Part shown: piece by piece, positions 1 through 64,000 of the stretch
Layout of the letters: every line of letters begins with the position of its first letter
Numbering within the stretch: the stretch's first letter is position 1
Virus record (IMG/VR): IMGVR_UViG_3300032050_000037
Location: 49,073 to 113,072 of that record
Source: a virus
Strand: one strand, 5' to 3'
DNA: 64,000 bases
The notes under the pieces: generated by a model
Databases searched by the model: none
Told to the model about the DNA's origin: nothing
What the model saw: only the letters and a program-made list of their open reading frames with translations
Made by a program: the position numbers and the translations under genes

Positions 1-288
1 TTAAGTATATATTCATATTCTTCTGGAACATTAACATTACAAAATTCAATCGTTGTTAGTTCTTATGCTGCACAAGCAGGATCTGAATACAGCGAACTAT
101 TGTATCCAACAATTACAAAGGTAGCTGCAGTTACTACTGGAAATACAATAAATGCTTTAGGATATGTAGGCACATATTTTGATACTACATCTGCCACAAA
201 TACTGGCACTAAAGGAACATCTGTAGGACTAGTTAGCCTTCCAGCAGTTGAAAAAATAGGTAATCAATTAGACAATTTCTCAGCATAA
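1..288 (+). CDS. C-terminal end of a Ser/Thr/Gly-rich protein, probably a tail/structural protein (truncated by window edge)
   Basis: Frame 1 is open from base 1 to TAA at 288; beta-rich S/T/G composition. Confidence 0.5.
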   Translation, partial: LSIYSYSSGTLTLQNSIVVSSYAAQAGSEYSELLYPTITKVAAVTTGNTINALGYVGTYFDTTSATNTGTKGTSVGLVSLPAVEKIGNQLDNFSA

Positions 289-340
289 TTGCTGTAGACA
301 AAAATAAATATATTATGTATAATATATAAAAAGGAGAAAA

Positions 341-589
341 ATGGCAGAAGAAATACTAGAGCCTGGTCAAAGACCAGAACTACCACCAGTAAAAATAGCA
401 TTTGTTATTGATGGAGAAGTTGTAGATATTTTACACACAGATGAAAGATTAGGTGCAATATTTACAAGTAATCCAATTATAAAAAATGTAACTGGAAATT
501 TATATACAGATGAAGGCGGTATAGTTTCAGTAGGAGCACTGTACGATGCAGAAACTGATACCTTTAGCCCTAAACCAATAGAGGAATAA
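341..589 (+). CDS. hypothetical phage protein
   Basis: AAGGAG RBS, TATAAT upstream. Confidence 0.7.
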   Translation: MAEEILEPGQRPELPPVKIAFVIDGEVVDILHTDERLGAIFTSNPIIKNVTGNLYTDEGGIVSVGALYDAETDTFSPKPIEE

Positions 590-590
590 T

Positions 591-866
591 ATGTCAGAAA
601 AAACACCTTTTCAAATTTGGAAAGAAAAAAATGCTGGTGACAAAGTTCGCCCTTGGGACTTATTAAATCCAAAAATTGGAAGAGTAGATGAAGAAACATT
701 TAAATATAGATATGAAAATCATTGTTTAAATTGTCCATCATTAATTAAAGCATCAAAAACTTGTAAAAAATGTGGATGTTTTATGACAGAAAAAGCTAAA
801 TTGCCACACGCTAGTTGTCCTTTGGGTAAATGGGGAGCAATAACTGAAACAAAGGATGTTATTTAA
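591..866 (+). CDS. Cys-rich small protein (DUF6171-like)
   Basis: CxxC...CxxCGC...CPLGKW. Confidence 0.6.
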   Translation: MSEKTPFQIWKEKNAGDKVRPWDLLNPKIGRVDEETFKYRYENHCLNCPSLIKASKTCKKCGCFMTEKAKLPHASCPLGKWGAITETKDVI

Positions 867-1090
867 TGGAGCTATCAGTACCAGAAAAAAATGCTATTAT
901 AAATGAACATTTAAAAAGTGTAGTAAATAATATTTATAATATAAATATGTTAATAATTCAAGAGTCTGCTATCACACCAATTAATCAAGAAGTAGTAGAT
1001 GCATTAAATATACAATTAGAAAATGCTTTTTTAAAGAAAGAAGCGCTACAAGCAGAACTAGAGAAAGTAAATAATGAGTCAGGAGAATAA
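866..1090 (+). CDS. hypothetical coiled-coil protein
   Basis: Coupled ORF (TAATG overlap). Confidence 0.6.
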   Translation: MELSVPEKNAIINEHLKSVVNNIYNINMLIIQESAITPINQEVVDALNIQLENAFLKKEALQAELEKVNNESGE

Positions 1091-1262
1091 GGCAAATTTA
1101 GTAATAACAGCCCTACAACAGCGTATTGGAGAAATGGTATCTAATTATGAAACTCAAATTGCAATTTTACGGGCAGAGATTACTCAACTTATGGAAGAAA
1201 AAAATGCTAAATTACAGGCTAAAGAAGAATACTCAGAGCATCTTAGTAACCTCACCAACTAA
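1074..1262 (+). CDS. hypothetical coiled-coil protein
   Basis: ORF in operon. Confidence 0.6.
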   Translation: MSQENKANLVITALQQRIGEMVSNYETQIAILRAEITQLMEEKNAKLQAKEEYSEHLSNLTN

Positions 1263-1608
1263 TTTTCCATCTGGAATTGCTGTTAAAACATCTAAAGATG
1301 TTTATTGGATAAAAGATAATAAACGATATAGGCTTATATCTAAAAGAGCAGCGGAGTCATGGGCATTTAATACCGTAAATGCAACAGAAGAAGCATTAAG
1401 TTTAACTAAATTGGCTGGCAAGCTTGGATTTAGAGATGGAACTTTGATAAAAAACATAGCAGATGGTAAAATGTATTTAATATCTCAAAATAAAAAGAGG
1501 CATATAGTAGACCCAGATTCATTTATTAAATATGGAATAGATAGATCAAAGGTTATAGAGGTAAGCGAATCAGAAGCAAATTCGCATGAATTAGGAGAAA
1601 ATTTATAA
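1126..1608 (+). CDS. hypothetical protein with two internal beta repeats (true start probably downstream)
   Basis: Repeated G..xK...YxI....KR motif. Confidence 0.55.
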   Translation: MEKWYLIMKLKLQFYGQRLLNLWKKKMLNYRLKKNTQSILVTSPTNFPSGIAVKTSKDVYWIKDNKRYRLISKRAAESWAFNTVNATEEALSLTKLAGKLGFRDGTLIKNIADGKMYLISQNKKRHIVDPDSFIKYGIDRSKVIEVSESEANSHELGENL

Positions 1609-2036
1609 TGACCGAAAAATGGAAAGCAGTAACATTTAATGAGGGTGCTCCATTTGACCCAAATGATTTAAATCAATTACAATCTAATCTAACAGATGTA
1701 TTTACAACATCTAAGTCTTTATTAAATGCTACAAGAGATTCTAGTGGTCAAAATAGAGTTGCAATTGTTGATCAAGGTTTTGTAACAATAACATTGAAAG
1801 GCACCACCCCAGTAAATCAAACAGTAACATTTACATCATCATTTGTTGCTGGAACAGATACTGGATTTGTAGCGTCTGTAGGACAAGCATTAACAGCAGC
1901 ATTAGGAATAGTCTCAGTGTCAGCAGTTAAAAATTCTACAGGTACAGGCGGAACTATTTATGTTGCTACTAGCAATGCTAAAGCAACTGGAGATATAAAA
2001 ATTAATTGGATGGCAGCCCAACTTAAAACAATATAA
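1608..2036 (+). CDS. hypothetical, possibly minor virion protein
   Basis: Beta-rich, ends INWMA like phage tail-tip domains. Confidence 0.5.
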   Translation: MTEKWKAVTFNEGAPFDPNDLNQLQSNLTDVFTTSKSLLNATRDSSGQNRVAIVDQGFVTITLKGTTPVNQTVTFTSSFVAGTDTGFVASVGQALTAALGIVSVSAVKNSTGTGGTIYVATSNAKATGDIKINWMAAQLKTI

Positions 2037-2081
2037 TGCTTGACAGGATATAACAATATGTTAAAATATAGCATATTGCAC

Positions 2082-2106
2082 AAAGTCACGAAACCGTGAC
2101 TTTTTT
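2082..2106 (+). terminator. intrinsic terminator-like hairpin
   Basis: AAAGTCACG-AAAC-CGTGACTTT followed by T run. Confidence 0.7.
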
Positions 2107-2122
2107 AATTTAAGGATAATAG

Positions 2123-2929
2123 ATGTCTAATGATCTAAAATGGATGTTGTCATCAGATCAACAGTTCCCGTATCAAGATGATAAAGCCATTAAGCTTTGG
2201 TTTGAGGTAATGAAATGGTTCAAGCCAGATGTTGTAGATATTTTAGGAGATACAGACGACCAAGCCTGTTATAGTAAATATACAGAAGGCAGATCAGCAG
2301 AGTTTCTTAAGATGTATAAAGATGAAAATGGCGCAGCCATTATTCCATTAATGCAACATGAAGCAAAAGGTGCTCGTGATTTTTTTGCTCAAAATAGAAA
2401 AGTAGCTGGCAAGGATGCAGAATTATTTACTGCTTTAGGAAATCATGATGTTAGAATTTTTAATTATATAGACGCAAAACTTCCTGATTATATTAAAACA
2501 GTAACACCAGAATCTTTATGGAATTTAGATTCATTAGGTTATGATTATATTTATTATAATGAATTACCTAAAAAGCGTTATGGAGATATCCATGTTCATC
2601 ACGGATTATCTGTAGCAGACACTGGTGCAGTGCGTAAAGATATGAATGATCTTCAGGTTTCATTAATTCGTGGACATTCACATAGAATTGCTTCACACTT
2701 TCAAACATATGAATTAAGGAATAAAGGCAAAGGTGAAACTATTCGTGGGTACGAAATTGGACATATGTGTGATGAAAAGAGTTCTGGCATGAAGTATTCT
2801 CAGCACCATGATTGGCAAAAGGGATTTGCTATTGCACATATTGAAAATGGTAAATGGCCACATGTTCAAATTATTGAAATATCACCAGACTATTCTTGCG
2901 TGGTAGATGGAAAGGTGTTCAAAGTATAA
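2123..2929 (+). CDS. calcineurin-like metallophosphoesterase
   Basis: SDxQ, GDxxD, GNHD, HG, GHSH motifs. Confidence 0.85.
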   Translation: MSNDLKWMLSSDQQFPYQDDKAIKLWFEVMKWFKPDVVDILGDTDDQACYSKYTEGRSAEFLKMYKDENGAAIIPLMQHEAKGARDFFAQNRKVAGKDAELFTALGNHDVRIFNYIDAKLPDYIKTVTPESLWNLDSLGYDYIYYNELPKKRYGDIHVHHGLSVADTGAVRKDMNDLQVSLIRGHSHRIASHFQTYELRNKGKGETIRGYEIGHMCDEKSSGMKYSQHHDWQKGFAIAHIENGKWPHVQIIEISPDYSCVVDGKVFKV

Positions 2930-2930
2930 A

Positions 2931-3116
2931 ATGTGGTGTGCTAAATGTTCTGGCAGAGTATTTGTAGATAGAGTATTTTCTCAAAAACTTCATGTAGAGC
3001 TATTCTGTATTTTATGTGGCAAAAGGTGGATGATCAACAAAGAAACGAATAGATTTGGAAGATGGTTAGAAAAACAAGATCGGGAATACGCAAAAAATTT
3101 CTCTATTTCTTCTTGA
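2931..3116 (+). CDS. small Zn-ribbon protein
   Basis: CAKCSG...CILCG. Confidence 0.6.
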   Translation: MWCAKCSGRVFVDRVFSQKLHVELFCILCGKRWMINKETNRFGRWLEKQDREYAKNFSISS

Positions 3117-3544
3117 ATAATAAATTACATAAAGTAATTAGATTATCAAAAGCAAGAGACGAGTTAATTGCTTGGTGCTATACAGATAAAAAAAGAGTGC
3201 TGTATTCATATGTAGATGTTAAAAAAAATATGGAAAACGCATATACTATAAAACAGGTGGGATTAATAATAGGAAGACATAAAGTTACTATTGAAGAATA
3301 TATACTTCAAGGTAAAATTAAAGAGCCACAGAAGGTGTATCCAATAAGTAATCCAGATAGTAAATGGTATAAATTTATGTTTAGTGAATCAGATATACTT
3401 AAATTACATGAATATATATTAGAAGCTGGATATACTAAAGACCTTCCATCAAAAACACAATTGCAGGCTCTTCTCAAACAGAACATGATATTGTATACTA
3501 AGACCGTTGACGGTTCATTTGTACCTGTATGGAAGGCGGAGTAA
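3062..3544 (+). CDS. putative HTH DNA-binding protein
   Basis: YTIKQVGLIIGRHKVTIEEY resembles a MerR/excisionase-type HTH. Confidence 0.5.
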   Translation: MVRKTRSGIRKKFLYFFLNNKLHKVIRLSKARDELIAWCYTDKKRVLYSYVDVKKNMENAYTIKQVGLIIGRHKVTIEEYILQGKIKEPQKVYPISNPDSKWYKFMFSESDILKLHEYILEAGYTKDLPSKTQLQALLKQNMILYTKTVDGSFVPVWKAE

Positions 3545-3654
3545 TGTCAAATAGAATAGTTAAATGTGATATGTGTAATAAAGAAATTGAATTGCGCTGG
3601 GGAATATTTGGACATGACACATTAAATAGACATATAAAGGCAGAGCATAAATGA
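3544..3654 (+). CDS. 36-aa C2H2-type zinc-finger peptide (not in ORF track)
   Basis: MSNRIVKCDMCNKE...LNRHIKAEHK; coupled overlaps on both sides. Confidence 0.6.
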   Translation: MSNRIVKCDMCNKEIELRWGIFGHDTLNRHIKAEHK

Positions 3655-3851
3655 CCACAGTAAAAGTTGATCTATCATTTACTCGAAATCTTGGAAACTA
3701 TGAAAGTATAAAAATAGGTATTGGCGTAGAGGATGAAGTACGTTCTGGAGAAAATGTCGATACAGCAACAGAACGTGTTTATAAATTTGTAGAAGATAAA
3801 CTAATTCAAAAAACACAAGAAGTAGAAGAAGAGTTAAAACGTGGCAAATAA
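3651..3851 (+). CDS. hypothetical phage protein
   Basis: TRNLGNYES motif; coupled ORF. Confidence 0.65.
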   Translation: MTTVKVDLSFTRNLGNYESIKIGIGVEDEVRSGENVDTATERVYKFVEDKLIQKTQEVEEELKRGK

Positions 3852-4158
3852 TAAAGAGGCATATATTCTTTTAACAATGTATCAAAATATGTATAAAGAA
3901 AAATATGGTAAACTTCCTTCTTTAAATAAGTATAGAGAAAAATGGGCCATGCAAGATGTTGTTGATAGTATAGGGTATGAACGTGCTAAAGAATTATTGC
4001 AATATTATTTTACAACTGGTAAACATGGACATCCGCTTCAGTTTTTCTTTTTTAATTTTGATAAAATTGATATAATGCAAAAAGAAATTGAAAAAGATAA
4101 AAGAAATCGTAAAATATTACAAGAAGCAACTAAGAAATTAGTAGAGGGAGAAGAGTGA
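3841..4158 (+). CDS. hypothetical, possible helicase loader
   Basis: Directly upstream of and coupled to dnaB. Confidence 0.45.
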   Translation: MANNKEAYILLTMYQNMYKEKYGKLPSLNKYREKWAMQDVVDSIGYERAKELLQYYFTTGKHGHPLQFFFFNFDKIDIMQKEIEKDKRNRKILQEATKKLVEGEE

Positions 4159-5393
4159 ATACAGAAGCTACATTAATATCTGCTGTATGTAAAAATAAAG
4201 ATATAAGCACCCTATTAGCAGATAATGTTGATGACTTATTTACATCTCATAGGGATATTTGGGAAGGTCTTAAATCATATTATTATAAATTTAAAGCAGT
4301 TCCTGAAACTGGTGTGCTTCAAGAAAAATTTAAAGATTTCGAACCAGACTTAAACGTAAAGGCAGAAACTGGATATTACCTAGACAAATTAAAAAATGAA
4401 TATTTATCTGCACGATTAAAAAGTATTATTCTTCAAGGTGGATCTGCATTAAAAGAAGATGCAGCCTCTAGAGTATTAGCAGATATGCAAAGTAAACTTG
4501 CTGGACTTGCTAGGTTTACTAATAATGTAAGAGACTTAGATGTTACAGACCTAGAAGCAGCAGAAAGACATTTTATGTCTGTAAAAGATAGATCTTCCGC
4601 AATGGGCGGAAGTCCAGGAATAAAAACTGGATTTGAAGCAATTGATAAAGCATATCCTACAGGAATGGCTCCAGGACATTTAATTGTTGCAATTGGTTGG
4701 CCAGGAAAAGGTAAAACATGGTTTACTTCATATCTTGCATGTAAAGCTTGGGAGCAAGGATTTAAACCAATGATTATTTCTCTAGAAATGTCGCCAGAAA
4801 ATATGCGTGATCGTATTTATACAATGCTTGGCTCAGGTTTGTTTAAGGCATCAGATTTATCAAAAGGTGACATTAATATAGATGATTTTAGATCATGGGG
4901 TAATAAAAAGTTTGAAAATAAAAATGGATTTATTCTTGTTTCAAATGAAGGCGCAGGAGATGTAACTCCAGCAACAGTACAAGGTAAAATAGATCAGCAC
5001 AAACCAGACCTTGTTATTTTAGATTATCACCAATTATTTAATGATAATAAAAGAAGTAATTCTGAAGTAGAAAGAAATAGAAATATATCTCGTGAGTTTA
5101 AATTACTTGCTGTAACAAACAACATACCAGTTATTGATATTACTGCTGCTACAGCAGACGATATCTCAGATCAAGAAAATCCACCAATGATGTCTCAGGT
5201 TGCATGGTCTAAAGCTATTGAATATGATGCTGATATGGCTATGGCTATTCATAGATATCCTCAAACAAATCTTATTGAAGTTGTTTCTAGGAAAAATAGA
5301 CATGGTCATGATTTTGACTTCCATTTAGATTGGGATATCAATAGAGGTATTATTAAAGAGTTATACGATTATGTACCACCACAGCCAAATTAA
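4155..5393 (+). CDS. dnaB: DnaB-like replicative helicase
   Basis: Walker A GWPGKGKT, SLEMS, ILDYHQL, IEYDAD, KNRHG. Confidence 0.92.
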   Translation: MNTEATLISAVCKNKDISTLLADNVDDLFTSHRDIWEGLKSYYYKFKAVPETGVLQEKFKDFEPDLNVKAETGYYLDKLKNEYLSARLKSIILQGGSALKEDAASRVLADMQSKLAGLARFTNNVRDLDVTDLEAAERHFMSVKDRSSAMGGSPGIKTGFEAIDKAYPTGMAPGHLIVAIGWPGKGKTWFTSYLACKAWEQGFKPMIISLEMSPENMRDRIYTMLGSGLFKASDLSKGDINIDDFRSWGNKKFENKNGFILVSNEGAGDVTPATVQGKIDQHKPDLVILDYHQLFNDNKRSNSEVERNRNISREFKLLAVTNNIPVIDITAATADDISDQENPPMMSQVAWSKAIEYDADMAMAIHRYPQTNLIEVVSRKNRHGHDFDFHLDWDINRGIIKELYDYVPPQPN

Positions 5394-5664
5394 AAGATTT
5401 CAAATTGATGTAGAGTTTAGAGACGATTCAGATATTATTAGACTCAAAAATCAATATGAAAATATGTTAGTTCATCAAATGAGAGACAAAGGATATTCTA
5501 GAGTACTTGACATAGACACCGCATTTTCAGTAGAATTTACTGGTGAGACATGGAAGTTCTTAATGACTATTTATGGAATACATACAGGAAGGCGGAAGGC
5601 ATGGGAATCAGAGGGAATAACACAAGGCAAGTTAATTCCACGCAATATGCGCCAAACCATATAA
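5371..5664 (+). CDS. hypothetical protein
   Basis: ORF between helicase and primase. Confidence 0.55.
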   Translation: MYHHSQIKRFQIDVEFRDDSDIIRLKNQYENMLVHQMRDKGYSRVLDIDTAFSVEFTGETWKFLMTIYGIHTGRRKAWESEGITQGKLIPRNMRQTI

Positions 5665-6599
5665 AATCAGTAGTTAAAGAAATAGGATTAAGAATTATTA
5701 GTGAATCTAATAATAATTTAGTTATATATTGTCCATTTCATAATAATACTCATAGTCCAAGTTTTTATATTAGCGAAGATAATGGAGCATGGCTCTGTTT
5801 TAACCCTTCATGCGGTGAAACTGGTAACATAATTCAGCTAGTTAAAAAAATTACTGGTAAAAATGATTTTGAATCTATAAGGCTGGTTGCAGCAAAGGAA
5901 GCACAGGCTTTAGATAATTTTGATGAAACCTTAAATTCAGTATTAGAAGATAAGCCTGAGTTTATTGAATTTGATCAAAAAAAATTAGATGAATTATATA
6001 TGGAATTAACATTTAATAAATTAGCTAGAGATTACTTTGAGTCTCGTGGAATAAATCAAGAATCTATAACATATTTTAAATTAGGATATTCTGAATCTCA
6101 AGGCATGGCTATTGTCCCAGTGCATAGCCCAGACGGAATTCCAGTAGGACTAGTTGGCAGATCAATATCAGAAAAGAAATTTAAGAATAGCACAAACTTG
6201 CCAAAGAACAAAACATTATTTAACATACATCGTGCTAAAAAAATAGGTGACCATGTAATAATTGTAGAATCAAGTTTTGATGCTATTAGAATACATCAAT
6301 CTGGATTTCCAAATGTGGTAGCCACACTAGGTGGACACATATCTACAGATAATATTAATTTATTAAATAGATATTTTAACAAAATTATTATCATGACAGA
6401 CGCAGATCAAGCTGGCAGAGAATTAGGAATATCAATATCTAATAAATTAAAGAATAAAGACATCTTGTGGGCTTCTTATTCTTATGGTAAGATATATCCA
6501 CATGATGCAAAAGATGCAGGAGATATGTCAGAAGAAGAAATAAAAATATGTATTAAAAATGCAGTTTCTGATATTGAATACAAATCTTGGAATTTATGA
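5550..6599 (+). CDS. dnaG: DNA primase (CHC2 Zn finger + TOPRIM)
   Basis: CPFH...CFNPSC, VESSFD, DADQAG, KDAGD. Confidence 0.9.
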   Translation: MEVLNDYLWNTYRKAEGMGIRGNNTRQVNSTQYAPNHIKSVVKEIGLRIISESNNNLVIYCPFHNNTHSPSFYISEDNGAWLCFNPSCGETGNIIQLVKKITGKNDFESIRLVAAKEAQALDNFDETLNSVLEDKPEFIEFDQKKLDELYMELTFNKLARDYFESRGINQESITYFKLGYSESQGMAIVPVHSPDGIPVGLVGRSISEKKFKNSTNLPKNKTLFNIHRAKKIGDHVIIVESSFDAIRIHQSGFPNVVATLGGHISTDNINLLNRYFNKIIIMTDADQAGRELGISISNKLKNKDILWASYSYGKIYPHDAKDAGDMSEEEIKICIKNAVSDIEYKSWNL

Positions 6600-6653
6600 T
6601 ATAATAAAAAGACAGATAGATCTATACTATCAACTACAGAAAGAGGAAGCAAA

Positions 6654-7319
6654 ATGGGTCTTGTAAAAGGACTAAAAGATTTAAATAAAGTAATGGATAA
6701 ACCGCAATCATCTAGCGGAGACGGCAGTAAAGCTCGTTGGGTTAAATTAGATGACTCAGAAAGTGTTAAAATTAGATTTTTACAGGAATTAGATCCTGAC
6801 TCTCCACATTATAATGAAAAAAATAGTTTAGGTTTTATTGCTGTTGAGCATACAAATCCTAAAGACTATAAGCGTAAAGCTTTATGTACAATTGATGACC
6901 AAGGAAAATGTTGGGGATGTGAGCAGCATCGTAAGGATTACAAGGCAGGATGGAAAGGCCGTTCCCGTCTTTATATCAATGTCCTTGTAGATGATGGCAA
7001 AGAAGAGCCATATGTTGCCATCTTGTCTCAGGGTAGTAGTGGAAAGACTATTACTCCTACATTAATTGAATATGCTGGCGAAATGGGTAGCATTTCAAAT
7101 TTAATGTGGCGCATTAAGCGTACAGGCACAAAAACAGATACCAGTTATACAGCAATCCCTCTTGCTAAAGATGAAACACCATTTGATTCATCTGGATTGG
7201 AACTGTACGAATTGGAAAAGGTTGCAGTTCGTGACCTACCCTATACAGAGCAAGAAGCCTTCTTTAATGGTGAAGGCGGAGAAGAGCCATCAAACGCAAC
7301 AGGTAGCGTAGAGTGGTAA
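6654..7319 (+). CDS. single-stranded DNA-binding protein (gp32-like)
   Basis: Position in replication module, KIRFL...H...C..C motif, acidic C-terminal tail. Confidence 0.7.
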   Translation: MGLVKGLKDLNKVMDKPQSSSGDGSKARWVKLDDSESVKIRFLQELDPDSPHYNEKNSLGFIAVEHTNPKDYKRKALCTIDDQGKCWGCEQHRKDYKAGWKGRSRLYINVLVDDGKEEPYVAILSQGSSGKTITPTLIEYAGEMGSISNLMWRIKRTGTKTDTSYTAIPLAKDETPFDSSGLELYELEKVAVRDLPYTEQEAFFNGEGGEEPSNATGSVEW

Positions 7320-7328
7320 ATTAAATAA

Positions 7329-7356
7329 ATAGGGGCTGGCTATTGTCAGCCCCTAT
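7329..7356 (+). terminator. hairpin terminator
   Basis: ATAGGGGCTGGC-TATT-GTCAGCCCCTAT. Confidence 0.7.
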
Positions 7357-7377
7357 ATTATTTAGTAGAATGCTTTT

Positions 7378-10300
7378 ATGACAAATTTTGCTCACCTACA
7401 TGTCCATAGCTATTACAGCTTAATGGATGGATTAAATTCACCCAAAGCTCTAGCAGAAGCTGCAAAAAATAATGGACATACAGCAATTGCTATTACAGAT
7501 CATGGAACATTATCTTCTCATAGAGAAATGCAATTAGCATGTAAAGAAATTGGAATTAAGCCAATATTAGGTGTAGAGGCATACATATCACCAACAGATA
7601 GGTTTGATAGATCATCTAAAACAGATAAAAGTATTCAGGCATATAACCATATTATCCTTTTAGCCAAAAATATGAAAGGTTTAGAAAATATAAATATTTT
7701 ACAAGAAATTGCTTGGAACGAAGGATTTTATCATAAACCACGTATTGATAGAGAGGTATTAAAAGAATATGCGGAAGGTATTATTGTACTTAGTGGATGT
7801 CTTAATGGTCTTATTAGTAAATGCATTGAACGGCAGGAGTTCTCAGAAGCAAAACTTATACTCAAAGATTTTAAACAAACTTTTGGCGAAGATTTTTACA
7901 TTGAGGTTCAATCTCACAACCCACAAGAAATAAATAATAAATTATTAGAGTTTGCAAAAGAACTAGACATCAAACCAGTTGCAACATCAGATTCTCATTT
8001 TGCTAAAAAAGAAGACAAGGTTTTAGTTGAAGCTATGTTAATTCTATCTACATCTCCAAAATCAGATAAAGAATCAGATTTTGAGATGTCTAGAAATATA
8101 AGTAATATGATGGATAGGTTTAATTATTTATACCCAAATAGGAAAATATCATTTCAAGAACAAAATCTCTGGATTCAGTCTAGAAAAGAAATAGAAGAAG
8201 ATTTTAATAAAGTTGGGATAAATCGATCAGATATTTTTGATAATACAATAGAAATTGCTAATAAAATTGAAGAATACGATTTTAATAGTGGTCTAGACCT
8301 CCTCCCAGTACCCAAGACGGATGCAGATCAGAAACTGGCTGAGATGGCCTTTAAAGGCTTAGAAAGCCTACATCTGACCTCATCATGGCTAGGAAATGAC
8401 ATATATGAGCAAAGATTGATAGAAGAATTAGAAATTATTAAAGATAAAAGTTTTGCCTCATATTTCCTAGTAGTAGCAGACATGATTAATTGGGCTAAAG
8501 AAAATAATATTATGGTTGGTCCTGGTCGTGGCTCTGCTGCTGGTTCATTAGTATGTTATGCCCTAGGAATTACAGATGTAGACCCAATTGAATATGACTT
8601 ATTGTTTTTCCGATTTATTAATCCTGAGCGTAATGACTTCCCAGATATAGATACAGACTTTGAGGATCGTCGTCGCAAAGAGGTTAAAGATTATCTTAAA
8701 AAGAAATTTAAGCATGTAGCATCTATTTCAACATACACATATTTTAAAGATAAAGGCGTTATTAGAGATGCTGCTCGTGTATTTATGGTTCCACTACAAG
8801 ACGTAAATCGTGCAATGAAGTCAATTGATACATTTGAAGATTTTATGGAATCTCCTAACACAAAAGAATTTAGATCTAAATATCCAGAAGTGGTATGGCT
8901 TGCTGAAAGATTACGTGGAAAAATTAGATCAGTTGGAGTACATGCTGCAGGAGTTGTTGTTGCTAAAGATGATTTAAGAAAATATGCACCAATTGAATCT
9001 AGAGAAGACGCACAAGATAAAGTTTCTGGCAGAATACCAGTAGTAGCTTATGATATGGACACCGTAGCAGATATTGGTTTAATTAAATTAGATGCATTAG
9101 GCTTAAAAACATTATCAGTTATCTCAGATACATTAAAATCAATTAAAGAAAGATACAATAAAGATATTATTCTTTCTGATTTATCTTTAGATGATGCAGA
9201 GGTATATAGAGTATTAAGTGATGGATATACAAAAGGTGTATTCCAAGCTGAAGCTACTCCGTATACAAATTTATTAATTAAAATGGGTGTAGATAAATTT
9301 GAAGATCTTGCTGCTTCAAATGCTTTAGTGCGTCCAGGTGCCATGAACACGGTAGGTGCTTCATATATTAATAGAAAACATGGATTTGAAGATGTAGAAT
9401 ACGTTCATGAAATTATGAAACCTTTTACTGAAAATACATATGGTGTTATCATATATCAAGAGCAAGTTATGCAAGCTTGCGTTTATTTAGGAGGGATGAC
9501 TTGGTCTGAGGCTGATAAAGTTCGTAAGATCATAGGAAAGAAAAAGGATGCAAAAGAATTCGACCAGTTCAAGGATAAATTTATTGATGGGGCTTCAAAA
9601 CACATTTCTAAGAAAAAAGCCGAATCCCTATGGCATGATTTCGAAGCTCACGCAGGTTATTCTTTTAACCGTAGTCATGCCGTTGCTTATTCTATGCTTT
9701 CTTATTATACTGCTTGGCTTAAAAAGTATTACCCTCTTGAGTTCATGTTTTCAGTACTTAAAAATGAAAATGATAAAGATGCTAGGACAGAATATTTAAT
9801 TGAAGCAAAAAGATTAAACTTAAAAATATTATTGCCACACATCAATGAATCAGAAGTTTATTTTTCTTTAAAAAATGATGCAATTCAATTTGGATTAGCT
9901 GAAATTAAATTTATATCTGATAGTATTGCAAATAAAATTATAGAAAAGAGACCGTATGAATCGTATGCAGATTTCATTAAAAAAGCCTCTGCCAAAGGCA
10001 GCGGTATTAACAGCAGGGCTATTACTGCTCTTAATAACATTGGTGGGGCTGCTTTTACGGATAATCAGCGTAATAACAAAGAAAAAGAAAATTATTACGA
10101 ATATTTAGGAATACCGACTTTTAATACAGATTTGCCTCCACGAATTAAAGCACAGGCAAGGCCAATAGAAGATTTTGATGATCTTGGATCCTTTCCAATG
10201 TTTGGGATGGTAAAAAGTATTAAACGTGGTACTGGTTGGGCCAGAGTAGAATTAGTAGATGAAACAGGATCAATTGGTTTATTCCATCATGAACAAACTC

Positions 10301-10659
10301 AAATTGAAACTGGACAGATGTACTTTATTCTTGTAGGAGATAATCGTATTGCTAGGTATATTAAAATAAACGATATCGATCCAAACGGCTCAGACTTATT
10401 TGTAGATTATTTGTATAGAAAAGAATACGATATGGAAGATAATGAAATGATGGTAATTAATTTTAATCCATATAAAACAAAAGCTGGAAAAACGATGGCA
10501 CATATTGTTATGACAAATAAAAATAAAGAATTAACAAGAGCTATTGCATTCCCATCTATGTATCCACAAGTATTAGCAAAAATGCGTGAGGGAATGAAAT
10601 GTAAACCTGTTCTGTCTAAATTAGATGATGGAACCTTAATGATAAAGGAAGTAAAATGA
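7378..10659 (+). CDS. dnaE: DNA polymerase III alpha subunit (family C), leaderless
   Basis: PHP HLHVHS/TDHG, GRGSAAGS, PDIDTDF, KLDALGL, YSFNRSHA; TAGAAT 6 nt before ATG. Confidence 0.95.
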   Translation: MTNFAHLHVHSYYSLMDGLNSPKALAEAAKNNGHTAIAITDHGTLSSHREMQLACKEIGIKPILGVEAYISPTDRFDRSSKTDKSIQAYNHIILLAKNMKGLENINILQEIAWNEGFYHKPRIDREVLKEYAEGIIVLSGCLNGLISKCIERQEFSEAKLILKDFKQTFGEDFYIEVQSHNPQEINNKLLEFAKELDIKPVATSDSHFAKKEDKVLVEAMLILSTSPKSDKESDFEMSRNISNMMDRFNYLYPNRKISFQEQNLWIQSRKEIEEDFNKVGINRSDIFDNTIEIANKIEEYDFNSGLDLLPVPKTDADQKLAEMAFKGLESLHLTSSWLGNDIYEQRLIEELEIIKDKSFASYFLVVADMINWAKENNIMVGPGRGSAAGSLVCYALGITDVDPIEYDLLFFRFINPERNDFPDIDTDFEDRRRKEVKDYLKKKFKHVASISTYTYFKDKGVIRDAARVFMVPLQDVNRAMKSIDTFEDFMESPNTKEFRSKYPEVVWLAERLRGKIRSVGVHAAGVVVAKDDLRKYAPIESREDAQDKVSGRIPVVAYDMDTVADIGLIKLDALGLKTLSVISDTLKSIKERYNKDIILSDLSLDDAEVYRVLSDGYTKGVFQAEATPYTNLLIKMGVDKFEDLAASNALVRPGAMNTVGASYINRKHGFEDVEYVHEIMKPFTENTYGVIIYQEQVMQACVYLGGMTWSEADKVRKIIGKKKDAKEFDQFKDKFIDGASKHISKKKAESLWHDFEAHAGYSFNRSHAVAYSMLSYYTAWLKKYYPLEFMFSVLKNENDKDARTEYLIEAKRLNLKILLPHINESEVYFSLKNDAIQFGLAEIKFISDSIANKIIEKRPYESYADFIKKASAKGSGINSRAITALNNIGGAAFTDNQRNNKEKENYYEYLGIPTFNTDLPPRIKAQARPIEDFDDLGSFPMFGMVKSIKRGTGWARVELVDETGSIGLFHHEQTQIETGQMYFILVGDNRIARYIKINDIDPNGSDLFVDYLYRKEYDMEDNEMMVINFNPYKTKAGKTMAHIVMTNKNKELTRAIAFPSMYPQVLAKMREGMKCKPVLSKLDDGTLMIKEVK

Positions 10660-10895
10660 GCAAAACTCCTGCAGAGATATATCAAGCAATGAATGCTACT
10701 AATATTTTAGTAGCAATTTTAGATTCACAAAAAAAGATATCTGTTCCGCTAGATGTATTTTTAAATGCCTCTAATGAAGATAAAAATTTAAGTGTTGAAT
10801 ATAACGAGGATATAGCCTCGTTTGTTTTTGAACTAAAGGATAAAATTGAACAACAAAATATTGATAAGAATGTTGAATCAAATACAAATGAATAA
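10656..10895 (+). CDS. hypothetical protein
   Basis: Coupled ORF; resembles 11242-11571. Confidence 0.55.
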   Translation: MSKTPAEIYQAMNATNILVAILDSQKKISVPLDVFLNASNEDKNLSVEYNEDIASFVFELKDKIEQQNIDKNVESNTNE

Positions 10896-11229
10896 TTTAA
10901 TAACTGATTATGGTTTAGATGCCTTATCTGCAATTCTTCATGAAACAGCTATAGAAAAAGGATTTTGGGACGGTGAATATAACTATGACAAAATTGGAAA
11001 CAAGTTGGCATTGGTACATTCTGAAGTAACTGAAGTCTTAGAAGCAATAAGAAAATCAAAAGGTAGTGAGCATATTGTTGAAGAAATGGCCGATATAATT
11101 ATTCGTTTATTAGATATATATGCTGCTATGAGAAATGAAAATGATATTGTTCATAGCTTAGATGAAGTTATGGATAAAAAAATTAATATAAATAAAAGTA
11201 GACCAAGACTTCACGGAAATTTATTTTAA
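10888..11229 (+). CDS. MazG-like NTP pyrophosphohydrolase
   Basis: SEVTEVLEA...EEMADIIIR. Confidence 0.8.
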   Translation: MNNLITDYGLDALSAILHETAIEKGFWDGEYNYDKIGNKLALVHSEVTEVLEAIRKSKGSEHIVEEMADIIIRLLDIYAAMRNENDIVHSLDEVMDKKININKSRPRLHGNLF

Positions 11230-11241
11230 TGGTATAATCGT

Positions 11242-11571
11242 ATGATGAATCAAAAAGACCTTGAAACAATATTTAATAATTTACGAGCAACAACAGCTTT
11301 TGTAGCAATATTAAAACATCAAGGCAAAGTATCGGTACCAGCAGATATTTTTAAAGAATTACTAAATGAACAATCTTGGCCAAATGATTTTATTACTAAA
11401 AATGGAAGTGCTATGTGCGTTACTTACGATAAAGATTTAAATGAATTTGGTTTTGAATTAATGTACGAAGACGACGGATACAGACCAACAAATTCTATAG
11501 GATTTCAATGTACAAGAGGAAATTTAGAAGTAGGATATATAGATTACAATAGCCCATATTATAGAAAGTAG
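11242..11571 (+). CDS. hypothetical protein (paralog-like of 10656-10895)
   Basis: Shared VAIL...KxSVP.D.F...FELx pattern; TGGTATAAT immediately upstream. Confidence 0.55.
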   Translation: MMNQKDLETIFNNLRATTAFVAILKHQGKVSVPADIFKELLNEQSWPNDFITKNGSAMCVTYDKDLNEFGFELMYEDDGYRPTNSIGFQCTRGNLEVGYIDYNSPYYRK

Positions 11572-11576
11572 TTTAA

Positions 11577-12581
11577 ATGACAATTGAAATAAATGAAATA
11601 TTATCTAAACTAGATCCAAAAACTAGAGATAGAGTTCAGTCAGCTCAAAGTGTTCAGGTAAAAAAACAAGTTACTCCAAGTATTGGATTAAATATGGCGT
11701 TGCGTGGAGGACTTCCATATGGTCGTCAAGTTTTAGTATGGGGCAATAAGTCTGCTGGAAAATCTTCTTTTTGTTTACAAATGATAGGCATGGCACAAAA
11801 AGAAGGAAAAGTATGTGCATGGATAGATGCTGAAGCATCTTACGATCCAGCATGGGCAGAACAACTTGGTGTAGATTCAGAAAAATTAATTTATTCGCCA
11901 GCAAAAACAGTTAATGATATGGTAGATGTCGCAACTAAATTAATGGAAGCAGATGTTGATTTAATTGTTGTAGACTCTATCTCTGCATTATTGCCAGCTA
12001 TTTATTTTGAAAAAGATGGAAATGAATTAAAAGATTTACAAGATACAAAACAAATAGGCGCTGAAGCAAAGGATATGACCCACGCAGTCAAAATGTTAAA
12101 CTATGCAAACAAAAATACATTACTTGTTCTTATCTCCCAACAAAGAAACCAATTTGGATCTATGCATGCCAGCCATATACCTACGGGAGGAATGGCAGTC
12201 AAATTCTTTTCCACCACTGTTATTAAGTTATGGTCTTCCGAGGCTGAGGCTAATGCTATCAAGGCTGGCGTTAAAGTTGGCGATAAAATTATTGAGCAAA
12301 GAGTCGGCAGACCAGTTAATTGGATTGTTGATTACAGCAAAGTATCCCCACCAAATTTATCTGGGCAATACGACTTCTATTATCAAGGAGAAACTTTAGG
12401 AGTTGATAAAGTAGGAGAAACTTTAGATGTTGCAGAAATGTGTGGGCTTGTAGAAAAAGGCGGAGCTTGGTATACAGTAGATGGAGAAAGATTACAGGGA
12501 CGAGCTAAAGCAGTACAGTATTTAAAAGATAATCCAGATGTTGCTAACAAATTAATTGAGGAAATAAATGCCAAGTCTTAA
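11577..12581 (+). CDS. recA: RecA-like recombinase
   Basis: GNKSAGKS, WIDAE, IVVDSISAL, TGGMAVKFF, GAWY. Confidence 0.93.
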   Translation: MTIEINEILSKLDPKTRDRVQSAQSVQVKKQVTPSIGLNMALRGGLPYGRQVLVWGNKSAGKSSFCLQMIGMAQKEGKVCAWIDAEASYDPAWAEQLGVDSEKLIYSPAKTVNDMVDVATKLMEADVDLIVVDSISALLPAIYFEKDGNELKDLQDTKQIGAEAKDMTHAVKMLNYANKNTLLVLISQQRNQFGSMHASHIPTGGMAVKFFSTTVIKLWSSEAEANAIKAGVKVGDKIIEQRVGRPVNWIVDYSKVSPPNLSGQYDFYYQGETLGVDKVGETLDVAEMCGLVEKGGAWYTVDGERLQGRAKAVQYLKDNPDVANKLIEEINAKS

Positions 12582-12759
12582 TGAGTTTTTTACAAAACCA
12601 GAAATTTTACATAAAAAAGATTTAGAAAAAATATCTGGAATAAAACCATGTTCTAAATGTGATAAAAATGCTGAAGAAGCTTTTTGGGACCCAGATACAT
12701 TTATTATGTCTTGGAACTGTCCAGATGGCCATGCAAATCAAATAAAGGTTAATGGATAA
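12568..12759 (+). CDS. small Zn-binding protein
   Basis: CSKC...CPDGH. Confidence 0.55.
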   Translation: MPSLNEFFTKPEILHKKDLEKISGIKPCSKCDKNAEEAFWDPDTFIMSWNCPDGHANQIKVNG

Positions 12760-13067
12760 TGTCTGAAAGATCAGAAGCAAAACGAGATGGTGCTAAACAA
12801 CAAAAAAATAGTGGACGTGGAAACTATCAAAAAGGAGATGCCCAATGGCGTAATTTTGTGGTAGACTATAAAGAATATGAAAAAAGCATTTCAATATCTC
12901 AAAGCATTTGGTCCAAGATATGCACAGACACATTCAAAGTAAGTAGAGATAAGCACCCAGTACTAAAAATAATATTGGGTAAGGATAATTCAAAAACTAG
13001 GCTTGCTGTGATAGAATGGTCTTTATTAGAACAAATTTTAGATTGTTGGGAGAAAAATAATGAATAA
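12759..13067 (+). CDS. PD-(D/E)XK Holliday junction resolvase-like nuclease
   Basis: E...NSGRG..KGD...VDYK. Confidence 0.65.
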   Translation: MSERSEAKRDGAKQQKNSGRGNYQKGDAQWRNFVVDYKEYEKSISISQSIWSKICTDTFKVSRDKHPVLKIILGKDNSKTRLAVIEWSLLEQILDCWEKNNE

Positions 13068-14016
13068 AATAAATATAATGCCTCAAGTGACTGTTTATAG
13101 AGATATATTATCTGAGAATGATATTAATCTATTATTAAATCAAATATATGAATCTCAAAAAGATATTGTGGATCTTGAAAAAACAAAACCAGAAGAGTCT
13201 GTATATAGAGACTATCACGGCCCACAGCCAGAATTAAGAAACGATAATAGTTTAATTTATACATGGACTCCTTGGTATACATTCGGATTAAGAAGTATAT
13301 GGTCAGACCCATATGATATGAAAAAAAATAAAAAAGAGCACATTAAGGGTTTTAGTTTAATAAGAAATGCTATAAAAACTGTTCATTTTGATTATTTAAA
13401 TGATTGGAAAGATAATGGAAAATGGACTTATGAAATAACTGATTGGGACATCATGGCCCCAGATAGAGAAGATGCTAGTAATATGAGCTTATCTACATTT
13501 GAAATATTACAACATAAATTAAATTTAGAAGAAGATTATACAATTGCAGTACATACAGATTGGCATAATCATAGAGAAGAAGAGCCTGGACCAAAGCAAA
13601 TAATTACATATACAATTTATTTAAATGACGATTATGAAGGCGGAGAAATTGATTTTGTTGATGAAGAAAATAAAAAAGTTTTTGTATATAAACCTAAAAA
13701 GGGAGACATTACTGTATTCCCATCAGGAAGACCATTTTGGCATGGAGCAAGGTCTGTAAAATCTCAACCTAATAAAATATTTATTAGGTCATTTTCTATA
13801 TTTAGAAGCCCAGGAAGTAAAGATTGGATTTATGGAGTTAGAACAAATGGTCTTGCTAAATGGATAGAAATGCAAAATGAAAAAATTAAAAATGTTGTTG
13901 AAGATGGAGAAGTAGGAAGACAATTAGTTTATAAAGGACAAGAACCAAATAAATTAAAAAGAGTTATTCCGATCTTCGTGGAATCAGAAGAATATATTGA
14001 TGGAAGGAAAATATAA
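13060..14016 (+). CDS. 2OG-Fe(II) oxygenase (prolyl 4-hydroxylase-like)
   Basis: HTD, IYLNDDYEGGEI, HGARSV. Confidence 0.85.
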   Translation: MNKINIMPQVTVYRDILSENDINLLLNQIYESQKDIVDLEKTKPEESVYRDYHGPQPELRNDNSLIYTWTPWYTFGLRSIWSDPYDMKKNKKEHIKGFSLIRNAIKTVHFDYLNDWKDNGKWTYEITDWDIMAPDREDASNMSLSTFEILQHKLNLEEDYTIAVHTDWHNHREEEPGPKQIITYTIYLNDDYEGGEIDFVDEENKKVFVYKPKKGDITVFPSGRPFWHGARSVKSQPNKIFIRSFSIFRSPGSKDWIYGVRTNGLAKWIEMQNEKIKNVVEDGEVGRQLVYKGQEPNKLKRVIPIFVESEEYIDGRKI

Positions 14017-14154
14017 AATGTCTAGCGGAAAATATAAAAGACATGATGGATTTAACAAAATGCAAATAAAAAATGGCAGAATTGTTAGATTAAGAAAAGA
14101 CGGTACTGTTAAAGCTGACATGGGAGCATTTCCTAAAGACAAAAGGATAGTAAA

Positions 14155-14310
14155 ATGAAAGAAGTTTTTCTAACCACATTAACTGGTGCTGGAGTAGGAG
14201 CAGTATTTGCTTTATTTAAACTTCCAGTACCTGCACCGCCAGTATTTGCTGGGGTAATGGGTATAGTAGGATTATGGATAGGATATGGACTGATAGGTAA
14301 AATTTTATAA
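14155..14310 (+). CDS. XapX/DUF1427 small membrane protein (not in ORF track)
   Basis: GAGVGAVFALFKLPVPAPPVFAGVMGIVGLWIGY. Confidence 0.8.
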   Translation: MKEVFLTTLTGAGVGAVFALFKLPVPAPPVFAGVMGIVGLWIGYGLIGKIL

Positions 14311-14648
14311 TGACTGAATCTAAAAATACTCTTGAACTAATTAGTGACATCACAGAATTTAATGATCTTCATGAGTTTATGAAAGATGAACATTTAGATA
14401 AAGCTTTAGCAATTGTGGTAAAATTACTAATGAATCCAGACGTACCGTCTGCAAAAGCTCCACATTTAATAATGGAATTGCAGGCAATGTCAACAAAATT
14501 TGCAGTAATGGCTTCGGTATATTCTACAATTATGAAAGACAAGGCTGGAACAGAAAATAATAATAAAAAGAATGTTTACTATTCAGTAAAGGAGTCCATA
14601 GACAAACTTGTAGATGCCCTCAAGTATGTTGTTAGATATAATGGCTAG
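14310..14648 (+). CDS. hypothetical helical protein
   Basis: Coupled ORF. Confidence 0.6.
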   Translation: MTESKNTLELISDITEFNDLHEFMKDEHLDKALAIVVKLLMNPDVPSAKAPHLIMELQAMSTKFAVMASVYSTIMKDKAGTENNNKKNVYYSVKESIDKLVDALKYVVRYNG

Positions 14649-15444
14649 AGAAATAGTAAATAATTTAAAATTTAAAAAATACAATGGTAAATTTAACATT
14701 GAAGAATTTTCTAAATTATTAGATGATGCATACCTAGCAACAAAAAGGCCAGATGGTTTAATGACTAAAAAATCATTTAGCCCAAGTAGTTTTGGATACG
14801 GCAATGGAAATTGTCCAAGATATTGGTATATGGCATTTTCTGGTGCAACATTTATAGATAATAACGATGCTAAAGCAATTGCAAATATGTCTCATGGAAC
14901 TCAAGCTCATGAAAGATTACAAAAACTAATACAAAATCAATCATCAGATTTGTTTAAAACAAATTCTATGAAAGAAGTTAAAACTGAAGTAGAGATAACA
15001 AATGAATATCCGCCAATTCGTGGATTTATTGATCTTGTAATTAATTGGGATGATGAAGAAGTTATTGGAGAAATAAAGACAGCTAAGCAAGAAGTTTGGG
15101 ATACTAGACAAGCTGAAATGTCTCCTTCATCAAATCATATGCTTCAGCTTTTAACATATATGAAATTACGTAATGCAAAAGAAGCATTTTTTCTATATGA
15201 AAATAAAAATACACAAGAGATATTACTTATCCCAATACAATTAACAGAAAAAAATAAAAAAATTATTGACGATCTTTTTATTTGGTTATGCGAAGTATAT
15301 GATAATTTTAAGGATGGGGGATTGCCAATGAGACCATTCACCAAAACTTCATATTCCTGTAAAGGATGTCCTATTAAAAAAGAATGCTGGTCAGCAGAAA
15401 CTGGAACAGTACAGATAGCAGCATATGAGGCACCAGACTTATGA
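14641..15444 (+). CDS. Cas4-like PD-(D/E)XK exonuclease
   Basis: CPRYW, RGFID, EIKT, QLLTY, CxxCxxxxxC Fe-S ligands. Confidence 0.85.
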   Translation: MAREIVNNLKFKKYNGKFNIEEFSKLLDDAYLATKRPDGLMTKKSFSPSSFGYGNGNCPRYWYMAFSGATFIDNNDAKAIANMSHGTQAHERLQKLIQNQSSDLFKTNSMKEVKTEVEITNEYPPIRGFIDLVINWDDEEVIGEIKTAKQEVWDTRQAEMSPSSNHMLQLLTYMKLRNAKEAFFLYENKNTQEILLIPIQLTEKNKKIIDDLFIWLCEVYDNFKDGGLPMRPFTKTSYSCKGCPIKKECWSAETGTVQIAAYEAPDL

Positions 15445-15719
15445 TATGTTTTAATTCAGAATGCGCTAAAAACTTTAATCCTAAAACTCATAATCAAAAG
15501 TACTGCTCAGACGAATGCTGTCGAATTGCTACAAATCGTAGAATAATGGAAAAATATTATGAAAAAAAGGCTATTAAAAGTGGAGCACACAGAATTTGTA
15601 AAAATTGTAAAACTAAATTAAGTAGATATAATCAATCCAACATTTGTTCTACTTGTGAAAAAAATATTGATTATCAAAGTAAAAAAATTATATGGAGCAT
15701 ATTAGGTGACATTAGCTAA
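15441..15719 (+). CDS. Cys-rich Zn-finger protein
   Basis: C...C, YCSDEC, CxxC, CxxC. Confidence 0.6.
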   Translation: MICFNSECAKNFNPKTHNQKYCSDECCRIATNRRIMEKYYEKKAIKSGAHRICKNCKTKLSRYNQSNICSTCEKNIDYQSKKIIWSILGDIS

Positions 15720-16272
15720 CTTAGTTAAAATAAAAGCTAATAAAGTTTTAGGAATAGATGCCTCCACTAACTCCGTTGCATTTTGCCTTATGGAAAATAA
15801 TAAACCATTAAAGTGGGGTAAAATTGAATTTAAGGGCGCAACTATATATGAAAAAATATATGATGCTAAAATAAAAACTAATTTAATGTTAGAAGAACTA
15901 AAGTCAGATTATATTGCAGTAGAAGGTGCAGTCCTTGTCAGATCAGCAGATGCTGTGATAAAATTATCATATGTCTATGGAGTTGTTATTGCTGAGCTTA
16001 TGTCTACTGGCGCTGAGGTTATTACTATTAGTCCATCCTCGTGGCAGGCATTCATTGGCAACAAAAATCCAACGAAAGATGAAAAGTCTGCAATAAGATT
16101 AAAGAATCCTGGATATGCAGATTCTTGGTATAAAAACCAGTTACGCAACATGCGTAAACAAAGAACGGTAGATTATTTTAATAATAAATATAGTCTATCC
16201 TTAAATGATTTCGACGTAGCAGATGCTTTTGGAATTGCTTATTATTCAAATGAGGTATTAACTAAACGATGA
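15706..16272 (+). CDS. ruvC: RuvC-like Holliday junction resolvase
   Basis: LGIDAS, IAVE, DVADAFGIA. Confidence 0.85.
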   Translation: MTLANLVKIKANKVLGIDASTNSVAFCLMENNKPLKWGKIEFKGATIYEKIYDAKIKTNLMLEELKSDYIAVEGAVLVRSADAVIKLSYVYGVVIAELMSTGAEVITISPSSWQAFIGNKNPTKDEKSAIRLKNPGYADSWYKNQLRNMRKQRTVDYFNNKYSLSLNDFDVADAFGIAYYSNEVLTKR

Positions 16273-16375
16273 AATGTGAACATGTTTATAAGCATATGGG
16301 CTCAGAAATATGTCCAAAGTGCAATATGCCAACTCATGAAATTGATTGGGAAAAACAAAGAGAATTAAATAAAGA

Positions 16376-16573
16376 ATGGCTAAAGAAAAATCCAGACGCT
16401 TGGAAAAATACTGGGTGGTGGTCTATATAAAGTTATATCAAAGTAAAGATTGGCTATATCGTAGATATATAGTTCAAAAGAAAACAGTTACTGAAATTTC
16501 TAAAGAATGTAAAGTTTCTGCTATGACTATACAAAGATACTTAGAGCAATTTGGATTAATTAAAAAGAGATGA
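16376..16573 (+). CDS. small HTH DNA-binding protein (start probably downstream)
   Basis: TVTEISKECKVSAMTIQRYL. Confidence 0.65.
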   Translation: MAKEKSRRLEKYWVVVYIKLYQSKDWLYRRYIVQKKTVTEISKECKVSAMTIQRYLEQFGLIKKR

Positions 16574-17265
16574 ATATAGCCTATAAGCTTTTCCATTTAC
16601 CAAGAGATCATGATAGAAATAAATTAGTTGAAAATGTTCATTCTAATTTGCTTAAAAATATAAAAATTCTAGATACAGATACTATCAAAATTTCATCATA
16701 CGATGAATATGTTAATTTTAAAAATCAAAATTTAGATTTTAATATAGATATTAATGGATACAATTTAGACAACAAGCAGGGCTGGAGATATGGCGAAGTT
16801 GGAATATGGGCAAGCAACTGGCTGGCATGGAAAAACTTTATTGATTCTGATTATGACTATTTAATATTAATGGAAGACGATATTATTTTATATGACAATT
16901 TTTTAATTGAATTAGAAAAATATATGAAACAATTGCCAAAAAGATTTGACGCATTTCATGCATTCTGTCCAGCAGATCAAGATCATAAATATAATACTTC
17001 GCTAGATATATCAGATGAATTATGCTCATCTTATCAAGACTGGTCTGCTGCCTGCTATATAGTAAGCAGAACAGGTGCTCAAAAAATGATACATTTTGCA
17101 AGTAATGGTATAAACTTACCATTAGATTGGTTTATGTTTAGACAAAAACATTTATTAGAAGTGTTTACTTTAAAGCCAGATGCTAAAAGAATTTGCGACA
17201 TATTGTCAATAGAGTCAACATTTCAAACAAAAGAAGATAGGAAAATTTTAAATGGGATACTCTGA
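16570..17265 (+). CDS. glycosyltransferase family 25
   Basis: GEVGIWAS, LMEDD, CYIVSRTGAQK, PLD. Confidence 0.8.
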   Translation: MNIAYKLFHLPRDHDRNKLVENVHSNLLKNIKILDTDTIKISSYDEYVNFKNQNLDFNIDINGYNLDNKQGWRYGEVGIWASNWLAWKNFIDSDYDYLILMEDDIILYDNFLIELEKYMKQLPKRFDAFHAFCPADQDHKYNTSLDISDELCSSYQDWSAACYIVSRTGAQKMIHFASNGINLPLDWFMFRQKHLLEVFTLKPDAKRICDILSIESTFQTKEDRKILNGIL

Positions 17266-17770
17266 TCCAACAAATAAACCTTGGACTAAAGAAAAAATAA
17301 TTGAAATAAATCCAAAAACAGTTCTTGATGTTGGGGCTGGTCAAGGCGTATACCTTGATTTAATTAGAGATGGCCTTGGTTCTGGAGTAATAATAAACGC
17401 AGTAGAGGTGTGGCAGCCATATATAGATCAATTTAATCTAGAAAATAGATATGATAAATTATTTGCTATGGATGTTAAAGATATGAATAATTTTAAATAT
17501 GACCTTGTAATACTTGGAGATGTTTTAGAACATATGTCAGAAGAGTCAGCGGTTGAACTTTGGAATAGAATATCTCAACAGGCAAGAAATGCCATCATAT
17601 CTATTCCTATTATTCATTACCATCAAGATGCAATTAATGGAAATCCATATGAGGTTCATGTGGAAGAAGATTGGAACACCGAAAGGGTTTTAAAAACTTT
17701 TAAAGGAATTGTGGAGCATAAAGAATTTCCAGTGACAGGAGTATTCATAGCGAAATTTGATAATCAATGA
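17252..17770 (+). CDS. class I SAM-dependent methyltransferase
   Basis: VLDVGAGQG, DVLEH. Confidence 0.85.
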   Translation: MGYSDPTNKPWTKEKIIEINPKTVLDVGAGQGVYLDLIRDGLGSGVIINAVEVWQPYIDQFNLENRYDKLFAMDVKDMNNFKYDLVILGDVLEHMSEESAVELWNRISQQARNAIISIPIIHYHQDAINGNPYEVHVEEDWNTERVLKTFKGIVEHKEFPVTGVFIAKFDNQ

Positions 17771-18480
17771 TTCCAAAGATTATCTGGCAAACTTACAAAG
17801 ACCCATTTGATCAATTGCAGCCATATATGCTGGATGCAGTAAATACGTGGAAGACATTAAATCCTGAATATGAATATAGATATATGGATGATAGTCAAGC
17901 TGCACAATTTATTTTAGAAGAATATGGGCAAGAGTGGCATGATTTATTTGTCGGACTTCCAGTAGGAGTAATGCGTGGTGATTTGTGGAGATATATGATC
18001 ATTTATAAATACGGTGGAGTATATACAGATTTAGATACAGAATGTTTGAATCCAATTAATACATGGTTAAATGAAGAATATGAAATGATTGTTTGTCCTG
18101 AAACTGATATTCATTTTTGCCAATGGACATTTGCTGCATCCGCTGGAAATCCTATTTTAAAATCAGTCCTAGATACAATTAAAGAAAAATTAATTAATCC
18201 GACTTATGGATCTCCACATTTTGTTCATACCCACACAGGACCAGATATATGGACTAAAGGTATTCTTAAAGCATTAAATATTCAGGTTAACAATTTAATT
18301 GATGATTACCTATTGTTAAATTCATCAGATAATGCTAAACTATATAAATTCCACTGTTATGGTGGAGAAAATTGGCGGATATTCCATTTTATTGACGTTA
18401 AACATATTTATGGTAGTCAAAAATGGGAAGACGGATACGTTCAATGGATTGAAGATCCACTAGTGAAAGGTACAAGATGA
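17767..18480 (+). CDS. glycosyltransferase family 32 (OCH1-like, DXD)
   Basis: IPKIIWQT, DLWRY..IYKYGGVYTDLD, TGP. Confidence 0.88.
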   Translation: MIPKIIWQTYKDPFDQLQPYMLDAVNTWKTLNPEYEYRYMDDSQAAQFILEEYGQEWHDLFVGLPVGVMRGDLWRYMIIYKYGGVYTDLDTECLNPINTWLNEEYEMIVCPETDIHFCQWTFAASAGNPILKSVLDTIKEKLINPTYGSPHFVHTHTGPDIWTKGILKALNIQVNNLIDDYLLLNSSDNAKLYKFHCYGGENWRIFHFIDVKHIYGSQKWEDGYVQWIEDPLVKGTR

Positions 18481-18806
18481 GCTTAAAGCCAGTATTCGAA
18501 GATATAAAAGAATTTAGATGTGAAGACTTATATCTATTAACAGTAGGTACAGCAGCAGGTCAAGAAATTTGGAATACCTGTCATGAAATTGCTCATATGC
18601 TTATTGAAAAAAATATATCATATGGAAATTCAGCCTTAGATCCTGTTCGTATATTTTCAAAAGCAGGTCCTAGAGAGCAACTGCATGTCCGTATTGATGA
18701 TAAATTAAATAGACTTATGAAGGGCACAGATTATCCTGGAGATAATGATATTGATGATTTAATTGGATATTTAGTATTGCTTAAAATAGCAAAATCTCAA
18801 TCTTAG
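18477..18806 (+). CDS. DUF1599 / nucleotide-modification-associated domain protein
   Basis: KNISYGNS...RIDDKLNR...DLIGY. Confidence 0.7.
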   Translation: MSLKPVFEDIKEFRCEDLYLLTVGTAAGQEIWNTCHEIAHMLIEKNISYGNSALDPVRIFSKAGPREQLHVRIDDKLNRLMKGTDYPGDNDIDDLIGYLVLLKIAKSQS

Positions 18807-18835
18807 TCAACTAAAATATGGTATAATAAATTAAT

Positions 18836-19369
18836 ATGGAAATTGAATTATCTGATCATTTTGATCGTATGAATAAAGTTGTTGCCGAACTTTTAAAGGG
18901 CAATAATCCGACCCAGATTGCCTCTCTGACGGGCTTTAAACGTTCTGATGTAGTAGAACTTATAGATGAGTGGAAAACCGTCGTATACAACGATACAAGC
19001 TCTAAGGAACGGGCTAAAGAGGCTATTTCAGGAGCAGACCAACATTACTCAATGTTAATTAAAGAAGCCTGGAAAACTGTAGAGGACGCAGATCAGGCAG
19101 GTCAATTAAATGTAAAAGCAAACGCTCTTAAATTAATTTCAGATATTGAAACAAAAAGAATTACTATGCTTAAAGAAGTAGGTCTTTTAGATAATGCTGA
19201 ATTAGCATCACAAATTGCTGAAACAGAACATAAGCAAGAAATATTAGTTAAAATATTAAAAGAAGTTACATCTTCTTGTCCTAAATGTAAAATGGATGTT
19301 GCAAAAAGATTATCACAAATAACTGGAATAGTAGAGCCAGTAATAATAGATTCAGGAGAAGCATTATAA
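18836..19369 (+). CDS. HTH/helical protein, probable terminase small subunit
   Basis: N-terminal HTH, upstream of terL. Confidence 0.55.
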   Translation: MEIELSDHFDRMNKVVAELLKGNNPTQIASLTGFKRSDVVELIDEWKTVVYNDTSSKERAKEAISGADQHYSMLIKEAWKTVEDADQAGQLNVKANALKLISDIETKRITMLKEVGLLDNAELASQIAETEHKQEILVKILKEVTSSCPKCKMDVAKRLSQITGIVEPVIIDSGEAL

Positions 19370-19926
19370 TGTTTGAAAATTTTAAAAGAATTGGTGAAGA
19401 AATATATGTTTATGAAAATTTTTTATCCAAAGAAGAGTCAAACAATATAGTTGATATATTAGAAAAAATTAATGAAGAAGAATGGATTAAAGAAAATAAT
19501 TTTTCTAGAACAGAACCATTGTCTGAAATTATTAAATTAAGAAATAGAATTAATACCATGATACCAGAAGGCTTATATCTTGGAAAAGCAAGCACTGCAA
19601 CTAGGTTGGTCAAAGGAAATTTTTGGGGAGAACATTCTGATATACATGATTTTACTGAAGCAGAAAATCTATCTAAGCTATACGTTGAAGGAACTCCATA
19701 TAAAGAGTTAGAATTATCAATTTATGGTTTAGTAGTATATTTAAATAAATTTGAAGGCGGAGAAATATATTATCCGACACAAAATATAATTTATGCTCCA
19801 AATCAAGGAGACATGGTAATACATAGTGCATTACCAATTGCTTTGCATGGTGTAAAGCCAGTAATATCTGAAAAAAGATACTCATATAGTAATCACATAT
19901 ATAAGAAAGTAAAAGTCCCAGCATAA
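19369..19926 (+). CDS. 2OG-Fe(II) oxygenase
   Basis: HSD, YLNKFEGGEIYYP, HGVKPV...RY. Confidence 0.85.
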   Translation: MFENFKRIGEEIYVYENFLSKEESNNIVDILEKINEEEWIKENNFSRTEPLSEIIKLRNRINTMIPEGLYLGKASTATRLVKGNFWGEHSDIHDFTEAENLSKLYVEGTPYKELELSIYGLVVYLNKFEGGEIYYPTQNIIYAPNQGDMVIHSALPIALHGVKPVISEKRYSYSNHIYKKVKVPA

Positions 19927-21716
19927 TGTCTTTTGATTTTTCTGATTTAATTGATATTTTAGATGGCGAAGAATTTGAAGAGCGCCCAGTAGACCTAAAA
20001 ACATTTGTTACTAGTCCAGAATATCTAGGATTGCCACCACTTTCAGAATATCAATATACATTAATTGAAAAAGGTTCTCAAATATATAAAGAGTCTACCT
20101 TAATTAAATTATTTGGAGAAGAGGAAGGCAAACGGAGATTTAAACAGACTTGTACAGAAATCATTGCTCAATTGGGTAAGGGTTCAGGAAAAGACTATAC
20201 ATCTACAATATCAGTTTCCTATATGGTTTACTTATTATTATGTTTAAAAGATCCAGCAACATATTACGGAAAACCACCTGGAGATACAATTGATATTATT
20301 AATATTGCTGTTAACGCACAGCAAGCAAACAACGTATTTTTTAAAGGATTTAAAACACGTATAGATAGAAGTCCATGGTTTGTAGGAAAATATGATCCAA
20401 AAGCTTCTGAGATTAGATTTGATAAAAATGTAAATGTATACTCAGGACATTCAGAAAGAGAAGCTTTTGAAGGGTATAACGTAATTGCTGTCATTCTAGA
20501 CGAAATTTCTGGCTTCGCCACAGAAAATACAACTGGACATGATCAAGCTAAAACCGCAGATGCAATATACGATATGTATCGTGGATCTGTAATATCACGC
20601 TTTCCAGATTACGGTAAAGTAATTTTACTTTCATTTCCTCGTTTTAAAAATGATCCAATCCAAAAATTTTACGACTCAGTAGTAGCGGAAAAAGAAACTA
20701 TTATTAAATCTAAAATTTTAAAAATGAATGAAGACCTACCAGACGGAACGCAGGGTAATGAAATAACGGTTGAATGGGAAGAAGATCATATAATTTCATA
20801 TAATATTCCTAAAGTATATGCACTTAAAAGACCAACCTGGGACGTAAATCCTACTAAAAAAATTGAAGATTTTAAAATAGAATTTTATAAAAACATGCCA
20901 GATGCACTAAGTCGTTTTGCTTGCATGCCACCAGAAGCAATAGATGCATTTTTTAAATCAAGAGAAAAAATTGAATTAGCTTTTAATAATACTGCATTAG
21001 CCATAGATCAATTTGGAAGATTCGAAAATTGGTTCGCCCCAGATCCAGACAAAGATTATTTTATACACGTAGATTTAGCACAAAAACATGACCACTGCGC
21101 TGTGTCTTTAGCTCATGTTCAAAAATGGGTAAACGTAAAAGTAACAGATACTTACTCACAACCAGCACCAATAGTTGAAGTTGATGCAATAAGATATTGG
21201 ACACCTACTGCAGATAAATCAGTAGATTTTACCGAAGTTAAAGATTATATATTGGCTTTAAGAACTAAGGGATTCAAAATAAAAATATGCACATTTGACC
21301 GATGGAACTCTCATGATATGATGCAACAACTTAAACAATATGGAATAAATACTGAAATTTTATCTGTTGCTAAAAAACATTATGACGACATGGCAATGGT
21401 TGTATTAGAAGAAAGACTACATGGGCCACATATTCCATTATTAATAGATGAGTTACTTCAATTAAAAATTATGAGAGATAAAGTTGATCACCCAAGAAAA
21501 GGATCTAAAGACTTAGCAGATGCCGTATGTGGATCAATTTATAATGCTATAAGTAGAACTAGGTTTGATTCAAATCAAGAAATCAAAATTCATACATATG
21601 AATCAATGAGTTTTGAAGATCATAATACAGAAGAAGTCTTTGTACAAAATATGATAAGAGCTCCAAGAATGCCAGAAGATTTAAAAGAGTCAATAGACAG
21701 GATGATGACAATATGA
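19926..21716 (+). CDS. terL: terminase large subunit
   Basis: Walker A GKGSGKD, Walker B VILDE, HVDLA, KDLADAV nuclease motifs. Confidence 0.9.
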   Translation: MSFDFSDLIDILDGEEFEERPVDLKTFVTSPEYLGLPPLSEYQYTLIEKGSQIYKESTLIKLFGEEEGKRRFKQTCTEIIAQLGKGSGKDYTSTISVSYMVYLLLCLKDPATYYGKPPGDTIDIINIAVNAQQANNVFFKGFKTRIDRSPWFVGKYDPKASEIRFDKNVNVYSGHSEREAFEGYNVIAVILDEISGFATENTTGHDQAKTADAIYDMYRGSVISRFPDYGKVILLSFPRFKNDPIQKFYDSVVAEKETIIKSKILKMNEDLPDGTQGNEITVEWEEDHIISYNIPKVYALKRPTWDVNPTKKIEDFKIEFYKNMPDALSRFACMPPEAIDAFFKSREKIELAFNNTALAIDQFGRFENWFAPDPDKDYFIHVDLAQKHDHCAVSLAHVQKWVNVKVTDTYSQPAPIVEVDAIRYWTPTADKSVDFTEVKDYILALRTKGFKIKICTFDRWNSHDMMQQLKQYGINTEILSVAKKHYDDMAMVVLEERLHGPHIPLLIDELLQLKIMRDKVDHPRKGSKDLADAVCGSIYNAISRTRFDSNQEIKIHTYESMSFEDHNTEEVFVQNMIRAPRMPEDLKESIDRMMTI

Positions 21717-21952
21717 ATATATACCAGGAAAAAGCAAAAGAATGTAAATGCTGTGGGAAGCATGTTCCACTTCCAACAACATTAAAAGAATATAATGGAA
21801 TAACAGTATGCCCTACTACATTTTCTAATATAGTAGAATATGCTAGAATATGGAATGCTGCAGGAAGTAGACCTTCGGGAAGTATAAGAAAACATTTTTC
21901 TGAATACGTTCAGCAAATAGTTGAAAATGAATTAAATAAAAAGGATATCTAA
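21713..21952 (+). CDS. hypothetical Cys-containing protein
   Basis: Coupled ORF. Confidence 0.55.
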   Translation: MNIYQEKAKECKCCGKHVPLPTTLKEYNGITVCPTTFSNIVEYARIWNAAGSRPSGSIRKHFSEYVQQIVENELNKKDI

Positions 21953-21954
21953 TT

Positions 21955-22935
21955 ATGAGTGTTAGCATTTCCAGCAATGAAATAAAAGTAGGAAATCTAA
22001 GATATTTTTCAGATGAAAATCTCATAAGTATAGTAGATGAAAAATTTACTTTAGAAAGTCAAGATAAAAAACATTTTTTTGCTGAAGATAATAGGTCTTT
22101 TAAAATTCTATCTAGCCAACCTAAAATTTTAATTAAAGTTCATCAAAATCCTCTTCACAATGTAATAAATACTTATGGAACAATTTTAAATTGTTTAAAT
22201 ATTTTTGAAAATCCATTATTTATTTTTAATACTTATAATTTAAGGCCAGGGTACTTAAATCATAATCTAATTGAATTTTTTTATTGTTTTTTAAAAGATA
22301 ATAATATAAATAGAATGTTCTTAGATCCTGCATTACATTCTCAAATATTAATCGATAATTTTTATTTTGCAATGCAATCAGACGACCAGCCAGTACCAAA
22401 TCCAATTAATAAAATTAATGAAAAATTTTTAGACTATGTCGATAGAGATTATGAGCCATTTAGAAAAGTGTATGTAAGCAGAAAAAATATTGTGCCTAAA
22501 ACTTATGAATTTGAAAAAAAGCAAGATTTACTTAAAGATTTTAAAGAAAGATTATCTGATGAATATATATTAGAAAAGTATTTTCAAGATAAAAATTTTG
22601 AGATAGTCTATCCAGAAAATTTTAATTCATTTATAGAGCAAATAAACTATTTTAGTGAAGTTAAAACACTTATTTCTTTAAGTGGAGCAAGTGCAATGAA
22701 TGGAATTTTTATGAAACCAAAAACTAATATTCTAGAAATATCAACAGAATTAGTTACTCCACATAATTCAAGAGAGCATGGAGGATTCATTAGAGCACAA
22801 CATCATTTTTTTCATAACATTTCATATGAAAGAGATATATATTTTTATTCTATAAAAAATGATACCAAAAAGTCTGAGGACATAATTAATAAAATAGAAT
22901 CAAATAAATTTTTAAAGGAGTTAGTTAATGAATAA
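21955..22935 (+). CDS. glycosyltransferase family 61 (DUF563)
   Basis: VYVSR, YPE...EQINYF, SGASAMNGIFM. Confidence 0.75.
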   Translation: MSVSISSNEIKVGNLRYFSDENLISIVDEKFTLESQDKKHFFAEDNRSFKILSSQPKILIKVHQNPLHNVINTYGTILNCLNIFENPLFIFNTYNLRPGYLNHNLIEFFYCFLKDNNINRMFLDPALHSQILIDNFYFAMQSDDQPVPNPINKINEKFLDYVDRDYEPFRKVYVSRKNIVPKTYEFEKKQDLLKDFKERLSDEYILEKYFQDKNFEIVYPENFNSFIEQINYFSEVKTLISLSGASAMNGIFMKPKTNILEISTELVTPHNSREHGGFIRAQHHFFHNISYERDIYFYSIKNDTKKSEDIINKIESNKFLKELVNE

Positions 22936-24037
22936 TTTAAATATTGTTATTCCTATGGCTGGGCTAGGTACTAGATTTATAAATGCTGGTATTTTAGAAC
23001 CAAAACCACTAATAAAAGTAAATAAAAAATATTTAATAGAACATTCTGTATCAACTTTAGGAATAAAAGCTAGATATATTTTTATAACTAGAAATTATGA
23101 AAACGAAAATCATAACAGAAAACTTTCAGATTTATTAAAAACAATATCTCCAGAAAGCATAGAAATTAAAATAGACACTTTAACTAGTGGTGCTACCGAA
23201 ACTGTTCTGTATGCTAAAGAATATATTAATAATGATAATCCATTAATTATTACAAATTGTGATCAAATAATCAATTGGAATAGTCAAGATTTTTTAGAAT
23301 TTGTTAGCGACGATAATTGTGACGGAGCAGTTGTATTATTTAAATCAAATGATTTAAAAAATAGTTTTGCTGAAATTAATAATAATTTAGTTACAAAAAT
23401 TGCTGAGAAAGAAAGTATTAGTGATAATGCTCTAGTAGGAATACATTATTGGAAAAATGGAAAAGATTTTGTATTTTCAGCACAAAATTTATTAAATACT
23501 TTTAGAAAATTAGGAACTCCAGAGTGTTATATTTCTGAAACATATAATTATTTAATAGAAAATAATAAAAAAATATATCCATATTTTTTACAAAAACACG
23601 CCTACATTGCTCTAGGGACACCAGAAGATCTAGAAAAATATAATGGAAAAGTTAGAGAGTACTATACAGAAAAACCAAAAACAATATTTTGCGATATTGA
23701 TGGAACTATATTAAAACATTCACATAGATTTAGTGATATAGGAAAAGCAGACCCAGAAATTTTAAATGGAGTATTAAATAAATTTAATGATTGGGATTCT
23801 AAAGGATATAAAATTATTTTAACTACCGCAAGAAAAGAATCAGCTAGAAGTATAACAGAAAAACATTTACAAAGTCTTGGTTTATGCTGGGATATGTTAT
23901 TGATGAACATGACAAGCGGAAATAGATTTTTAATCAACGATAAACTTTTACCAGAAGACAATAACCGTGCTACTGCAATTAACTTAATTACAGATTCTGG
24001 ATTTGATACTATAAATTGGACAGAGTATGGATTATGA
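22928..24037 (+). CDS. sugar nucleotidyltransferase fused to HAD-like phosphatase
   Basis: IPMAGLGTRF...PKPLI, LGTPEDL; C-terminal CDIDGT, TTAR, INDK. Confidence 0.82.
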   Translation: MNNLNIVIPMAGLGTRFINAGILEPKPLIKVNKKYLIEHSVSTLGIKARYIFITRNYENENHNRKLSDLLKTISPESIEIKIDTLTSGATETVLYAKEYINNDNPLIITNCDQIINWNSQDFLEFVSDDNCDGAVVLFKSNDLKNSFAEINNNLVTKIAEKESISDNALVGIHYWKNGKDFVFSAQNLLNTFRKLGTPECYISETYNYLIENNKKIYPYFLQKHAYIALGTPEDLEKYNGKVREYYTEKPKTIFCDIDGTILKHSHRFSDIGKADPEILNGVLNKFNDWDSKGYKIILTTARKESARSITEKHLQSLGLCWDMLLMNMTSGNRFLINDKLLPEDNNRATAINLITDSGFDTINWTEYGL

Positions 24038-24354
24038 TAATAGATAATATTAAAAATATGAAAATGGGTTGGTTTATAGGAGATTTCGACCCATCAGTTT
24101 ATAAAACAAAAGAGTTTGAGGTTGGATATAAAGAGCATATTGCAGGAGAGCAATATGGTCATCATTACCATTCTAAAATTAAAGAAATTAATTTTTTAAT
24201 AGAAGGAACTATGTTTATTCATAATAAAGAATTAAATGCTGGAGACATATTTATTTTAGAACCATTCGAAATAGCAGACCCAGAATTTATAACTAATTGC
24301 AAAATTATATGTATAAAAATACCTGGGATAGTTGGAGATAAAATAAATATATGA
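24034..24354 (+). CDS. cupin-fold protein (sugar isomerase/epimerase-like)
   Basis: GWFIGDF, HYH...E. Confidence 0.7.
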   Translation: MIIDNIKNMKMGWFIGDFDPSVYKTKEFEVGYKEHIAGEQYGHHYHSKIKEINFLIEGTMFIHNKELNAGDIFILEPFEIADPEFITNCKIICIKIPGIVGDKINI

Positions 24355-24439
24355 TTAAAAAAATTATTAATAAAATTAAATTTATTCTATGGATTAAAAA
24401 AAATAAAAAAGCTTTTAAAAAAAGGAATTTTTTATACTA

Positions 24440-25171
24440 ATGATGCATTTAGATTATAGATTAGCTGATAAATTTAATGATATAGATTATAGATGTGATG
24501 ATTTTAAAAAAAATCATGATGGTAAACATATATTGTTTATAGGAGACTCATTTGCTGCAGGAGACGGTTTAGAAAAAGAAGAAACATGGTGTTATAGAGT
24601 ATATAAAAAAATATCGGAAATAGAAAAAACTAGTGGTTATTTTAATTTAGGAACATCTGGCTCAGCAATTAGTGATTCTATAGATCAATTTTTTAAGTAT
24701 TGCTATCTATATTCTAATCCAGATGTAGTTTTTTTTGTAACAACTGAATTTAATAGAGAAGAAAGATATGGATTGTTTAAGGAAGACCATAGAAATTCTT
24801 TTATTTATAGAATTTATTTGTATTTAGAACAATATTGTAGATCTAATAATATAAAATTATATACATTTTCTTGGATTAAATCAATAAATTTAAAACAACC
24901 AAAAAGAATTACTAAGGGTCCTTCCTGGTTAGAATTAGCAAACTCTAAGTATGAATTAATTAATAATCATGATATATTAAATAGATTTGAAACATTTTAT
25001 GATTATGATAAAGATTATATGATGAAAAAAGTTTTTGAGTATGATAGATTGTCAAATAATGATTTAAATTCATTATGGGCAAGAGATAATTTACATCCAG
25101 GTACATCTTTTCATAAATTTTATTGTGATTTTATATTTGATAAATATTTGATTGGAAAAAATAATGGATAA
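24440..25171 (+). CDS. SGNH-hydrolase-like protein
   Basis: FIGDSF, NLG.SG, DNLHPG. Confidence 0.65.
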   Translation: MMHLDYRLADKFNDIDYRCDDFKKNHDGKHILFIGDSFAAGDGLEKEETWCYRVYKKISEIEKTSGYFNLGTSGSAISDSIDQFFKYCYLYSNPDVVFFVTTEFNREERYGLFKEDHRNSFIYRIYLYLEQYCRSNNIKLYTFSWIKSINLKQPKRITKGPSWLELANSKYELINNHDILNRFETFYDYDKDYMMKKVFEYDRLSNNDLNSLWARDNLHPGTSFHKFYCDFIFDKYLIGKNNG

Positions 25172-26231
25172 CACTTATACAGAAATGTTTTATGATTGTA
25201 TAATTAACAAATTAGACAATAAATATTTTAAATATTATCCAAGCATTGTAGATAAAATATATTATAATGAATTTTATAATTATACTGATAAAGATTATGG
25301 AGTTATTGAAAATAGATTTTCTTTATTTAAAAAAATAGATCCTGAAATAGATTTTATTTTAAATAAAGATGGATTTAGATCACCAGAATTTAAAGAAAAT
25401 ATTGATTTTTTAATAGCTGGATGTTCAAATACTATGGGGGATGGATTAAGAACAGATAAAATTTGGTATGAATTATTATTAAAGGATAGTAAGTACACAT
25501 ATAATTCAATAGCACAGGCTGGTGAGAGCATTAATAGTCAGGTTGAAAAAATTTTTACTTACATAAAAAAATACAATAATCCAAAAAATATTTTATTTTT
25601 AATGCCAAATTTTGAAAGAATTAAAATTTTTAATTCTCCCATGTTTTTTACCTCCCATAAATTTGAAAATTATATATCAACACACTATGAATCAAATACA
25701 GATATTTACTATACTAACATGGATGATAAAACTAATATAAATTATTCAAATAAATCAATTGATGACTTAAATTCTTCTATAATATTTGATAATCAAAATG
25801 AAATAAAATATTTTAAAAGACCACTTTTGGCAGAAGAAGTTATACCTATACAAATGGCTCATATGTATTCTGCACAGAGTATAAATATTTTAGAAACATA
25901 TTGTAAAAAAACTAATATAAATTTATTATATGGCACTTGGGACTTACATTCAAATGAACTTTTAAAAAAACTTTCTAATGATAATAATTTTACAAATTTT
26001 ATTGATCTAGAAAATAATAATTGGGTAAGAAAAAATTTAACTGATTATCCTATATACATAATAGACAGTTGTCATAGAGAATTTATTAAAGATATTTATT
26101 TCAATGTAGCGTTAGATTACTATATAAATGAAAAAGAAAGTGCACATTTAGGTTTTCATAGACATATACATATAAGAGATATTTTTGCAAAACAATTAAA
26201 CGATAGGTATGGATATGATTTTAAAGTTTAA
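25164..26231 (+). CDS. SGNH-hydrolase-like protein
   Basis: GFRS, AGCSNT.G, C-terminal HLG..H. Confidence 0.55.
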   Translation: MDNTYTEMFYDCIINKLDNKYFKYYPSIVDKIYYNEFYNYTDKDYGVIENRFSLFKKIDPEIDFILNKDGFRSPEFKENIDFLIAGCSNTMGDGLRTDKIWYELLLKDSKYTYNSIAQAGESINSQVEKIFTYIKKYNNPKNILFLMPNFERIKIFNSPMFFTSHKFENYISTHYESNTDIYYTNMDDKTNINYSNKSIDDLNSSIIFDNQNEIKYFKRPLLAEEVIPIQMAHMYSAQSINILETYCKKTNINLLYGTWDLHSNELLKKLSNDNNFTNFIDLENNNWVRKNLTDYPIYIIDSCHREFIKDIYFNVALDYYINEKESAHLGFHRHIHIRDIFAKQLNDRYGYDFKV

Positions 26232-26294
26232 ATATTATTTACATAGATTTAAATTAAAATTTAAAAAAAATAAAAAAAGAGACAGGTATATATA

Positions 26295-27776
26295 TTGATA
26301 ATACTTGGAATTAATGAAACTTCGCATGATGCATCTTTATCATTAATTGAAGATGGGAATATCTTATTTGCTGGTCATGCTGAAAGATATAGCAAGAAAA
26401 AAAATGATTGGTATATCAATAATGATTTAATTAGTGATGCCCTGCAATACGGTTTTCCAGATCAGATAGCATATTATGAAAATCCATTATTAAAAGCTTC
26501 TAGATTATTATTAAAGGGTGGAAATGGTAATTGGGTTCCAAAATATCAAATTAAAAATATATTTAATAAAACCGTACCAGTTAAATATTTCAAACATCAT
26601 TATTCGCATGCATGTGCTGGATATTATACAAGTAAATTCGATGATGCAGTTATAGTTGTTTTGGATTCTATAGGAGAATGGAATACTTCTACAATATGGA
26701 CGGGAGAAGGAGACAAAGTTAAATTAAAACATAAACAAAATTATCCATTTAGCTTTGGATTATTCTATTCTGCTTTTACACAACTAGTAGGATTAAAACC
26801 AAATGAAGAGGAATATATTTTTATGGGTATGGCTGGCTATGGAAACCCAGATAGATATTTTGATCAAGTAAATTCTTATTTTCCATCAATTACAAAACAA
26901 AAATATAATTTTCATAAAGGAATATATGATTTTAATTGGGGAAGTATTCCATGTATGGCTGGATGGGAGAATAACTCTAAGTCTTGGTTTGATCAAAGAA
27001 ATTTTGATTTAGCAGCAGCAGTCCAAAAGGTTTATACATTAAGACTTTTAGAATTTATGAAGTATGCAAAAGGTATAACTGGTAAAAATAAACTAGTTTT
27101 TATGGGCGGATGTGCTTTAAACTGTTCTGCTAATACTTTTTTATGGGATATATTTAAAGATATTTGGATAATGCCTAACCCAGGAGATGCTGGATCATCT
27201 TTAGGCGCAGCTGCTGCATTATATGGAAAACATTTAAATTGGAACAATCCTTATCTTGGATATAATATTAAAGGAGAATATCCAGTAGATAAAATAATTT
27301 CTGAGTTAAAAGAAAATAAAATTGTTGCAGTTGCAAACGGACGTGCAGAGTATGGACCTAGAGCATTAGGAAACAGAAGTATATTAGCCGATCCAAGAGA
27401 CCCAGATATAAAAAATAAAGTTAATTTAATTAAACAAAGAGAAATGTTTAGACCATTTGCGCCAGTTATAATGGAAGAATGTGCATCAGAATGGTTTGAA
27501 ATGGAATTTACATCACCTTACATGCAATATGCAGTAAAATGTAAAAAACCAGAGATAGTTCCGTCTGTGGTTCATGTAGATGGAACTTCTAGAGTACAAA
27601 CAGTAAATAGAAATCAGCATAGAGGTCTTTGGAGAGTATTAAATAAATTTTATCAAGAAACAGGAGTGCCATTATTATTAAATACTAGTTTAAATATTAA
27701 AGGGCAGCCTTTATTAAATGATATTGCTGATATTAATTTATGGAAATCTATTTATAAAAGTGATATACTAACTTAA
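26295..27776 (+). CDS. carbamoyltransferase (NodU/CmcH family)
   Basis: HDAS, HHYSHA, GGCALN, GDAG, EYGPRALGNRSI, FRPFAP, LNTSLN. Confidence 0.92.
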   Translation: MIILGINETSHDASLSLIEDGNILFAGHAERYSKKKNDWYINNDLISDALQYGFPDQIAYYENPLLKASRLLLKGGNGNWVPKYQIKNIFNKTVPVKYFKHHYSHACAGYYTSKFDDAVIVVLDSIGEWNTSTIWTGEGDKVKLKHKQNYPFSFGLFYSAFTQLVGLKPNEEEYIFMGMAGYGNPDRYFDQVNSYFPSITKQKYNFHKGIYDFNWGSIPCMAGWENNSKSWFDQRNFDLAAAVQKVYTLRLLEFMKYAKGITGKNKLVFMGGCALNCSANTFLWDIFKDIWIMPNPGDAGSSLGAAAALYGKHLNWNNPYLGYNIKGEYPVDKIISELKENKIVAVANGRAEYGPRALGNRSILADPRDPDIKNKVNLIKQREMFRPFAPVIMEECASEWFEMEFTSPYMQYAVKCKKPEIVPSVVHVDGTSRVQTVNRNQHRGLWRVLNKFYQETGVPLLLNTSLNIKGQPLLNDIADINLWKSIYKSDILT

Positions 27777-28366
27777 TGAATAAAGTTTTAATCATAGGTG
27801 GCACAGCCAGATCTTCTAAATTAATAATAAAATCATTAGAAAAAGAAAATTTTATAATAGATTTAATAACTTACAGGCAAAAAAATAAAATTTATGGAGA
27901 ATATAACTGGAAGTATTTAGATTTTGAAGATTATGAATCTGTTTTAAATTTTATTAGAGACCTACCAGTAAATTACTATAGTAAAATAATTTTTTTATCT
28001 GGAAATTCCATATCAGATAATATAACAAAAATTAATATAAAAGAATTAAAACTGTTTTATGACTCATATTTATTTAATTATAACTTATTAATTATAAATT
28101 GCATAAAATCATTAAATGAAAATGGACATATTATCTTCATATCCTCAGTTGCTGCAAATAAAGCAATTTTAGACGCACATTATTCATCAGTAAAAGCTGG
28201 CAATCAAGCTTTAGTTAAATCTTTATCTTTGCATGTAAAAGAAAATCAAGCAATGATTTCAATATCTCCGTCAACCATAACAGAAGAAATAAGAAATGAT
28301 ATGGTAAATATAATATTAAGTGTAAATAAAAATGATAATGGTAAAATTTTTGAATTAGGCTATTGA
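27776..28366 (+). CDS. short-chain dehydrogenase/reductase-like protein
   Basis: Degenerate Rossmann start, ISS, YSSVK. Confidence 0.65.
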   Translation: MNKVLIIGGTARSSKLIIKSLEKENFIIDLITYRQKNKIYGEYNWKYLDFEDYESVLNFIRDLPVNYYSKIIFLSGNSISDNITKINIKELKLFYDSYLFNYNLLIINCIKSLNENGHIIFISSVAANKAILDAHYSSVKAGNQALVKSLSLHVKENQAMISISPSTITEEIRNDMVNIILSVNKNDNGKIFELGY

Positions 28367-28404
28367 CTAATTAATATACTATATATATAATTATATTGTT
28401 ATGA

Positions 28405-28478
28405 GCAACAGTAGCTTAGTTGGTTAAAGCCCCGAACTCATAATTCGGCAATCGTAGGTTCAAGTCCTACCTGTTGCA
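28405..28478 (+). tRNA. tRNA with CAT anticodon (Met elongator or Ile2)
   Basis: GCAACAG/CTGTTGC acceptor, CCGAA-CTCATAA-TTCGG, GTAGG-TTCAAGT-CCTAC. Confidence 0.9.
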
Positions 28479-28490
28479 CAAAGGAGCAAA

Positions 28491-28787
28491 ATGGAAGAGC
28501 CAGGGGAAGACGATTTATTTCAATATTATTTAGAAATAGGAGCAATTGAAATAGCTGGAATAGATCCTGATGGGGAGTTAATTTTTAAAGTAACAGAATA
28601 TGCAGAGGAAGTTGCTCCAGAATTGTGGGATTCGCATACAAATTATGTTGATAAAACTTTAATAGATTTATTTAATAAGGACTTAATTTCAGTTGAATAT
28701 GATGAAAATTTACAGGCAACTATAAGTTTAACACCAGAAGCATATAAAATAATAGAAGAAAAAGGTATTAGGCCAATTGATGAATAA
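28491..28787 (+). CDS. hypothetical acidic protein
   Basis: AAGGAG RBS. Confidence 0.6.
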   Translation: MEEPGEDDLFQYYLEIGAIEIAGIDPDGELIFKVTEYAEEVAPELWDSHTNYVDKTLIDLFNKDLISVEYDENLQATISLTPEAYKIIEEKGIRPIDE

Positions 28788-28813
28788 TGCTATAATACAT
28801 ATAGGAGGTCAAT

Positions 28814-28996
28814 ATGCCATATAATATTAGACAAGGTGCTGCAGGCTGTAAGGGTTTTGCAGTAGTAAATGATAAAGGTGAACTAAAAGGATGTCATCCA
28901 AGCAAATCTAGAGCATTAGCACATCAAAGAGCTTTGTACGCAGCAACTGCAAATGAGCAAAAAATGTCTGAAGATAAGAAAAAGAAAATATTTTAA
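28814..28996 (+). CDS. small conserved-looking phage protein
   Basis: AGGAGG RBS, GCH...A..H..AL motif. Confidence 0.6.
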   Translation: MPYNIRQGAAGCKGFAVVNDKGELKGCHPSKSRALAHQRALYAATANEQKMSEDKKKKIF

Positions 28997-29403
28997 TGTA
29001 CGAATATAGAGTTAAAAAAATAACTGGTGTTGTAGACGGCGATACTTTAGATGTAGATATAGATCTTGGGTTTAATGTTTCTTTTTCTCAAAGAGTTAGG
29101 ATGGCTGGCATAGATACACCAGAATCAAGGACTTCAGATAAATTTGAAAAAGCTCTTGGTTTAGAGTCAAAAGAATATTTAAAATATAAAATTAAAGATG
29201 CAAAAGAAATTGTAATTAAAACAGAAAAACCAGATTCTTCAGAAAAATATGGAAGAATTCTTGGATGGCTATATTTAGATGGATCAAAACAATCAGTTAA
29301 TGAACAAATGATTGAAGATGGATATGCCTGGGGATATATGGGAGAAACTAAGGTTAAAGATTTTGCAGTCTTGGCTGAGAAGAGAAAAAAGAGTGGAAAG
29401 TAA
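28996..29403 (+). CDS. thermonuclease (SNase-like)
   Basis: VVDGDT, VRMAGIDTPE, KYGRILG, GYA. Confidence 0.88.
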   Translation: MYEYRVKKITGVVDGDTLDVDIDLGFNVSFSQRVRMAGIDTPESRTSDKFEKALGLESKEYLKYKIKDAKEIVIKTEKPDSSEKYGRILGWLYLDGSKQSVNEQMIEDGYAWGYMGETKVKDFAVLAEKRKKSGK

Positions 29404-29585
29404 TGCCAATATATGAATACTCATGCATAACATGCGACACTTCTATTGAAATAAATAGAAAATTTGATGATCAAGAAATAATTCCTCCATGCAACTCATG
29501 TGGATACGGTATGACTAGATCTTATAGCTCAGTAGGAGTTCAATTTAAAGGTTCTGGATTTTATAAAACAGACAATCCAAAATAA
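29403..29585 (+). CDS. FmdB-family Zn-ribbon protein
   Basis: MPIYEYSC..C...C..CG...FKGSGFYKTD. Confidence 0.85.
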   Translation: MPIYEYSCITCDTSIEINRKFDDQEIIPPCNSCGYGMTRSYSSVGVQFKGSGFYKTDNPK

Positions 29586-29651
29586 TGATATAATATATTA
29601 GTACCTGCCATTTGGGGGTACTAATATAACTTGCTTAAAAGGAGAAAAAAT

Positions 29652-30059
29652 ATGATGAAAGATCCATGGGCCATTTTTAATGACCCTTTTTTTATTGGTT
29701 TTAATCACACATTAAATAGATTAAACCATGTATATTCAGAAAACCAATCGTATCCACCATACAATGTAATTAAACTAGATGAGGATTCTTATCAAGTTGA
29801 AATTGCTGTTGCTGGATTTGATAAAAAAGATATTGAAGTAACAGTAGACAACTCAACCCTTATTGTAAAAGGAAACAAAGAAGAAACAGAAACTCAATTT
29901 GTACATAAGGGTATTGCAACACGTAAATTCACAAGATCATTTGCGCTTGGCGAATATATGGAAGTTGTAGGTGCTGATTTTGAAAACGGTATGCTGCGAA
30001 TCAGCGTAGACAGAGTTATCCCAGAAGAAAAGAAGCCAAAGACTATTAAAATAAAATAA
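29652..30059 (+). CDS. small heat-shock protein Hsp20 (IbpA-like)
   Basis: YPPYNV, IAVAGF, HKGIATRKFTRSF, NGML. Confidence 0.92.
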   Translation: MMKDPWAIFNDPFFIGFNHTLNRLNHVYSENQSYPPYNVIKLDEDSYQVEIAVAGFDKKDIEVTVDNSTLIVKGNKEETETQFVHKGIATRKFTRSFALGEYMEVVGADFENGMLRISVDRVIPEEKKPKTIKIK

Positions 30060-30071
30060 TAGTATAATAGA

Positions 30072-30165
30072 AATCTGCATCTCGTCACTGAGAAGTCGCA
30101 GATTCGTCGGGGGAGACAGCGACATTAAATATCTGGATAGACCTGAGCACGTCTCAAAACTGCTC
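30072..30165 (+). ncRNA. candidate structured RNA with H-type pseudoknot
   Basis: TATAAT upstream; stems AATCTGC/GCAGATT, GTCG/CGAC, AGAC/GTCT with loop GAGCA pairing TGCTC. Confidence 0.55.
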
Positions 30166-30183
30166 TTTAACATTAAGGATTTT

Positions 30184-30756
30184 ATGAATATAAATGAGAT
30201 AAAAGAACAATTGTCTGATGCTAAAAAAAATACAACACATTTTTTATTAAAAGGATTTTTTAAAAATACTCCATCTTGGGAAGATATATTTGAACATCTA
30301 TCATATGAATACTTTAATAAACCAGATTTAAACTTCCCAGACTCTTGGATAGTAAACGGTGGTGTTGCAACACAAAAAAATCAATTTTATGCACAAATAA
30401 GAGACTCTAGTTTTTATAAACAATATAATGATGTTTTAGAGTGTTTTAATAATCTTTTGGATAAAAATGGAGCTTCTGGTGCTGCATTTTTAGATTTAAT
30501 ATCCAATAGTAAAAAAGTATCATTCCACAACGACCCAGCAGATCAATTTCATTGGCAGATAAAAGGAAAATCAATATGGCAATTTAAAAAACAACATAAT
30601 GATGATAACGAACAGGTAGATGCAGAAATTGAAGTAGAAGAAGGAGACGTAATCTTTCTGCCAGATGGCATATATCATTCAGTTAGTACAAAATCTGCAA
30701 GATGTGGAATAACAGTAATGTATTCTTTAAGAAAAGGAATTGTTGCAAACTCTTAG
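30184..30756 (+). CDS. JmjC/cupin 2OG oxygenase-like protein
   Basis: HND...WQIKGKSIW...GDVIFLP.G.YHSV. Confidence 0.75.
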   Translation: MNINEIKEQLSDAKKNTTHFLLKGFFKNTPSWEDIFEHLSYEYFNKPDLNFPDSWIVNGGVATQKNQFYAQIRDSSFYKQYNDVLECFNNLLDKNGASGAAFLDLISNSKKVSFHNDPADQFHWQIKGKSIWQFKKQHNDDNEQVDAEIEVEEGDVIFLPDGIYHSVSTKSARCGITVMYSLRKGIVANS

Positions 30757-30820
30757 ACAACTAAGATAAATTAAATAAAAAATCATGTTATAATTTCCAT
30801 GTAACAAAAATTTTGTTGCA

Positions 30821-33250
30821 TTGGAGATCCAATTGAAGAGAAAGTTAAAGCTATTTATAGCTGGCCTATTTGTAACTGGCTGGCTATTTTTTGTTGGTCC
30901 CAGTTATGCATATGCAACAGAAAATATTAATCAAGAACAGGTAGTAATAAGCCCAGCTCAACAAGCGGTAAATACAGCAATTGCAACCGCAACAACAGAA
31001 GTTCAACAAGCTATTGCAGCTACAGATTCTGCAACAGTACTAGTGGCAACAGCACAAACAGAATTAACACAGGCTCAATCCGCAGTAACTCAGGTCAATC
31101 AAAGTATATCTACAGCACAAATAGCAGTAAATGCAGTTGATACTGCAACTACAACAATAAATAATATAGACTTAACAATAAATCCAACAGATCAAAGTTC
31201 TCAAGTAGTTCAAGATGCAAAACAAACTATAACTACTGCCCAAACAGCAATAGATAGTATTACTGTAACTACTGCACAGACAGAAATATTACAGGTTTCT
31301 ACTGCAAAAACAGAAGCTTCTACTGCACAAGCAACAGCACAAACTGAACTTACTCAAGCAAATATAGCAATTGATAATGCTCAGACAGCAGTAAATAATT
31401 TGCAAGCAACAATTGGAACAACCACAAATGTTCTTGCTGGCGTAGATGATGCTGGTATCCGCATGAATCTTCCATTTAATTTACAAATGGGTGGAACTTT
31501 ATATAATAATGTTTATGTTGGGTCTAATGCAACAATTACATTTGGAGTAGATGAAGGGTGGGTATATTATCAAACACCCAACGCCCCTTCGGTTTCTATT
31601 GCTGGATGGGACTGGACTACTTGGAGCACAGGAACTGGAATTACATATTCAACAACAGGATCTTCATTGGACATTGCGTGGGACCTTCGTCCATATCCAC
31701 AACAAGATGCATCTACACAAATGGTTCAAATTAGATTTAATGCTGATGTAAATCCAAATGATGGTGCATGGATGGCAAATGTGACTGCTACTGGACCTAT
31801 TCCAAATGGCGCTAGATTTAATTATAGAGAAACTACTAATGGAACAATTATTCCAATTGAAGATACAAATACAGGTTCTGGTTTTGCTGGACAAATAAGT
31901 CAAGGTACAACATTTACTCCTTATGTAGATCCAAATACATCAACTGTTCAAGCAGCAGTAGATGCAGCAAATGCTGTTATTACACAATTAAATCAAAGTC
32001 TAAGCCCAGTCGTTTCTCAAAATAGCATTAATACTTCTTCAATAAATTCTATTAATACATCATCATTGACTAATGCTATTAATTCAGCATCAAATTCAAA
32101 AACAAATTTACAAACTTCTTTGAATACAAAAGCATCTCAACTTACAACTGCTATTAATAATAATATTCCAACTCCTGCACCGATATTATCTACACCAGTT
32201 GTCGATGGCACAACAGTAACTGTTGCCCCAGAATTACCAACAGGATATACAGCAAATACTTGGTTTTATCAAGTAATTACAGATGATCCAAATGCAGAAA
32301 ATCCATATGAAGGACAAACATTAAATACCGACGGAGCCCCAGAATCAATTCAATTAGCTGGCTTGACAGAAGGTGCTACATATACAATTAGAGTTGCTAA
32401 CTGGTCTGGCCCAGTAAGCCAATATACCGAAACTGTTATTTCAATTCCAGCAATACAAAGTTCTAACTTAATTAGTGGTGGACTAACACCAGTTGAACCA
32501 CCTGTTGAAGAACCACCTGTTGAAGAACCACCTGTTGAAGAACCACCTGTTGAAGAACCACCTGTTGAAGAACCACCTGTTGAAGAACCACCTGTTGAAG
32601 AACCAACTGAAGAAGAACCAATAGAAGAGCCAGCTGAAGAACCAGCTGAAGAAGAAACTCCATTAACTGTAGAAGAGATTGTTTCAGTTGTAGAAGATTT
32701 AATAGCAGATGGAAATCTAACAGCATCAGATGCAGAAGCTGTATTAGATGCATTAATGTCTGACGGAGAAATTACATCATCAGAAGTTAATAATCTTTCA
32801 GAAGCGTTATCTGAAGATGGAGTTTTAACAATTGCAGAAAAAGAAATAGTTGCAGATGCCCTTATTGCAGCAGCAGACGGAGAACCAGTAGCTGCAGCAA
32901 ATATTGAAGCAGCAGGACTTGAATATCGTGATCTTCCACCACAAATTCCAGTAGAGGTTAGAGAAGATGCAAATGGAAATCCTGTAGTTATTACAGCAGA
33001 GGTAGCATCAGCTTTATTAACATTAGAATCCCCAGCAGCTTTAGTAGGAGCAATTGCTGGATGTTTCAATCCAGATGAAGCAATTGAAGGTTTAACAGAA
33101 GAACAACAATGTGAAGTATTTAAGGCGCTTGCAAATATTGGGGCAGATATGAGTCCACAAGAAAGGCAAAAGGCTAAGGAAGTTCTTGTAGCAGCAGTTT
33201 TAGTTGGACAAGTAATTCTAGGTAGTTCAATTTTGAGAATAAGGGGGTAA
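30821..33250 (+). CDS. large secreted/membrane-anchored protein (coiled coil, FN3 domain, PVEEP repeats)
   Basis: N-terminal signal/TM, A/T/Q-rich coil, GLTEGATYTIRVA, acidic repeat, hydrophobic C-terminus. Confidence 0.7.
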   Translation: MEIQLKRKLKLFIAGLFVTGWLFFVGPSYAYATENINQEQVVISPAQQAVNTAIATATTEVQQAIAATDSATVLVATAQTELTQAQSAVTQVNQSISTAQIAVNAVDTATTTINNIDLTINPTDQSSQVVQDAKQTITTAQTAIDSITVTTAQTEILQVSTAKTEASTAQATAQTELTQANIAIDNAQTAVNNLQATIGTTTNVLAGVDDAGIRMNLPFNLQMGGTLYNNVYVGSNATITFGVDEGWVYYQTPNAPSVSIAGWDWTTWSTGTGITYSTTGSSLDIAWDLRPYPQQDASTQMVQIRFNADVNPNDGAWMANVTATGPIPNGARFNYRETTNGTIIPIEDTNTGSGFAGQISQGTTFTPYVDPNTSTVQAAVDAANAVITQLNQSLSPVVSQNSINTSSINSINTSSLTNAINSASNSKTNLQTSLNTKASQLTTAINNNIPTPAPILSTPVVDGTTVTVAPELPTGYTANTWFYQVITDDPNAENPYEGQTLNTDGAPESIQLAGLTEGATYTIRVANWSGPVSQYTETVISIPAIQSSNLISGGLTPVEPPVEEPPVEEPPVEEPPVEEPPVEEPPVEEPPVEEPTEEEPIEEPAEEPAEEETPLTVEEIVSVVEDLIADGNLTASDAEAVLDALMSDGEITSSEVNNLSEALSEDGVLTIAEKEIVADALIAAADGEPVAAANIEAAGLEYRDLPPQIPVEVREDANGNPVVITAEVASALLTLESPAALVGAIAGCFNPDEAIEGLTEEQQCEVFKALANIGADMSPQERQKAKEVLVAAVLVGQVILGSSILRIRG
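32501..32605 (+). repeat. 7 perfect copies of 15-bp CCTGTTGAAGAACCA (PVEEP)
   Basis: Read directly from sequence. Confidence 0.95.
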
Positions 33251-33252
33251 AT

Positions 33253-33441
33253 ATGAACTGGTTAAAGAAAAGAGCAATTGCTATTCTTAGTGAGAATTTT
33301 ACATTTCTAGGATTTTTTGTAGCCTGGGTTGTTCTTGAGGGTAGTGCAAAAACAGTTGTTGGATATGTAACATTAGCCTCTGTAGCTATATGGTTTTTAA
33401 CTATAGGCATTAGAGAAAGAGCCGAAAAAGAAGAAGAATAG
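33253..33441 (+). CDS. 2-TM membrane protein (holin-like)
   Basis: Two hydrophobic helices, charged C-terminus. Confidence 0.5.
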   Translation: MNWLKKRAIAILSENFTFLGFFVAWVVLEGSAKTVVGYVTLASVAIWFLTIGIRERAEKEEE

Positions 33442-33473
33442 CCTACTAAATTCATATTTGCTATAATAGACTT

Positions 33474-33671
33474 ATGAAAAAATTAAAGGTGTTTTTAGCT
33501 TCTAGCCTTTTAGTCCTGTCTATAAGCGGATGCGGATACGATGGACATTATCGTTATCCATGTCAGGACCCAGCAAATTGGGAAAAAGCAGAATGTAAAC
33601 CACCTATCTGTACAGCTAACGGAGCATGTCCAGAAGATTTAGCAGATACTAAGGAAAATACAAATGGCTAG
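33474..33671 (+). CDS. small Cys-rich lipoprotein, leaderless
   Basis: Lipobox ISG-C; TATAAT 6 nt before ATG. Confidence 0.7.
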   Translation: MKKLKVFLASSLLVLSISGCGYDGHYRYPCQDPANWEKAECKPPICTANGACPEDLADTKENTNG

Positions 33672-34074
33672 AGAAAGACTAACACCAGCAGAATTAGACG
33701 CAAGATTAAAATTTATTTTAGGAATTACATTAGGATCAATTCTTTTTATTACAGCAGTAGGCATTATGTATGCTTTAATATTTGTAACACAGCCAATTAC
33801 TGGTCAATCTGAGAATGATAAAATGTTTTTCAATGTCCTAGGATCAGTAGCAACATTTATTACAGGAACATTAGCTGGACTTTTAATTGGCCAATCTGGT
33901 GCTAAAGATATTATGTCTGCACAATTAGCTAACAAAGAAATGGATGCAAAAAATACACAAGCAGATAAAAAATTAGAAGCAGAAATTGATGAAGCAAAAG
34001 CTCGTAGATTAGCAAAACCAGACGGAGCAATGCCAGAAGAACAACCTGTAGATACAAATTGGGATAAGGATTAA
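33664..34074 (+). CDS. 2-TM membrane protein (holin candidate)
   Basis: Two TM helices; directly precedes endolysin. Confidence 0.55.
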   Translation: MARERLTPAELDARLKFILGITLGSILFITAVGIMYALIFVTQPITGQSENDKMFFNVLGSVATFITGTLAGLLIGQSGAKDIMSAQLANKEMDAKNTQADKKLEAEIDEAKARRLAKPDGAMPEEQPVDTNWDKD

Positions 34075-34076
34075 TA

Positions 34077-34661
34077 ATGTCAGCACAAGGAACAGCAGAA
34101 AAATTTGTTGAAGTTGCTAAAGCTGAAATTGGTACTGTAGAAGGACCAAAAGACAATGAAACAAAATATGGTGCATTTACTAAAGCTAATTTTCAACCAT
34201 GGTGTGGATCATTTGTTATGTGGTGTGCAAATGAAGCAGGAGTAAAAGTTCCTAACACAGTTTATACTCCAGGCGGAGCAGCAGCATTTAAAAAAGCTGG
34301 TCAATGGATTGACGGAGACATTGCAGATCCAGAGCCAGGAGATGTTGCATATTTTGATTTCCCATCAGACGGTGTAGATAGAATTTCTCATGTTGGAATA
34401 GTTATGACTGACAATGGAGATGGAACCGTTTGGTGTATTGAAGGAAATACTTCTGGAGACCCTAAAGGAAGTCAAAGAAATGGTGGAGAAGTTTGCAAAA
34501 AGCTTCGTGCATATAAGAAAAATAAAAAGAATATAATGGTTTCAATTGTTGGATTTGGAAGACCTAAATTTGGAGCAAGCCTTGTTAAAAAATCTGAACC
34601 TGTTGCAAAAACAACTAAAAAAGCAAAAACATGTTCAGAGTGTGGTCAAGCAATTAAATAA
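34077..34661 (+). CDS. CHAP-domain endolysin
   Basis: PWCGSFV, HVGIV, IEGNT. Confidence 0.85.
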   Translation: MSAQGTAEKFVEVAKAEIGTVEGPKDNETKYGAFTKANFQPWCGSFVMWCANEAGVKVPNTVYTPGGAAAFKKAGQWIDGDIADPEPGDVAYFDFPSDGVDRISHVGIVMTDNGDGTVWCIEGNTSGDPKGSQRNGGEVCKKLRAYKKNKKNIMVSIVGFGRPKFGASLVKKSEPVAKTTKKAKTCSECGQAIK

Positions 34662-34804
34662 ATGAATACCTATAGAGTAAAATTAGAGGTAGAGGTAGAA
34701 GTAGAAGCCTTTGATGAAAATGATGCTCTAGACTATGCAAATGATATATTTGGTGTAGACGATGAAATAACAAACGTTAAAGTAATTAGCGTTAAGGAGA
34801 AATA

Positions 34805-35659
34805 ATGGCAAAAGAAGGATACAAACCAACCGCTGGCATGCAATCTGCAGCCCGTCGTGCAATTAAATTAAAAGAACAAGGTAAAGCTAAGGGAGCTGGA
34901 ACAGCAGTAGGCTGGACTCGTGCAGGACAACTTGCTAGAGGAGAAACCCTCAGCCTTTCAACAGTTAAGCGTATGTATTCTTTCTTTTCACGTCATGAAG
35001 TAGATAAAAAAGGTAAGGACTGGGATAATGCAGAAAATCCATCTAATGGAAAGATTATGTGGTTAGCATGGGGCGGAGACGCAGGATTCTCTTGGTCACG
35101 TAAAATTGTAGAACGTGAAAAAAATATGAAAAAGTCTTTAACACATGATGATTTAGTAGAAGAAATTAAAGACATGCTTGATGACGCAATTAATCCAGCA
35201 GATACAGTAATTGAAATTCCAGATGATGAAGATATTGCAAAAGCCCTTCGTCCAGAAATTACAAAAGAACAATTAGGAATGGTAATTGAGCATTTAATGG
35301 AAGCAATTGAAGGAATGATCGAGGTTCCAGAAGAAGATTCTGAAGAGGAATCAGATTCAGCAGAAATGGAAACAGAAGATGCTGGCGAATCCAACCCAGC
35401 CCCAATTGGAGATCCAATGAAAAATGAAATTAATTGGCCAGTTGCAAAATCTAAAGATTCTGAGGATTCTGAAGATTATGAATCAGATAATGAAGAAGAA
35501 GATAAATGGGACAATTTGCAAAAAGCATGTTGGTCTGGATATAAACAAGTAGGAATGAAAGAAAAAAATGGTCGCATGGTCCCAAATTGCGTACCAGTAA
35601 ATAGTGTTAAAAAATCATTATGGGATGGAAAATTTAATCCATCTTCGATAAAAAAATAA
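34805..35659 (+). CDS. phage protein, possibly head-associated
   Basis: VKRMYSFFSRHE...AWGGDAG domain, acidic linker, CWxGY..VG.K...VPNCVP motif. Confidence 0.55.
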   Translation: MAKEGYKPTAGMQSAARRAIKLKEQGKAKGAGTAVGWTRAGQLARGETLSLSTVKRMYSFFSRHEVDKKGKDWDNAENPSNGKIMWLAWGGDAGFSWSRKIVEREKNMKKSLTHDDLVEEIKDMLDDAINPADTVIEIPDDEDIAKALRPEITKEQLGMVIEHLMEAIEGMIEVPEEDSEEESDSAEMETEDAGESNPAPIGDPMKNEINWPVAKSKDSEDSEDYESDNEEEDKWDNLQKACWSGYKQVGMKEKNGRMVPNCVPVNSVKKSLWDGKFNPSSIKK

Positions 35660-35671
35660 TATAAAAATCAG

Positions 35672-35714
35672 TTGACAAGGCTTTTAGTATCCCTGTATAA
35701 TAGTATACAGGGAT
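35672..35714 (+). promoter_or_regulatory. sigmaA promoter whose -10 lies in an 11-bp perfect inverted repeat
   Basis: TTGACA-N18-TATAAT; ATCCCTGTATA-ATAG-TATACAGGGAT. Confidence 0.7.
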
Positions 35715-35737
35715 TAGCCCTTTATATTTAAGGAAAA

Positions 35738-35968
35738 ATGTTACATTTAAACGAACGTGGCGTAGATATATTTATAAATAAATATAAATCATTTACTAGT
35801 GAAGCATACTGGAACAATTATGATTTAATTATTTGGAAAAAAAATAATAATGGATTTTTTAATATAAAAGGAATATTTAATAAAGCTTGGGGAATAGCAG
35901 ATAAAGTATCTGTAAACAATAAAGGAATGTGGGTTTTACCTAAACAATATGTCAAGTATTTTAAATGA
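35738..35968 (+). CDS. hypothetical protein
   Basis: AAGGA RBS. Confidence 0.6.
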   Translation: MLHLNERGVDIFINKYKSFTSEAYWNNYDLIIWKKNNNGFFNIKGIFNKAWGIADKVSVNNKGMWVLPKQYVKYFK

Positions 35969-36260
35969 TCTTGGAGTAGATAAAGAAGATTTAGATTGGT
36001 GGCATCTTGCTATTTGTAGAGGCATGGATACTAATCTTTTTTATGATAAATACGAAAATGATGAAAAAATTGCAAAAAATATTGACGAAGCCTGCTTAGC
36101 ATGCCCAGTAATATCAATGTGTTATAAATCTGGAATTCAAAATAATGAGTATGGAGTTTGGGGTGGAGTATATTTAAGTTCTGGCTCTATAGATAAAAAT
36201 AAAAATTTACATAAAACAAATGAAGTTTGGAAAAGATTAAAAGTTAAAAATGTATATTGA
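35949..36260 (+). CDS. whiB: WhiB-family Fe-S transcription factor
   Basis: AIC...CLACPV...C...GVWGG. Confidence 0.9.
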   Translation: MSSILNDLGVDKEDLDWWHLAICRGMDTNLFYDKYENDEKIAKNIDEACLACPVISMCYKSGIQNNEYGVWGGVYLSSGSIDKNKNLHKTNEVWKRLKVKNVY

Positions 36261-36570
36261 TAAAAATAAAGATCATTTTAAATACGGAATAAATCAATGG
36301 ACTGGTGAACCAAACAAACCAGTTTTTTATACACCAGAAATGGCAAAAGCTTTAAGAGGAATAACTAAACCAGTAAACAACTTACAAATGGATGTTGTTA
36401 AATATCCAGAGTTTTTAGCATTAAGATTATATGAGGATAACTTTATACAATTTACAGGTACTAAAAAAGAAATGGTCATTGACTATGTAGCAAAAGTAAA
36501 AAAATTGCTAGAGTCGTATGGCGTAAGATGTGAGCTGGAAGGAGTTCCAAGTGAAAGAATATTACGATAG
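36250..36570 (+). CDS. hypothetical protein
   Basis: ORF in whiB operon. Confidence 0.6.
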   Translation: MYIDKNKDHFKYGINQWTGEPNKPVFYTPEMAKALRGITKPVNNLQMDVVKYPEFLALRLYEDNFIQFTGTKKEMVIDYVAKVKKLLESYGVRCELEGVPSERILR

Positions 36571-36746
36571 AGTTTTAATTGTATTTATTCATGAACTGGG
36601 ACTATATGGATCAACAGAAAGATTGGGAGCATTTGCATCTCCAATTAAGTATACACAAGATGGAGTGGAGCATGAAGAATTGATAGACAATTCAGAATTT
36701 TCAATTATGGATGAAATTGTTTTTAGTCATGTAGAGGAAGATAATA

Positions 36747-36983
36747 ATGGATAAAGTTCTTTGCTATTCTTGCAATAAATCAAAAAATAAATTAAATGTA
36801 AAAAAATCAACATTGCTTCCAATAAATTTATTAATGTGTGAAGGATGTATCAATGAAAAATTTGAACCAAGATGGCTTATTATAATTGCTGGAAGACAAT
36901 CTGGTGCAGATTTGGTTAGAGATTTTATATTAAAGAAAAAATATATTGGAAATGAAATATCTGCTTCTGAATTATTAATTTAA
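36747..36983 (+). CDS. Zn-finger protein
   Basis: CYSC...CEGC. Confidence 0.55.
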   Translation: MDKVLCYSCNKSKNKLNVKKSTLLPINLLMCEGCINEKFEPRWLIIIAGRQSGADLVRDFILKKKYIGNEISASELLI

Positions 36984-37012
36984 TAAAGATATTACGGTAT
37001 AATTAATGTATA

Positions 37013-37330
37013 ATGAACCTAGACCTGAACGCTATAATTATTGCAATCGCTGCTGCGATATTGTCTGGCATGGGGACGGCAATTATTGCTGGACTGAACG
37101 AGAATAAAAAAGAAAAAAACAGACAAAGAGAACGAGAACAAGATCAATTAAAATTAGAGGTCAAAGACCTTAAAATTGAATTATATCAATTAGAAAAAGA
37201 ATTAACTGACTGGAAAGATAAATATTACGATGCCCTTCAAGAATTAATTTTAATTAAATCTGAACTAGAAAATGTGCTTAGGAATATATCTGATGGGGAA
37301 AATATACATAATTTCGACACAGAATTTTAA
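37013..37330 (+). CDS. N-terminal TM plus coiled-coil protein
   Basis: Hydrophobic N-terminus, heptad repeats. Confidence 0.6.
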   Translation: MNLDLNAIIIAIAAAILSGMGTAIIAGLNENKKEKNRQREREQDQLKLEVKDLKIELYQLEKELTDWKDKYYDALQELILIKSELENVLRNISDGENIHNFDTEF

Positions 37331-37348
37331 ATTTAGTATACTAGTATT

Positions 37349-37918
37349 ATGACAGCAGTGGTAGCCCTTATTCATGAAAACAAAGTCCTCTTAGGAGGAG
37401 ACTCTGCTGCATCTGATGATAAAAGTGGATTAATTTTTTCAAGAATAGATCCAAAAGTTTTTAAAGTAGGACAATTTGGAATTGCATTTGTTGATAGTTT
37501 TAGAATGGGACAGATACTTCAGTACAATTGGGCTCCACCTAAATATACTCCCAATGCTGGTTTTAAAAATTTAGATAAATTTATGAGAACTAAGTTTGTA
37601 GAATCAGTTAAAGAAGCATTTAAAGAACAGGGTTACGGAAATCAAACAGCAGGCTCTACAGAAGATGGTGACGAAGGCGGAGTATTTTTAATTGCCGTAC
37701 AAGGCACTGGACGTATTTTTACTATGGATACAGATTTTCATATAGGCGAAGCAGATTTACAGTATATGGCAGAAGGAGCTGGTCAAGAAATAGCCCTAGG
37801 GTCTTTGTTCTCTACAGCATCTATTAAAACACCTCGTAAACGTGTCAGAATGGCGCTAGAAGCTGCTTCAAAGTTTAACATGTCAGTTAGACCACCCTTT
37901 ACAATCATAGAGGTTTAG
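37349..37918 (+). CDS. HslV/proteasome-like Ntn threonine protease, leaderless
   Basis: M-T start (N-terminal Thr), GGDS, KVF, GAGQEIALGSL, ALEAA. Confidence 0.75.
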   Translation: MTAVVALIHENKVLLGGDSAASDDKSGLIFSRIDPKVFKVGQFGIAFVDSFRMGQILQYNWAPPKYTPNAGFKNLDKFMRTKFVESVKEAFKEQGYGNQTAGSTEDGDEGGVFLIAVQGTGRIFTMDTDFHIGEADLQYMAEGAGQEIALGSLFSTASIKTPRKRVRMALEAASKFNMSVRPPFTIIEV

Positions 37919-37931
37919 AGTATAATTAACT

Positions 37932-38141
37932 ATGGACATAAATAATCTTAAGCCAGAAAACTATGATAAGGCGATGGATTTAAGAGGAACACCAACTCAC
38001 GTATGTCCATGCGGATGCTACATATGGAATGTTAAAGCTATATTTTATGATTATGAAATTGTTCAATATTTTATAGACATGGAATGTGCAAACTGCGGAA
38101 GTTTAGCAACCGCCCCAACACCAGAGGATAGACCAGAATGA
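37932..38141 (+). CDS. Zn-ribbon protein
   Basis: CPCG...CANCG. Confidence 0.6.
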   Translation: MDINNLKPENYDKAMDLRGTPTHVCPCGCYIWNVKAIFYDYEIVQYFIDMECANCGSLATAPTPEDRPE

Positions 38142-38340
38142 GAAAGTCAGAAAGAATTAGACAAATAGAAATTCAATTAATTAAACTTGAATTTGAATTA
38201 GATTTATTAAACAATATGCTTGTAACTCTTTTAGAGGCAAATAACCTACCACAACCACAATTAGACGCTGGAAAATGGTATCAAAGAAGGCTAGACAAAA
38301 ACTCTTGACAATATCGTATATATTTTAGTAAAATATACGA

Positions 38341-39462
38341 ATGAATAAAAAACTAATAAGCGCAATATCAATACTATCAATACTATCTACTGTCTTTATT
38401 ACTGTGGGCGCCAAGGCGGATCAACAGGCTCCCACTTTAGCTATTCTTGACACAGCAATAGACACATCTTTACCTATTTTTAAAGATAAGATTGTTCATG
38501 AAGTTTGTGTTTTAGAATGGAACTCTTGTCCAAATGGGCAAAAATTTATGGAGGGCACAGGATCTGCTACCCTTCCATTTAACATAATTTCTAAAAATGG
38601 TTTTGATCATGGAACTCAGATGGCATCTGTTGCTATTAGAACTAATCCAAATATTAAAATTGTATTTATTAGAATTATTGGAAATACCTCTTCTGGACTA
38701 AGACAATCTACTGGTGAAACTGGAGTTTCATTAGCATTGAAATGGGTATCAGAAAATCAATCAAGATTTAATATACAGGCTGTTGCTATGTCTCAGGCAA
38801 ACCATAATATACTTACAACATTAACAGACTATTGTCCAGCAACACCAATGTTGCGTGGCACAATATCTACTCTTGTTGCTAAAGAAGTTCCTGTATTTTT
38901 TGCAGCAGGAAACATGAGAGATCTTTCTAGACTATCGTGGCCAGCATGTATAAACGAATCTATTTCTATTGGAATGGCAGATCAATATGAACAAATTGAT
39001 AATTATTCTAATTTTGATAAAGATAGATTAGATTACTATGCTAATGGAAATATGCAAGTATTAATTCCAGGTGGAGAAATTAGAAATGCAGCAGGATCTT
39101 CTATTTCCACACAAGTTGTTGCTGCAACATGGATTTCTATAAAATCAGCAAAACCAGGAATTCCATATGCTGAAGTTATTAATACACTTAACCTAATGTC
39201 AAAACCTATTAAGGGTGCAAGAGGGCAATATGGAAAATTAATTCCATCTTCTCAAATTGCAATTACTAAACAAACTCCAACAGCCACTCCGCCTGTTACA
39301 AAAACACCAGAGCAATTGGCTGCTGAAGCTAAGGCTAATTTAATACTAGAAGCAAATAAAGCAATAGCACAAGCAGAAGCACAATATCAGGCTGAAGTTA
39401 AAGCAGCATCAGATAAACTTGCTGCAATTAAAGCAGAATGGGCTAAAAAAATAAATGGATAA
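38341..39462 (+). CDS. secreted subtilisin-like S8 peptidase, leaderless
   Basis: Signal peptide; ILDT, HGTQMA, AAGN, GSS. Confidence 0.8.
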   Translation: MNKKLISAISILSILSTVFITVGAKADQQAPTLAILDTAIDTSLPIFKDKIVHEVCVLEWNSCPNGQKFMEGTGSATLPFNIISKNGFDHGTQMASVAIRTNPNIKIVFIRIIGNTSSGLRQSTGETGVSLALKWVSENQSRFNIQAVAMSQANHNILTTLTDYCPATPMLRGTISTLVAKEVPVFFAAGNMRDLSRLSWPACINESISIGMADQYEQIDNYSNFDKDRLDYYANGNMQVLIPGGEIRNAAGSSISTQVVAATWISIKSAKPGIPYAEVINTLNLMSKPIKGARGQYGKLIPSSQIAITKQTPTATPPVTKTPEQLAAEAKANLILEANKAIAQAEAQYQAEVKAASDKLAAIKAEWAKKING

Positions 39463-39714
39463 ATTAACTGTTCTTGAAGAAATAATAAAAGAAGTTTCAA
39501 CAGAACTATATCAAAAGTGGTATAACTCAGTACCAGAATCTGATAAAAACGAAGAGGCATCTCAGGCTATGGCAAAAAATGCAGGAGAAACAACATTTTT
39601 TGTTATACAAACTTTTATGAATAAATTTAACTCTGCAGCGGAAGAGTTAAAAGATAAATAAACATCATGGGCGGTCTATTGACCGCCCATTTATTATTTA
39701 GTAGAATGGATACC

Positions 39715-40200
39715 ATGCAAACATTTTTACCATATGCAGCAAAAAGAGACAGTCTTGATGCTTTAGACAATAAGCGTCTTAACAAACAAATACTAGAATC
39801 TTATCAGATACTAAATATATTAACTGGTATGTCTAAATCTAATGCTTGGCGTAACCATCCTGCAGTACTTATGTGGAAAGGAGCCGAAGCTGAACTTTAT
39901 AGGTATGCTATGACAGCAGTTTGTCTTGCAGATGCTCGTGGAATTAAAGTAGATAAAAATAAACAAAATATTCAAAAACTTTCAAGGTCTCGTAAATCTT
40001 TAATCTGGGGGGATGATACTCCTAAATGGGCTATAAATCCTACAACTATTAAGCTGGTTACAACTACACATCAAGCAAATCTATATAAAAAAGATCCTAT
40101 ATATTATGAAAAATTTGCAGATTCAGTCAACTCAAAGTATAATAAGCCTTGTTGTGAAGGGTGCCAATATTATTGGCCTACTCATAAGGAGAAGGTGTGA
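39715..40200 (+). CDS. pyrimidine-dimer DNA glycosylase/EndoV-like (MSMEG_6728 family), leaderless
   Basis: MQTFLP..LDNKRLNKQ.LE..Q...WRNHPAVLMW...YYWP. Confidence 0.8.
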   Translation: MQTFLPYAAKRDSLDALDNKRLNKQILESYQILNILTGMSKSNAWRNHPAVLMWKGAEAELYRYAMTAVCLADARGIKVDKNKQNIQKLSRSRKSLIWGDDTPKWAINPTTIKLVTTTHQANLYKKDPIYYEKFADSVNSKYNKPCCEGCQYYWPTHKEKV

Positions 40201-40499
40201 TAGTAACTGATTCTAATTTTGAAGACACAATTAATAGTCATAAAATAATTTTAATTGATTTTTGGGCAGAATGGTGTAGACCATGCAAAATGTTCAGTCC
40301 AATATTAGATGAAGTTTCTAATGATACTGGAATTTGGGTGGGTAAAATAAATGTTGATGAAAATAAAATAAAGTCGTCTGAATATGAAGTTATTAGTATT
40401 CCAACAACAATCTTATTTCAATACGGAAAACCTGTAAAAAAAATTATTGGAGCTAAACCAAAACATATTTTAATGGAAGAGATAAAAGAATGGCTATAG
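40197..40499 (+). CDS. trxA: thioredoxin
   Basis: DFWAEWCRPC, SIPT. Confidence 0.9.
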   Translation: MIVTDSNFEDTINSHKIILIDFWAEWCRPCKMFSPILDEVSNDTGIWVGKINVDENKIKSSEYEVISIPTTILFQYGKPVKKIIGAKPKHILMEEIKEWL

Positions 40500-40767
40500 A
40501 TTTTCTAGATGTTCAATCATGGTATGAATATGGTCGTGAAAAAAACTGGGTAACAGAAGTATTTTGTAATACGCATGAGGGGCCACCTTTATCTGATGAA
40601 GAAATGGAAGAATGGGAAGATGGCGGAGACCCTTGTAGTTTTCATATTAAATTCACAGAAGAATAAACACAACAAAAATATTGGTTAAGCGTCTATATAT
40701 ATGAGCGTATGCTCAAAATAGAATTCCATTTTGATAAAAAAATGGATATAAAGGAGAAAAATAAATA

Positions 40768-41781
40768 ATGAAGTCATTAAAAAAGATTGCCGTTGCTTCG
40801 GCTGCAGCCCTAGCACTATTAGGCATTCAATCAATTAATGCATCAGCAGCACCTCTTGCGGTAACTGTTGCTGGTTCAGCAAATGCTACAACATCTACAG
40901 CGCCTGCGACTGCGAACGTTCCAGCCGACAATACAGTAGATTCAGCAGATGCAATTGCTATTGCAGCAACTGCAGATACTGGTACAGTAGTAACATTTAC
41001 TGCATCAAGTACAGTTAAGTTAGTAACAGCTTTGAGCGCTACAAATGCAGTAGTAAATGCTTCAGCAGGAACTGCAACATATTCTGCAACTTCAGCAGGA
41101 TCAGCAATTACTGTTTATGCTTATACAACATCAACAACAACAGGATCTGTAACCGTTGTTAATGGTTCATATTCAACAATTGTTTATGTAAAAGGAATTG
41201 CAGGAGCAGTTTCTAACGTAGGAGTATCCGTACCAACTGCAGTAGCAGTAGGAACTATCCCATCAATTACAGTAAACACAACAGACGTATTTGGAAATGC
41301 AGTTTCTGATACTGTGACAGCAACACTAATTGGTGGAACTTGGGCAGATGGCTCAATTTCTAAGCAAATTGTAACATCTACTGCAGCTCAAGTTGCAGCA
41401 GATTCAACCCTAGTGCTAGGATCTAAAAAAGAAAACCTAGCAGTAGCAGTAGTTGGAACTGTTACAGTTGCAGTAACTGGTGCAACATCAGCAACAGCCG
41501 TAACTGGATTAAATGTTCCAGTAAAAGCAGTTGTGGCATCATTTACAGTAACTGATTTAAATGGAACAATTGCACAATTGCAAGCACAAATTAATTCTTT
41601 GTCCAAGCAATTATCAGATGCTAATTCAGTAATTGCTGCAAATAAAATTGCAGCAGATGCAGCAGCAGCAGCAAAAGTTATTGCTGACGCAGCAGTAATT
41701 AAGGAAAAAGCCGATTACAATAAGTTGGCTACAGCCTGGAACAAGGCATTTCCTAAAAAGAAGGTTGCTTTAAAGAAGTAA
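40768..41781 (+). CDS. secreted Ala/Thr/Val-rich surface-layer-like protein
   Basis: Signal peptide (ASA), Ig-like beta segments, C-terminal coiled coil and basic tail; strong RBS. Confidence 0.65.
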   Translation: MKSLKKIAVASAAALALLGIQSINASAAPLAVTVAGSANATTSTAPATANVPADNTVDSADAIAIAATADTGTVVTFTASSTVKLVTALSATNAVVNASAGTATYSATSAGSAITVYAYTTSTTTGSVTVVNGSYSTIVYVKGIAGAVSNVGVSVPTAVAVGTIPSITVNTTDVFGNAVSDTVTATLIGGTWADGSISKQIVTSTAAQVAADSTLVLGSKKENLAVAVVGTVTVAVTGATSATAVTGLNVPVKAVVASFTVTDLNGTIAQLQAQINSLSKQLSDANSVIAANKIAADAAAAAKVIADAAVIKEKADYNKLATAWNKAFPKKKVALKK

Positions 41782-41793
41782 ATTCTTTATATT

Positions 41794-41824
41794 AAAAGGG
41801 CAGGGGAAACCTTGCCCTTTTTTT
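41794..41824 (+). terminator. intrinsic terminator
   Basis: AAAAGGGCAGG-GGAAA-CCTTGCCCTTTT + T run. Confidence 0.8.
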
Positions 41825-41973
41825 ATATAAATGATAGAATATATGTGTGGATTACATAGAGGATCAAATAAGGCAAAAAATATTGGATGAAATTAGATAT
41901 TTAGAATTACCTTATGAATGGAAACCACGAGAAGTAATAGATTATATAATTAGAAAAATTGGCAGGGAATAAA

Positions 41974-42192
41974 ATGGATAGCAAAAAAAGAAGTTTGTTT
42001 AAAGCTCTAACTTGGCCAGCAGTTCATATATTGTTTGTTGGAACTATGGTTTATTTTTTTGAAAAATTACTTACTGGAGAAGCCCATTGGGAATATGCTG
42101 GTGCTTTTGCTTTAATTTATACATTGTGCGAAATATTTGGGTTCTTTTTACATGAAAGAGCATGGGCTAAATTTGGAAATAGGATTAAGTGA
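41974..42192 (+). CDS. DUF2061-like membrane protein
   Basis: DSKKRSLFKALTW...FLHERAW. Confidence 0.75.
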   Translation: MDSKKRSLFKALTWPAVHILFVGTMVYFFEKLLTGEAHWEYAGAFALIYTLCEIFGFFLHERAWAKFGNRIK

Positions 42193-43048
42193 TTTCTAAA
42201 GAACAAATGGACTCTCCATACGTAGAGAGTTTATGCGAAAAAAAAGACTGTAATAATAAGGCAACTAGAATAATTAAAGATTTAAACCTATATTCATGGG
42301 TTTGTGAGTCATGTTATGGGAAATATAGATCCTAATCCTATAAATGCTATAATTGAGTAATGGATGGACTTCTAGACCCATCTAAATACAAACCTATAGG
42401 AGAAATAAAATGTCAGACGGAAAAAATTTAACAGGCTTCAATGAGGCAAAGCCAGCAGGTTCTTCACCATGGGCTACAGAGTCATACACAGAAGCTCCAA
42501 AAGCAGCATTCCCTGCAACAGATAAATCATCACAAGATGGCGCAGGACTAAACAACGGCGGTAAGTAATAATGTGTGTAGAATGCGGATGTGAATCAGTA
42601 GGAAGCGAAACAGGAATTGTTTCAGCTCCTATGTTAGATGTAACAAGAGATGGAGAAGCAGGACTAACATTAAATATGACTGCAACTTCAGAACAAAGAG
42701 AAAGATTTATTAATGAGTGAAAATGGTACAGGAATGGCAACTCCGCCAAACAATGAACCATCTGGAGCTTTAACTTCTCAAGAAGTTGGTCGTAAAAATC
42801 CAACACAGGGTAAGTTTAAATCTGGAATTCAAGATAAAAGATCATTAACCAGAATAGATAGAAATAAACACGGTATTCGTAGAGAAACAAATATCGGAGT
42901 AAAAAGAACTGGTAGATCTAAGAAAGTATAAATATGTGTAAACAATCAATATGCGACTCTTCGGAGTTGCATATTGATATTTTAAGAACAATAGATGATC
43001 AGATAGACGACGCAGAACAAACAGGAATTATTTAGTAGAAAGACTTTT

Positions 43049-43693
43049 TTGAGTAGAAAACCTTATTTAAGAGTAGCAGATGTTTTACTAGAAAGAGCTG
43101 TAAAAGATTCTGCTGATTATGCTGAACAAAATATGAAAGACGCCTTAGTCTTTTTTGATGAGAGTAAAGAATCAATGTGGCGTTATTGTTTAAAACAATT
43201 AAAATTTTATGGCATAATGGCTGAATTTGGTGTATTTAATGGTAAATCAATTAATTATATAAGTTCATTATTACCAAACTATAAATTTTACGGATTTGAT
43301 TCTTTTACAGGACTTAAAGAAGATTGGTCTGGTTGGGAGTGGTCTCAAGGAGATTTTTCATTAAATGGAGTTATGCCTGAAGTTAATAATAATGTTGAAC
43401 TAATTCCTGGATATTTTGATGAATCTTTACCAGACTGGTTGTCTAAAAATAATGGCCCATTTGCGTTTATTAATATTGATTGTGATACTTATGAGTCAAC
43501 TAAAACTGTTTTAAATTTATTAGGGAAAAATAGAATAGTGAAAGGTACAGTTATTATATTTGATGAATATTTTGGATATAATAATTGGAGATCTCATGAG
43601 TTTAAGGCTTGGCAAGAGTTTGTTTTAAATAATGATATAAAATATAAATATTTAGCCTTAAATCATTTACAGGTAGGAATTATTGTTCAATGA
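43049..43693 (+). CDS. TylF/MycF-like O-methyltransferase
   Basis: EFGVFNG, GFDSFTGL, IDCDTYES, IIFDEY. Confidence 0.85.
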   Translation: MSRKPYLRVADVLLERAVKDSADYAEQNMKDALVFFDESKESMWRYCLKQLKFYGIMAEFGVFNGKSINYISSLLPNYKFYGFDSFTGLKEDWSGWEWSQGDFSLNGVMPEVNNNVELIPGYFDESLPDWLSKNNGPFAFINIDCDTYESTKTVLNLLGKNRIVKGTVIIFDEYFGYNNWRSHEFKAWQEFVLNNDIKYKYLALNHLQVGIIVQ

Positions 43694-43720
43694 TTAAATA
43701 TATGATAGAATATAGACATA

Positions 43721-44446
43721 ATGTTTTATAATCGACCAGACTGCATCCAAATTGCTGAAGGAATATATGTCTTTAAAAACTATATTCCAGAAGAAATGTG
43801 CAATAGATTTTCTACAATATTAGATAAATTCGAAGAAAATAGATTTAAAGAAGATAAAAACTATATTCCTTGGTATGACGATAAAATGAGTCCATCGGTA
43901 CCAGAAGCCTTAGATTTGTGGGAACATGTGTCTGATCTTATTTATCCAGAGTATGTTATAAATCCACAATCACAATTCATATGTTCAAGACCAGGACAAG
44001 AAGGAATGTTTGTTCACTGTGATAGCCCTGGTAAAGAAAATGCTCATGAATTAACTCAAGAAGATAGTTATTCAACCTGTAGCATAATTGATTTTGGAGT
44101 TGTTGCATATATATCAAATTTTGAAGGTGGAGAAATATTTTATCCTGCTTTTTCAAAAGATGGAATTTTAAAATCAGAAAATAATTTTGATGAATCAGAT
44201 GAATTAATATACAAGCCTGGACTTGGAGACGTAGTTATACACAAATCAGAAGCTCCATATTTTCATGGAACAAAACCAGTATTGTCTGGTGTTAGATATG
44301 CCTTTTCTTGTTTTGCTACAAACATAGCACAAGTACCAGGAACTTTTTATTCATATAAAAGCCCAGAGTATTTAGAAAAAATTAAAGACAGGTCACAAGA
44401 GTCTTTTGATAATTGGTTGAATCCTATACAAAATAGCAAGGTTTAA
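43721..44446 (+). CDS. 2OG-Fe(II) oxygenase
   Basis: HCD, FEGGEIFYP, HGTKPV..G.RY. Confidence 0.85.
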   Translation: MFYNRPDCIQIAEGIYVFKNYIPEEMCNRFSTILDKFEENRFKEDKNYIPWYDDKMSPSVPEALDLWEHVSDLIYPEYVINPQSQFICSRPGQEGMFVHCDSPGKENAHELTQEDSYSTCSIIDFGVVAYISNFEGGEIFYPAFSKDGILKSENNFDESDELIYKPGLGDVVIHKSEAPYFHGTKPVLSGVRYAFSCFATNIAQVPGTFYSYKSPEYLEKIKDRSQESFDNWLNPIQNSKV

Positions 44447-44447
44447 T

Positions 44448-45269
44448 ATGTTTACAAAAAACAATAATATAAAACAAATTGCAGAAGAAATATGGATATA
44501 TAAAAATTTTATTTCAGAAGAAGAAAATAATAAAATAACTTCTTTAATGAAAGAATATGAAAATACATTTAAAGATAAAAAAGAAGCTTTTGTTTACAAA
44601 AATCAACATATTGATTGGTATAAAGATAAAACTGGCCCACTGCTAATTGATTTAAAGCCAATATGGGACAAAATATCCTATCTTCTATACCCAGAACACT
44701 ATATTCATCCACAACTTTTTGTTAACGTAATGAGACCTGGAGATGAAGGCATGTTCATACATGCAGATAGTCCAGGAATGAATATGGAGCATAAATTAAC
44801 ACAATTAGATAGATGGAGTACATGCTGTAGATTAAGTCATGGAATAGTAACATATTTTGGAGATTACGAGGGTGGAAACATTTATTATCCTAATATTGAA
44901 AAAGATGGATCTATTAAACAACGACCTCAAGATGATCAAGATTGTTTAGAAGTTGAAGTAAACCCAAGAGATTTAGTAATTCATGGAGCATGTCATCCAT
45001 GGGAACATGGGGTAAGAAAAATAACTGGCGGTACTAGATATGCTTATTCTAATTTTGCAATGGAAAAAGAACATGCGCCTGGAACTTTTGAGCTGTTTGA
45101 CCCAGAAAAACATCCTTTTATGAAAGAAGAAGAGGAAATAATTAGTTGGGTAAATACTGTACATCCAGAAACAACTTTTTGTAAAAAGAAATGCATTTGT
45201 GGACAATCTAAAGATTTTCCATATTGCGATAATACCCATAAAATAATTAATAAAAAATTAATTGACTAA
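44448..45269 (+). CDS. 2OG-Fe(II) oxygenase fused to C-terminal CDGSH-type [2Fe-2S] motif
   Basis: HAD, YEGGNIYYP, HGV...RY; CICGQSKDFPYCDNTH. Confidence 0.8.
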   Translation: MFTKNNNIKQIAEEIWIYKNFISEEENNKITSLMKEYENTFKDKKEAFVYKNQHIDWYKDKTGPLLIDLKPIWDKISYLLYPEHYIHPQLFVNVMRPGDEGMFIHADSPGMNMEHKLTQLDRWSTCCRLSHGIVTYFGDYEGGNIYYPNIEKDGSIKQRPQDDQDCLEVEVNPRDLVIHGACHPWEHGVRKITGGTRYAYSNFAMEKEHAPGTFELFDPEKHPFMKEEEEIISWVNTVHPETTFCKKKCICGQSKDFPYCDNTHKIINKKLID

Positions 45270-45427
45270 TTTGTTACAATATTGTAAAATAAATTAATGT
45301 TAAATAAAATAAAATGCAAGTTGTTTGGACATCCTTTGTTTAGATATACGTCCTGTCCATTTACTATGAAAAAATATTTTATTTGTGATTCTTGTGGATA
45401 TATAAAAGACGCCAATGGAGAAAATAT

Positions 45428-45694
45428 ATGAGAAAGCTTTTAAATGGAGAAACAGTAGAATCATATGAAAATGCTATAGATTTAACTATTCATACAAAAG
45501 CACCAGCTAAATGGAAATTAATTGATATGGAAACTGGTCAGGAGTATGTGGGCTCTGCAGAACCAAATGAGTATGGTAAATGGATCAGGATTAAAGATAA
45601 AGAAATATCTGAAGCTGGGTACTCAACAGGTAAATGGTCCGATGACGGTGACTGGAATATTCCAATAACTCCATTTAGAGATAAATTAAGATGA
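45428..45694 (+). CDS. hypothetical protein
   Basis: GGAG RBS before MRKLLNG. Confidence 0.55.
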   Translation: MRKLLNGETVESYENAIDLTIHTKAPAKWKLIDMETGQEYVGSAEPNEYGKWIRIKDKEISEAGYSTGKWSDDGDWNIPITPFRDKLR

Positions 45695-45848
45695 TTAAAT
45701 TTAGAAGTCCAATATACTGGGAACATAAGTTAAATGGTTTAGTGAATAAACTTTGTTATACATGCGGAAATAGATACGATACTACTTTTAAAAAAATAGA
45801 AAAAAAACAAGATAAATGTCCTTATTGTAAATATAGGGAATATGAATA

Positions 45849-46112
45849 ATGAAAGAATTTGATGCATATTGTAAATATTGTGAGATGGTTGTAAGGGGTA
45901 AAACTACAGCTATAAATCAATTGGAGTCTGGAAATTATCTATACATAGGGGAATGCCTAGTATGTTTATATGAAATTAGAAGAATTGTGCCTAAAAATAA
46001 AATTGAAAATAGTATTCCTGGTTATCAAAAAACTCCGCCAGAGTGGTGCGATGATTGCGTATCTCCACCAGGATCTCCATGTCCAGTTTGTGGATGTACA
46101 CATAATTGTTAA
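45849..46112 (+). CDS. Cys-rich Zn-binding protein
   Basis: YCKYC...CLVC...CDDC...CPVCGC. Confidence 0.55.
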   Translation: MKEFDAYCKYCEMVVRGKTTAINQLESGNYLYIGECLVCLYEIRRIVPKNKIENSIPGYQKTPPEWCDDCVSPPGSPCPVCGCTHNC

Positions 46113-46176
46113 ATACTATTGACTAAATAAGTATAAATATTATATAATAGATTATCTACTAGTAGAAAGAGAAATA

Positions 46177-48219
46177 ATGAGCGAAGCAAAATGCCCATTT
46201 ACGGGTAATGCATTAAACAATCAAAAAACATCAAATGCAGATTGGTGGCCTAATCAATTAGATTTGTCAGGATTAAGAAAGCATTCAGAAAAATCTGACC
46301 CAATGTCAGATGATTTTAATTATGCGAAAGAGTTTGAAAGTTTAGATCTTGATGCTATTAAAAAAGATATTGATTATCTTTTAACTACTTCGCAAGAATG
46401 GTGGCCTGCAGACTATGGTAACTATGGCCCATTCTTTATTCGTATGGCATGGCATTCAGCAGGTACATATAGAATTTCAGATGGTCGTGGTGGTGCTGGA
46501 GAAGGTCTACATAGATTTGCTCCACAAAACTCTTGGCCAGATAATGGTAATTTAGATAAGGCCCGTCGTTTGCTATGGCCTATTAAACAAAAATATGGAA
46601 AGAAAATTTCGTGGGCAGACCTTATGATTCTTGCAGGAAATGTTGCTCTTGAAAATATGGGATTTAAAACATTTGGTTTTGCTGGTGGCCGTGAAGATGT
46701 CTGGGAATCAGACGATACATATTGGGGATCAGAAAAAGAGTGGCTTGCAGACAATCGTTATAGCGGAGATCGTGAATTAGAAAATCCATTAGCTGCAGTT
46801 CAAATGGGATTAATTTATGTTAACCCAGAAGGCCCTAATGGAAATCCAGATCCAGTTCTTTCTGCAAAAGATATTCGTGAAACCTTTGCTCGTATGGCAA
46901 TGAATGATGAGGAAACAGTTGCACTTATTGCAGGTGGACATGCATTTGGTAAAGCACATGGTGCTGGCGATCCTTCACATGTTGGTCCAAATCCAGAAGC
47001 TGCCCCAATTGAAGATATGGGTCTTGGATGGAAAAACTCATTTGGAAAAGGTAATGCAGAAGACACAATTACAAGTGGTATTGAAGGTGCATGGACTGCA
47101 ACTCCTACTAAATGGGATAACTCATATCTTAAATTACTATTTAAATATGAATGGAAACAAACAAAGAGTCCTGCAGGAGCTACACAATGGATACCTACAG
47201 ATGAATCTGCTGCTAATTTAGTTCCAGATGCTCATATTGAAGGTAAATTCCATGCCCCAGTAATGACAACAGCAGACCTTGCTTTGCGATTCGATCCAGA
47301 ATATGAAAAAATTTCAAAGAAATTCCTTGAAGATTTTGATTATTTCTCAAATGTTTTTGCTCGTGCTTGGTTTAAGTTAACTCATAGAGACATGGGCCCA
47401 ATTGCAAGATATCTTGGTAAAGATGTACCATCAGAAGAATTAATTTGGCAGGATCCAGTTCAATCATCTAATATTAATATTGAAATAGATGCTATTAAGA
47501 ATAAGATTAAATCATCTGATATACCTATGTCACACTTTGTAGAGACCGCTTGGGCTTCTGCATCTACTTTCCGTAAAACAGATAAGCGTGGTGGCGCAAA
47601 TGGTGCCCGTATTAGATTACAGCCTCAAAATACATGGGAAATTAATAATAAGCCATCAATATTAAATGTTATTAGCTTCTTAGAATCTATTAAGGATAGT
47701 TTTAATGCATCACTTGCAGATTTAATTGTTTTAGCAGGATGTGCAGCAATTGAAAAAATTACTGGAGATCAAGTAGAGGTTCCATTTATTGCTGGTCGTG
47801 GAGATGCTACACAAGAGCAAACAGATATTGAATCATTTGCTGTTCTTGAGCCAAAGTTTGATGGTTTCCGTAACTATGTTCAGGAAGGTATACCAACCCC
47901 AGAAGAGGTTTTGTTAGTAGAAAAAGCTAACCTATTAGGTCTAACACCAGTAGAAATGGTTCTATTGTTATCTGGAATGCGAATGCTAAGTAATGAAAAA
48001 CTAGACAATAGTTATTTAGTTGATCTACTTTCCTATATTAATGCTGATCAGGCAAACGGGGTTCCTAGAGTGGATCTAATTATTGCATCTAATTCAGAAC
48101 TTCGTGCAATTGCTGAAGTATATGCCTCAGATGATGCAAAAGATAAATATATTAAAGACTTTATTTCAGCGTGGGATAAGGTTATGATGCTAGACCGATT
48201 TGATGTAAAGAAGGGCTAA
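46177..48219 (+). CDS. katG: catalase-peroxidase
   Basis: [42 protein letters not shown]. Confidence 0.95.
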
Positions 48220-48329
48220 TCATGTTTTATTTGTTACATTCATCAGCTATTATTTTATTAATGTTAGGTTCATATGGCTTAGGCTACAGGAAAGCCAATT
48301 ATAAAATAAAAATTAAATAAAAAATTAAT

Positions 48330-49238
48330 ATGAATAATGACTATTTAGATAATGTATATTTGCCATTTATAAATAGCGAATTAAAAAATCATATTTTTAA
48401 TAATTATAACAGCTCTTTTAAAGAAAAAGATATTGAATATAAAATTAATAATTTTGGTTATAGAGGAACAGATTTTATAGAAAATGTAGATTTGTTATCG
48501 CTAGGATGTTCAAATACTTTTGGATTTGGGATTCCTAGCGAATACTCTTGGCCAGAATTATTAAAATCTAACAAGATTAAAACAATAAATTCTTTAGCTT
48601 CACCTGGAGACAGTGCCCAAGGGCAAGTAATAAAATTTTTTCAATACGTCAAACAATTTGGAAATCCTAAAAATGTAGTTGGAGTTTTTCCATGTTATAG
48701 AGCAGAATTTCCTTTAGAAAAGAATAAATGGGAAATATCTTCTAAAGAAAAAAAATTTACAATATTGCATAAAAATAAAGCAAGTATTACATTAGTAGAT
48801 TCGCATAACACTAATTTTGAAAAATATCATAAATCTCCATATGATCCTAATAAATTATTAACTACTGAAATTACAAGATACTATACTCATACTTTTATAA
48901 ATATTTTAGAAATTTATTGCAAAAATTTTAATATTAATTTTAAATATAGTATTTATGAACATGATTATAATTATGATTTTTTTGACGATGATATGAATTA
49001 TTTAGGTTCTTTAAAAGATTACATGTTAAATTATAGCAATAATTATTTTGCAATTGATTATCCAATACCTACATTATTAATTTCTAACGAAGAACTATCT
49101 TTTAAGTGTCATTCTGAATATGCTGATAATAAATATTTTTATAGGGCAAATGATTATATTCCTAATAAAATATCAGGACATTGGGGATTACATAGAAATT
49201 TACACGTTGCGGAAACTATTAATAAGTTATTAGTTTAA
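48330..49238 (+). CDS. SGNH-like protein (paralog of 25164-26231)
   Basis: NNFGYRG, LGCSNTFG, HWG..R. Confidence 0.6.
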   Translation: MNNDYLDNVYLPFINSELKNHIFNNYNSSFKEKDIEYKINNFGYRGTDFIENVDLLSLGCSNTFGFGIPSEYSWPELLKSNKIKTINSLASPGDSAQGQVIKFFQYVKQFGNPKNVVGVFPCYRAEFPLEKNKWEISSKEKKFTILHKNKASITLVDSHNTNFEKYHKSPYDPNKLLTTEITRYYTHTFINILEIYCKNFNINFKYSIYEHDYNYDFFDDDMNYLGSLKDYMLNYSNNYFAIDYPIPTLLISNEELSFKCHSEYADNKYFYRANDYIPNKISGHWGLHRNLHVAETINKLLV

Positions 49239-49245
49239 TATAAGA

Positions 49246-49725
49246 TTGGAATATAAAATAGGTAAAAGGCATAGAGTCAAGCCAGACTGTGGTTCACGTT
49301 CTGGTTATGATTGGCACAGAAGAGATGCAAAAGAACTGCCTTGTGATAGATGCAGGGAAGCTGAAATACAATATTGGCGGAATGAACTAATTAGGCGTGG
49401 CGATCAAATAAGAGCCAATAGTCGTAAATCTCGTGCTAAAAGATTATCAATATTATCAAACAATACTATATTAGAAAAAGATATATTAGAAAAATACGGA
49501 ACAGATTGCCATATATGCAAAAAGCCAATAGATCTCAACGCACCCAGACAAGTAGGAAAACCAGGATGGGAGAACGGTCTACATATTGACCATGTAATCC
49601 CTTTATCTAAAGGAGGGCCAAATACAATTGAAAATACAAAACCTTCTCACGGATATTGTAATATAACAAAGAATGCTACATTAATTAAAGAATACATATG
49701 GCTACAAGATAAGCTATTTGATTAG
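49246..49725 (+). CDS. HNH endonuclease
   Basis: CHIC...HIDHVIPLSKGG...H..CN..K. Confidence 0.88.
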   Translation: MEYKIGKRHRVKPDCGSRSGYDWHRRDAKELPCDRCREAEIQYWRNELIRRGDQIRANSRKSRAKRLSILSNNTILEKDILEKYGTDCHICKKPIDLNAPRQVGKPGWENGLHIDHVIPLSKGGPNTIENTKPSHGYCNITKNATLIKEYIWLQDKLFD

Positions 49726-49803
49726 TTGACTAGAATATATAGATAATATATACTATATACATCCCAATTAGTGAAAGCGAAAAGTGCGGCGGAAAGAGAG
49801 AAC

Positions 49804-50010
49804 ATGCAGTCAGTACCTGACCTTAGAAATGAAACCCTTAATTTAATAGATGATTTCATACTAGATCATATAGAGGATTTTAGCCATGAGGAGCTAATTT
49901 GGATTATAGAGGAGTTAGAGCAGTTAGCAAAATCTTTCTATAAGAAGTTCAAGGTAATGATAGATGAAGATATAGAGGAGTTGGCGGAGGAATTGGATGA
50001 TGATGATTAG
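49804..50010 (+). CDS. acidic hypothetical protein
   Basis: ORF after TTGACT-N17-TATACT promoter. Confidence 0.5.
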   Translation: MQSVPDLRNETLNLIDDFILDHIEDFSHEELIWIIEELEQLAKSFYKKFKVMIDEDIEELAEELDDDD

Positions 50011-50269
50011 ATATTTTAAGTTTAGAAATGCCCTCAGAAAGCTAATTAAAGAAAATGATGAGTTACTTGCCCTATTAGCCAAGTCAGAGTTAGATGAGAT
50101 AAGATACGAGTACTTTAATATGTCTTGGATAGATGATTATGATGGTCTATGGCGTGGGTGGATATACAATGAAAAGAATAATAGATACCTATTTGATGAT
50201 CTAGGGTCAAAGGATTTAGTTGAATATTGGAGTTATCAAGAGGAATGGGAAAAGTCTCTTGAGAAGTAA
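49997..50269 (+). CDS. hypothetical protein
   Basis: GGAGG RBS. Confidence 0.5.
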   Translation: MMMIRYFKFRNALRKLIKENDELLALLAKSELDEIRYEYFNMSWIDDYDGLWRGWIYNEKNNRYLFDDLGSKDLVEYWSYQEEWEKSLEK

Positions 50270-51371
50270 ATTACGTTGTCATGGATGTGAAAATTCTGGT
50301 CAACTGTTTTTACATGTTATGGAAGAGAAATTTATATACGCTTTATGTCAAAAATGTGTAGCAATACAATTAGACATTGAATATTATATGAGAAAGGATG
50401 GCAGTTTATGAAGAAGGTTATATTGTTACTCATGGCTATTATTGGGGTGACTGCAGGAGTTTTAGGAGTATTATTTACTCGTTTTTCAAAGAATATGGAA
50501 AGCTGGGAAATGGCTTGGGATGATGAGAAAGAGGACAATGCTCTGTAAATGCGATCAATCCAGCATGTTCCCTAGATGCAATAAAAATCCAGATTATTGC
50601 ATAAAACTGGAGAAAATCGTAGATACATCAAATCCTAATGTAGTCCATATAATATATCCAAATGGGCGGGACGTACCAGAAGAGATGCTAGATCCTAATA
50701 TAGGAGGATTTCTCGGTAGAAAGAAATGATATAATATTTATACCAATATGAACAATAACCAAGATAAATGCTATTACTGCAATAGAGAAGGCATATACAC
50801 ACAACCTGTGGATTATGCCATTGTAAGCGTATGCAGCAAACACTTCAATATGGCATCAGCATCCTAGATTCCCCCCTTCATTTAAACCTCTAAAAACCCC
50901 CTTTAAAGCCCATTTAGAGCTATATCTAGATCATATAGAGAAAAACAAATACTATCAATTTATCAGCAAATATTACTAATTATATATATAGACATTATAT
51001 GAGTAATTGAGCGATTCCCCATAATACTCCATAATACTCCACATGTCCCCACATATATCAAATGTTCAGGGATTTGTCAAGACCTCTCGTAAATGGCATA
51101 TTTTGCCCACTTTGTCAAGAGATTTTTGACATAATTTGGGCATAAATATATGCTAAATTTGCTAGACATTTTGCTATATTTATTATACATTTAGTCTAAT
51201 TTATATTATATTTATCTATATTATTAGACATTCTTCTATAAATTTCAGGGATTTTTTATAAGCTATCGTAAAGGGGATATTCTGCCCACGTTCCCACACA
51301 TAAAAATAGGACATATATATCCAAAATGTACATACAGTACAAATCGGACATTATGTCCTATATATGTTTAA

Positions 51372-51563
51372 TTATTTATTTATATATGTTACTGATACTG
51401 GTCCACATAGTTCATTGTATCTATCTAATTCCGCCTGCTTTTTTGCCTTCTCTATTTTCTTCCATTTACGGAATGAAGCTAGGGCATGATTCTTATCTTT
51501 GCCCCGCTTCGGATCCGTCCATTTCTTTGCCTTTTTATTTGGAGTCCCTACGGGCTTGCTCAT
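51372..51563 (-). CDS. small basic protein
   Basis: Coupled to upstream ORF (ATGA). Confidence 0.55.
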   Translation of the reverse strand: MSKPVGTPNKKAKKWTDPKRGKDKNHALASFRKWKKIEKAKKQAELDRYNELCGPVSVTYINK

Positions 51564-51829
51564 GCTAGTGGCTCATGCATTTCTATTACCTCAGCAAGAT
51601 GAGAGGCTAACATTAAAGCCTCAGAGGTTATACCCTCTGCCCAATAAGGTTCAAAATTGCCTGCTTGTTGTTTAATAATTTCCTTCATTAACTCCATAAG
51701 TCTATCTTGGGTATATAGAGGAAATCTATTTACAATAACGCTGGCGGCAATTACTGGATTAAACCAATGGTTGTCTAATACCTCTTGTAGTTGTTCAGCA
51801 ATTTTATCTTCATCTGTTTTCTTTGCCAT
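51560..51829 (-). CDS. hypothetical protein
   Basis: TTGACC-N17-TATAAT promoter upstream on - strand. Confidence 0.65.
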   Translation of the reverse strand: MAKKTDEDKIAEQLQEVLDNHWFNPVIAASVIVNRFPLYTQDRLMELMKEIIKQQAGNFEPYWAEGITSEALMLASHLAEVIEMHEPLA

Positions 51830-51918
51830 ATCCGCCTATTCCTTGTCTTTAGATTATATCAAAAAGGTTGGGGAAGGTCAAGGGCACGTACTCTCAACCC
51901 TCCCCAATGTTTAATAGT

Positions 51919-52062
51919 TTACTTAGTCAGCTTAGCTTCTGCAGTAAACTTGATACCGTTCTTCTCTGCTTCAGAGAGAGCCTGCTTAGCAGCACCTGAG
52001 AAGCGACCACGCTTGCCCACTGTAATGCCCTTTGAGGCTAGATATTCACGCTTTGTTGTCAT
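51919..52062 (-). CDS. stand-alone Lsr2-type DNA-binding domain (47 aa, not in ORF track)
   Basis: MTTKREYLASKGITVGKRGRFS...; RGR AT-hook-like core; GAAAGG RBS. Confidence 0.7.
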   Translation of the reverse strand: MTTKREYLASKGITVGKRGRFSGAAKQALSEAEKNGIKFTAEAKLTK

Positions 52063-52074
52063 TGTGTTACCTTT

Positions 52075-52494
52075 CTAAATACCCTGTGCTCCGCCTTGAA
52101 GCGCCAGGTCCTGCCCATATTCAGTTGTATTATCTGACTCTTCGTCAGAATCCTCGTCCAGCCATCCGTCGTCATCTAGAGAAGCAATGAATTCATTGTC
52201 GATCATCCAGTCCATGACAGCCTCATCCATTAATTCGGCCCCGTATTCAAGAGTAAAATCGGCAGGCGGGTTATCCCAGAGTTTCTCCCAGATAACATCT
52301 AATGTAGTTCCATCAGTAACAGTATAATCATTAGCAAAGTCATCTTGAGAATAATTATTAAATTTATCTCTGATTATGTCCCAGGCCCAAAGCCATACTA
52401 ATGAAGCACCAATTGGCAAATCATTTAAAACAGAAACCATTTTATCTAATTGAAGTCTTACTTTTGTTCCAAGTTCTTTATCTTTATTATCCAC
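52075..52494 (-). CDS. acidic hypothetical early protein
   Basis: AACGAAAGG upstream. Confidence 0.65.
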   Translation of the reverse strand: MDNKDKELGTKVRLQLDKMVSVLNDLPIGASLVWLWAWDIIRDKFNNYSQDDFANDYTVTDGTTLDVIWEKLWDNPPADFTLEYGAELMDEAVMDWMIDNEFIASLDDDGWLDEDSDEESDNTTEYGQDLALQGGAQGI

Positions 52495-52771
52495 GTTTTT
52501 GCGCCCTTTCGTTGATAGCGAATGATAAATTATACGTCAGAGTATAGATTCCTGTCAAGGCGTCTAATTGGCCCTCCCAATATTTACGCTCCATGGATTC
52601 CATTGCGTCATCATAGTCATTCTCTTCCTCTATACGCTTAGCTTCCAGGTATTCCTGTTCAGCTTTATACATAAGGTTCTTTAATTCCCCATGTAGGATG
52701 TCTGTGCCTGTTTCTCCCATATCTACTAATTTTTGTAGGCGGGGGTCAAGAGTATCAGTTTTATAACTCAT
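52487..52771 (-). CDS. hypothetical early protein
   Basis: GGAG RBS before MSYKTD. Confidence 0.6.
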   Translation of the reverse strand: MSYKTDTLDPRLQKLVDMGETGTDILHGELKNLMYKAEQEYLEAKRIEEENDYDDAMESMERKYWEGQLDALTGIYTLTYNLSFAINERAQKRG

Positions 52772-52916
52772 TATACATCTCCAATACATGTTCAATAGAA
52801 TCTATTTGTCCTTTTAAATAATGCCAATCAAATGTCTCAATATCTTGCATTTGATTCATGTCCTGGTACAGGCTAGTTAAATGTATTTTCATATATTCAA
52901 TTAAACTATTAGACAT
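52761..52916 (-). CDS. 51-aa hypothetical protein
   Basis: Overlapping chain of small ORFs. Confidence 0.5.
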   Translation of the reverse strand: MSNSLIEYMKIHLTSLYQDMNQMQDIETFDWHYLKGQIDSIEHVLEMYNEL

Positions 52917-53076
52917 CTTCTGATATATATCCTTCTGCTAATAGACCTTCAAAGAAGTCCCATACAATTAATAATTGTTTATACTGTTGTTCTTCACCCT
53001 GAGACTTGGCGGTATCAATAGCCCAAGTAAGACTATTACCAAATGCCTGTATATCTTTATATGTATAACCTAACAT
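52909..53076 (-). CDS. 55-aa hypothetical protein
   Basis: GAGG RBS, TAATG coupling. Confidence 0.5.
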   Translation of the reverse strand: MLGYTYKDIQAFGNSLTWAIDTAKSQGEEQQYKQLLIVWDFFEGLLAEGYISEDV

Positions 53077-53315
53077 TATTTTTCCTCATCCCATTCAATA
53101 TAATATTCATCATCTTTATTTAAATTATAATGTTTATTAAATCTACCTTTCAGATAATTTGAATCTGACATATCTGCAATACGCCAATCTGCATAGAATT
53201 GTCCTTCATTTAGATTTTCATACATCCAGTCATCTAATAATTGTTCAGCAATTGTTTGCAGTTCTGCGTCAATTACCATTTGATTTTCATTATCTAGAAA
53301 TGATGTTTCCGCCAT
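53076..53315 (-). CDS. acidic hypothetical early protein
   Basis: AACGAAAGGA RBS and TGTCAG-N10-TATAAT promoter. Confidence 0.7.
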   Translation of the reverse strand: MAETSFLDNENQMVIDAELQTIAEQLLDDWMYENLNEGQFYADWRIADMSDSNYLKGRFNKHYNLNKDDEYYIEWDEEK

Positions 53316-53467
53316 TTTATTCCTTTCGTTAGTATGACCTAATTATAATTCATACCACTGACATTTGTCTATATGGTGTGTATCACACAAAGCTTGATCA
53401 AATTTCCAGGAAATATACTTGACATCCGTAAAAGAGATATGCTACCCTCATGTCTTTTTGTGGGCAA

Positions 53468-53594
53468 ATCCCCCAGCTATAAAACTAGGGGATCAGGAAG
53501 AGTGGCTGCTAGGACCTCAACGAAAGGAAAAACCTGCTTTACTTAGCAACTCGATTAGTTGCACCACTCGTATAGATAGGCACCCAGGCCTACC
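53468..53594 (-). ncRNA. candidate trans-acting sRNA complementary to the shared early-gene RBS
   Basis: TGTTATAAT upstream, four stems plus a 3' hairpin, G-U pairs only on - strand, contains UUUUUCCUUUCGUU. Confidence 0.7.
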
Positions 53595-53608
53595 AATATT
53601 ATAACATA

Positions 53609-54013
53609 TTAGACGAGTAGTCTTTCCATTGCATACTTCTCACAGAATGCTTCTAGGTCCATGGTAAAGATTGCTTCATTCTTCATACCTAAAACTTTAT
53701 TCTCTAGGTTACGATGGTCGTCCTGTTCGTGCAATGAGAATGTTCGCTCTTGCCAATTAATCACGGCAATCTTGTGCTCATTGTCACCAATAGCATTTAC
53801 TTGCAGGCCCCATCCAGTCTCCATATTCCATTGGTCGCCGATTAGATGACTAATAGTAATACGTGTTGCATATGATTCATCATTCCAACGAGGACGGGCA
53901 GCAATAACAGCATCCGCTAATTTGCCTAGCATGTTATATCCAGCCCAGTGTCCATATAGACATATGGTGTCTCCTGCTCCATCTACGAATACAAAGTTTG
54001 CTCTGTCTCCCAT
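53609..54013 (-). CDS. hypothetical early protein
   Basis: MGDRANF...LYGHWAG; AAAGG RBS. Confidence 0.7.
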   Translation of the reverse strand: MGDRANFVFVDGAGDTICLYGHWAGYNMLGKLADAVIAARPRWNDESYATRITISHLIGDQWNMETGWGLQVNAIGDNEHKIAVINWQERTFSLHEQDDHRNLENKVLGMKNEAIFTMDLEAFCEKYAMERLLV

Positions 54014-54014
54014 T

Positions 54015-54203
54015 TTAAACCGCCTTTTCTAGTTGAGGTGTTTCTTCCGTTTTATTTAATTCTATCATTTCATAGGCCCACTTGTCTAGGCTTTCTGAAT
54101 TCTTATTTCGGTGATGCCCGCAAAATGCCAGCTCACCAGATGTGCTACGGGCTAACCATTTAGCCTGAGCTGAGCATGAATCACATTTAATCCATTCGCT
54201 CAT
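54015..54203 (-). CDS. Zn-finger protein
   Basis: CDSC...FCGHH. Confidence 0.65.
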   Translation of the reverse strand: MSEWIKCDSCSAQAKWLARSTSGELAFCGHHRNKNSESLDKWAYEMIELNKTEETPQLEKAV

Positions 54204-54346
54204 AGTTTATTGCTCTCTATCATGTCTGATAATCTATCTAGTAACCAGGAATCGATATCGTTAATATCAATCTCTCTTAGTTTCTCAATTAATTCCTCAC
54301 GAGCAAATTTATACCCGTCCTGGAATCCATCTTTATAATCAGACAT
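54200..54346 (-). CDS. 48-aa hypothetical protein
   Basis: GAGGA RBS, coupled on both sides. Confidence 0.55.
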   Translation of the reverse strand: MSDYKDGFQDGYKFAREELIEKLREIDINDIDSWLLDRLSDMIESNKL

Positions 54347-54567
54347 TACAATCCTCTCAAATATCCAGTAGGTTCATATTCAGCGACATAAGTTTCTTTT
54401 AAATTAAACTTATCTCTAATCCTACTTACCTTCTCAATATTACCAGTTCCGATATTGAAAGTCAATGATGTCATGGGCTGAGGATCCAGCCCAATCAAAT
54501 CTGCTTCCCAGTAAGCAGCCTTTAGTGCTTGCTGGGATGGAGCGGTTAGTTCGATATACATTACCAA
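54346..54567 (-). CDS. hypothetical protein
   Basis: Coupled ORF. Confidence 0.6.
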   Translation of the reverse strand: MVMYIELTAPSQQALKAAYWEADLIGLDPQPMTSLTFNIGTGNIEKVSRIRDKFNLKETYVAEYEPTGYLRGL

Positions 54568-55178
54568 TCCACATCCGCATCTTCAACATCAAATGTATCT
54601 ACAGTTAAATCACCATTGTATGAATCAATAGTTAGATTATCTTGTAGGAAGTATTTAGCATCAAAGTTTTCAACTTCCTCTAAAGGAATTTCATATTCAG
54701 CCTCAACACTAATTTGAGCGGTTATACGAATTGTTTGCTTTGGCTCGTGTCCAAGGATTTCACAAAGGTCACGAAGAATGTCTTCCTTATCTATATTTGG
54801 GTTGTACCAGCCATCTGCAGTTAAGTTAGATGTGATTTGATTAATTAAACTAACATTCTGCATAAGCGTCTTCTCAGTGTACTTAACTTGGTCTAATTGA
54901 TATTCCAGGCTAGTTACCTTGATTGTTGGGTAAGTTACCTCACCGTCGGTAATCGACTTGTATGTCACAAGTAGATTAGGGTTATAGGTCTCAGGGACCG
55001 TATTTGTTTCCATTTCTTTCCTTTCGTTGTTTGGGTGTATTGTAGCATCTTCCACTGACAATAGATTACATTCTATTCCACAGTGCCAAATGTTTCTGAA
55101 TTCATCTTTACGAGTTACCTCTATTAAAGCATCACATTCTGTGCAGAGATGTGAATCTTTAAACCAGCTTTCTGTCAT
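54561..55178 (-). CDS. hypothetical protein with nested in-frame start at 55013
   Basis: ATGA-coupled start at 55178; internal promoter and AACGAAAGG RBS before METN. Confidence 0.65.
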   Translation of the reverse strand: MTESWFKDSHLCTECDALIEVTRKDEFRNIWHCGIECNLLSVEDATIHPNNERKEMETNTVPETYNPNLLVTYKSITDGEVTYPTIKVTSLEYQLDQVKYTEKTLMQNVSLINQITSNLTADGWYNPNIDKEDILRDLCEILGHEPKQTIRITAQISVEAEYEIPLEEVENFDAKYFLQDNLTIDSYNGDLTVDTFDVEDADVDW

Positions 55179-55942
55179 GCTTCCACCTTTTCTAATAGAG
55201 AAACGTGTGTATCGCATTGTGCCATAGCCTCTTCATCTTGCCAAGAGCCTTGGTTACATTCTGAACAGAATTCACCACAGTCATTGTCACAATAACTTAA
55301 TGTGTCAAAAGATTGGCAGGCATAGCAACGATTCTCATATTCTAGAATCTCTGTGACATCACCACGGACAATCTCTAACTCTCCGCCCCAACCTTGCTCC
55401 TCTTCATATTCTAAAGTAAGCAAAGAGTTAGGAACCATATTAGATAGTTTAGTTAGAATTGTGACGGCAGGAGACCAAGCAGTATTATATTTATATATAA
55501 GCCAGTTATCATCACCGTCTGATTTATATTCAAGTAATTCTGTATCAGGATATTCCTCATCATCTGATACAGCAACATCCCATTTGGTACCCCAATTAGA
55601 GTTATTCCATGAATACCAATCTTTAGCGGTTTTAGCACGTTCAACAGATTTAGCAAACCAATCAGGGTCATTATTTATATCTATACCACTGCGGTCAGGT
55701 TGCTGTGCATATTCCTCATCTGTAATTCCATCATCCTTATATGAATGAATGTTGAAGAATGCAAATACAGGATTACTATATGTTACTTGTTTAATTTTAG
55801 TTGGGAATCCATGTGCACTAATGTCTCCCATTCCATGATTCTCTATTGCTAATGTAAATGGAGCATTTAGTTTATCCTTGATATAATCTATCTCAGACTT
55901 AGGTCCTTGGATTGTTAATGTGTTATATACCCAGTTTGGCAT
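55175..55942 (-). CDS. DUF1281/YubB ferredoxin-like domain protein
   Basis: MPNWVYN..WY.W...NWGTKWD...TAWSP; C-terminal Cys cluster. Confidence 0.75.
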   Translation of the reverse strand: MPNWVYNTLTIQGPKSEIDYIKDKLNAPFTLAIENHGMGDISAHGFPTKIKQVTYSNPVFAFFNIHSYKDDGITDEEYAQQPDRSGIDINNDPDWFAKSVERAKTAKDWYSWNNSNWGTKWDVAVSDDEEYPDTELLEYKSDGDDNWLIYKYNTAWSPAVTILTKLSNMVPNSLLTLEYEEEQGWGGELEIVRGDVTEILEYENRCYACQSFDTLSYCDNDCGEFCSECNQGSWQDEEAMAQCDTHVSLLEKVEA

Positions 55943-56062
55943 ATTATTCCTTTCGTTGTTGGCCCAATTATAGCGGATGAGACTGACAATTACAAGCATT
56001 TTCAGGAAAAAAATCCCCTTGCCGTAAGGAAGAAAATCGGCCTTCACCATCTGGGGGCTTTG

Positions 56063-56136
56063 CGATCCGTATGAGACTTGAACTCACGACCTCTACCGTG
56101 ACAGGGTAGCGCTCTAACCAACTGAGCTAACGGACC
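56063..56136 (-). tRNA. tRNA-Asp(GTC)
   Basis: GGTCCGTTAGCTCAGTTGGTTAGAGCGCTACCCTGTCACGGTAG...TTCAAGT...ACGGATCG. Confidence 0.92.
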
Positions 56137-56166
56137 TAAGAGGGGCCCCTTGCGGGGCCCATTTAT

Positions 56167-57183
56167 TTAGATGAGTTGCAAATTAGTTTGAACAACTTTA
56201 AGCAGACGATTTTTTTCTGCGTTAATAGTTGCATCAAATCCACTTGCAGAGGCTAACAGATTTTCATTGTTAGCACCACGAGCAGAACGGTGCCAATCTA
56301 AACGCTCAGTTAAAGCATTAAGAGCACCCCACGCATTACCAGCGATTGTATGATTAAATTCGCCAGTATAAATATCGTTGATTAAATCAACTTTATTTTG
56401 CCATTTTTTAACAGCACCCTTAGTATCCTTAGTAGGTTTAGGATATGCAGCCAAAATGATATCGTTAAATTGTTGAGCAGTAATTTCCTTCTCAATCATC
56501 AACTTAGCCATTTTATCGAATTCATCCATGTATGCATTAGCAAGACCTAAAGTCTCACGAGCAACTTGCACACGACCTTGTGCGGTTTGTGTGTGGCGAA
56601 TTTTGAATGATTGCTTTACGCCATCACGCTTTTTTGTACGACCTAACGCAAGGTTAAGAGTGTTAGCACATACAACACGAACAGGTGTAATGCTTGCTTG
56701 AATAGCAATAGTTCCGTCATGTGATGTGTTAATAAGCAAATAAGTTTTTACTTTATCTGCCACGCCATTAGGGTCTAATACAGTCTCACGCTCTAATGCA
56801 AGAGAGCCGAATACAACACGACCACCACGAATTGAGCCAGCAGTCTCCCAACGTCCACCGCCGTCAAGAATGTTATCTCCGAATGCAAATAATTCTTCAT
56901 TTTGCAATGGTACATAACGCTCACCAACAATTCCTAAAACGTCGGTTTGTGTTTTGTCCGTAGGATTAGTACGCACAACATATTGATAGTTTTTATCGCT
57001 TGTTAATGTAGATGGAATTTCTAATTCCTCTAAGCGAACATTCCAACCATTAAGGTTAGCAGCCTCTAGCATTTCGCTAGTTGTTTTTTCTTCTGTGAAC
57101 ACAGTACCTAAACCATGCCACGCAGGTTCACGGAATGATGCAAAACTTGCAACACCGTTTTGAGTTTCTAACTCATGAGCCAT
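56167..57183 (-). CDS. DUF932 / TIGR03299 phage-plasmid protein
   Basis: PAWHGLG, VGERY..LQN, ETAGS, NTSHDG, PVRVVCANT, IRHT. Confidence 0.85.
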   Translation of the reverse strand: MAHELETQNGVASFASFREPAWHGLGTVFTEEKTTSEMLEAANLNGWNVRLEELEIPSTLTSDKNYQYVVRTNPTDKTQTDVLGIVGERYVPLQNEELFAFGDNILDGGGRWETAGSIRGGRVVFGSLALERETVLDPNGVADKVKTYLLINTSHDGTIAIQASITPVRVVCANTLNLALGRTKKRDGVKQSFKIRHTQTAQGRVQVARETLGLANAYMDEFDKMAKLMIEKEITAQQFNDIILAAYPKPTKDTKGAVKKWQNKVDLINDIYTGEFNHTIAGNAWGALNALTERLDWHRSARGANNENLLASASGFDATINAEKNRLLKVVQTNLQLI

Positions 57184-57262
57184 TTTTTATCCTTTCGTTT
57201 TGAGTTGCCTAATTTTAACACACATGACTGACATTGACAAGACTAACACACATTTTCAGGAG

Positions 57263-57294
57263 TTATCCACAAGGGCCCGTAAACCTGTGGAAAA
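57263..57294. promoter_or_regulatory. pair of inverted DnaA boxes
   Basis: TTATCCACA 57263-57271; TGTGGAAAA 57286-57294. Confidence 0.65.
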
Positions 57295-57372
57295 CCCCGC
57301 AGCTACTTGCGGGCAGGGGAAGATGGGCCAGGGATCTAGATGATTACACGACACAAACCTGGCCCAAGATTA

Positions 57373-57585
57373 TTAGATTAGACTATGAATGTCCTCTGGA
57401 AAGAAAGCAGCAAATATTTTTTTATTTTGATTAGTATCAAAAACATATGCTTTGATATTGCCTTGAAATCTATTTAGATTATCTTTTACAAGACGGGTTA
57501 AAGAATTACGATTTAAGTTTTCTTCTGAGTAGATAGTTAAATCGTGAGCTTTATTAGCATCATATATTTCTACACGATAACGCAT
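57373..57585 (-). CDS. hypothetical protein
   Basis: AAAAGGA RBS, TAGACA-N17-TACAAT promoter. Confidence 0.6.
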   Translation of the reverse strand: MRYRVEIYDANKAHDLTIYSEENLNRNSLTRLVKDNLNRFQGNIKAYVFDTNQNKKIFAAFFPEDIHSLI

Positions 57586-57654
57586 TTTATTCCTTTTGTA
57601 GTAGGGACATGAATTGTAGCATGGGGGCTAGGTTTTGTCTAGCCCCCGCTAAGA

Positions 57655-58077
57655 TTACAAGTATCTTGCGATAGCGTTGTAAGTAGAAGTAGAAACTACC
57701 TCCTCATCGGTCATCTTGAGAATACGGATAGCATTTTCCATTTCCTCTTTCATTTCACGATAAGTATGAAGGTGAATAACCTCGTAGTCCTTTTCAGGCT
57801 CTTTTGGAAAATCCTTTTCATCGCATACAAGGTCAAAATCTACATTGAGAGTTTTGTTCCAAGAGCGATAGTTGGTGCGTAGGTTTTCTGCTTTTGCTAT
57901 TTGAGCAACGGCATACTTACCAAGTTCCTTTGACCACTTCTCACGGGCTTTATTATACTTTGCTTCGTTTTCATCTTGTTTCTTAAAGTCAGCCTCTACT
58001 TGTGCTAACTTTGCTTCTAAGGCTTTGATAACCTTAGCAGTAGGTATTTTTACCTGTATTGCTTTTCCTCTTGCCAT
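57655..58077 (-). CDS. hypothetical early protein
   Basis: AACGAAAGGA RBS + PafBC-type promoter. Confidence 0.7.
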   Translation of the reverse strand: MARGKAIQVKIPTAKVIKALEAKLAQVEADFKKQDENEAKYNKAREKWSKELGKYAVAQIAKAENLRTNYRSWNKTLNVDFDLVCDEKDFPKEPEKDYEVIHLHTYREMKEEMENAIRILKMTDEEVVSTSTYNAIARYL

Positions 58078-58146
58078 TTATTTTTCCTTTCGTTGGGTTT
58101 TGGTTTATTATAGCGGATACCACCGACAAGCAGTATCCGCTAACTA

Positions 58147-58290
58147 TTACTTAACTGATACTGAAGTCCAGCGTTCTTTGCCATTTACATCTAGCAAGAC
58201 ACGATTTACTCCGCTTGGGTGATTATCAATAGCCTTGATAATTCCAGTAATACCACTTTGAGTAGTTGTGTATAGTTGTCCGATTTCCAT
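58147..58290 (-). CDS. small SH3-like hypothetical protein
   Basis: AACGAAAGGA RBS before MEIGQLY. Confidence 0.6.
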   Translation of the reverse strand: MEIGQLYTTTQSGITGIIKAIDNHPSGVNRVLLDVNGKERWTSVSVK

Positions 58291-58338
58291 TTTGTTTCCT
58301 TTCGTTTGAAGTTGTATTATAGCACCCACCACCGACAA

Positions 58339-58617
58339 TTAGTAGTCGGTTTCAGGTAGCCAAGCCTCTAGGTGGTGAGCCTCTACAATAGCGCAGGCAG
58401 GTGCTTTAGTCATGCCCTTCCAAGATACGCCTTCAGGTAGAGTTATCTTTCTGTTATAGTCCTCATCGTAGTAAGCATCAATAGCATCTATACAAGGTTG
58501 GATCATAGATTTAGGAACGGGTGGGTAATGATTACCCTGTAAGTGCATTCCTATCTGAGTTTCCAAGTCTAAGTCTAATAAGCCATCGGCTAATTCTGTT
58601 GCTAGATTACTCCCCAT
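58339..58617 (-). CDS. hypothetical protein
   Basis: HLQGNHYPPVP...AHHL motif; GGAGG RBS. Confidence 0.65.
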   Translation of the reverse strand: MGSNLATELADGLLDLDLETQIGMHLQGNHYPPVPKSMIQPCIDAIDAYYDEDYNRKITLPEGVSWKGMTKAPACAIVEAHHLEAWLPETDY

Positions 58618-58891
58618 TATTATCCTCCTCCAAGATAGTTTCGGTTAAGTTGTCCATTTCGTTAATACTATCAACAAGGTCTGACATTTGTTGTTCAGTT
58701 AATAATACTTTAGTAGTAAGGTCTGCTACTTTGCTTGCTAACGCTACTGAATACATATAGATATATCTAGGGAATTGATTATCATTAAGTTCATTTCTGC
58801 GTGTGTGTAGTTCGCCAGCCAATGCCATAATTTCATCATCATATATGGCTTCTTTGGTTGCGCTTGCTATTGATATTGCTGTTGCTAACAT
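58607..58891 (-). CDS. hypothetical early protein
   Basis: AACGAAAGGA RBS + PafBC-type promoter. Confidence 0.65.
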   Translation of the reverse strand: MLATAISIASATKEAIYDDEIMALAGELHTRRNELNDNQFPRYIYMYSVALASKVADLTTKVLLTEQQMSDLVDSINEMDNLTETILEEDNNGE

Positions 58892-59155
58892 ATTTTCCTT
58901 TCGTTGTGTATGGAATTATATCAGTATTAACTGACATTTATTGCGACACGCCCATATTTTCCAGGGTGATTTACATCACACCCATAACGACACGCCCGAC
59001 CCCGCAGCTAGTGTGGGGGCTTTTATCCGCTAAGCCCGTCTCCATTTGAATCATATTTATTATAAGTAACTAAATAAATTATTATTGCGAATGGGGCCAC
59101 TAGTACCAACGATAACAGGGCCCCAATTATTTCTCCGATTAAAAAATCCATGGAC

Positions 59156-59875
59156 CTACTTTTTACTAGCAGAAAATCTAACATCTGCTTTTCCAAATAC
59201 ACACAAGCCACACGATACACAAGCGGAACCATTAGCAGAAATTAGCGGAATGCTTTTATTATTTTCAGGACATTTAGCGCCAGGCTTACCGATTAATTCT
59301 TTCATAGTATTTTCGGTGACAGCAAAAGTTTTTCCTAAATAAGCCAATCTAATTTTAGTACCAGTCTTACGCAGATCATGCGCTATATCTTTATTCTCAT
59401 CATCCGTAGAATAATAAAGAGACAAGTTATCAATACCGTCTAGGATAATGGCAGCAGACTTTACACGAGTGTACACCCAGAATTGCACGTCGACATTATT
59501 ATTAATAACAGTCTTCCATGCATATGCATAAGTATCATTAAAGAAATCGCCGTCCCAGTGGATACGGAATAACTTTTTAGCATTGCGCTTATCACAATCT
59601 TTTTTAAAGTCATCAATCATTGCAGATAGAAGAGAAACCATAGTTTCTTGATCAGCGTCTTTTAATAAATTCCAATTATGCATGAGCACGTCTTTAACGC
59701 CTTTATATACTTTTTCTAATTTGCCTGCATAGCATACGCTTTCGCACACGCTAGTGGCGCCAGGACATGAGAATGCTTTTCCTGCAGGCAGCCCGAATGT
59801 ATTTGCAATTGTAGGAGTTTTACCGTTAGGGGAAACGGCATTAGCTACTTTACGATCATTAGATCTTTTTAACAT
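59156..59875 (-). CDS. GP88-family (radical-SAM-like Fe-S) protein, leaderless
   Basis: FGLPAG..CPGAT.VC...CYA, FRIHWDGDF, YTR, C..CGLC; ATG 7 nt after TATAAT. Confidence 0.8.
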   Translation of the reverse strand: MLKRSNDRKVANAVSPNGKTPTIANTFGLPAGKAFSCPGATSVCESVCYAGKLEKVYKGVKDVLMHNWNLLKDADQETMVSLLSAMIDDFKKDCDKRNAKKLFRIHWDGDFFNDTYAYAWKTVINNNVDVQFWVYTRVKSAAIILDGIDNLSLYYSTDDENKDIAHDLRKTGTKIRLAYLGKTFAVTENTMKELIGKPGAKCPENNKSIPLISANGSACVSCGLCVFGKADVRFSASKK

Positions 59876-59904
59876 GGGAGGAATTATAGCAGCTTGAGCT
59901 GACA

Positions 59905-60060
59905 TTATAGGTCCCCCATTTCTGCATCAGCCATGCGTGTCATAGCCCAATCTTGCGCTAGATCACGATCATACACGGCCATGCCTTCGCTAGTATAACC
60001 ACGGGCACAAATTGTGCAAATAGAATAGTTTGTGCAATAGCAGGAATTGATATCGTTCAT
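59905..60060 (-). CDS. 51-aa Cys-rich protein
   Basis: AACGAAAGG RBS; CYC...CTIC. Confidence 0.6.
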   Translation of the reverse strand: MNDINSCYCTNYSICTICARGYTSEGMAVYDRDLAQDWAMTRMADAEMGDL

Positions 60061-60193
60061 TAGTTGACCTTTCGTTAAGTTGAGAGAATGCTATCAGGTC
60101 AGACTGACATTTACAAATCGACACGCCGAATTCCAGGAATTTTTAAATATGTGTCTTAAATCACAAAGCGCCCCCACAGCTTTTGTGGGCGCA

Positions 60194-60209
60194 TCGAACA
60201 TTTGTTCTA
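60194..60209. promoter_or_regulatory. actinobacterial SOS (LexA) box-like site
   Basis: TCGAAC-ATTT-GTTCTA vs consensus TCGAAC-N4-GTTCGA (1 mismatch). Confidence 0.6.
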
Positions 60210-60315
60210 ATATTATCTAGAAGCTTTTTTATGTTTTATTTTTCTAGTATATTTTTTTTTATTGCGAACAGGTTGCGCCGCATTACTACGGCGCAATTCC
60301 TGAATTCGTTTTACT

Positions 60316-60507
60316 TTATTTCGAAGAGTAGTTTGGAATATGATAACCACCAGCCTTATAAAAAATTTGTGCGTCAAACTTTGGATTATCTTTCGCAAAC
60401 ATTAAAGCAAAATCAACAACAACTTTAGAGAATAAAGCGGGGTGAACTTTATCGCTCATATATTTTAGAATTTCAGCGGTAGCAACATAGTCTTTACGGG
60501 TCATCAT
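60316..60507 (-). CDS. hypothetical protein
   Basis: MTRKDY..A...F..DNPKFD..IF motif; coupled. Confidence 0.65.
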   Translation of the reverse strand: MMTRKDYVATAEILKYMSDKVHPALFSKVVVDFALMFAKDNPKFDAQIFYKAGGYHIPNYSSK

Positions 60508-60704
60508 TTTGCCGACACCAATCCAATCGCATTAAAGTTTTTTGTATACATTTTGCCATTTGGCATTTCTAAATTATAGGTTGCGTATTCTTTAGCAAAT
60601 CCATAGTCTTTACATCTAGCAAAAGCCTCAAACGCTTCTAATGCGTCAGAGAATTGGTGTGTAAATTCTAGGTTGCCGTCATAGTAAGTAAATAGTTTAT
60701 ACAT
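60504..60704 (-). CDS. hypothetical early protein
   Basis: AACGAAAGGA RBS before MYKLFTYY. Confidence 0.65.
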   Translation of the reverse strand: MYKLFTYYDGNLEFTHQFSDALEAFEAFARCKDYGFAKEYATYNLEMPNGKMYTKNFNAIGLVSAK

Positions 60705-60814
60705 TAGTTTTCCTTTCGTTGGGTTGAACATAGGCATTTTGTTATTGTTATTGTATCGCTTACCACCGACAAAGTGGCAAGCGTTGAGCAATCATCACAG
60801 AGAAAAATTTCCAT

Positions 60815-60958
60815 TTAGAAATCCAATTCTAAACTTTGTGGATTACATAAGCAAGGCTCAAGGTCAAAAGTATCCTCGTTGCCATAGTAAAGCCAACCTT
60901 GTCCGTAGCATGTGCCACAGTTTTTAATTTCCTCTAGTAGAGATTTTATTTTTGCCAT
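60815..60958 (-). CDS. 47-aa Cys protein
   Basis: AACGAAAGGA RBS; CGTCYGQG...PCLC. Confidence 0.6.
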   Translation of the reverse strand: MAKIKSLLEEIKNCGTCYGQGWLYYGNEDTFDLEPCLCNPQSLELDF

Positions 60959-60993
60959 TTTAGTTTTCCTTTCGTTTTGTTAGCGGTATTGTA

Positions 60994-61140
60994 TCAGTTA
61001 TCGCTGACAATTGGCAAAACGGGAGAGCCTTCCAACTCTAACCCAATTTCTAAATCTAACAATTCTTCGGAAGTGGCTTCGGATAAATCTACCCAGCCAG
61101 CCCCGTTTTCATTAACACGGAAAATTTCTATGTATCCCAT
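60994..61140 (-). CDS. 48-aa acidic protein
   Basis: TAATG coupling. Confidence 0.5.
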   Translation of the reverse strand: MGYIEIFRVNENGAGWVDLSEATSEELLDLEIGLELEGSPVLPIVSDN

Positions 61141-61343
61141 TATTCACCGACTTTCACCGCTATTGTGCGGAATTTATTTTTCAAAGTATGAGGAGAAAAG
61201 ATTTCTACCAAATACGCTTCGGTATTTTCTCCATACCAAATTGGTTGATTAGATTTCTCTGCTGAAACAATTTCTCCAGTAAGAGTTTTTGAATTATAGG
61301 TTTTACCAATTAGTAAATCCTCAATTGTGTATAAGTTAGCCAT
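61140..61343 (-). CDS. hypothetical early protein
   Basis: AACGAAAGGA RBS + PafBC-type promoter. Confidence 0.65.
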   Translation of the reverse strand: MANLYTIEDLLIGKTYNSKTLTGEIVSAEKSNQPIWYGENTEAYLVEIFSPHTLKNKFRTIAVKVGE

Positions 61344-61395
61344 TTAAGTTTTCCTTTCGTTATGTCGTTATTTTAACATAATCCACCGACAATTA

Positions 61396-61600
61396 CCACC
61401 GACACGCCGTAAATTACAAGAATGTAATTATGTGTTCTTAATCACACGAGTTATCCACGACACGCCCGAAGTTTTCCACAGATTTCCAGGGTTTTCCACA
61501 ATCTGTTCATAAACCTGTGGATAACCCCCACAAAAGCCTGCGGGCAGCTGTCGCCCTTGTCAAGGCGACACGCCGATTATTCTTTGTGAGGTTGCTCACA
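61396..61600. promoter_or_regulatory. dense array of DnaA-, CRP- and WhiA-like sites
   Basis: TTATCCACG, TTTTCCACA x2, TGTGGATAA; TGTGW-N6-TCACA x2; CGACACGCC x3. Confidence 0.7.
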
Positions 61601-61805
61601 TACGCATTTAGTATATGCGCCAGCGTTAAGCCTGCCACATTTAGGGCAGGTATAGAATCCGCTAGGGTTAGCCATTATCTACCCCACTTATATCCTACTA
61701 GATCGCAAGCGTATCCGTCTGCGGTATTGTGGCAGTTAGCATAGACGGGCTCAGAGTATAAATCAAATAGCGCAATCGCTATCAGTAAAGCAATCGCTAA
61801 CCTAA

Positions 61806-61946
61806 TCATTTACGACCCTTCCACAATTTAACACCGATTACAATAATAAAAGCGGTGGCAATACTTAGCCAATTAAACTCAGTATAAAACCAATCAGTAG
61901 AAATCGTTAAACCAAAATCGCTTAATTCTAAATCAAAATAAATCAT
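61806..61946 (-). CDS. small membrane protein
   Basis: C-terminal TM helix, coupled ORF. Confidence 0.5.
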   Translation of the reverse strand: MIYFDLELSDFGLTISTDWFYTEFNWLSIATAFIIVIGVKLWKGRK

Positions 61947-62119
61947 TATTCGGCACTCTCCCAATCTAGTGTTAATTCATTTTCGATTACCTCATCAAGG
62001 CTAATCATGTCCTCATCAAATAGGCTCTCCTCATTATGTTTATCTATCGCCTCTAGTTCGTCTAGGTGGCGATAAGCGTCTGCGACATCTGCTTGAATAG
62101 TGTCCCATTTAGTCATCAT
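61946..62119 (-). CDS. 57-aa highly acidic protein
   Basis: AGGAG RBS. Confidence 0.55.
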   Translation of the reverse strand: MMTKWDTIQADVADAYRHLDELEAIDKHNEESLFDEDMISLDEVIENELTLDWESAE

Positions 62120-62125
62120 TAGTTA

Positions 62126-62284
62126 TTACTCCTGTTCCATTTTAGAGATAAAGTAAGAGAACTTTATCTGAGGTTTAACGCTGTTTAGTTCGTCTATTGT
62201 TTTTACTACATCTTTCATAGATGAAGCGGTGAAGCCAATGCCCTTTAGTTGAGAGCCTTGCCATATTGAGTATGTTATTTTCAT
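62126..62284 (-). CDS. 52-aa hypothetical protein
   Basis: AACGAAAGGA RBS + PafBC-type promoter. Confidence 0.6.
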   Translation of the reverse strand: MKITYSIWQGSQLKGIGFTASSMKDVVKTIDELNSVKPQIKFSYFISKMEQE

Positions 62285-62363
62285 TTAGTTTTCCTTTCGT
62301 TGTTATGAGATAAATCTAGCACATGCTACCGACAAAACGCAAGCCTTGTCGGTGTGATGTTGC

Positions 62364-62477
62364 TCACCAACATGATGAGCAAGAGCAATGGGATTGATGT
62401 CCCTTAGTAAACGGAGTATGAGCAGGACCTTGTCCCTCATAGGCGATACATGTATCACAAGTTAATTCGTTATTCAT
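62364..62477 (-). CDS. 37-aa Cys/His-rich peptide
   Basis: AACGAAAGGA RBS; CDTC...HCSCSSCW. Confidence 0.55.
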   Translation of the reverse strand: MNNELTCDTCIAYEGQGPAHTPFTKGHQSHCSCSSCW

Positions 62478-62727
62478 ATTTATATCCTTTCGTTATATAT
62501 ATAACTCTACATGAGGGGACTGACAATTTCCACTAGACAAATCGGACATGTCGGACATTTTCAAAACTTTTTCAAAATATTCATGTGATATACACCACAT
62601 ATGGTCGCTCTAATAGGACAAATCGGACATTTTAAATATGTGTATCATACAAATAAAATCTCTATTAACATTTTATGAAATCTGATATTATAGTCGACTA
62701 GAATAAAATATAGTATACTGAATATAT

Positions 62728-62800
62728 TGATCCATAGCTCAATCGGCAGAGCAGTCGACTGTTAATCGACAGGTTCTTGGTTCGAGTCCAAGTGGATCAG
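62728..62800 (+). tRNA. tRNA-Asn(GTT)
   Basis: TGATCCA/TGGATCA acceptor, GTCGA-CTGTTAA-TCGAC, TTCGAGT loop. Confidence 0.9.
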
Positions 62801-62918
62801 CAAAAAAGCGGGAGGGAAATATGGAACATAATAAATTAACACCAGAAGGTGCCATGACTATTGGCGCTGTATTGGTGGCAGTATTTATTCTTGCTATTGT
62901 TATAGCATCTTAATTTTT

Positions 62919-62990
62919 GGCTTCATCGTCTATCGGTTAGGACTCCAGATTTTCAATCTGGCAAGACGGGTTCGATTCCCGTTGGAGCTA
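62919..62990 (+). tRNA. tRNA-Glu(TTC)
   Basis: GGCTTCA/TGGAGCT acceptor, CCAGA-TTTTCAA-TCTGG, TTCGATT loop. Confidence 0.88.
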
Positions 62991-63029
62991 CATTTGACAA
63001 AAATTTTTTAGTAATGTTATACTTCTAGC

Positions 63030-63206
63030 CTTGGACAGTTTTCGGAGATAATTTCAAGGGGTTAAACTCCAAGTGCGACAATGACGGAAATGTTATTAGT
63101 CTGGCTTATACATCCAGTATAGGTTCAACCGATGAATTGCAGGCTTACAACCTTAAAAGACAATTTCGGGGTCCTTTTCTTAAAAAGGGGTGTAGGGGTT
63201 GTATGC
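63030..63206 (+). ncRNA. candidate multi-stem non-coding RNA
   Basis: TTGACA-N18-TATACT promoter at 62994-63023; no ORF of note; five stems with G-U pairs on + strand. Confidence 0.5.
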
Positions 63207-63470
63207 TCCAAATCTGGAAATATCCCTAAAAGAAATATATAAATATAATATATATCTTAGTCAACTAGAATATGAGATAAATAATGGATATAGATACATT
63301 TAAAAAGAAATTTGTAGCATCATTGCTAATTCTTATTGTTGCTTATCTAGCTATAGGCATAGCTTTAAGTTAAAATATGCTTTATTGGCCTTCTAAGGCC
63401 TATATAAGAGTTTATTAGCATATAGGGTATACATGAGTATGGGTTCTCTTCTACCGCCGTCGCACTTCAA

Positions 63471-64000
63471 TTAGTCAATTAAAAATGAAATATCTTTTCT
63501 TGTTTTAATGACACAAGGAACTATTGTATGATTAGGATCATTATGTCTATCTATTGCAATAGAGTCTAATGAACTAAATATTTCTGGGGTGATTCTTTCA
63601 GCTTTTAATTTATTTTCATATGCATCTAAATACTCTTGAAATGTCATAGTTGGATTTTCTATTTTATTATATTCTCTTCTTTTTTCGATTTTCACTGATC
63701 CGTCGAAATATGATAAAAATTGTCTTATATAATATTTAGAATTTCCTTCTTTTAATCTCTTAACACCATGATATACATCTACAGGAAATATTAATCCGTC
63801 TCCTGCTTGCATTTTATATTCAAAATAATCCTCTACAAGCCAAGCCTCACCAGTCTCACCAGAGATAGCATCTACATATGGGACCTTTTCTACATTTTCA
63901 TGTTTAAAGAATATAATGTCTCCACCTTCGTAATCATCGTTAATATATATATTAAAATTAAAAGAATGATTTTGATCATAGGCTCCACCTTTAATTACAT
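63471..64000 (-). CDS. 2OG-Fe(II) oxygenase, 5' end beyond window
   Basis: Frame open to window edge: NIYINDDYEGGDIIF...YHGVKRL..KYYIR. Confidence 0.8.
   Translation of the reverse strand, partial: VIKGGAYDQNHSFNFNIYINDDYEGGDIIFFKHENVEKVPYVDAISGETGEAWLVEDYFEYKMQAGDGLIFPVDVYHGVKRLKEGNSKYYIRQFLSYFDGSVKIEKRREYNKIENPTMTFQEYLDAYENKLKAERITPEIFSSLDSIAIDRHNDPNHTIVPCVIKTRKDISFLID

Follow-up and report, generated by a model that had tools for sequence, protein, structure and literature searches.

An array of PafBC-like promoters in a conserved small-gene block of an uncultured freshwater phage

Results

The locus described here lies in an uncultured 113-kb phage from a freshwater lake, which has a GC content of 33% and carries WhiB. 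All coordinates are positions in the window, the 64,000-nt stretch that was analysed out of the whole genome of 113,072 bp. At 51560..62477 on the minus strand, the window contains a block of about 30 small genes, most of which are conserved in the phage family and have no known function; the named products are DUF932, GP88 and an Api92-like protein. A megablast comparison of the block with GenBank phages gave no match.

A pattern scan of the window revealed 15 copies of TGTCRG-N10-TANNNT, every one of them on the minus strand and within 53342-62525, which amounts to 15 copies in 9.2 kb of one strand, against a chance expectation from dinucleotide shuffles of 1.06 on average and 4 at most. A previous sequence-only reading of this DNA had given the strand and the span correctly and had counted 14 copies instead of 15; the three examples that it quoted (58107-58128, 55039-55060 and 62504-62525) were found where it had placed them. 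It had also seen no copy in the plus-strand region, and our scan of both strands of the entire 113,072-bp genome likewise gave no copy outside 53342-62525. Within the block, we found neither copies with one mismatch nor variants with N9 or N11 spacing, the spacing being N10 in 15 of 15, and one-mismatch matches outside the block were dispersed and at background level (15 on the plus strand and 10 on the minus strand). The plus strand had been said to rely on TTGAC-type and extended -10 promoters, and this is plausible, as TTGACA-N17/18-TATAAT-like sites occur at 2040, 35672, 38305 and 46119; a k-mer search for a further plus-strand promoter class turned up only extended -10 and AAGGAGAAA ribosome sites.

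Reading along the minus strand, on which all of the following features lie, promoter 1 (62504..62525; TGTCAG-N10-TAGAGT) is followed by AACGAAAGG and the ATG of a 37-aa ORF (62477-62364), promoter 2 (62313..62334; TGTCGG-N10-TAGATT) by ORFs of 52 aa (62284-62126) and 57 aa (62119-61946), and promoter 3 (61370..61391; TGTCGGTGG...TAAAAT) by ORFs of 67 aa (61343-61140) and 48 aa. Promoter 4 (60988..61009; TGTCAG-N10-TACAAT), which has a TGn and a -35-like TTGCCA at a spacing of 18, precedes a 47-aa ORF (60958-60815); promoter 5 (60750..60771; TGTCGGTGG...TACAAT) precedes ORFs of 66 aa (60704-60504) and 63 aa (60507-60316), and promoter 6 (60088..60109; TGTCAG-N10-TAGCAT) one of 51 aa (60060-59905). 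At promoter 7 (59883..59904; TGTCAG-N10-TATAAT), an ATG 7 nt past the -10 opens a leaderless 239-aa gene of the GP88 family (59875-59156; PF17338, E 7e-55, profile positions 3-228 of 230), and this start fits the family profile, which is matched from the first residues on. Promoter 8 (58915..58936; TGTCAG-N10-TATAAT) leads to a 94-aa ORF (58891-58607), and promoter 9 (58665..58686; TGTCAG-N10-TAGTAT), located within the 3' end of the previous ORF, leads to a 92-aa ORF (58617-58339) with a GGAGGAGG ribosome site. The spacer of promoter 10 (58316..58337; TGTCGGTGGTGGGTGC-TATAAT), which stands before a 47-aa ORF (58290-58147), is similar to those of the host island promoters described below. Promoter 11 (58107..58128; TGTCGGTGG...TATAAT) serves ORFs of 140 aa (58077-57655) and 70 aa (57585-57373), and promoter 12 (57212..57233; TGTCAG-N10-TAAAAT) a 338-aa DUF932 / phrog_1221 gene (57183-56167) that is followed by a tRNA-Asp gene (56136-56062). 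Promoter 13 (55967..55988; TGTCAG-N10-TATAAT) precedes a 255-aa gene with a DUF1281_C (Api92-like) domain (55942-55175), promoter 14 (55039..55060; TGTCAGTGG...TACAAT) a 150-aa gene (55013-54561) and four further small genes down to 53609, and promoter 15 (53342..53363; TGTCAGTGG...TATAAT, with a -35-like TAGACA at a spacing of 18) a 79-aa gene (53315-53076) and those minus-strand genes that follow it as far as about 51560.

Altogether, 13 of the 15 motifs have AACGAAAGG and an ATG 12-45 nt downstream, the other two being promoters 7 and 9. Because of this coupling, and because the leaderless GP88-family gene follows a further copy, the 15 sites are, judged by their sequence context, real promoters. 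The block holds a second conserved motif, GCGTGTCG, in six copies: three lie in an ORF-free stretch at 61400..61573 (61400, 61458 and 61566) and two further copies at 58944..58995, upstream of promoter 8. Copies stand 13, 14 and 12 nt upstream of promoters 3, 6 and 8, respectively. Two sequencing runs with the label RNA-Seq were rejected as a source on expression and transcript starts because they resemble DNA and consist of contigs.

An extended -10 (TGn) is present in 10 of the 15 copies and in 59% across the phage family. A -35-like hexamer, defined as one that lies 17-19 nt from the -10 and agrees with TTGACA in at least 4/6 positions, accompanies 7 of the 15 (47%) and 38% across the family, as compared with 8-12% at control offsets; more than half of the 15 copies have no such hexamer, and the family logo contains no -35 consensus.

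At least 119 IMG/VR contigs carry the unit of promoter plus ribosome site, and the full motif lies upstream of 330 of 367 AACGAAAGG sites at 119 IMG/VR loci; position 5 of TGTCRG is A in 83% of the family. The phage is distantly related to the Streptomyces phages of the Stanwilliamsviridae, and its DnaE is 56% identical to those of Streptomyces phages. BillNye and Jay2Jay, two relatives in culture, have no such motif array; the counterpart block of Jay2Jay has promoters of the -35/-10 type, and a homologue of the DUF932 gene sits among small genes in the terminal repeat of Jay2Jay-type phages. In the lake phage, the ends of the assembled sequence show a 183-bp assembly overlap only, with no terminal repeat resolved. 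The sequence CCGGACA of Jay2Jay was considered as a reversed PafBC element and dropped, because it belongs to terminator-like hairpins.

Phage WhiB, the DnaE likeness and the leaderless gene together indicate an actinobacterial host. The mycobacterial setting assumed earlier does not fit this phage, which with its 33% GC and freshwater origin is not a mycobacteriophage. The phage KatG was rejected as a host marker because its identity of about 60% is spread across many phyla.

Does the phage encode a factor of its own for these promoters? A search for a phage WYL gene, which had been proposed as a check, found no WYL protein, and profile searches found neither sigma-70 region 2 (Sigma70_r2) nor HTH_11 in the phage. 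A MotA-like domain (MotCF, MotA C-terminal) gave no match at E <= 1 over the whole genome. A Sigma70_r4-like match at 16448-16537 reached 14 bits, below the cut-off, and was rejected as a sigma factor; apart from this HTH match, we found no phage DNA-binding regulator of a known family.

On the host side, WYL proteins turned up in 398 of the 401 genomes that were sampled from class Actinomycetes. As stand-ins for the host we used eight genomes of this class, of 1.3-1.4 Mb, whose GC content of 43-51% compares with 33% for the phage and which are taken only as plausible proxies for it. In each of the three that were checked, pafB and pafC lie in tandem, and the single PafB that was analysed matches M. 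smegmatis PafB (E 7e-34) and retains the DNA-reading arginines R46 and R50. In the stand-in genomes, sites of the TGTC(A/G)GTG type lie upstream of recA (L221, L227), dnaE (L215) and carD (L202, L204), and also of LysM (L212) and DUF6504 (L222) genes; orthologous sites recur in five more of these genomes, and the recA site is found in several of the eight. There are about 5-11 such sites per genome, start codons often lie 6-7 nt past the -10, and TGn occurs in only 1 of 7 sites of one genome (G221). Many of the sites cluster in one island, before methyltransferase and protease-like genes. Because PADLOC identified no more among the island genes than a type II methyltransferase and weak matches to protease domains, calling it a defence island is a suggestion.

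Discussion

How might these promoters be recognised? The published PafBC promoter has a "-26 element", a conserved GTC at about -28 to -23, together with a canonical -10 and no -35, and the GTC triplet is read by R46 and R50 of PafB (PMC8635444). In the phage, all 15 copies have TGTCRG 10 nt ahead of the -10, at -29 to -24 as counted from the leaderless start (7 nt) or at -28 to -23 as counted from the host gaps of 6-7 nt, and the canonical sigma-A -10 (TANNNT) follows at this fixed spacing in all 15. The motif identity proposed from the sequence, with the RecA-NDp promoter of PafBC, thus agrees in sequence and geometry with the published element (PMC8635444), and the same motif precedes recA and further damage genes in pafBC-carrying actinomycetes with small genomes. 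The likeness to host PafBC promoters (PMC8635444, PMC11804915) extends from TGTCRG with its invariant GTC, N10 and TANNNT to the T and then G/C that often follow (TGTCRGTG-like). The phage differs in having 15 such sites in an array, which stands before small genes with no known function instead of repair genes, and in its A-rich position 5, mostly extended -10 and many weak -35 hexamers; the link to PafBC here is one of sequence likeness.

We therefore consider it reasonably probable that the 15 sites are working promoters of the conserved block, read by the host housekeeping RNA polymerase with the help of host PafBC. Because its promoters share sequence and spacing with PafBC-activated host promoters, the phage probably taps the host DNA-damage switch. 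In this mechanism, known as sigma adaptation, the invariant GTC of TGTCRG, at about -28 to -23, would be recognised by PafB, with PafC docked on sigma region 4, and the TANNNT -10, usually with an extended TGn, would complete recognition. The trigger had been given as single-stranded nucleic acid, of which the DNA part stands: single-stranded DNA is the effector, and single-stranded RNA does not activate PafBC (PMC11804915). Since PafBC is active only when holding single-stranded DNA, the block would be boosted when infection yields it, for example through end resection, phage replication or the breakdown of host DNA. A PafBC-independent basal start would probably come from the extended -10 and the frequent weak -35. 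Against this explanation, single-stranded DNA may be missing in the first moments of infection, BillNye and Jay2Jay manage without the motif, and an unrecognised phage protein could read TGTCRG.

The proposed arrangement resembles T4 middle promoters (MotA/AsiA, sigma appropriation), a comparison that was made for PafBC itself (PMC8635444): an upstream element takes the place of the -35, an adaptor sits on sigma region 4 and the -10 is normal. The T4 adaptors are made by the phage and remodel sigma, whereas the adaptor presumed here would be the host's and would sense single-stranded DNA. The WYL regulators BrxR and CapW, which govern phage-defence loci and react to single-stranded DNA or to infection (PMC9122601, PMC11662680), belong to the same sensor family and likewise alter transcription with single-stranded DNA as a signal of infection or damage. 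Both are encoded by the host and repress its own defence genes, whereas in the present case the phage would profit from an activator.

When would the block be expressed? It probably comprises early or host-takeover genes, as its layout, a single-strand cluster of small genes with many promoters of their own, fits such modules. The early host-takeover regions of SPO1 and T5 have a layout similar to that of the small genes in the Jay2Jay-type terminal repeat, and many independent strong promoters before tiny genes are typical of early regions. The lake phage shares with SPO1, T5 and Jay2Jay-type terminal-repeat early modules the one-strand block of many small genes, nearly each with a strong promoter of its own; it departs from Jay2Jay in the promoter type and in that its assembly shows only the overlap where Jay2Jay has a terminal repeat. 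It is possible, but we think it doubtful, that the block is instead a middle or conditional module, turned on after replication has started by replication-derived single-stranded DNA and PafBC or by a phage activator expressed from plus-strand promoters. The requirement of PafBC for single-stranded DNA (PMC11804915) would suit this timing, and the canonical TTGACA/TATAAT promoters of the plus strand could fire first; the early-type layout and the place of the DUF932 homologue in the Jay2Jay-type terminal repeat speak for early expression.

Could the promoters work without PafBC? Because an extended -10 and a weak -35 are found together with many of the motifs, these may fire without it, and because host PafBC promoters are described without a -35, the phage copies, which often have one, could run on sigma A alone. 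An unlikely extension of this idea is that they are strong PafBC-independent sigma-A promoters, that TGTCRG in the spacer serves as the operator of a different factor, for example a regulator encoded by the phage or brought in with the virion, which sets the timing of the block or turns it off, and that the likeness to PafBC promoters arose by coincidence or convergence. The frequency of TGn and of -35-like hexamers (about 10% at control offsets) and the near lack of TGn in the host-like genome would fit such an operator, as would the -35/-10 promoters of Jay2Jay and the conserved GCGTGTCG, which shows other regulators acting in the block. The exact spacing to the -10, however, is more in keeping with a factor in contact with RNA polymerase than with a repressor, the same sequence, with A/G at position 5 and T then G/C, stands before recA in genomes that carry pafBC, a -35-like hexamer is missing from more than half of the copies, and the search for a regulator of known family yielded only the 14-bit HTH match. 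That the sites act mainly as a sink, 15 per genome copy multiplied by replication pulling PafBC-loaded polymerase off host repair and island genes and blunting the damage or defence response, with expression secondary, is very improbable, although replicating phage would outnumber the host sites and many of these sit in a single island: the titration proposed earlier is disfavoured because PafBC binds promoter DNA only where RNA polymerase already sits (PMC11804915), which makes titration at most a by-product of transcription, and because each site drives a gene, being paired with a ribosome site and a gene that are both conserved.

To return to promoters read with the help of host PafBC, we are evenly divided over a broader scenario, in which a widespread freshwater actinophage family has swapped ordinary early promoters for copies of the host PafBC promoter, so that the host single-stranded-DNA alarm would turn on takeover genes while a host island (methyltransferase, protease-like, CAAX-protease) is on the same switch. 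Because the likely hosts wire a variable island to that switch, phage and host would compete for one alarm signal. PafBC and its promoter are so far known only as a host DNA-damage switch, and full-text literature searches found no report of phage promoters of the PafBC type. If the scenario is true, it would represent a new way of timing phage genes, in which a host single-stranded-DNA sensor is borrowed instead of a factor of the phage's own, and PafBC would gain a role in the infection of the most abundant freshwater bacteria. Because an in vitro PafBC transcription assay already exists, a test system is ready. The motif, being strict and short, is also of practical use as a marker that links uncultured phages with actinobacterial hosts and helps to locate their early regions.

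Promoter array in the phage genome

The window, which is the final 64 kb of a 113,072-bp IMG/VR virus record, contains 15 copies of the motif TGTCRG-N10-TANNNT, all on the minus strand between positions 53342 and 62525; dinucleotide-preserving shuffles gave a mean of 1.06 copies and a maximum of 4. The array described by the sequence-only reading is confirmed in its position and strand, but the count is 15 rather than 14. No further copy was found on either strand of the remaining genome. Within the block of small minus-strand genes (51560–62477), there are neither one-mismatch copies nor variants with 9-nt or 11-nt spacing, and the one-mismatch matches outside the block are scattered and at the background level. 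Because the block is free of degenerate copies and the motif occurs nowhere else in the genome, it stands out as exceptionally well defined and restricted to a single arm.

These motif copies are promoters. Thirteen of the 15 are followed, 12–45 nt past the -10 element, by a AACGAAAGG ribosome site and an ATG; the ribosome site of the copy at 58665 is GGAGGAGG. In the copy at 59883, TATAAT is followed after 7 nt by the ATG of a 239-aa product (59875–59156, minus strand), which matches positions 3–228 of the 230-position Pfam profile GP88 (E = 7e-55). Because this match begins near the start of the profile, the gene is leaderless and its transcript start is fixed. It is the sole leaderless gene seen in the block; leaderless gene starts are an actinobacterial trait. 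This start, together with gaps of 6–7 nt before leaderless host genes, places TGTCRG at approximately -28 to -23. Approximately 30 small ORFs lie behind the promoters, and three have family names: the GP88-family protein, a 338-aa DUF932/phrog_1221 protein and a 255-aa protein with an Api92-like DUF1281_C domain. The block also contains a tRNA-Asp gene.

Origin of the phage and conservation among its relatives

What kind of phage carries this array? The GC content of the genome is 33%, and its DnaE-type polymerase shares 56% identity with the polymerases of BillNye and Samisti12, Streptomyces phages of the Stanwilliamsviridae. Jay2Jay-type phages carry homologues of the DUF932 gene in their terminal repeat, amid small minus-strand genes. 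The phage also encodes WhiB, an actinophage marker in lake metagenomes (PMC10914622), and near-identical DNA was found in 11 studies, in freshwater and lake metagenomes and in runs labelled fungus metagenome. Based on this evidence, it is an uncultured lake phage, almost certainly with an actinobacterial host. It is not a mycobacteriophage, and the mycobacterial setting first proposed for the motif is not borne out. The phage KatG was uninformative as a host-search query. Positions 1–183 of the genome are repeated at 112890–113072 (window 63818–64000); therefore, the assembly closes on itself, although the record is listed as linear, and it represents either a circularly permuted genome or a collapsed terminal repeat. 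The minus-strand arm extends from approximately 99.5 kb, across the junction, to approximately 4 kb (genome coordinates).

The unit of promoter and ribosome site recurs in at least 119 IMG/VR loci (median GC of those listed, 38.5%), and every multi-copy locus among the matches listed has all its copies on one strand. In the loci listed, the full motif lies upstream of 330 of 367 AACGAAAGG sites; when the ribosome site plus any TANNNT served as the anchor, TGTCAG (240 times) or TGTCGG (80 times) stood at the exact offset in 320 of 348 anchored sites. The resulting family logo is aaa-TGTC(A 83% / G 17%)G-T-S-S-N4-T-G-N-TAtaaT. Most block genes are kept across these loci, with the gene order largely unchanged and a few cassettes (GP88, the Api92-like gene) relocated or absent in some. 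The motif is absent from BillNye and occurs twice, at the background level, in Jay2Jay; the repeat-region promoters of Jay2Jay resemble ordinary -35/-10 promoters, ending in TGTAGACT. The array is therefore characteristic of the lake family with its low GC content and not of the wider group.

In lake and wastewater runs, contigs of related strains combine differing portions of the block, and their breakpoints fall at the conserved promoter/5′-leader/ribosome-site units (window 53300–53331, 55945, 58105–58316, 59006–59017, 60086, 60226, 60975–60981 and 61557). These repeated units may be recombination points for cassette shuffling, or the breakpoints may reflect alignment ambiguity between units.

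Comparison with PafBC promoters

PafBC promoters lack a -35 element and combine a canonical -10 element with an element specific to PafBC, located at -23 to -28; both guanines of a strictly conserved GTC are read by PafB R46 and R50, and PafC docks on sigma region 4 (PMC8635444). The phage motif fits these promoters exactly in sequence and geometry. A full-text literature search found no description of phage promoters of this type.

WYL-domain proteins, the class to which PafB and PafC belong, were found in 398 of 401 genomes drawn evenly from the class Actinomycetes; ten unpublished genomes (G011, G019, G028, G034, G036, G040, G047, G267, G308 and G377) bear on this tally only. As host stand-ins, eight single-contig genomes of 1.3–1.4 Mb from the sample (GC of fetched loci, 43–51%) were searched for TGTCRGT-N9-TANNNT. 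Matches exceeded a reversed-pattern control by approximately 2:1, and most had G at position 8. PafBC-type sites precede recA (L221, L227) and genes for a DnaE-type polymerase (L215), CarD (L202, L204), a LysM protein (L212) and a DUF6504 protein (L222). The small genomes share orthologous sites, in which position 5 is A or G, and many of the matches lie before leaderless genes. Three small genomes have an adjacent WYL gene pair; in one of them, G221, the first gene matches M. smegmatis PafB (7P5X, 9FND; E = 7e-34), with K5, R8, E42, R46, R50, K52 and R56 conserved. The sites before recA and the other genes, together with the tandem WYL genes, indicate that TGTC(A/G)GTG is the damage-response promoter form in small-genome actinomycetes, identical to the phage form.

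Most PafBC-type sites of each small genome gather in one island of 15–50 kb, often before leaderless genes (e.g., contig C1 of G144, 443–489 kb; G269, 420–433 kb; G185, 915–948 kb; G299, 428–457 kb). Among the products of island genes are a type II DNA methyltransferase, trypsin-like peptidases, CAAX/Rce1-like proteases and a TPR protein, besides unknowns; apart from the methyltransferase, PADLOC yielded nothing but weak protease matches. The island may be under the control of the single-stranded-DNA alarm.

Regulation of the block

PafBC is activated by single-stranded DNA and not by single-stranded RNA (PMC11804915). We favor a reading in which the phage has coupled a conserved and probably early block of genes to the host PafBC switch, with a likely basal mode independent of PafBC; the early timing is inferred from the layout only. 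An extended -10 element is present in 10 of the 15 phage copies and 59% of the family, versus one of seven host sites in G221. TTGACA-like hexamers (at least 4/6 matches at 17–19 nt) occur in seven of the 15 copies and 38% of the family, versus 8–12% at control offsets; at 5/6 or more, the values are 17% versus approximately 1%. The phage promoters thus look better than the host ones, and sigma A alone may suffice, with PafBC boosting or unneeded. The same elements favor the main rival, a distinctly less probable one, in which the promoters depend on sigma A only and TGTCRG serves another factor. Switching on of the block after replication starts is compatible with the PafBC reading. Pure titration of PafBC by the sites is unlikely; on its own, PafBC does not attach to promoter DNA, and it joins polymerase only once polymerase sits on such a promoter (PMC11804915).

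Searches of the phage for WYL, Sigma70_r2, HTH_11 and MotCF found none of these factors; a phage protein of some other family may nevertheless act on the promoters. A 66-aa frame (window 16448–16537, plus strand) gave a weak, below-cut-off match to a Sigma70_r4-like helix-turn-helix (14 bits, E = 0.004) and may encode a small DNA-binding regulator. The phage WhiB gene (window 35672–36170, plus strand) is preceded by a TTGACA-N18-TATAAT promoter that is close to consensus and includes TGn. Sigma-A region 4 is the target of WhiB-like proteins; because this is also the surface used by PafC, phage WhiB could in principle disturb PafBC-type transcription later in infection, which is pure speculation. 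A further motif, GCGTGTCG, has six copies against 0.03 expected, always on the minus strand within the block (58944–58951, 58988–58995, 60119–60126, 61400–61407, 61458–61465 and 61566–61573), and may be recognized by a regulator that acts on some of the block promoters. Three copies sit 12–14 nt upstream of TGTCRG, and among relatives there are 393 copies in 86 of the 119 loci listed, where approximately 10 are expected.

Follow-up and report, generated by a model that had tools for sequence, protein, structure and literature searches.

A conserved structured RNA family of uncultured phages presents a loop complementary to a repeated early-gene leader

Introduction

In a 64,000-nt stretch of phage DNA (hereafter the window), the right-hand part of an IMG/VR virus record of 113,072 bp and ~32% G+C, one 9-mer, AACGAAAGG, stands in front of 14 genes on the - strand, and a single further copy lies in the opposite orientation in the gap between two genes. 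What is the inverted copy for? An initial annotation made from the letters alone proposed that the gap encodes a small RNA which displays the complement of a ribosome-binding site shared by early genes and shuts off their translation together. The window DNA gave no match to known phage genomes. The locus was examined through its motif counts, its predicted fold and its uncultured relatives.

Results

One leader motif and a single inverted copy

The motif count confirmed the 14 - strand copies and the lone inverted copy of the initial annotation, the latter at 53519-53527 on the + strand. These 15 copies in the 64,000-nt window compare with 0.28 expected, and none of 100 shuffles attained 15. 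The remaining 49 kb of the genome holds no extra AACGAAAGG. The 7-mer ACGAAAG occurs on the - strand solely in the 14 leaders and on the + strand solely at 53520 and 16072; in transcript sense, AACGAAAG is confined to the 14 leaders and one + strand site. The copies on the - strand are as follows.

52505-52513 (-): leader AACGAAAGG of the 139-aa gene, after a TTGACA-N18-TATAAT promoter
53322-53330 (-): leader of the 79-aa gene, which follows the RNA described below as the next unit
55020-55028 (-): leader of the operon closed by the 134-aa gene and the RNA
55949-55957 (-): leader of a unit with a first cistron of 255 aa
57191-57199 (-): leader of the DUF932 gene
58086-58094 (-): leader
58298-58306 (-): leader
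58897-58905 (-): leader
60068-60076 (-): leader
60712-60720 (-): leader, 29 nt past its promoter
60968-60976 (-): leader
61353-61361 (-): leader
62293-62301 (-): leader
62486-62494 (-): leader

Read on the - strand, 53519-53532 is the exact complement of AACGAAAGG followed by its A run. When the whole genome was scanned for duplexes with this stretch, the leaders came out at the top, with energies of -19 to -26 kcal/mol where the mean was -6.4. The complementarity between loop and leaders is far above chance and specific within the genome.

Leaders lie at the start of early transcripts

The 14 copies belong to cassettes that recur along the block. A TGTC(A/G)G-N10-TANNNT promoter precedes 13 of the 14, 12 of which lie 9-12 nt past the -10 box. 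This bipartite motif is the PafBC consensus described in mycobacteria, tGTCgg(N10)tA(N3)T (PMC8635444). With the 9-mer at that distance from the promoter, its AAC falls close to the predicted transcription start: the motif begins ~2-5 nt past it, and the leaders are ~20 nt long. About 16 promoters of this type lie in 52000-62600, all on the early (-) strand. The strand preference is equally clear in the relatives described below, which have 707 unique TGTCRG-N10-TANNNT promoters on the early strand versus 2 on the other. Exact ACGAAAG follows 394 of the 707 (56%), mostly 8-16 nt past the -10 box, and the other ~44% are followed by variant or different leaders, with one-base variants that include UCGAAAGG and AUGAAAGG.

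The initial annotation had the motif in every early leader. This holds for the first cistron of each unit but not within the units, where at least 10 internal - strand genes of the block lack the 9-mer and use other ribosome-binding sites. The + strand genes have GGAG/AGGA-type sites or leaderless starts. Many of the + strand genes start 5-9 nt past a TGGTATAAT-type box (e.g. at 11230, 18819, 33459 and in 37000-38000). These appear, from that spacing, to give leaderless mRNAs, an expression class apart from the early block.

The probable host

The low G+C content of 32% had first raised the suspicion of a Firmicutes phage, which was ruled out by WhiB, by the PafBC-type promoters and by the Pfam families DUF932, GP88 and DUF7455 on early genes. 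(The GP88 family takes its name from a phage gene product.) WhiB, found among our control genomes only in Corynebacterium glutamicum, is an indicator of actinophages (PMC10202952); in the window, a WhiB-family gene lies at 35997-36170 (+). Together with the PafBC-type promoters and the leaderless + strand genes, this makes the host probably actinobacterial, and the metagenome sources of the relatives suggest a freshwater one. In view of these host signs, the premise of the initial annotation that the leader contains an actinobacterial Shine-Dalgarno (SD) sequence is reasonable. The window also carries a KatG catalase-peroxidase homologue at 46177-48219 (+), 53% identical to enterobacterial KatG.

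The gap is predicted to encode a - strand RNA

The + strand copy of the motif sits in a 292-bp gap between two - strand genes. The gap is predicted to encode a - strand RNA gene of ~130 nt, running from ~53594 to 53465, with the following parts and neighbours.

53609-54013 (-): 134-aa gene, which closes a conserved early operon and served as the marker for collecting relatives
53598-53606 (-): predicted extended -10 promoter TGTTATAAT of the RNA, directly 3' of the stop codon of the 134-aa gene
53575-53594 (-): 5' hairpin GGUAGGC/GCCUAUC of the MFE fold, varying in sequence among relatives
53500-53569 (-): three-way-junction core, from covariance model R1
53563-53569 with 53500-53506 (-): closing stem P1
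53546-53562 (-): hairpin P2
53538-53545 (-): single-stranded J2/3, UAAGUAAA
53508-53537 (-): P3 arm, whose loop holds UUUUUCCUUUCGUU
53519-53532 (-): anti-leader UUUUUCCUUUCGUU in the P3 loop, the exact leader complement
53519-53526 (-): invariant core CUUUCGUU of the P3 loop
53465-53493 (-): 3' GC-rich hairpin AUCCCCUAG/CUGGGGGAU of the MFE fold, at 53468-53493, followed by UUU
53076-53315 (-): 79-aa gene, the other flank of the gap

The fold drawn in the initial annotation is the MFE fold of the - strand, with all of its helices present, and the extended -10 element that it placed at 53606-53598 is there, right after the stop codon of the 134-aa gene. The - strand folds at -50.1 kcal/mol (z = -3.5), compared with -34.5 kcal/mol (z = -1.5) for the + strand. 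The TGTTATAAT promoter is without the TGTCRG box typical of the early promoters. The 3' hairpin and its UUU are probably an intrinsic terminator; the U-tract is no longer than UUU in the window phage but extends further in most relatives. Judged by sequence signals, the gene thus has its own promoter and its own terminator in intergenic DNA. It also presents an accessible, conserved seed complementary to the 14 leaders: UCGUU is unpaired in more than 95% of the ensemble, and opening the anti-leader stretch costs 1-3.4 kcal/mol.

Several DNA motifs adjoin the RNA gene. TTACGG-N16-18-CCTGRAAA has three exact copies (53403-53431, 55999-56027 and 57253-57282, in - reading) against 0.01 expected; it stands in front of early promoters, and relatives retain it immediately 3' of the RNA terminator. 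In + strand orientation, this bipartite motif resembles an ECF-type promoter aimed into the RNA gene; a search of the phage for a matching sigma factor gene found none. Directly after the terminator, at 53443-53466 (-), lies a UUGCCCRCA-N6-9-UGAGGGUA box, which nearly all relatives keep, even where the terminator is missing. An inverted repeat, GTGTGATACACAC, at ~53376-53388 (-) upstream of the promoter of the 79-aa gene takes the form GGTGTG-N3-CACACC in relatives and is a candidate operator.

Conservation of the RNA in relatives

Relatives were gathered through the neighbouring 134-aa protein, so that the RNA played no part in their selection. IMG/VR contains 75 relatives of this gene with 62-93% identity, mostly from freshwater metagenomes, and CTTTCGTT is present in the gap after the gene in all 74 that have downstream sequence. 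A protein collection from a divergent clade comprised at least 246 contigs, and the RNA with the same loop was found in 80 of 80 loci examined. The loop CUUUCGUU is therefore unchanged in 154 of 154 protein-retrieved loci (74/74 and 80/80). It is the most conserved element of the RNA, while the stems vary; in the clade of the window, the loci extend down to 62% amino-acid identity of the neighbouring protein. A separate pattern scan of IMG/VR returned at least 119 contigs, and 96 distinct core sequences were obtained overall.

The exact complement described in the initial annotation is conserved in part: the 8-mer core is invariant, but the first C is variable, the base preceding the 8-mer being C in 47, A in 29 and U in 20 of the 96 distinct RNAs. 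The conserved part therefore matches AACGAAAG and not the GG of the Shine-Dalgarno sequence.

The helices change in a compensatory manner. P1 occurs as GAGUGG/CCACUC, GAAUGG/CCAUUC and GUAGGG/CCCUAC, P2 as GCAACU/AGUUGC, GCGGCU/AGUCGC and GCCCCU/AGGGGU, and P3 as GCAGG/CCUAGC, GCAGU/ACUAGC and GCGUC/GACGGC. When 25 long-form members are aligned with MAFFT, 92.8% of cells are paired and 11 pairs show double changes. A covariance model built from these 25 members matches each locus exactly once and finds the window RNA at 53496-53572 (model R1, 51 bits, E = 3e-8). Because MAFFT misaligned the short-P2 forms when all forms were included, the wider comparison used the covariance-model alignment. 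Over its 55 distinct sequences, standard pairs make up 97.1% of cells, and both partners change in 14 of the 21 pairs, among them all five of P3. None of 500 shuffles was as good, nor did any attain any one of five measures, and sliding the partner by 1-3 columns lowers pairing to 24-47%. A covariance-model alignment leans towards the structure of its model; the independent MAFFT subset gave the same verdict. In a second, wider set, 95.0% of cells are paired, 11 of 21 pairs have double changes and the covariation score is 0.454, versus 0.142 for shuffles.

G-U pairs are frequent at two P2 positions, and the functional strand is therefore the - strand. The initial annotation had already taken G-U wobbles as a strand marker, a use that both alignments bear out, and its proposed check on collected homologs revealed a strongly conserved, structured - strand RNA. 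It had also called the gap ORF-free. Mechanical + strand ORFs do overlap the gap, but the conservation pattern is RNA-like, and we read the gap as an RNA rather than an ORF because of the compensatory stem changes and the G-U pairs.

The predicted gene boundaries are widely shared. Among 101 unique relatives, 85 have a TGNTANNNT box at the equivalent place, 84 have a terminator-like hairpin with a U-run and 72 have both, while a few are without a clear promoter or terminator. Three relatives carry a full TTGACA-N17-TATAAT upstream of the RNA. Of the 85 relatives with the promoter box, 63 have a 5' hairpin that reaches -5 kcal/mol or better.

At the junction, GGUGC, UAANUAA and GCAGCC are nearly invariant while the helices covary. 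A subgroup of five relatives (L348, L349, L350, L353 and L356, at about 1900-2000) has UAAGCAA for UAAGUAA and GCGGCC for GCAGCC, with the loop unchanged. Two further structural ideas were set aside. In long-form relatives, J2/3 (UAAGUAAA) could form an H-type pseudoknot with the loop (UUUACUUA), but this is not supported: the central pair is unpaired in 10 of 25 sequences, with no compensation. The long-form RNA (GGUGCGGCU, AAGUCG..UAA..AAGG) resembles the 3' end of actinobacterial 16S rRNA, a likeness given little weight because the bases concerned covary away in other subfamilies.

An RNA family absent from Rfam

Searches with Rfam 15 gave no family match at the window locus (53300-53700, E up to 10) or on five relatives (E up to 1); the hits seen were a chance-level CRISPR-DR17 match on the terminator hairpin (E = 1.5) and an STnc490 match on the opposite strand (E = 0.48). 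The C4 antisense RNA model (RF01695) matched neither the window locus nor the five relatives. ARAGORN and the Rfam tRNA model found no tRNA or tmRNA at the RNA locus; four ordinary tRNAs lie elsewhere in the window. The element does not look like a riboswitch or cis-leader either, the next gene having a TGTCAG-N10-TATAAT promoter and the downstream gene being variable. Among representative genomes of 185,579 prokaryotic species, 13 pattern matches were obtained, three of which are true. All three come from MAG contigs of 3 kb whose taxonomic labels disagree, and these contigs are probably mis-binned phage DNA. The RNA is a well-supported family, present in hundreds of relatives and absent from Rfam.

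Discussion

A possible antisense switch for early genes

What would such an RNA do? We lean towards a trans-acting antisense RNA that blocks the early leaders, and which would probably switch the early genes off together. The RNA would be transcribed from its own extended -10 promoter and end at its own hairpin terminator, with the 5' hairpin and the three-way junction keeping the pyrimidine-rich loop open. The loop CUUUCGUU (UUUUUCCUUUCGUU in the window phage) would then pair with the 5'-proximal leader AACGAAAGG(A)n on the first cistrons of ~14 early units, most of them under PafBC-type promoters. The predicted duplex spans the leader from a few bases past its 5' end through the Shine-Dalgarno sequence; it would thereby block 30S binding on all these transcripts together, and may also expose the mRNA to decay. 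The + strand genes, with their GGAG/AGGA-type sites or leaderless starts, would be spared. RNA-RNA pairing is the simplest account because it joins an independent stable RNA, an accessible loop that is its most conserved element and an exact complement to multiple leaders. Expression, pairing in vivo, the direction of repression and its timing are features that we infer from the DNA sequence.

Three observations shape how far this reading goes. First, loop and leaders were compared across the C-, A-, U- and long-form subfamilies in 10-kb flanks for co-variation. The core is invariant on both sides, and the variable loop base, opposite the second G of the Shine-Dalgarno sequence, has no matching leader changes, so that no co-variation signal emerged. 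Second, since the 9-mer marks first cistrons only and ~44% of the promoters in relatives have variant leaders, any shut-off would be partial. Third, the conservation of AAC could also reflect constraints on the promoter or the initial transcribed region, because AAC is among the first bases to be transcribed.

Alternative explanations

An antisense scaffold of simple design needs no invariant junction, and the one seen here therefore hints at a protein or ligand partner. The RNA might accordingly be a ribonucleoprotein scaffold or guide, or a protein decoy, in which the junction binds a phage or host protein and the loop either guides it to AACGAAAG leaders (e.g. for cleavage) or is itself the binding site. 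We regard this as unlikely, though it draws on two features of the family: the near-invariance of GGUGC, UAANUAA and GCAGCC amid covarying helices, and the constant position of the RNA behind the same conserved four-gene early operon ending with the 134-aa protein. The second feature loses weight because synteny around the RNA is general and extends over the whole operon, so that a place next to the 134-aa gene carries no specific information. The first is weakened by the five relatives that alter the junction and keep the loop. The 134-aa protein itself is without a recognisable family or fold. It has no Pfam family and matches phrog_31860, and its hits in the protein atlas are unnamed viral clusters only. 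Its AlphaFold model is confident (pLDDT 90) but gave no structural match, with a best Foldseek E of 0.16 and a best VIA-align Z of 3.6, and the protein was rejected as an RNA-binding partner. In its sequence, 49 residues are invariant, among them DNEH, several His, Trp and Arg, and also Asp. A pure decoy, moreover, leaves the exact complementarity to the leaders unexplained.

Rather improbable is a cis-acting element that serves the upstream operon as a 3'-UTR or terminator module or, on read-through, uses its anti-leader sequence to sequester the ribosome-binding site of the next gene ~190 nt downstream. The RNA does occupy the 3' end of a conserved operon that itself has a motif-bearing leader, the next gene begins with AACGAAAGG, read-through is plausible given the short U-tract in the window phage, and a few relatives are without a clear promoter or terminator. 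However, a promoter of its own and a strong terminator accompany the RNA in most relatives, and the promoter of the next gene lies between the RNA and the ribosome-binding site of that gene. What lies downstream also differs among relatives, both in the gene and in how far away it is (about 250 or about 1000 nt), and one target would not account for identity with 14 leaders.

It is very improbable that the 9-mer is a DNA-level signal (an operator or initial-transcribed element of PafBC-type promoters, with the inverted copy another site or a coincidence) or that the + strand is transcribed with AACGAAAGG as a decoy or sponge: although the motif lies ~2-5 nt past the predicted start of each early promoter and a conserved TYCAGG-N16-18-CCGTAA on the + strand points into the RNA gene, the inverted copy sits in the loop of a covarying helix whose G-U pairs fix the strand as -, it lies ~70 nt inside the transcribed RNA and not at a promoter, the + strand fold is unremarkable, and no sigma factor gene for the putative + strand promoter was found in the phage.

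Relation to known systems

Returning to the antisense reading, c4 of phages P1/P7 and CI of P4 (Rfam C4, RF01695) are phage-encoded structured antisense RNAs of ~80-130 nt, whose exposed loops pair at or beside phage ribosome-binding sites and shut down a gene block. In these temperate phages of Proteobacteria, processing of a longer transcript yields the RNA, and a single operon is its target. The RNA described here is similarly a phage RNA with a closing stem, internal hairpins and an exposed loop complementary to a ribosome-binding-site region. It differs in having no Rfam match, its own predicted promoter and terminator, a probable actinobacterial host and ~14 units with one leader.

In bacteria, RsaE/RoxS, the hairpins of RNAIII and the actinobacterial 6C RNA use C/U-rich loops to pair with many Shine-Dalgarno regions, free of Hfq; they are host-encoded and present short C-rich motifs to diverse targets. 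The phage RNA shares with them a trans-encoded layout, a terminator and a conserved pyrimidine-rich loop, and none of these families gave an Rfam match at the RNA locus. Unlike in those RNAs, the invariant CUUUCGUU covers the non-SD AAC as much as the SD, the base opposite the second SD G varies and the proposed targets are one repeated phage leader. By analogy of function, c4/CI and the bacterial small RNAs with anti-SD loops are the closest systems.

In phage T4, RegA is a translational repressor and RegB an endoribonuclease that cuts GGAG in early Shine-Dalgarno sites. The proposal made here is alike in being a collective post-transcriptional shut-off of early mRNAs through their ribosome-binding sites (for T4, reviewed in PMC3014915), and differs in its effector, which is protein in T4 and would be RNA here. 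The logic of a repeated leader across multiple operons of a lytic-type early region appears to be new in the literature searched, which likewise offered no precedent for a regulon-wide, RNA-based shut-off of phage early genes.

Implications

More tentatively than for the pairing itself, and as a possibility that we hold with some doubt, this RNA may be the master early-to-later switch of a group of uncultured freshwater actinophages. Such phages would have recruited host PafBC for ~14 promoters that are hard to turn off transcriptionally, and would silence all of them through one leader-loop pair, possibly with the aid of a protein.

Whatever its function, the family is worth describing, being large, structurally well defined and absent from Rfam. 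If the pairing is true, one loop against one repeated leader would provide a lytic phage with a simple timing device, and the RNA would be, within the literature searched, the first regulatory RNA described from the phages of freshwater Actinobacteria, which are abundant. Actinobacterial genetics could also gain a compact orthogonal repression module from the leader-loop pair.
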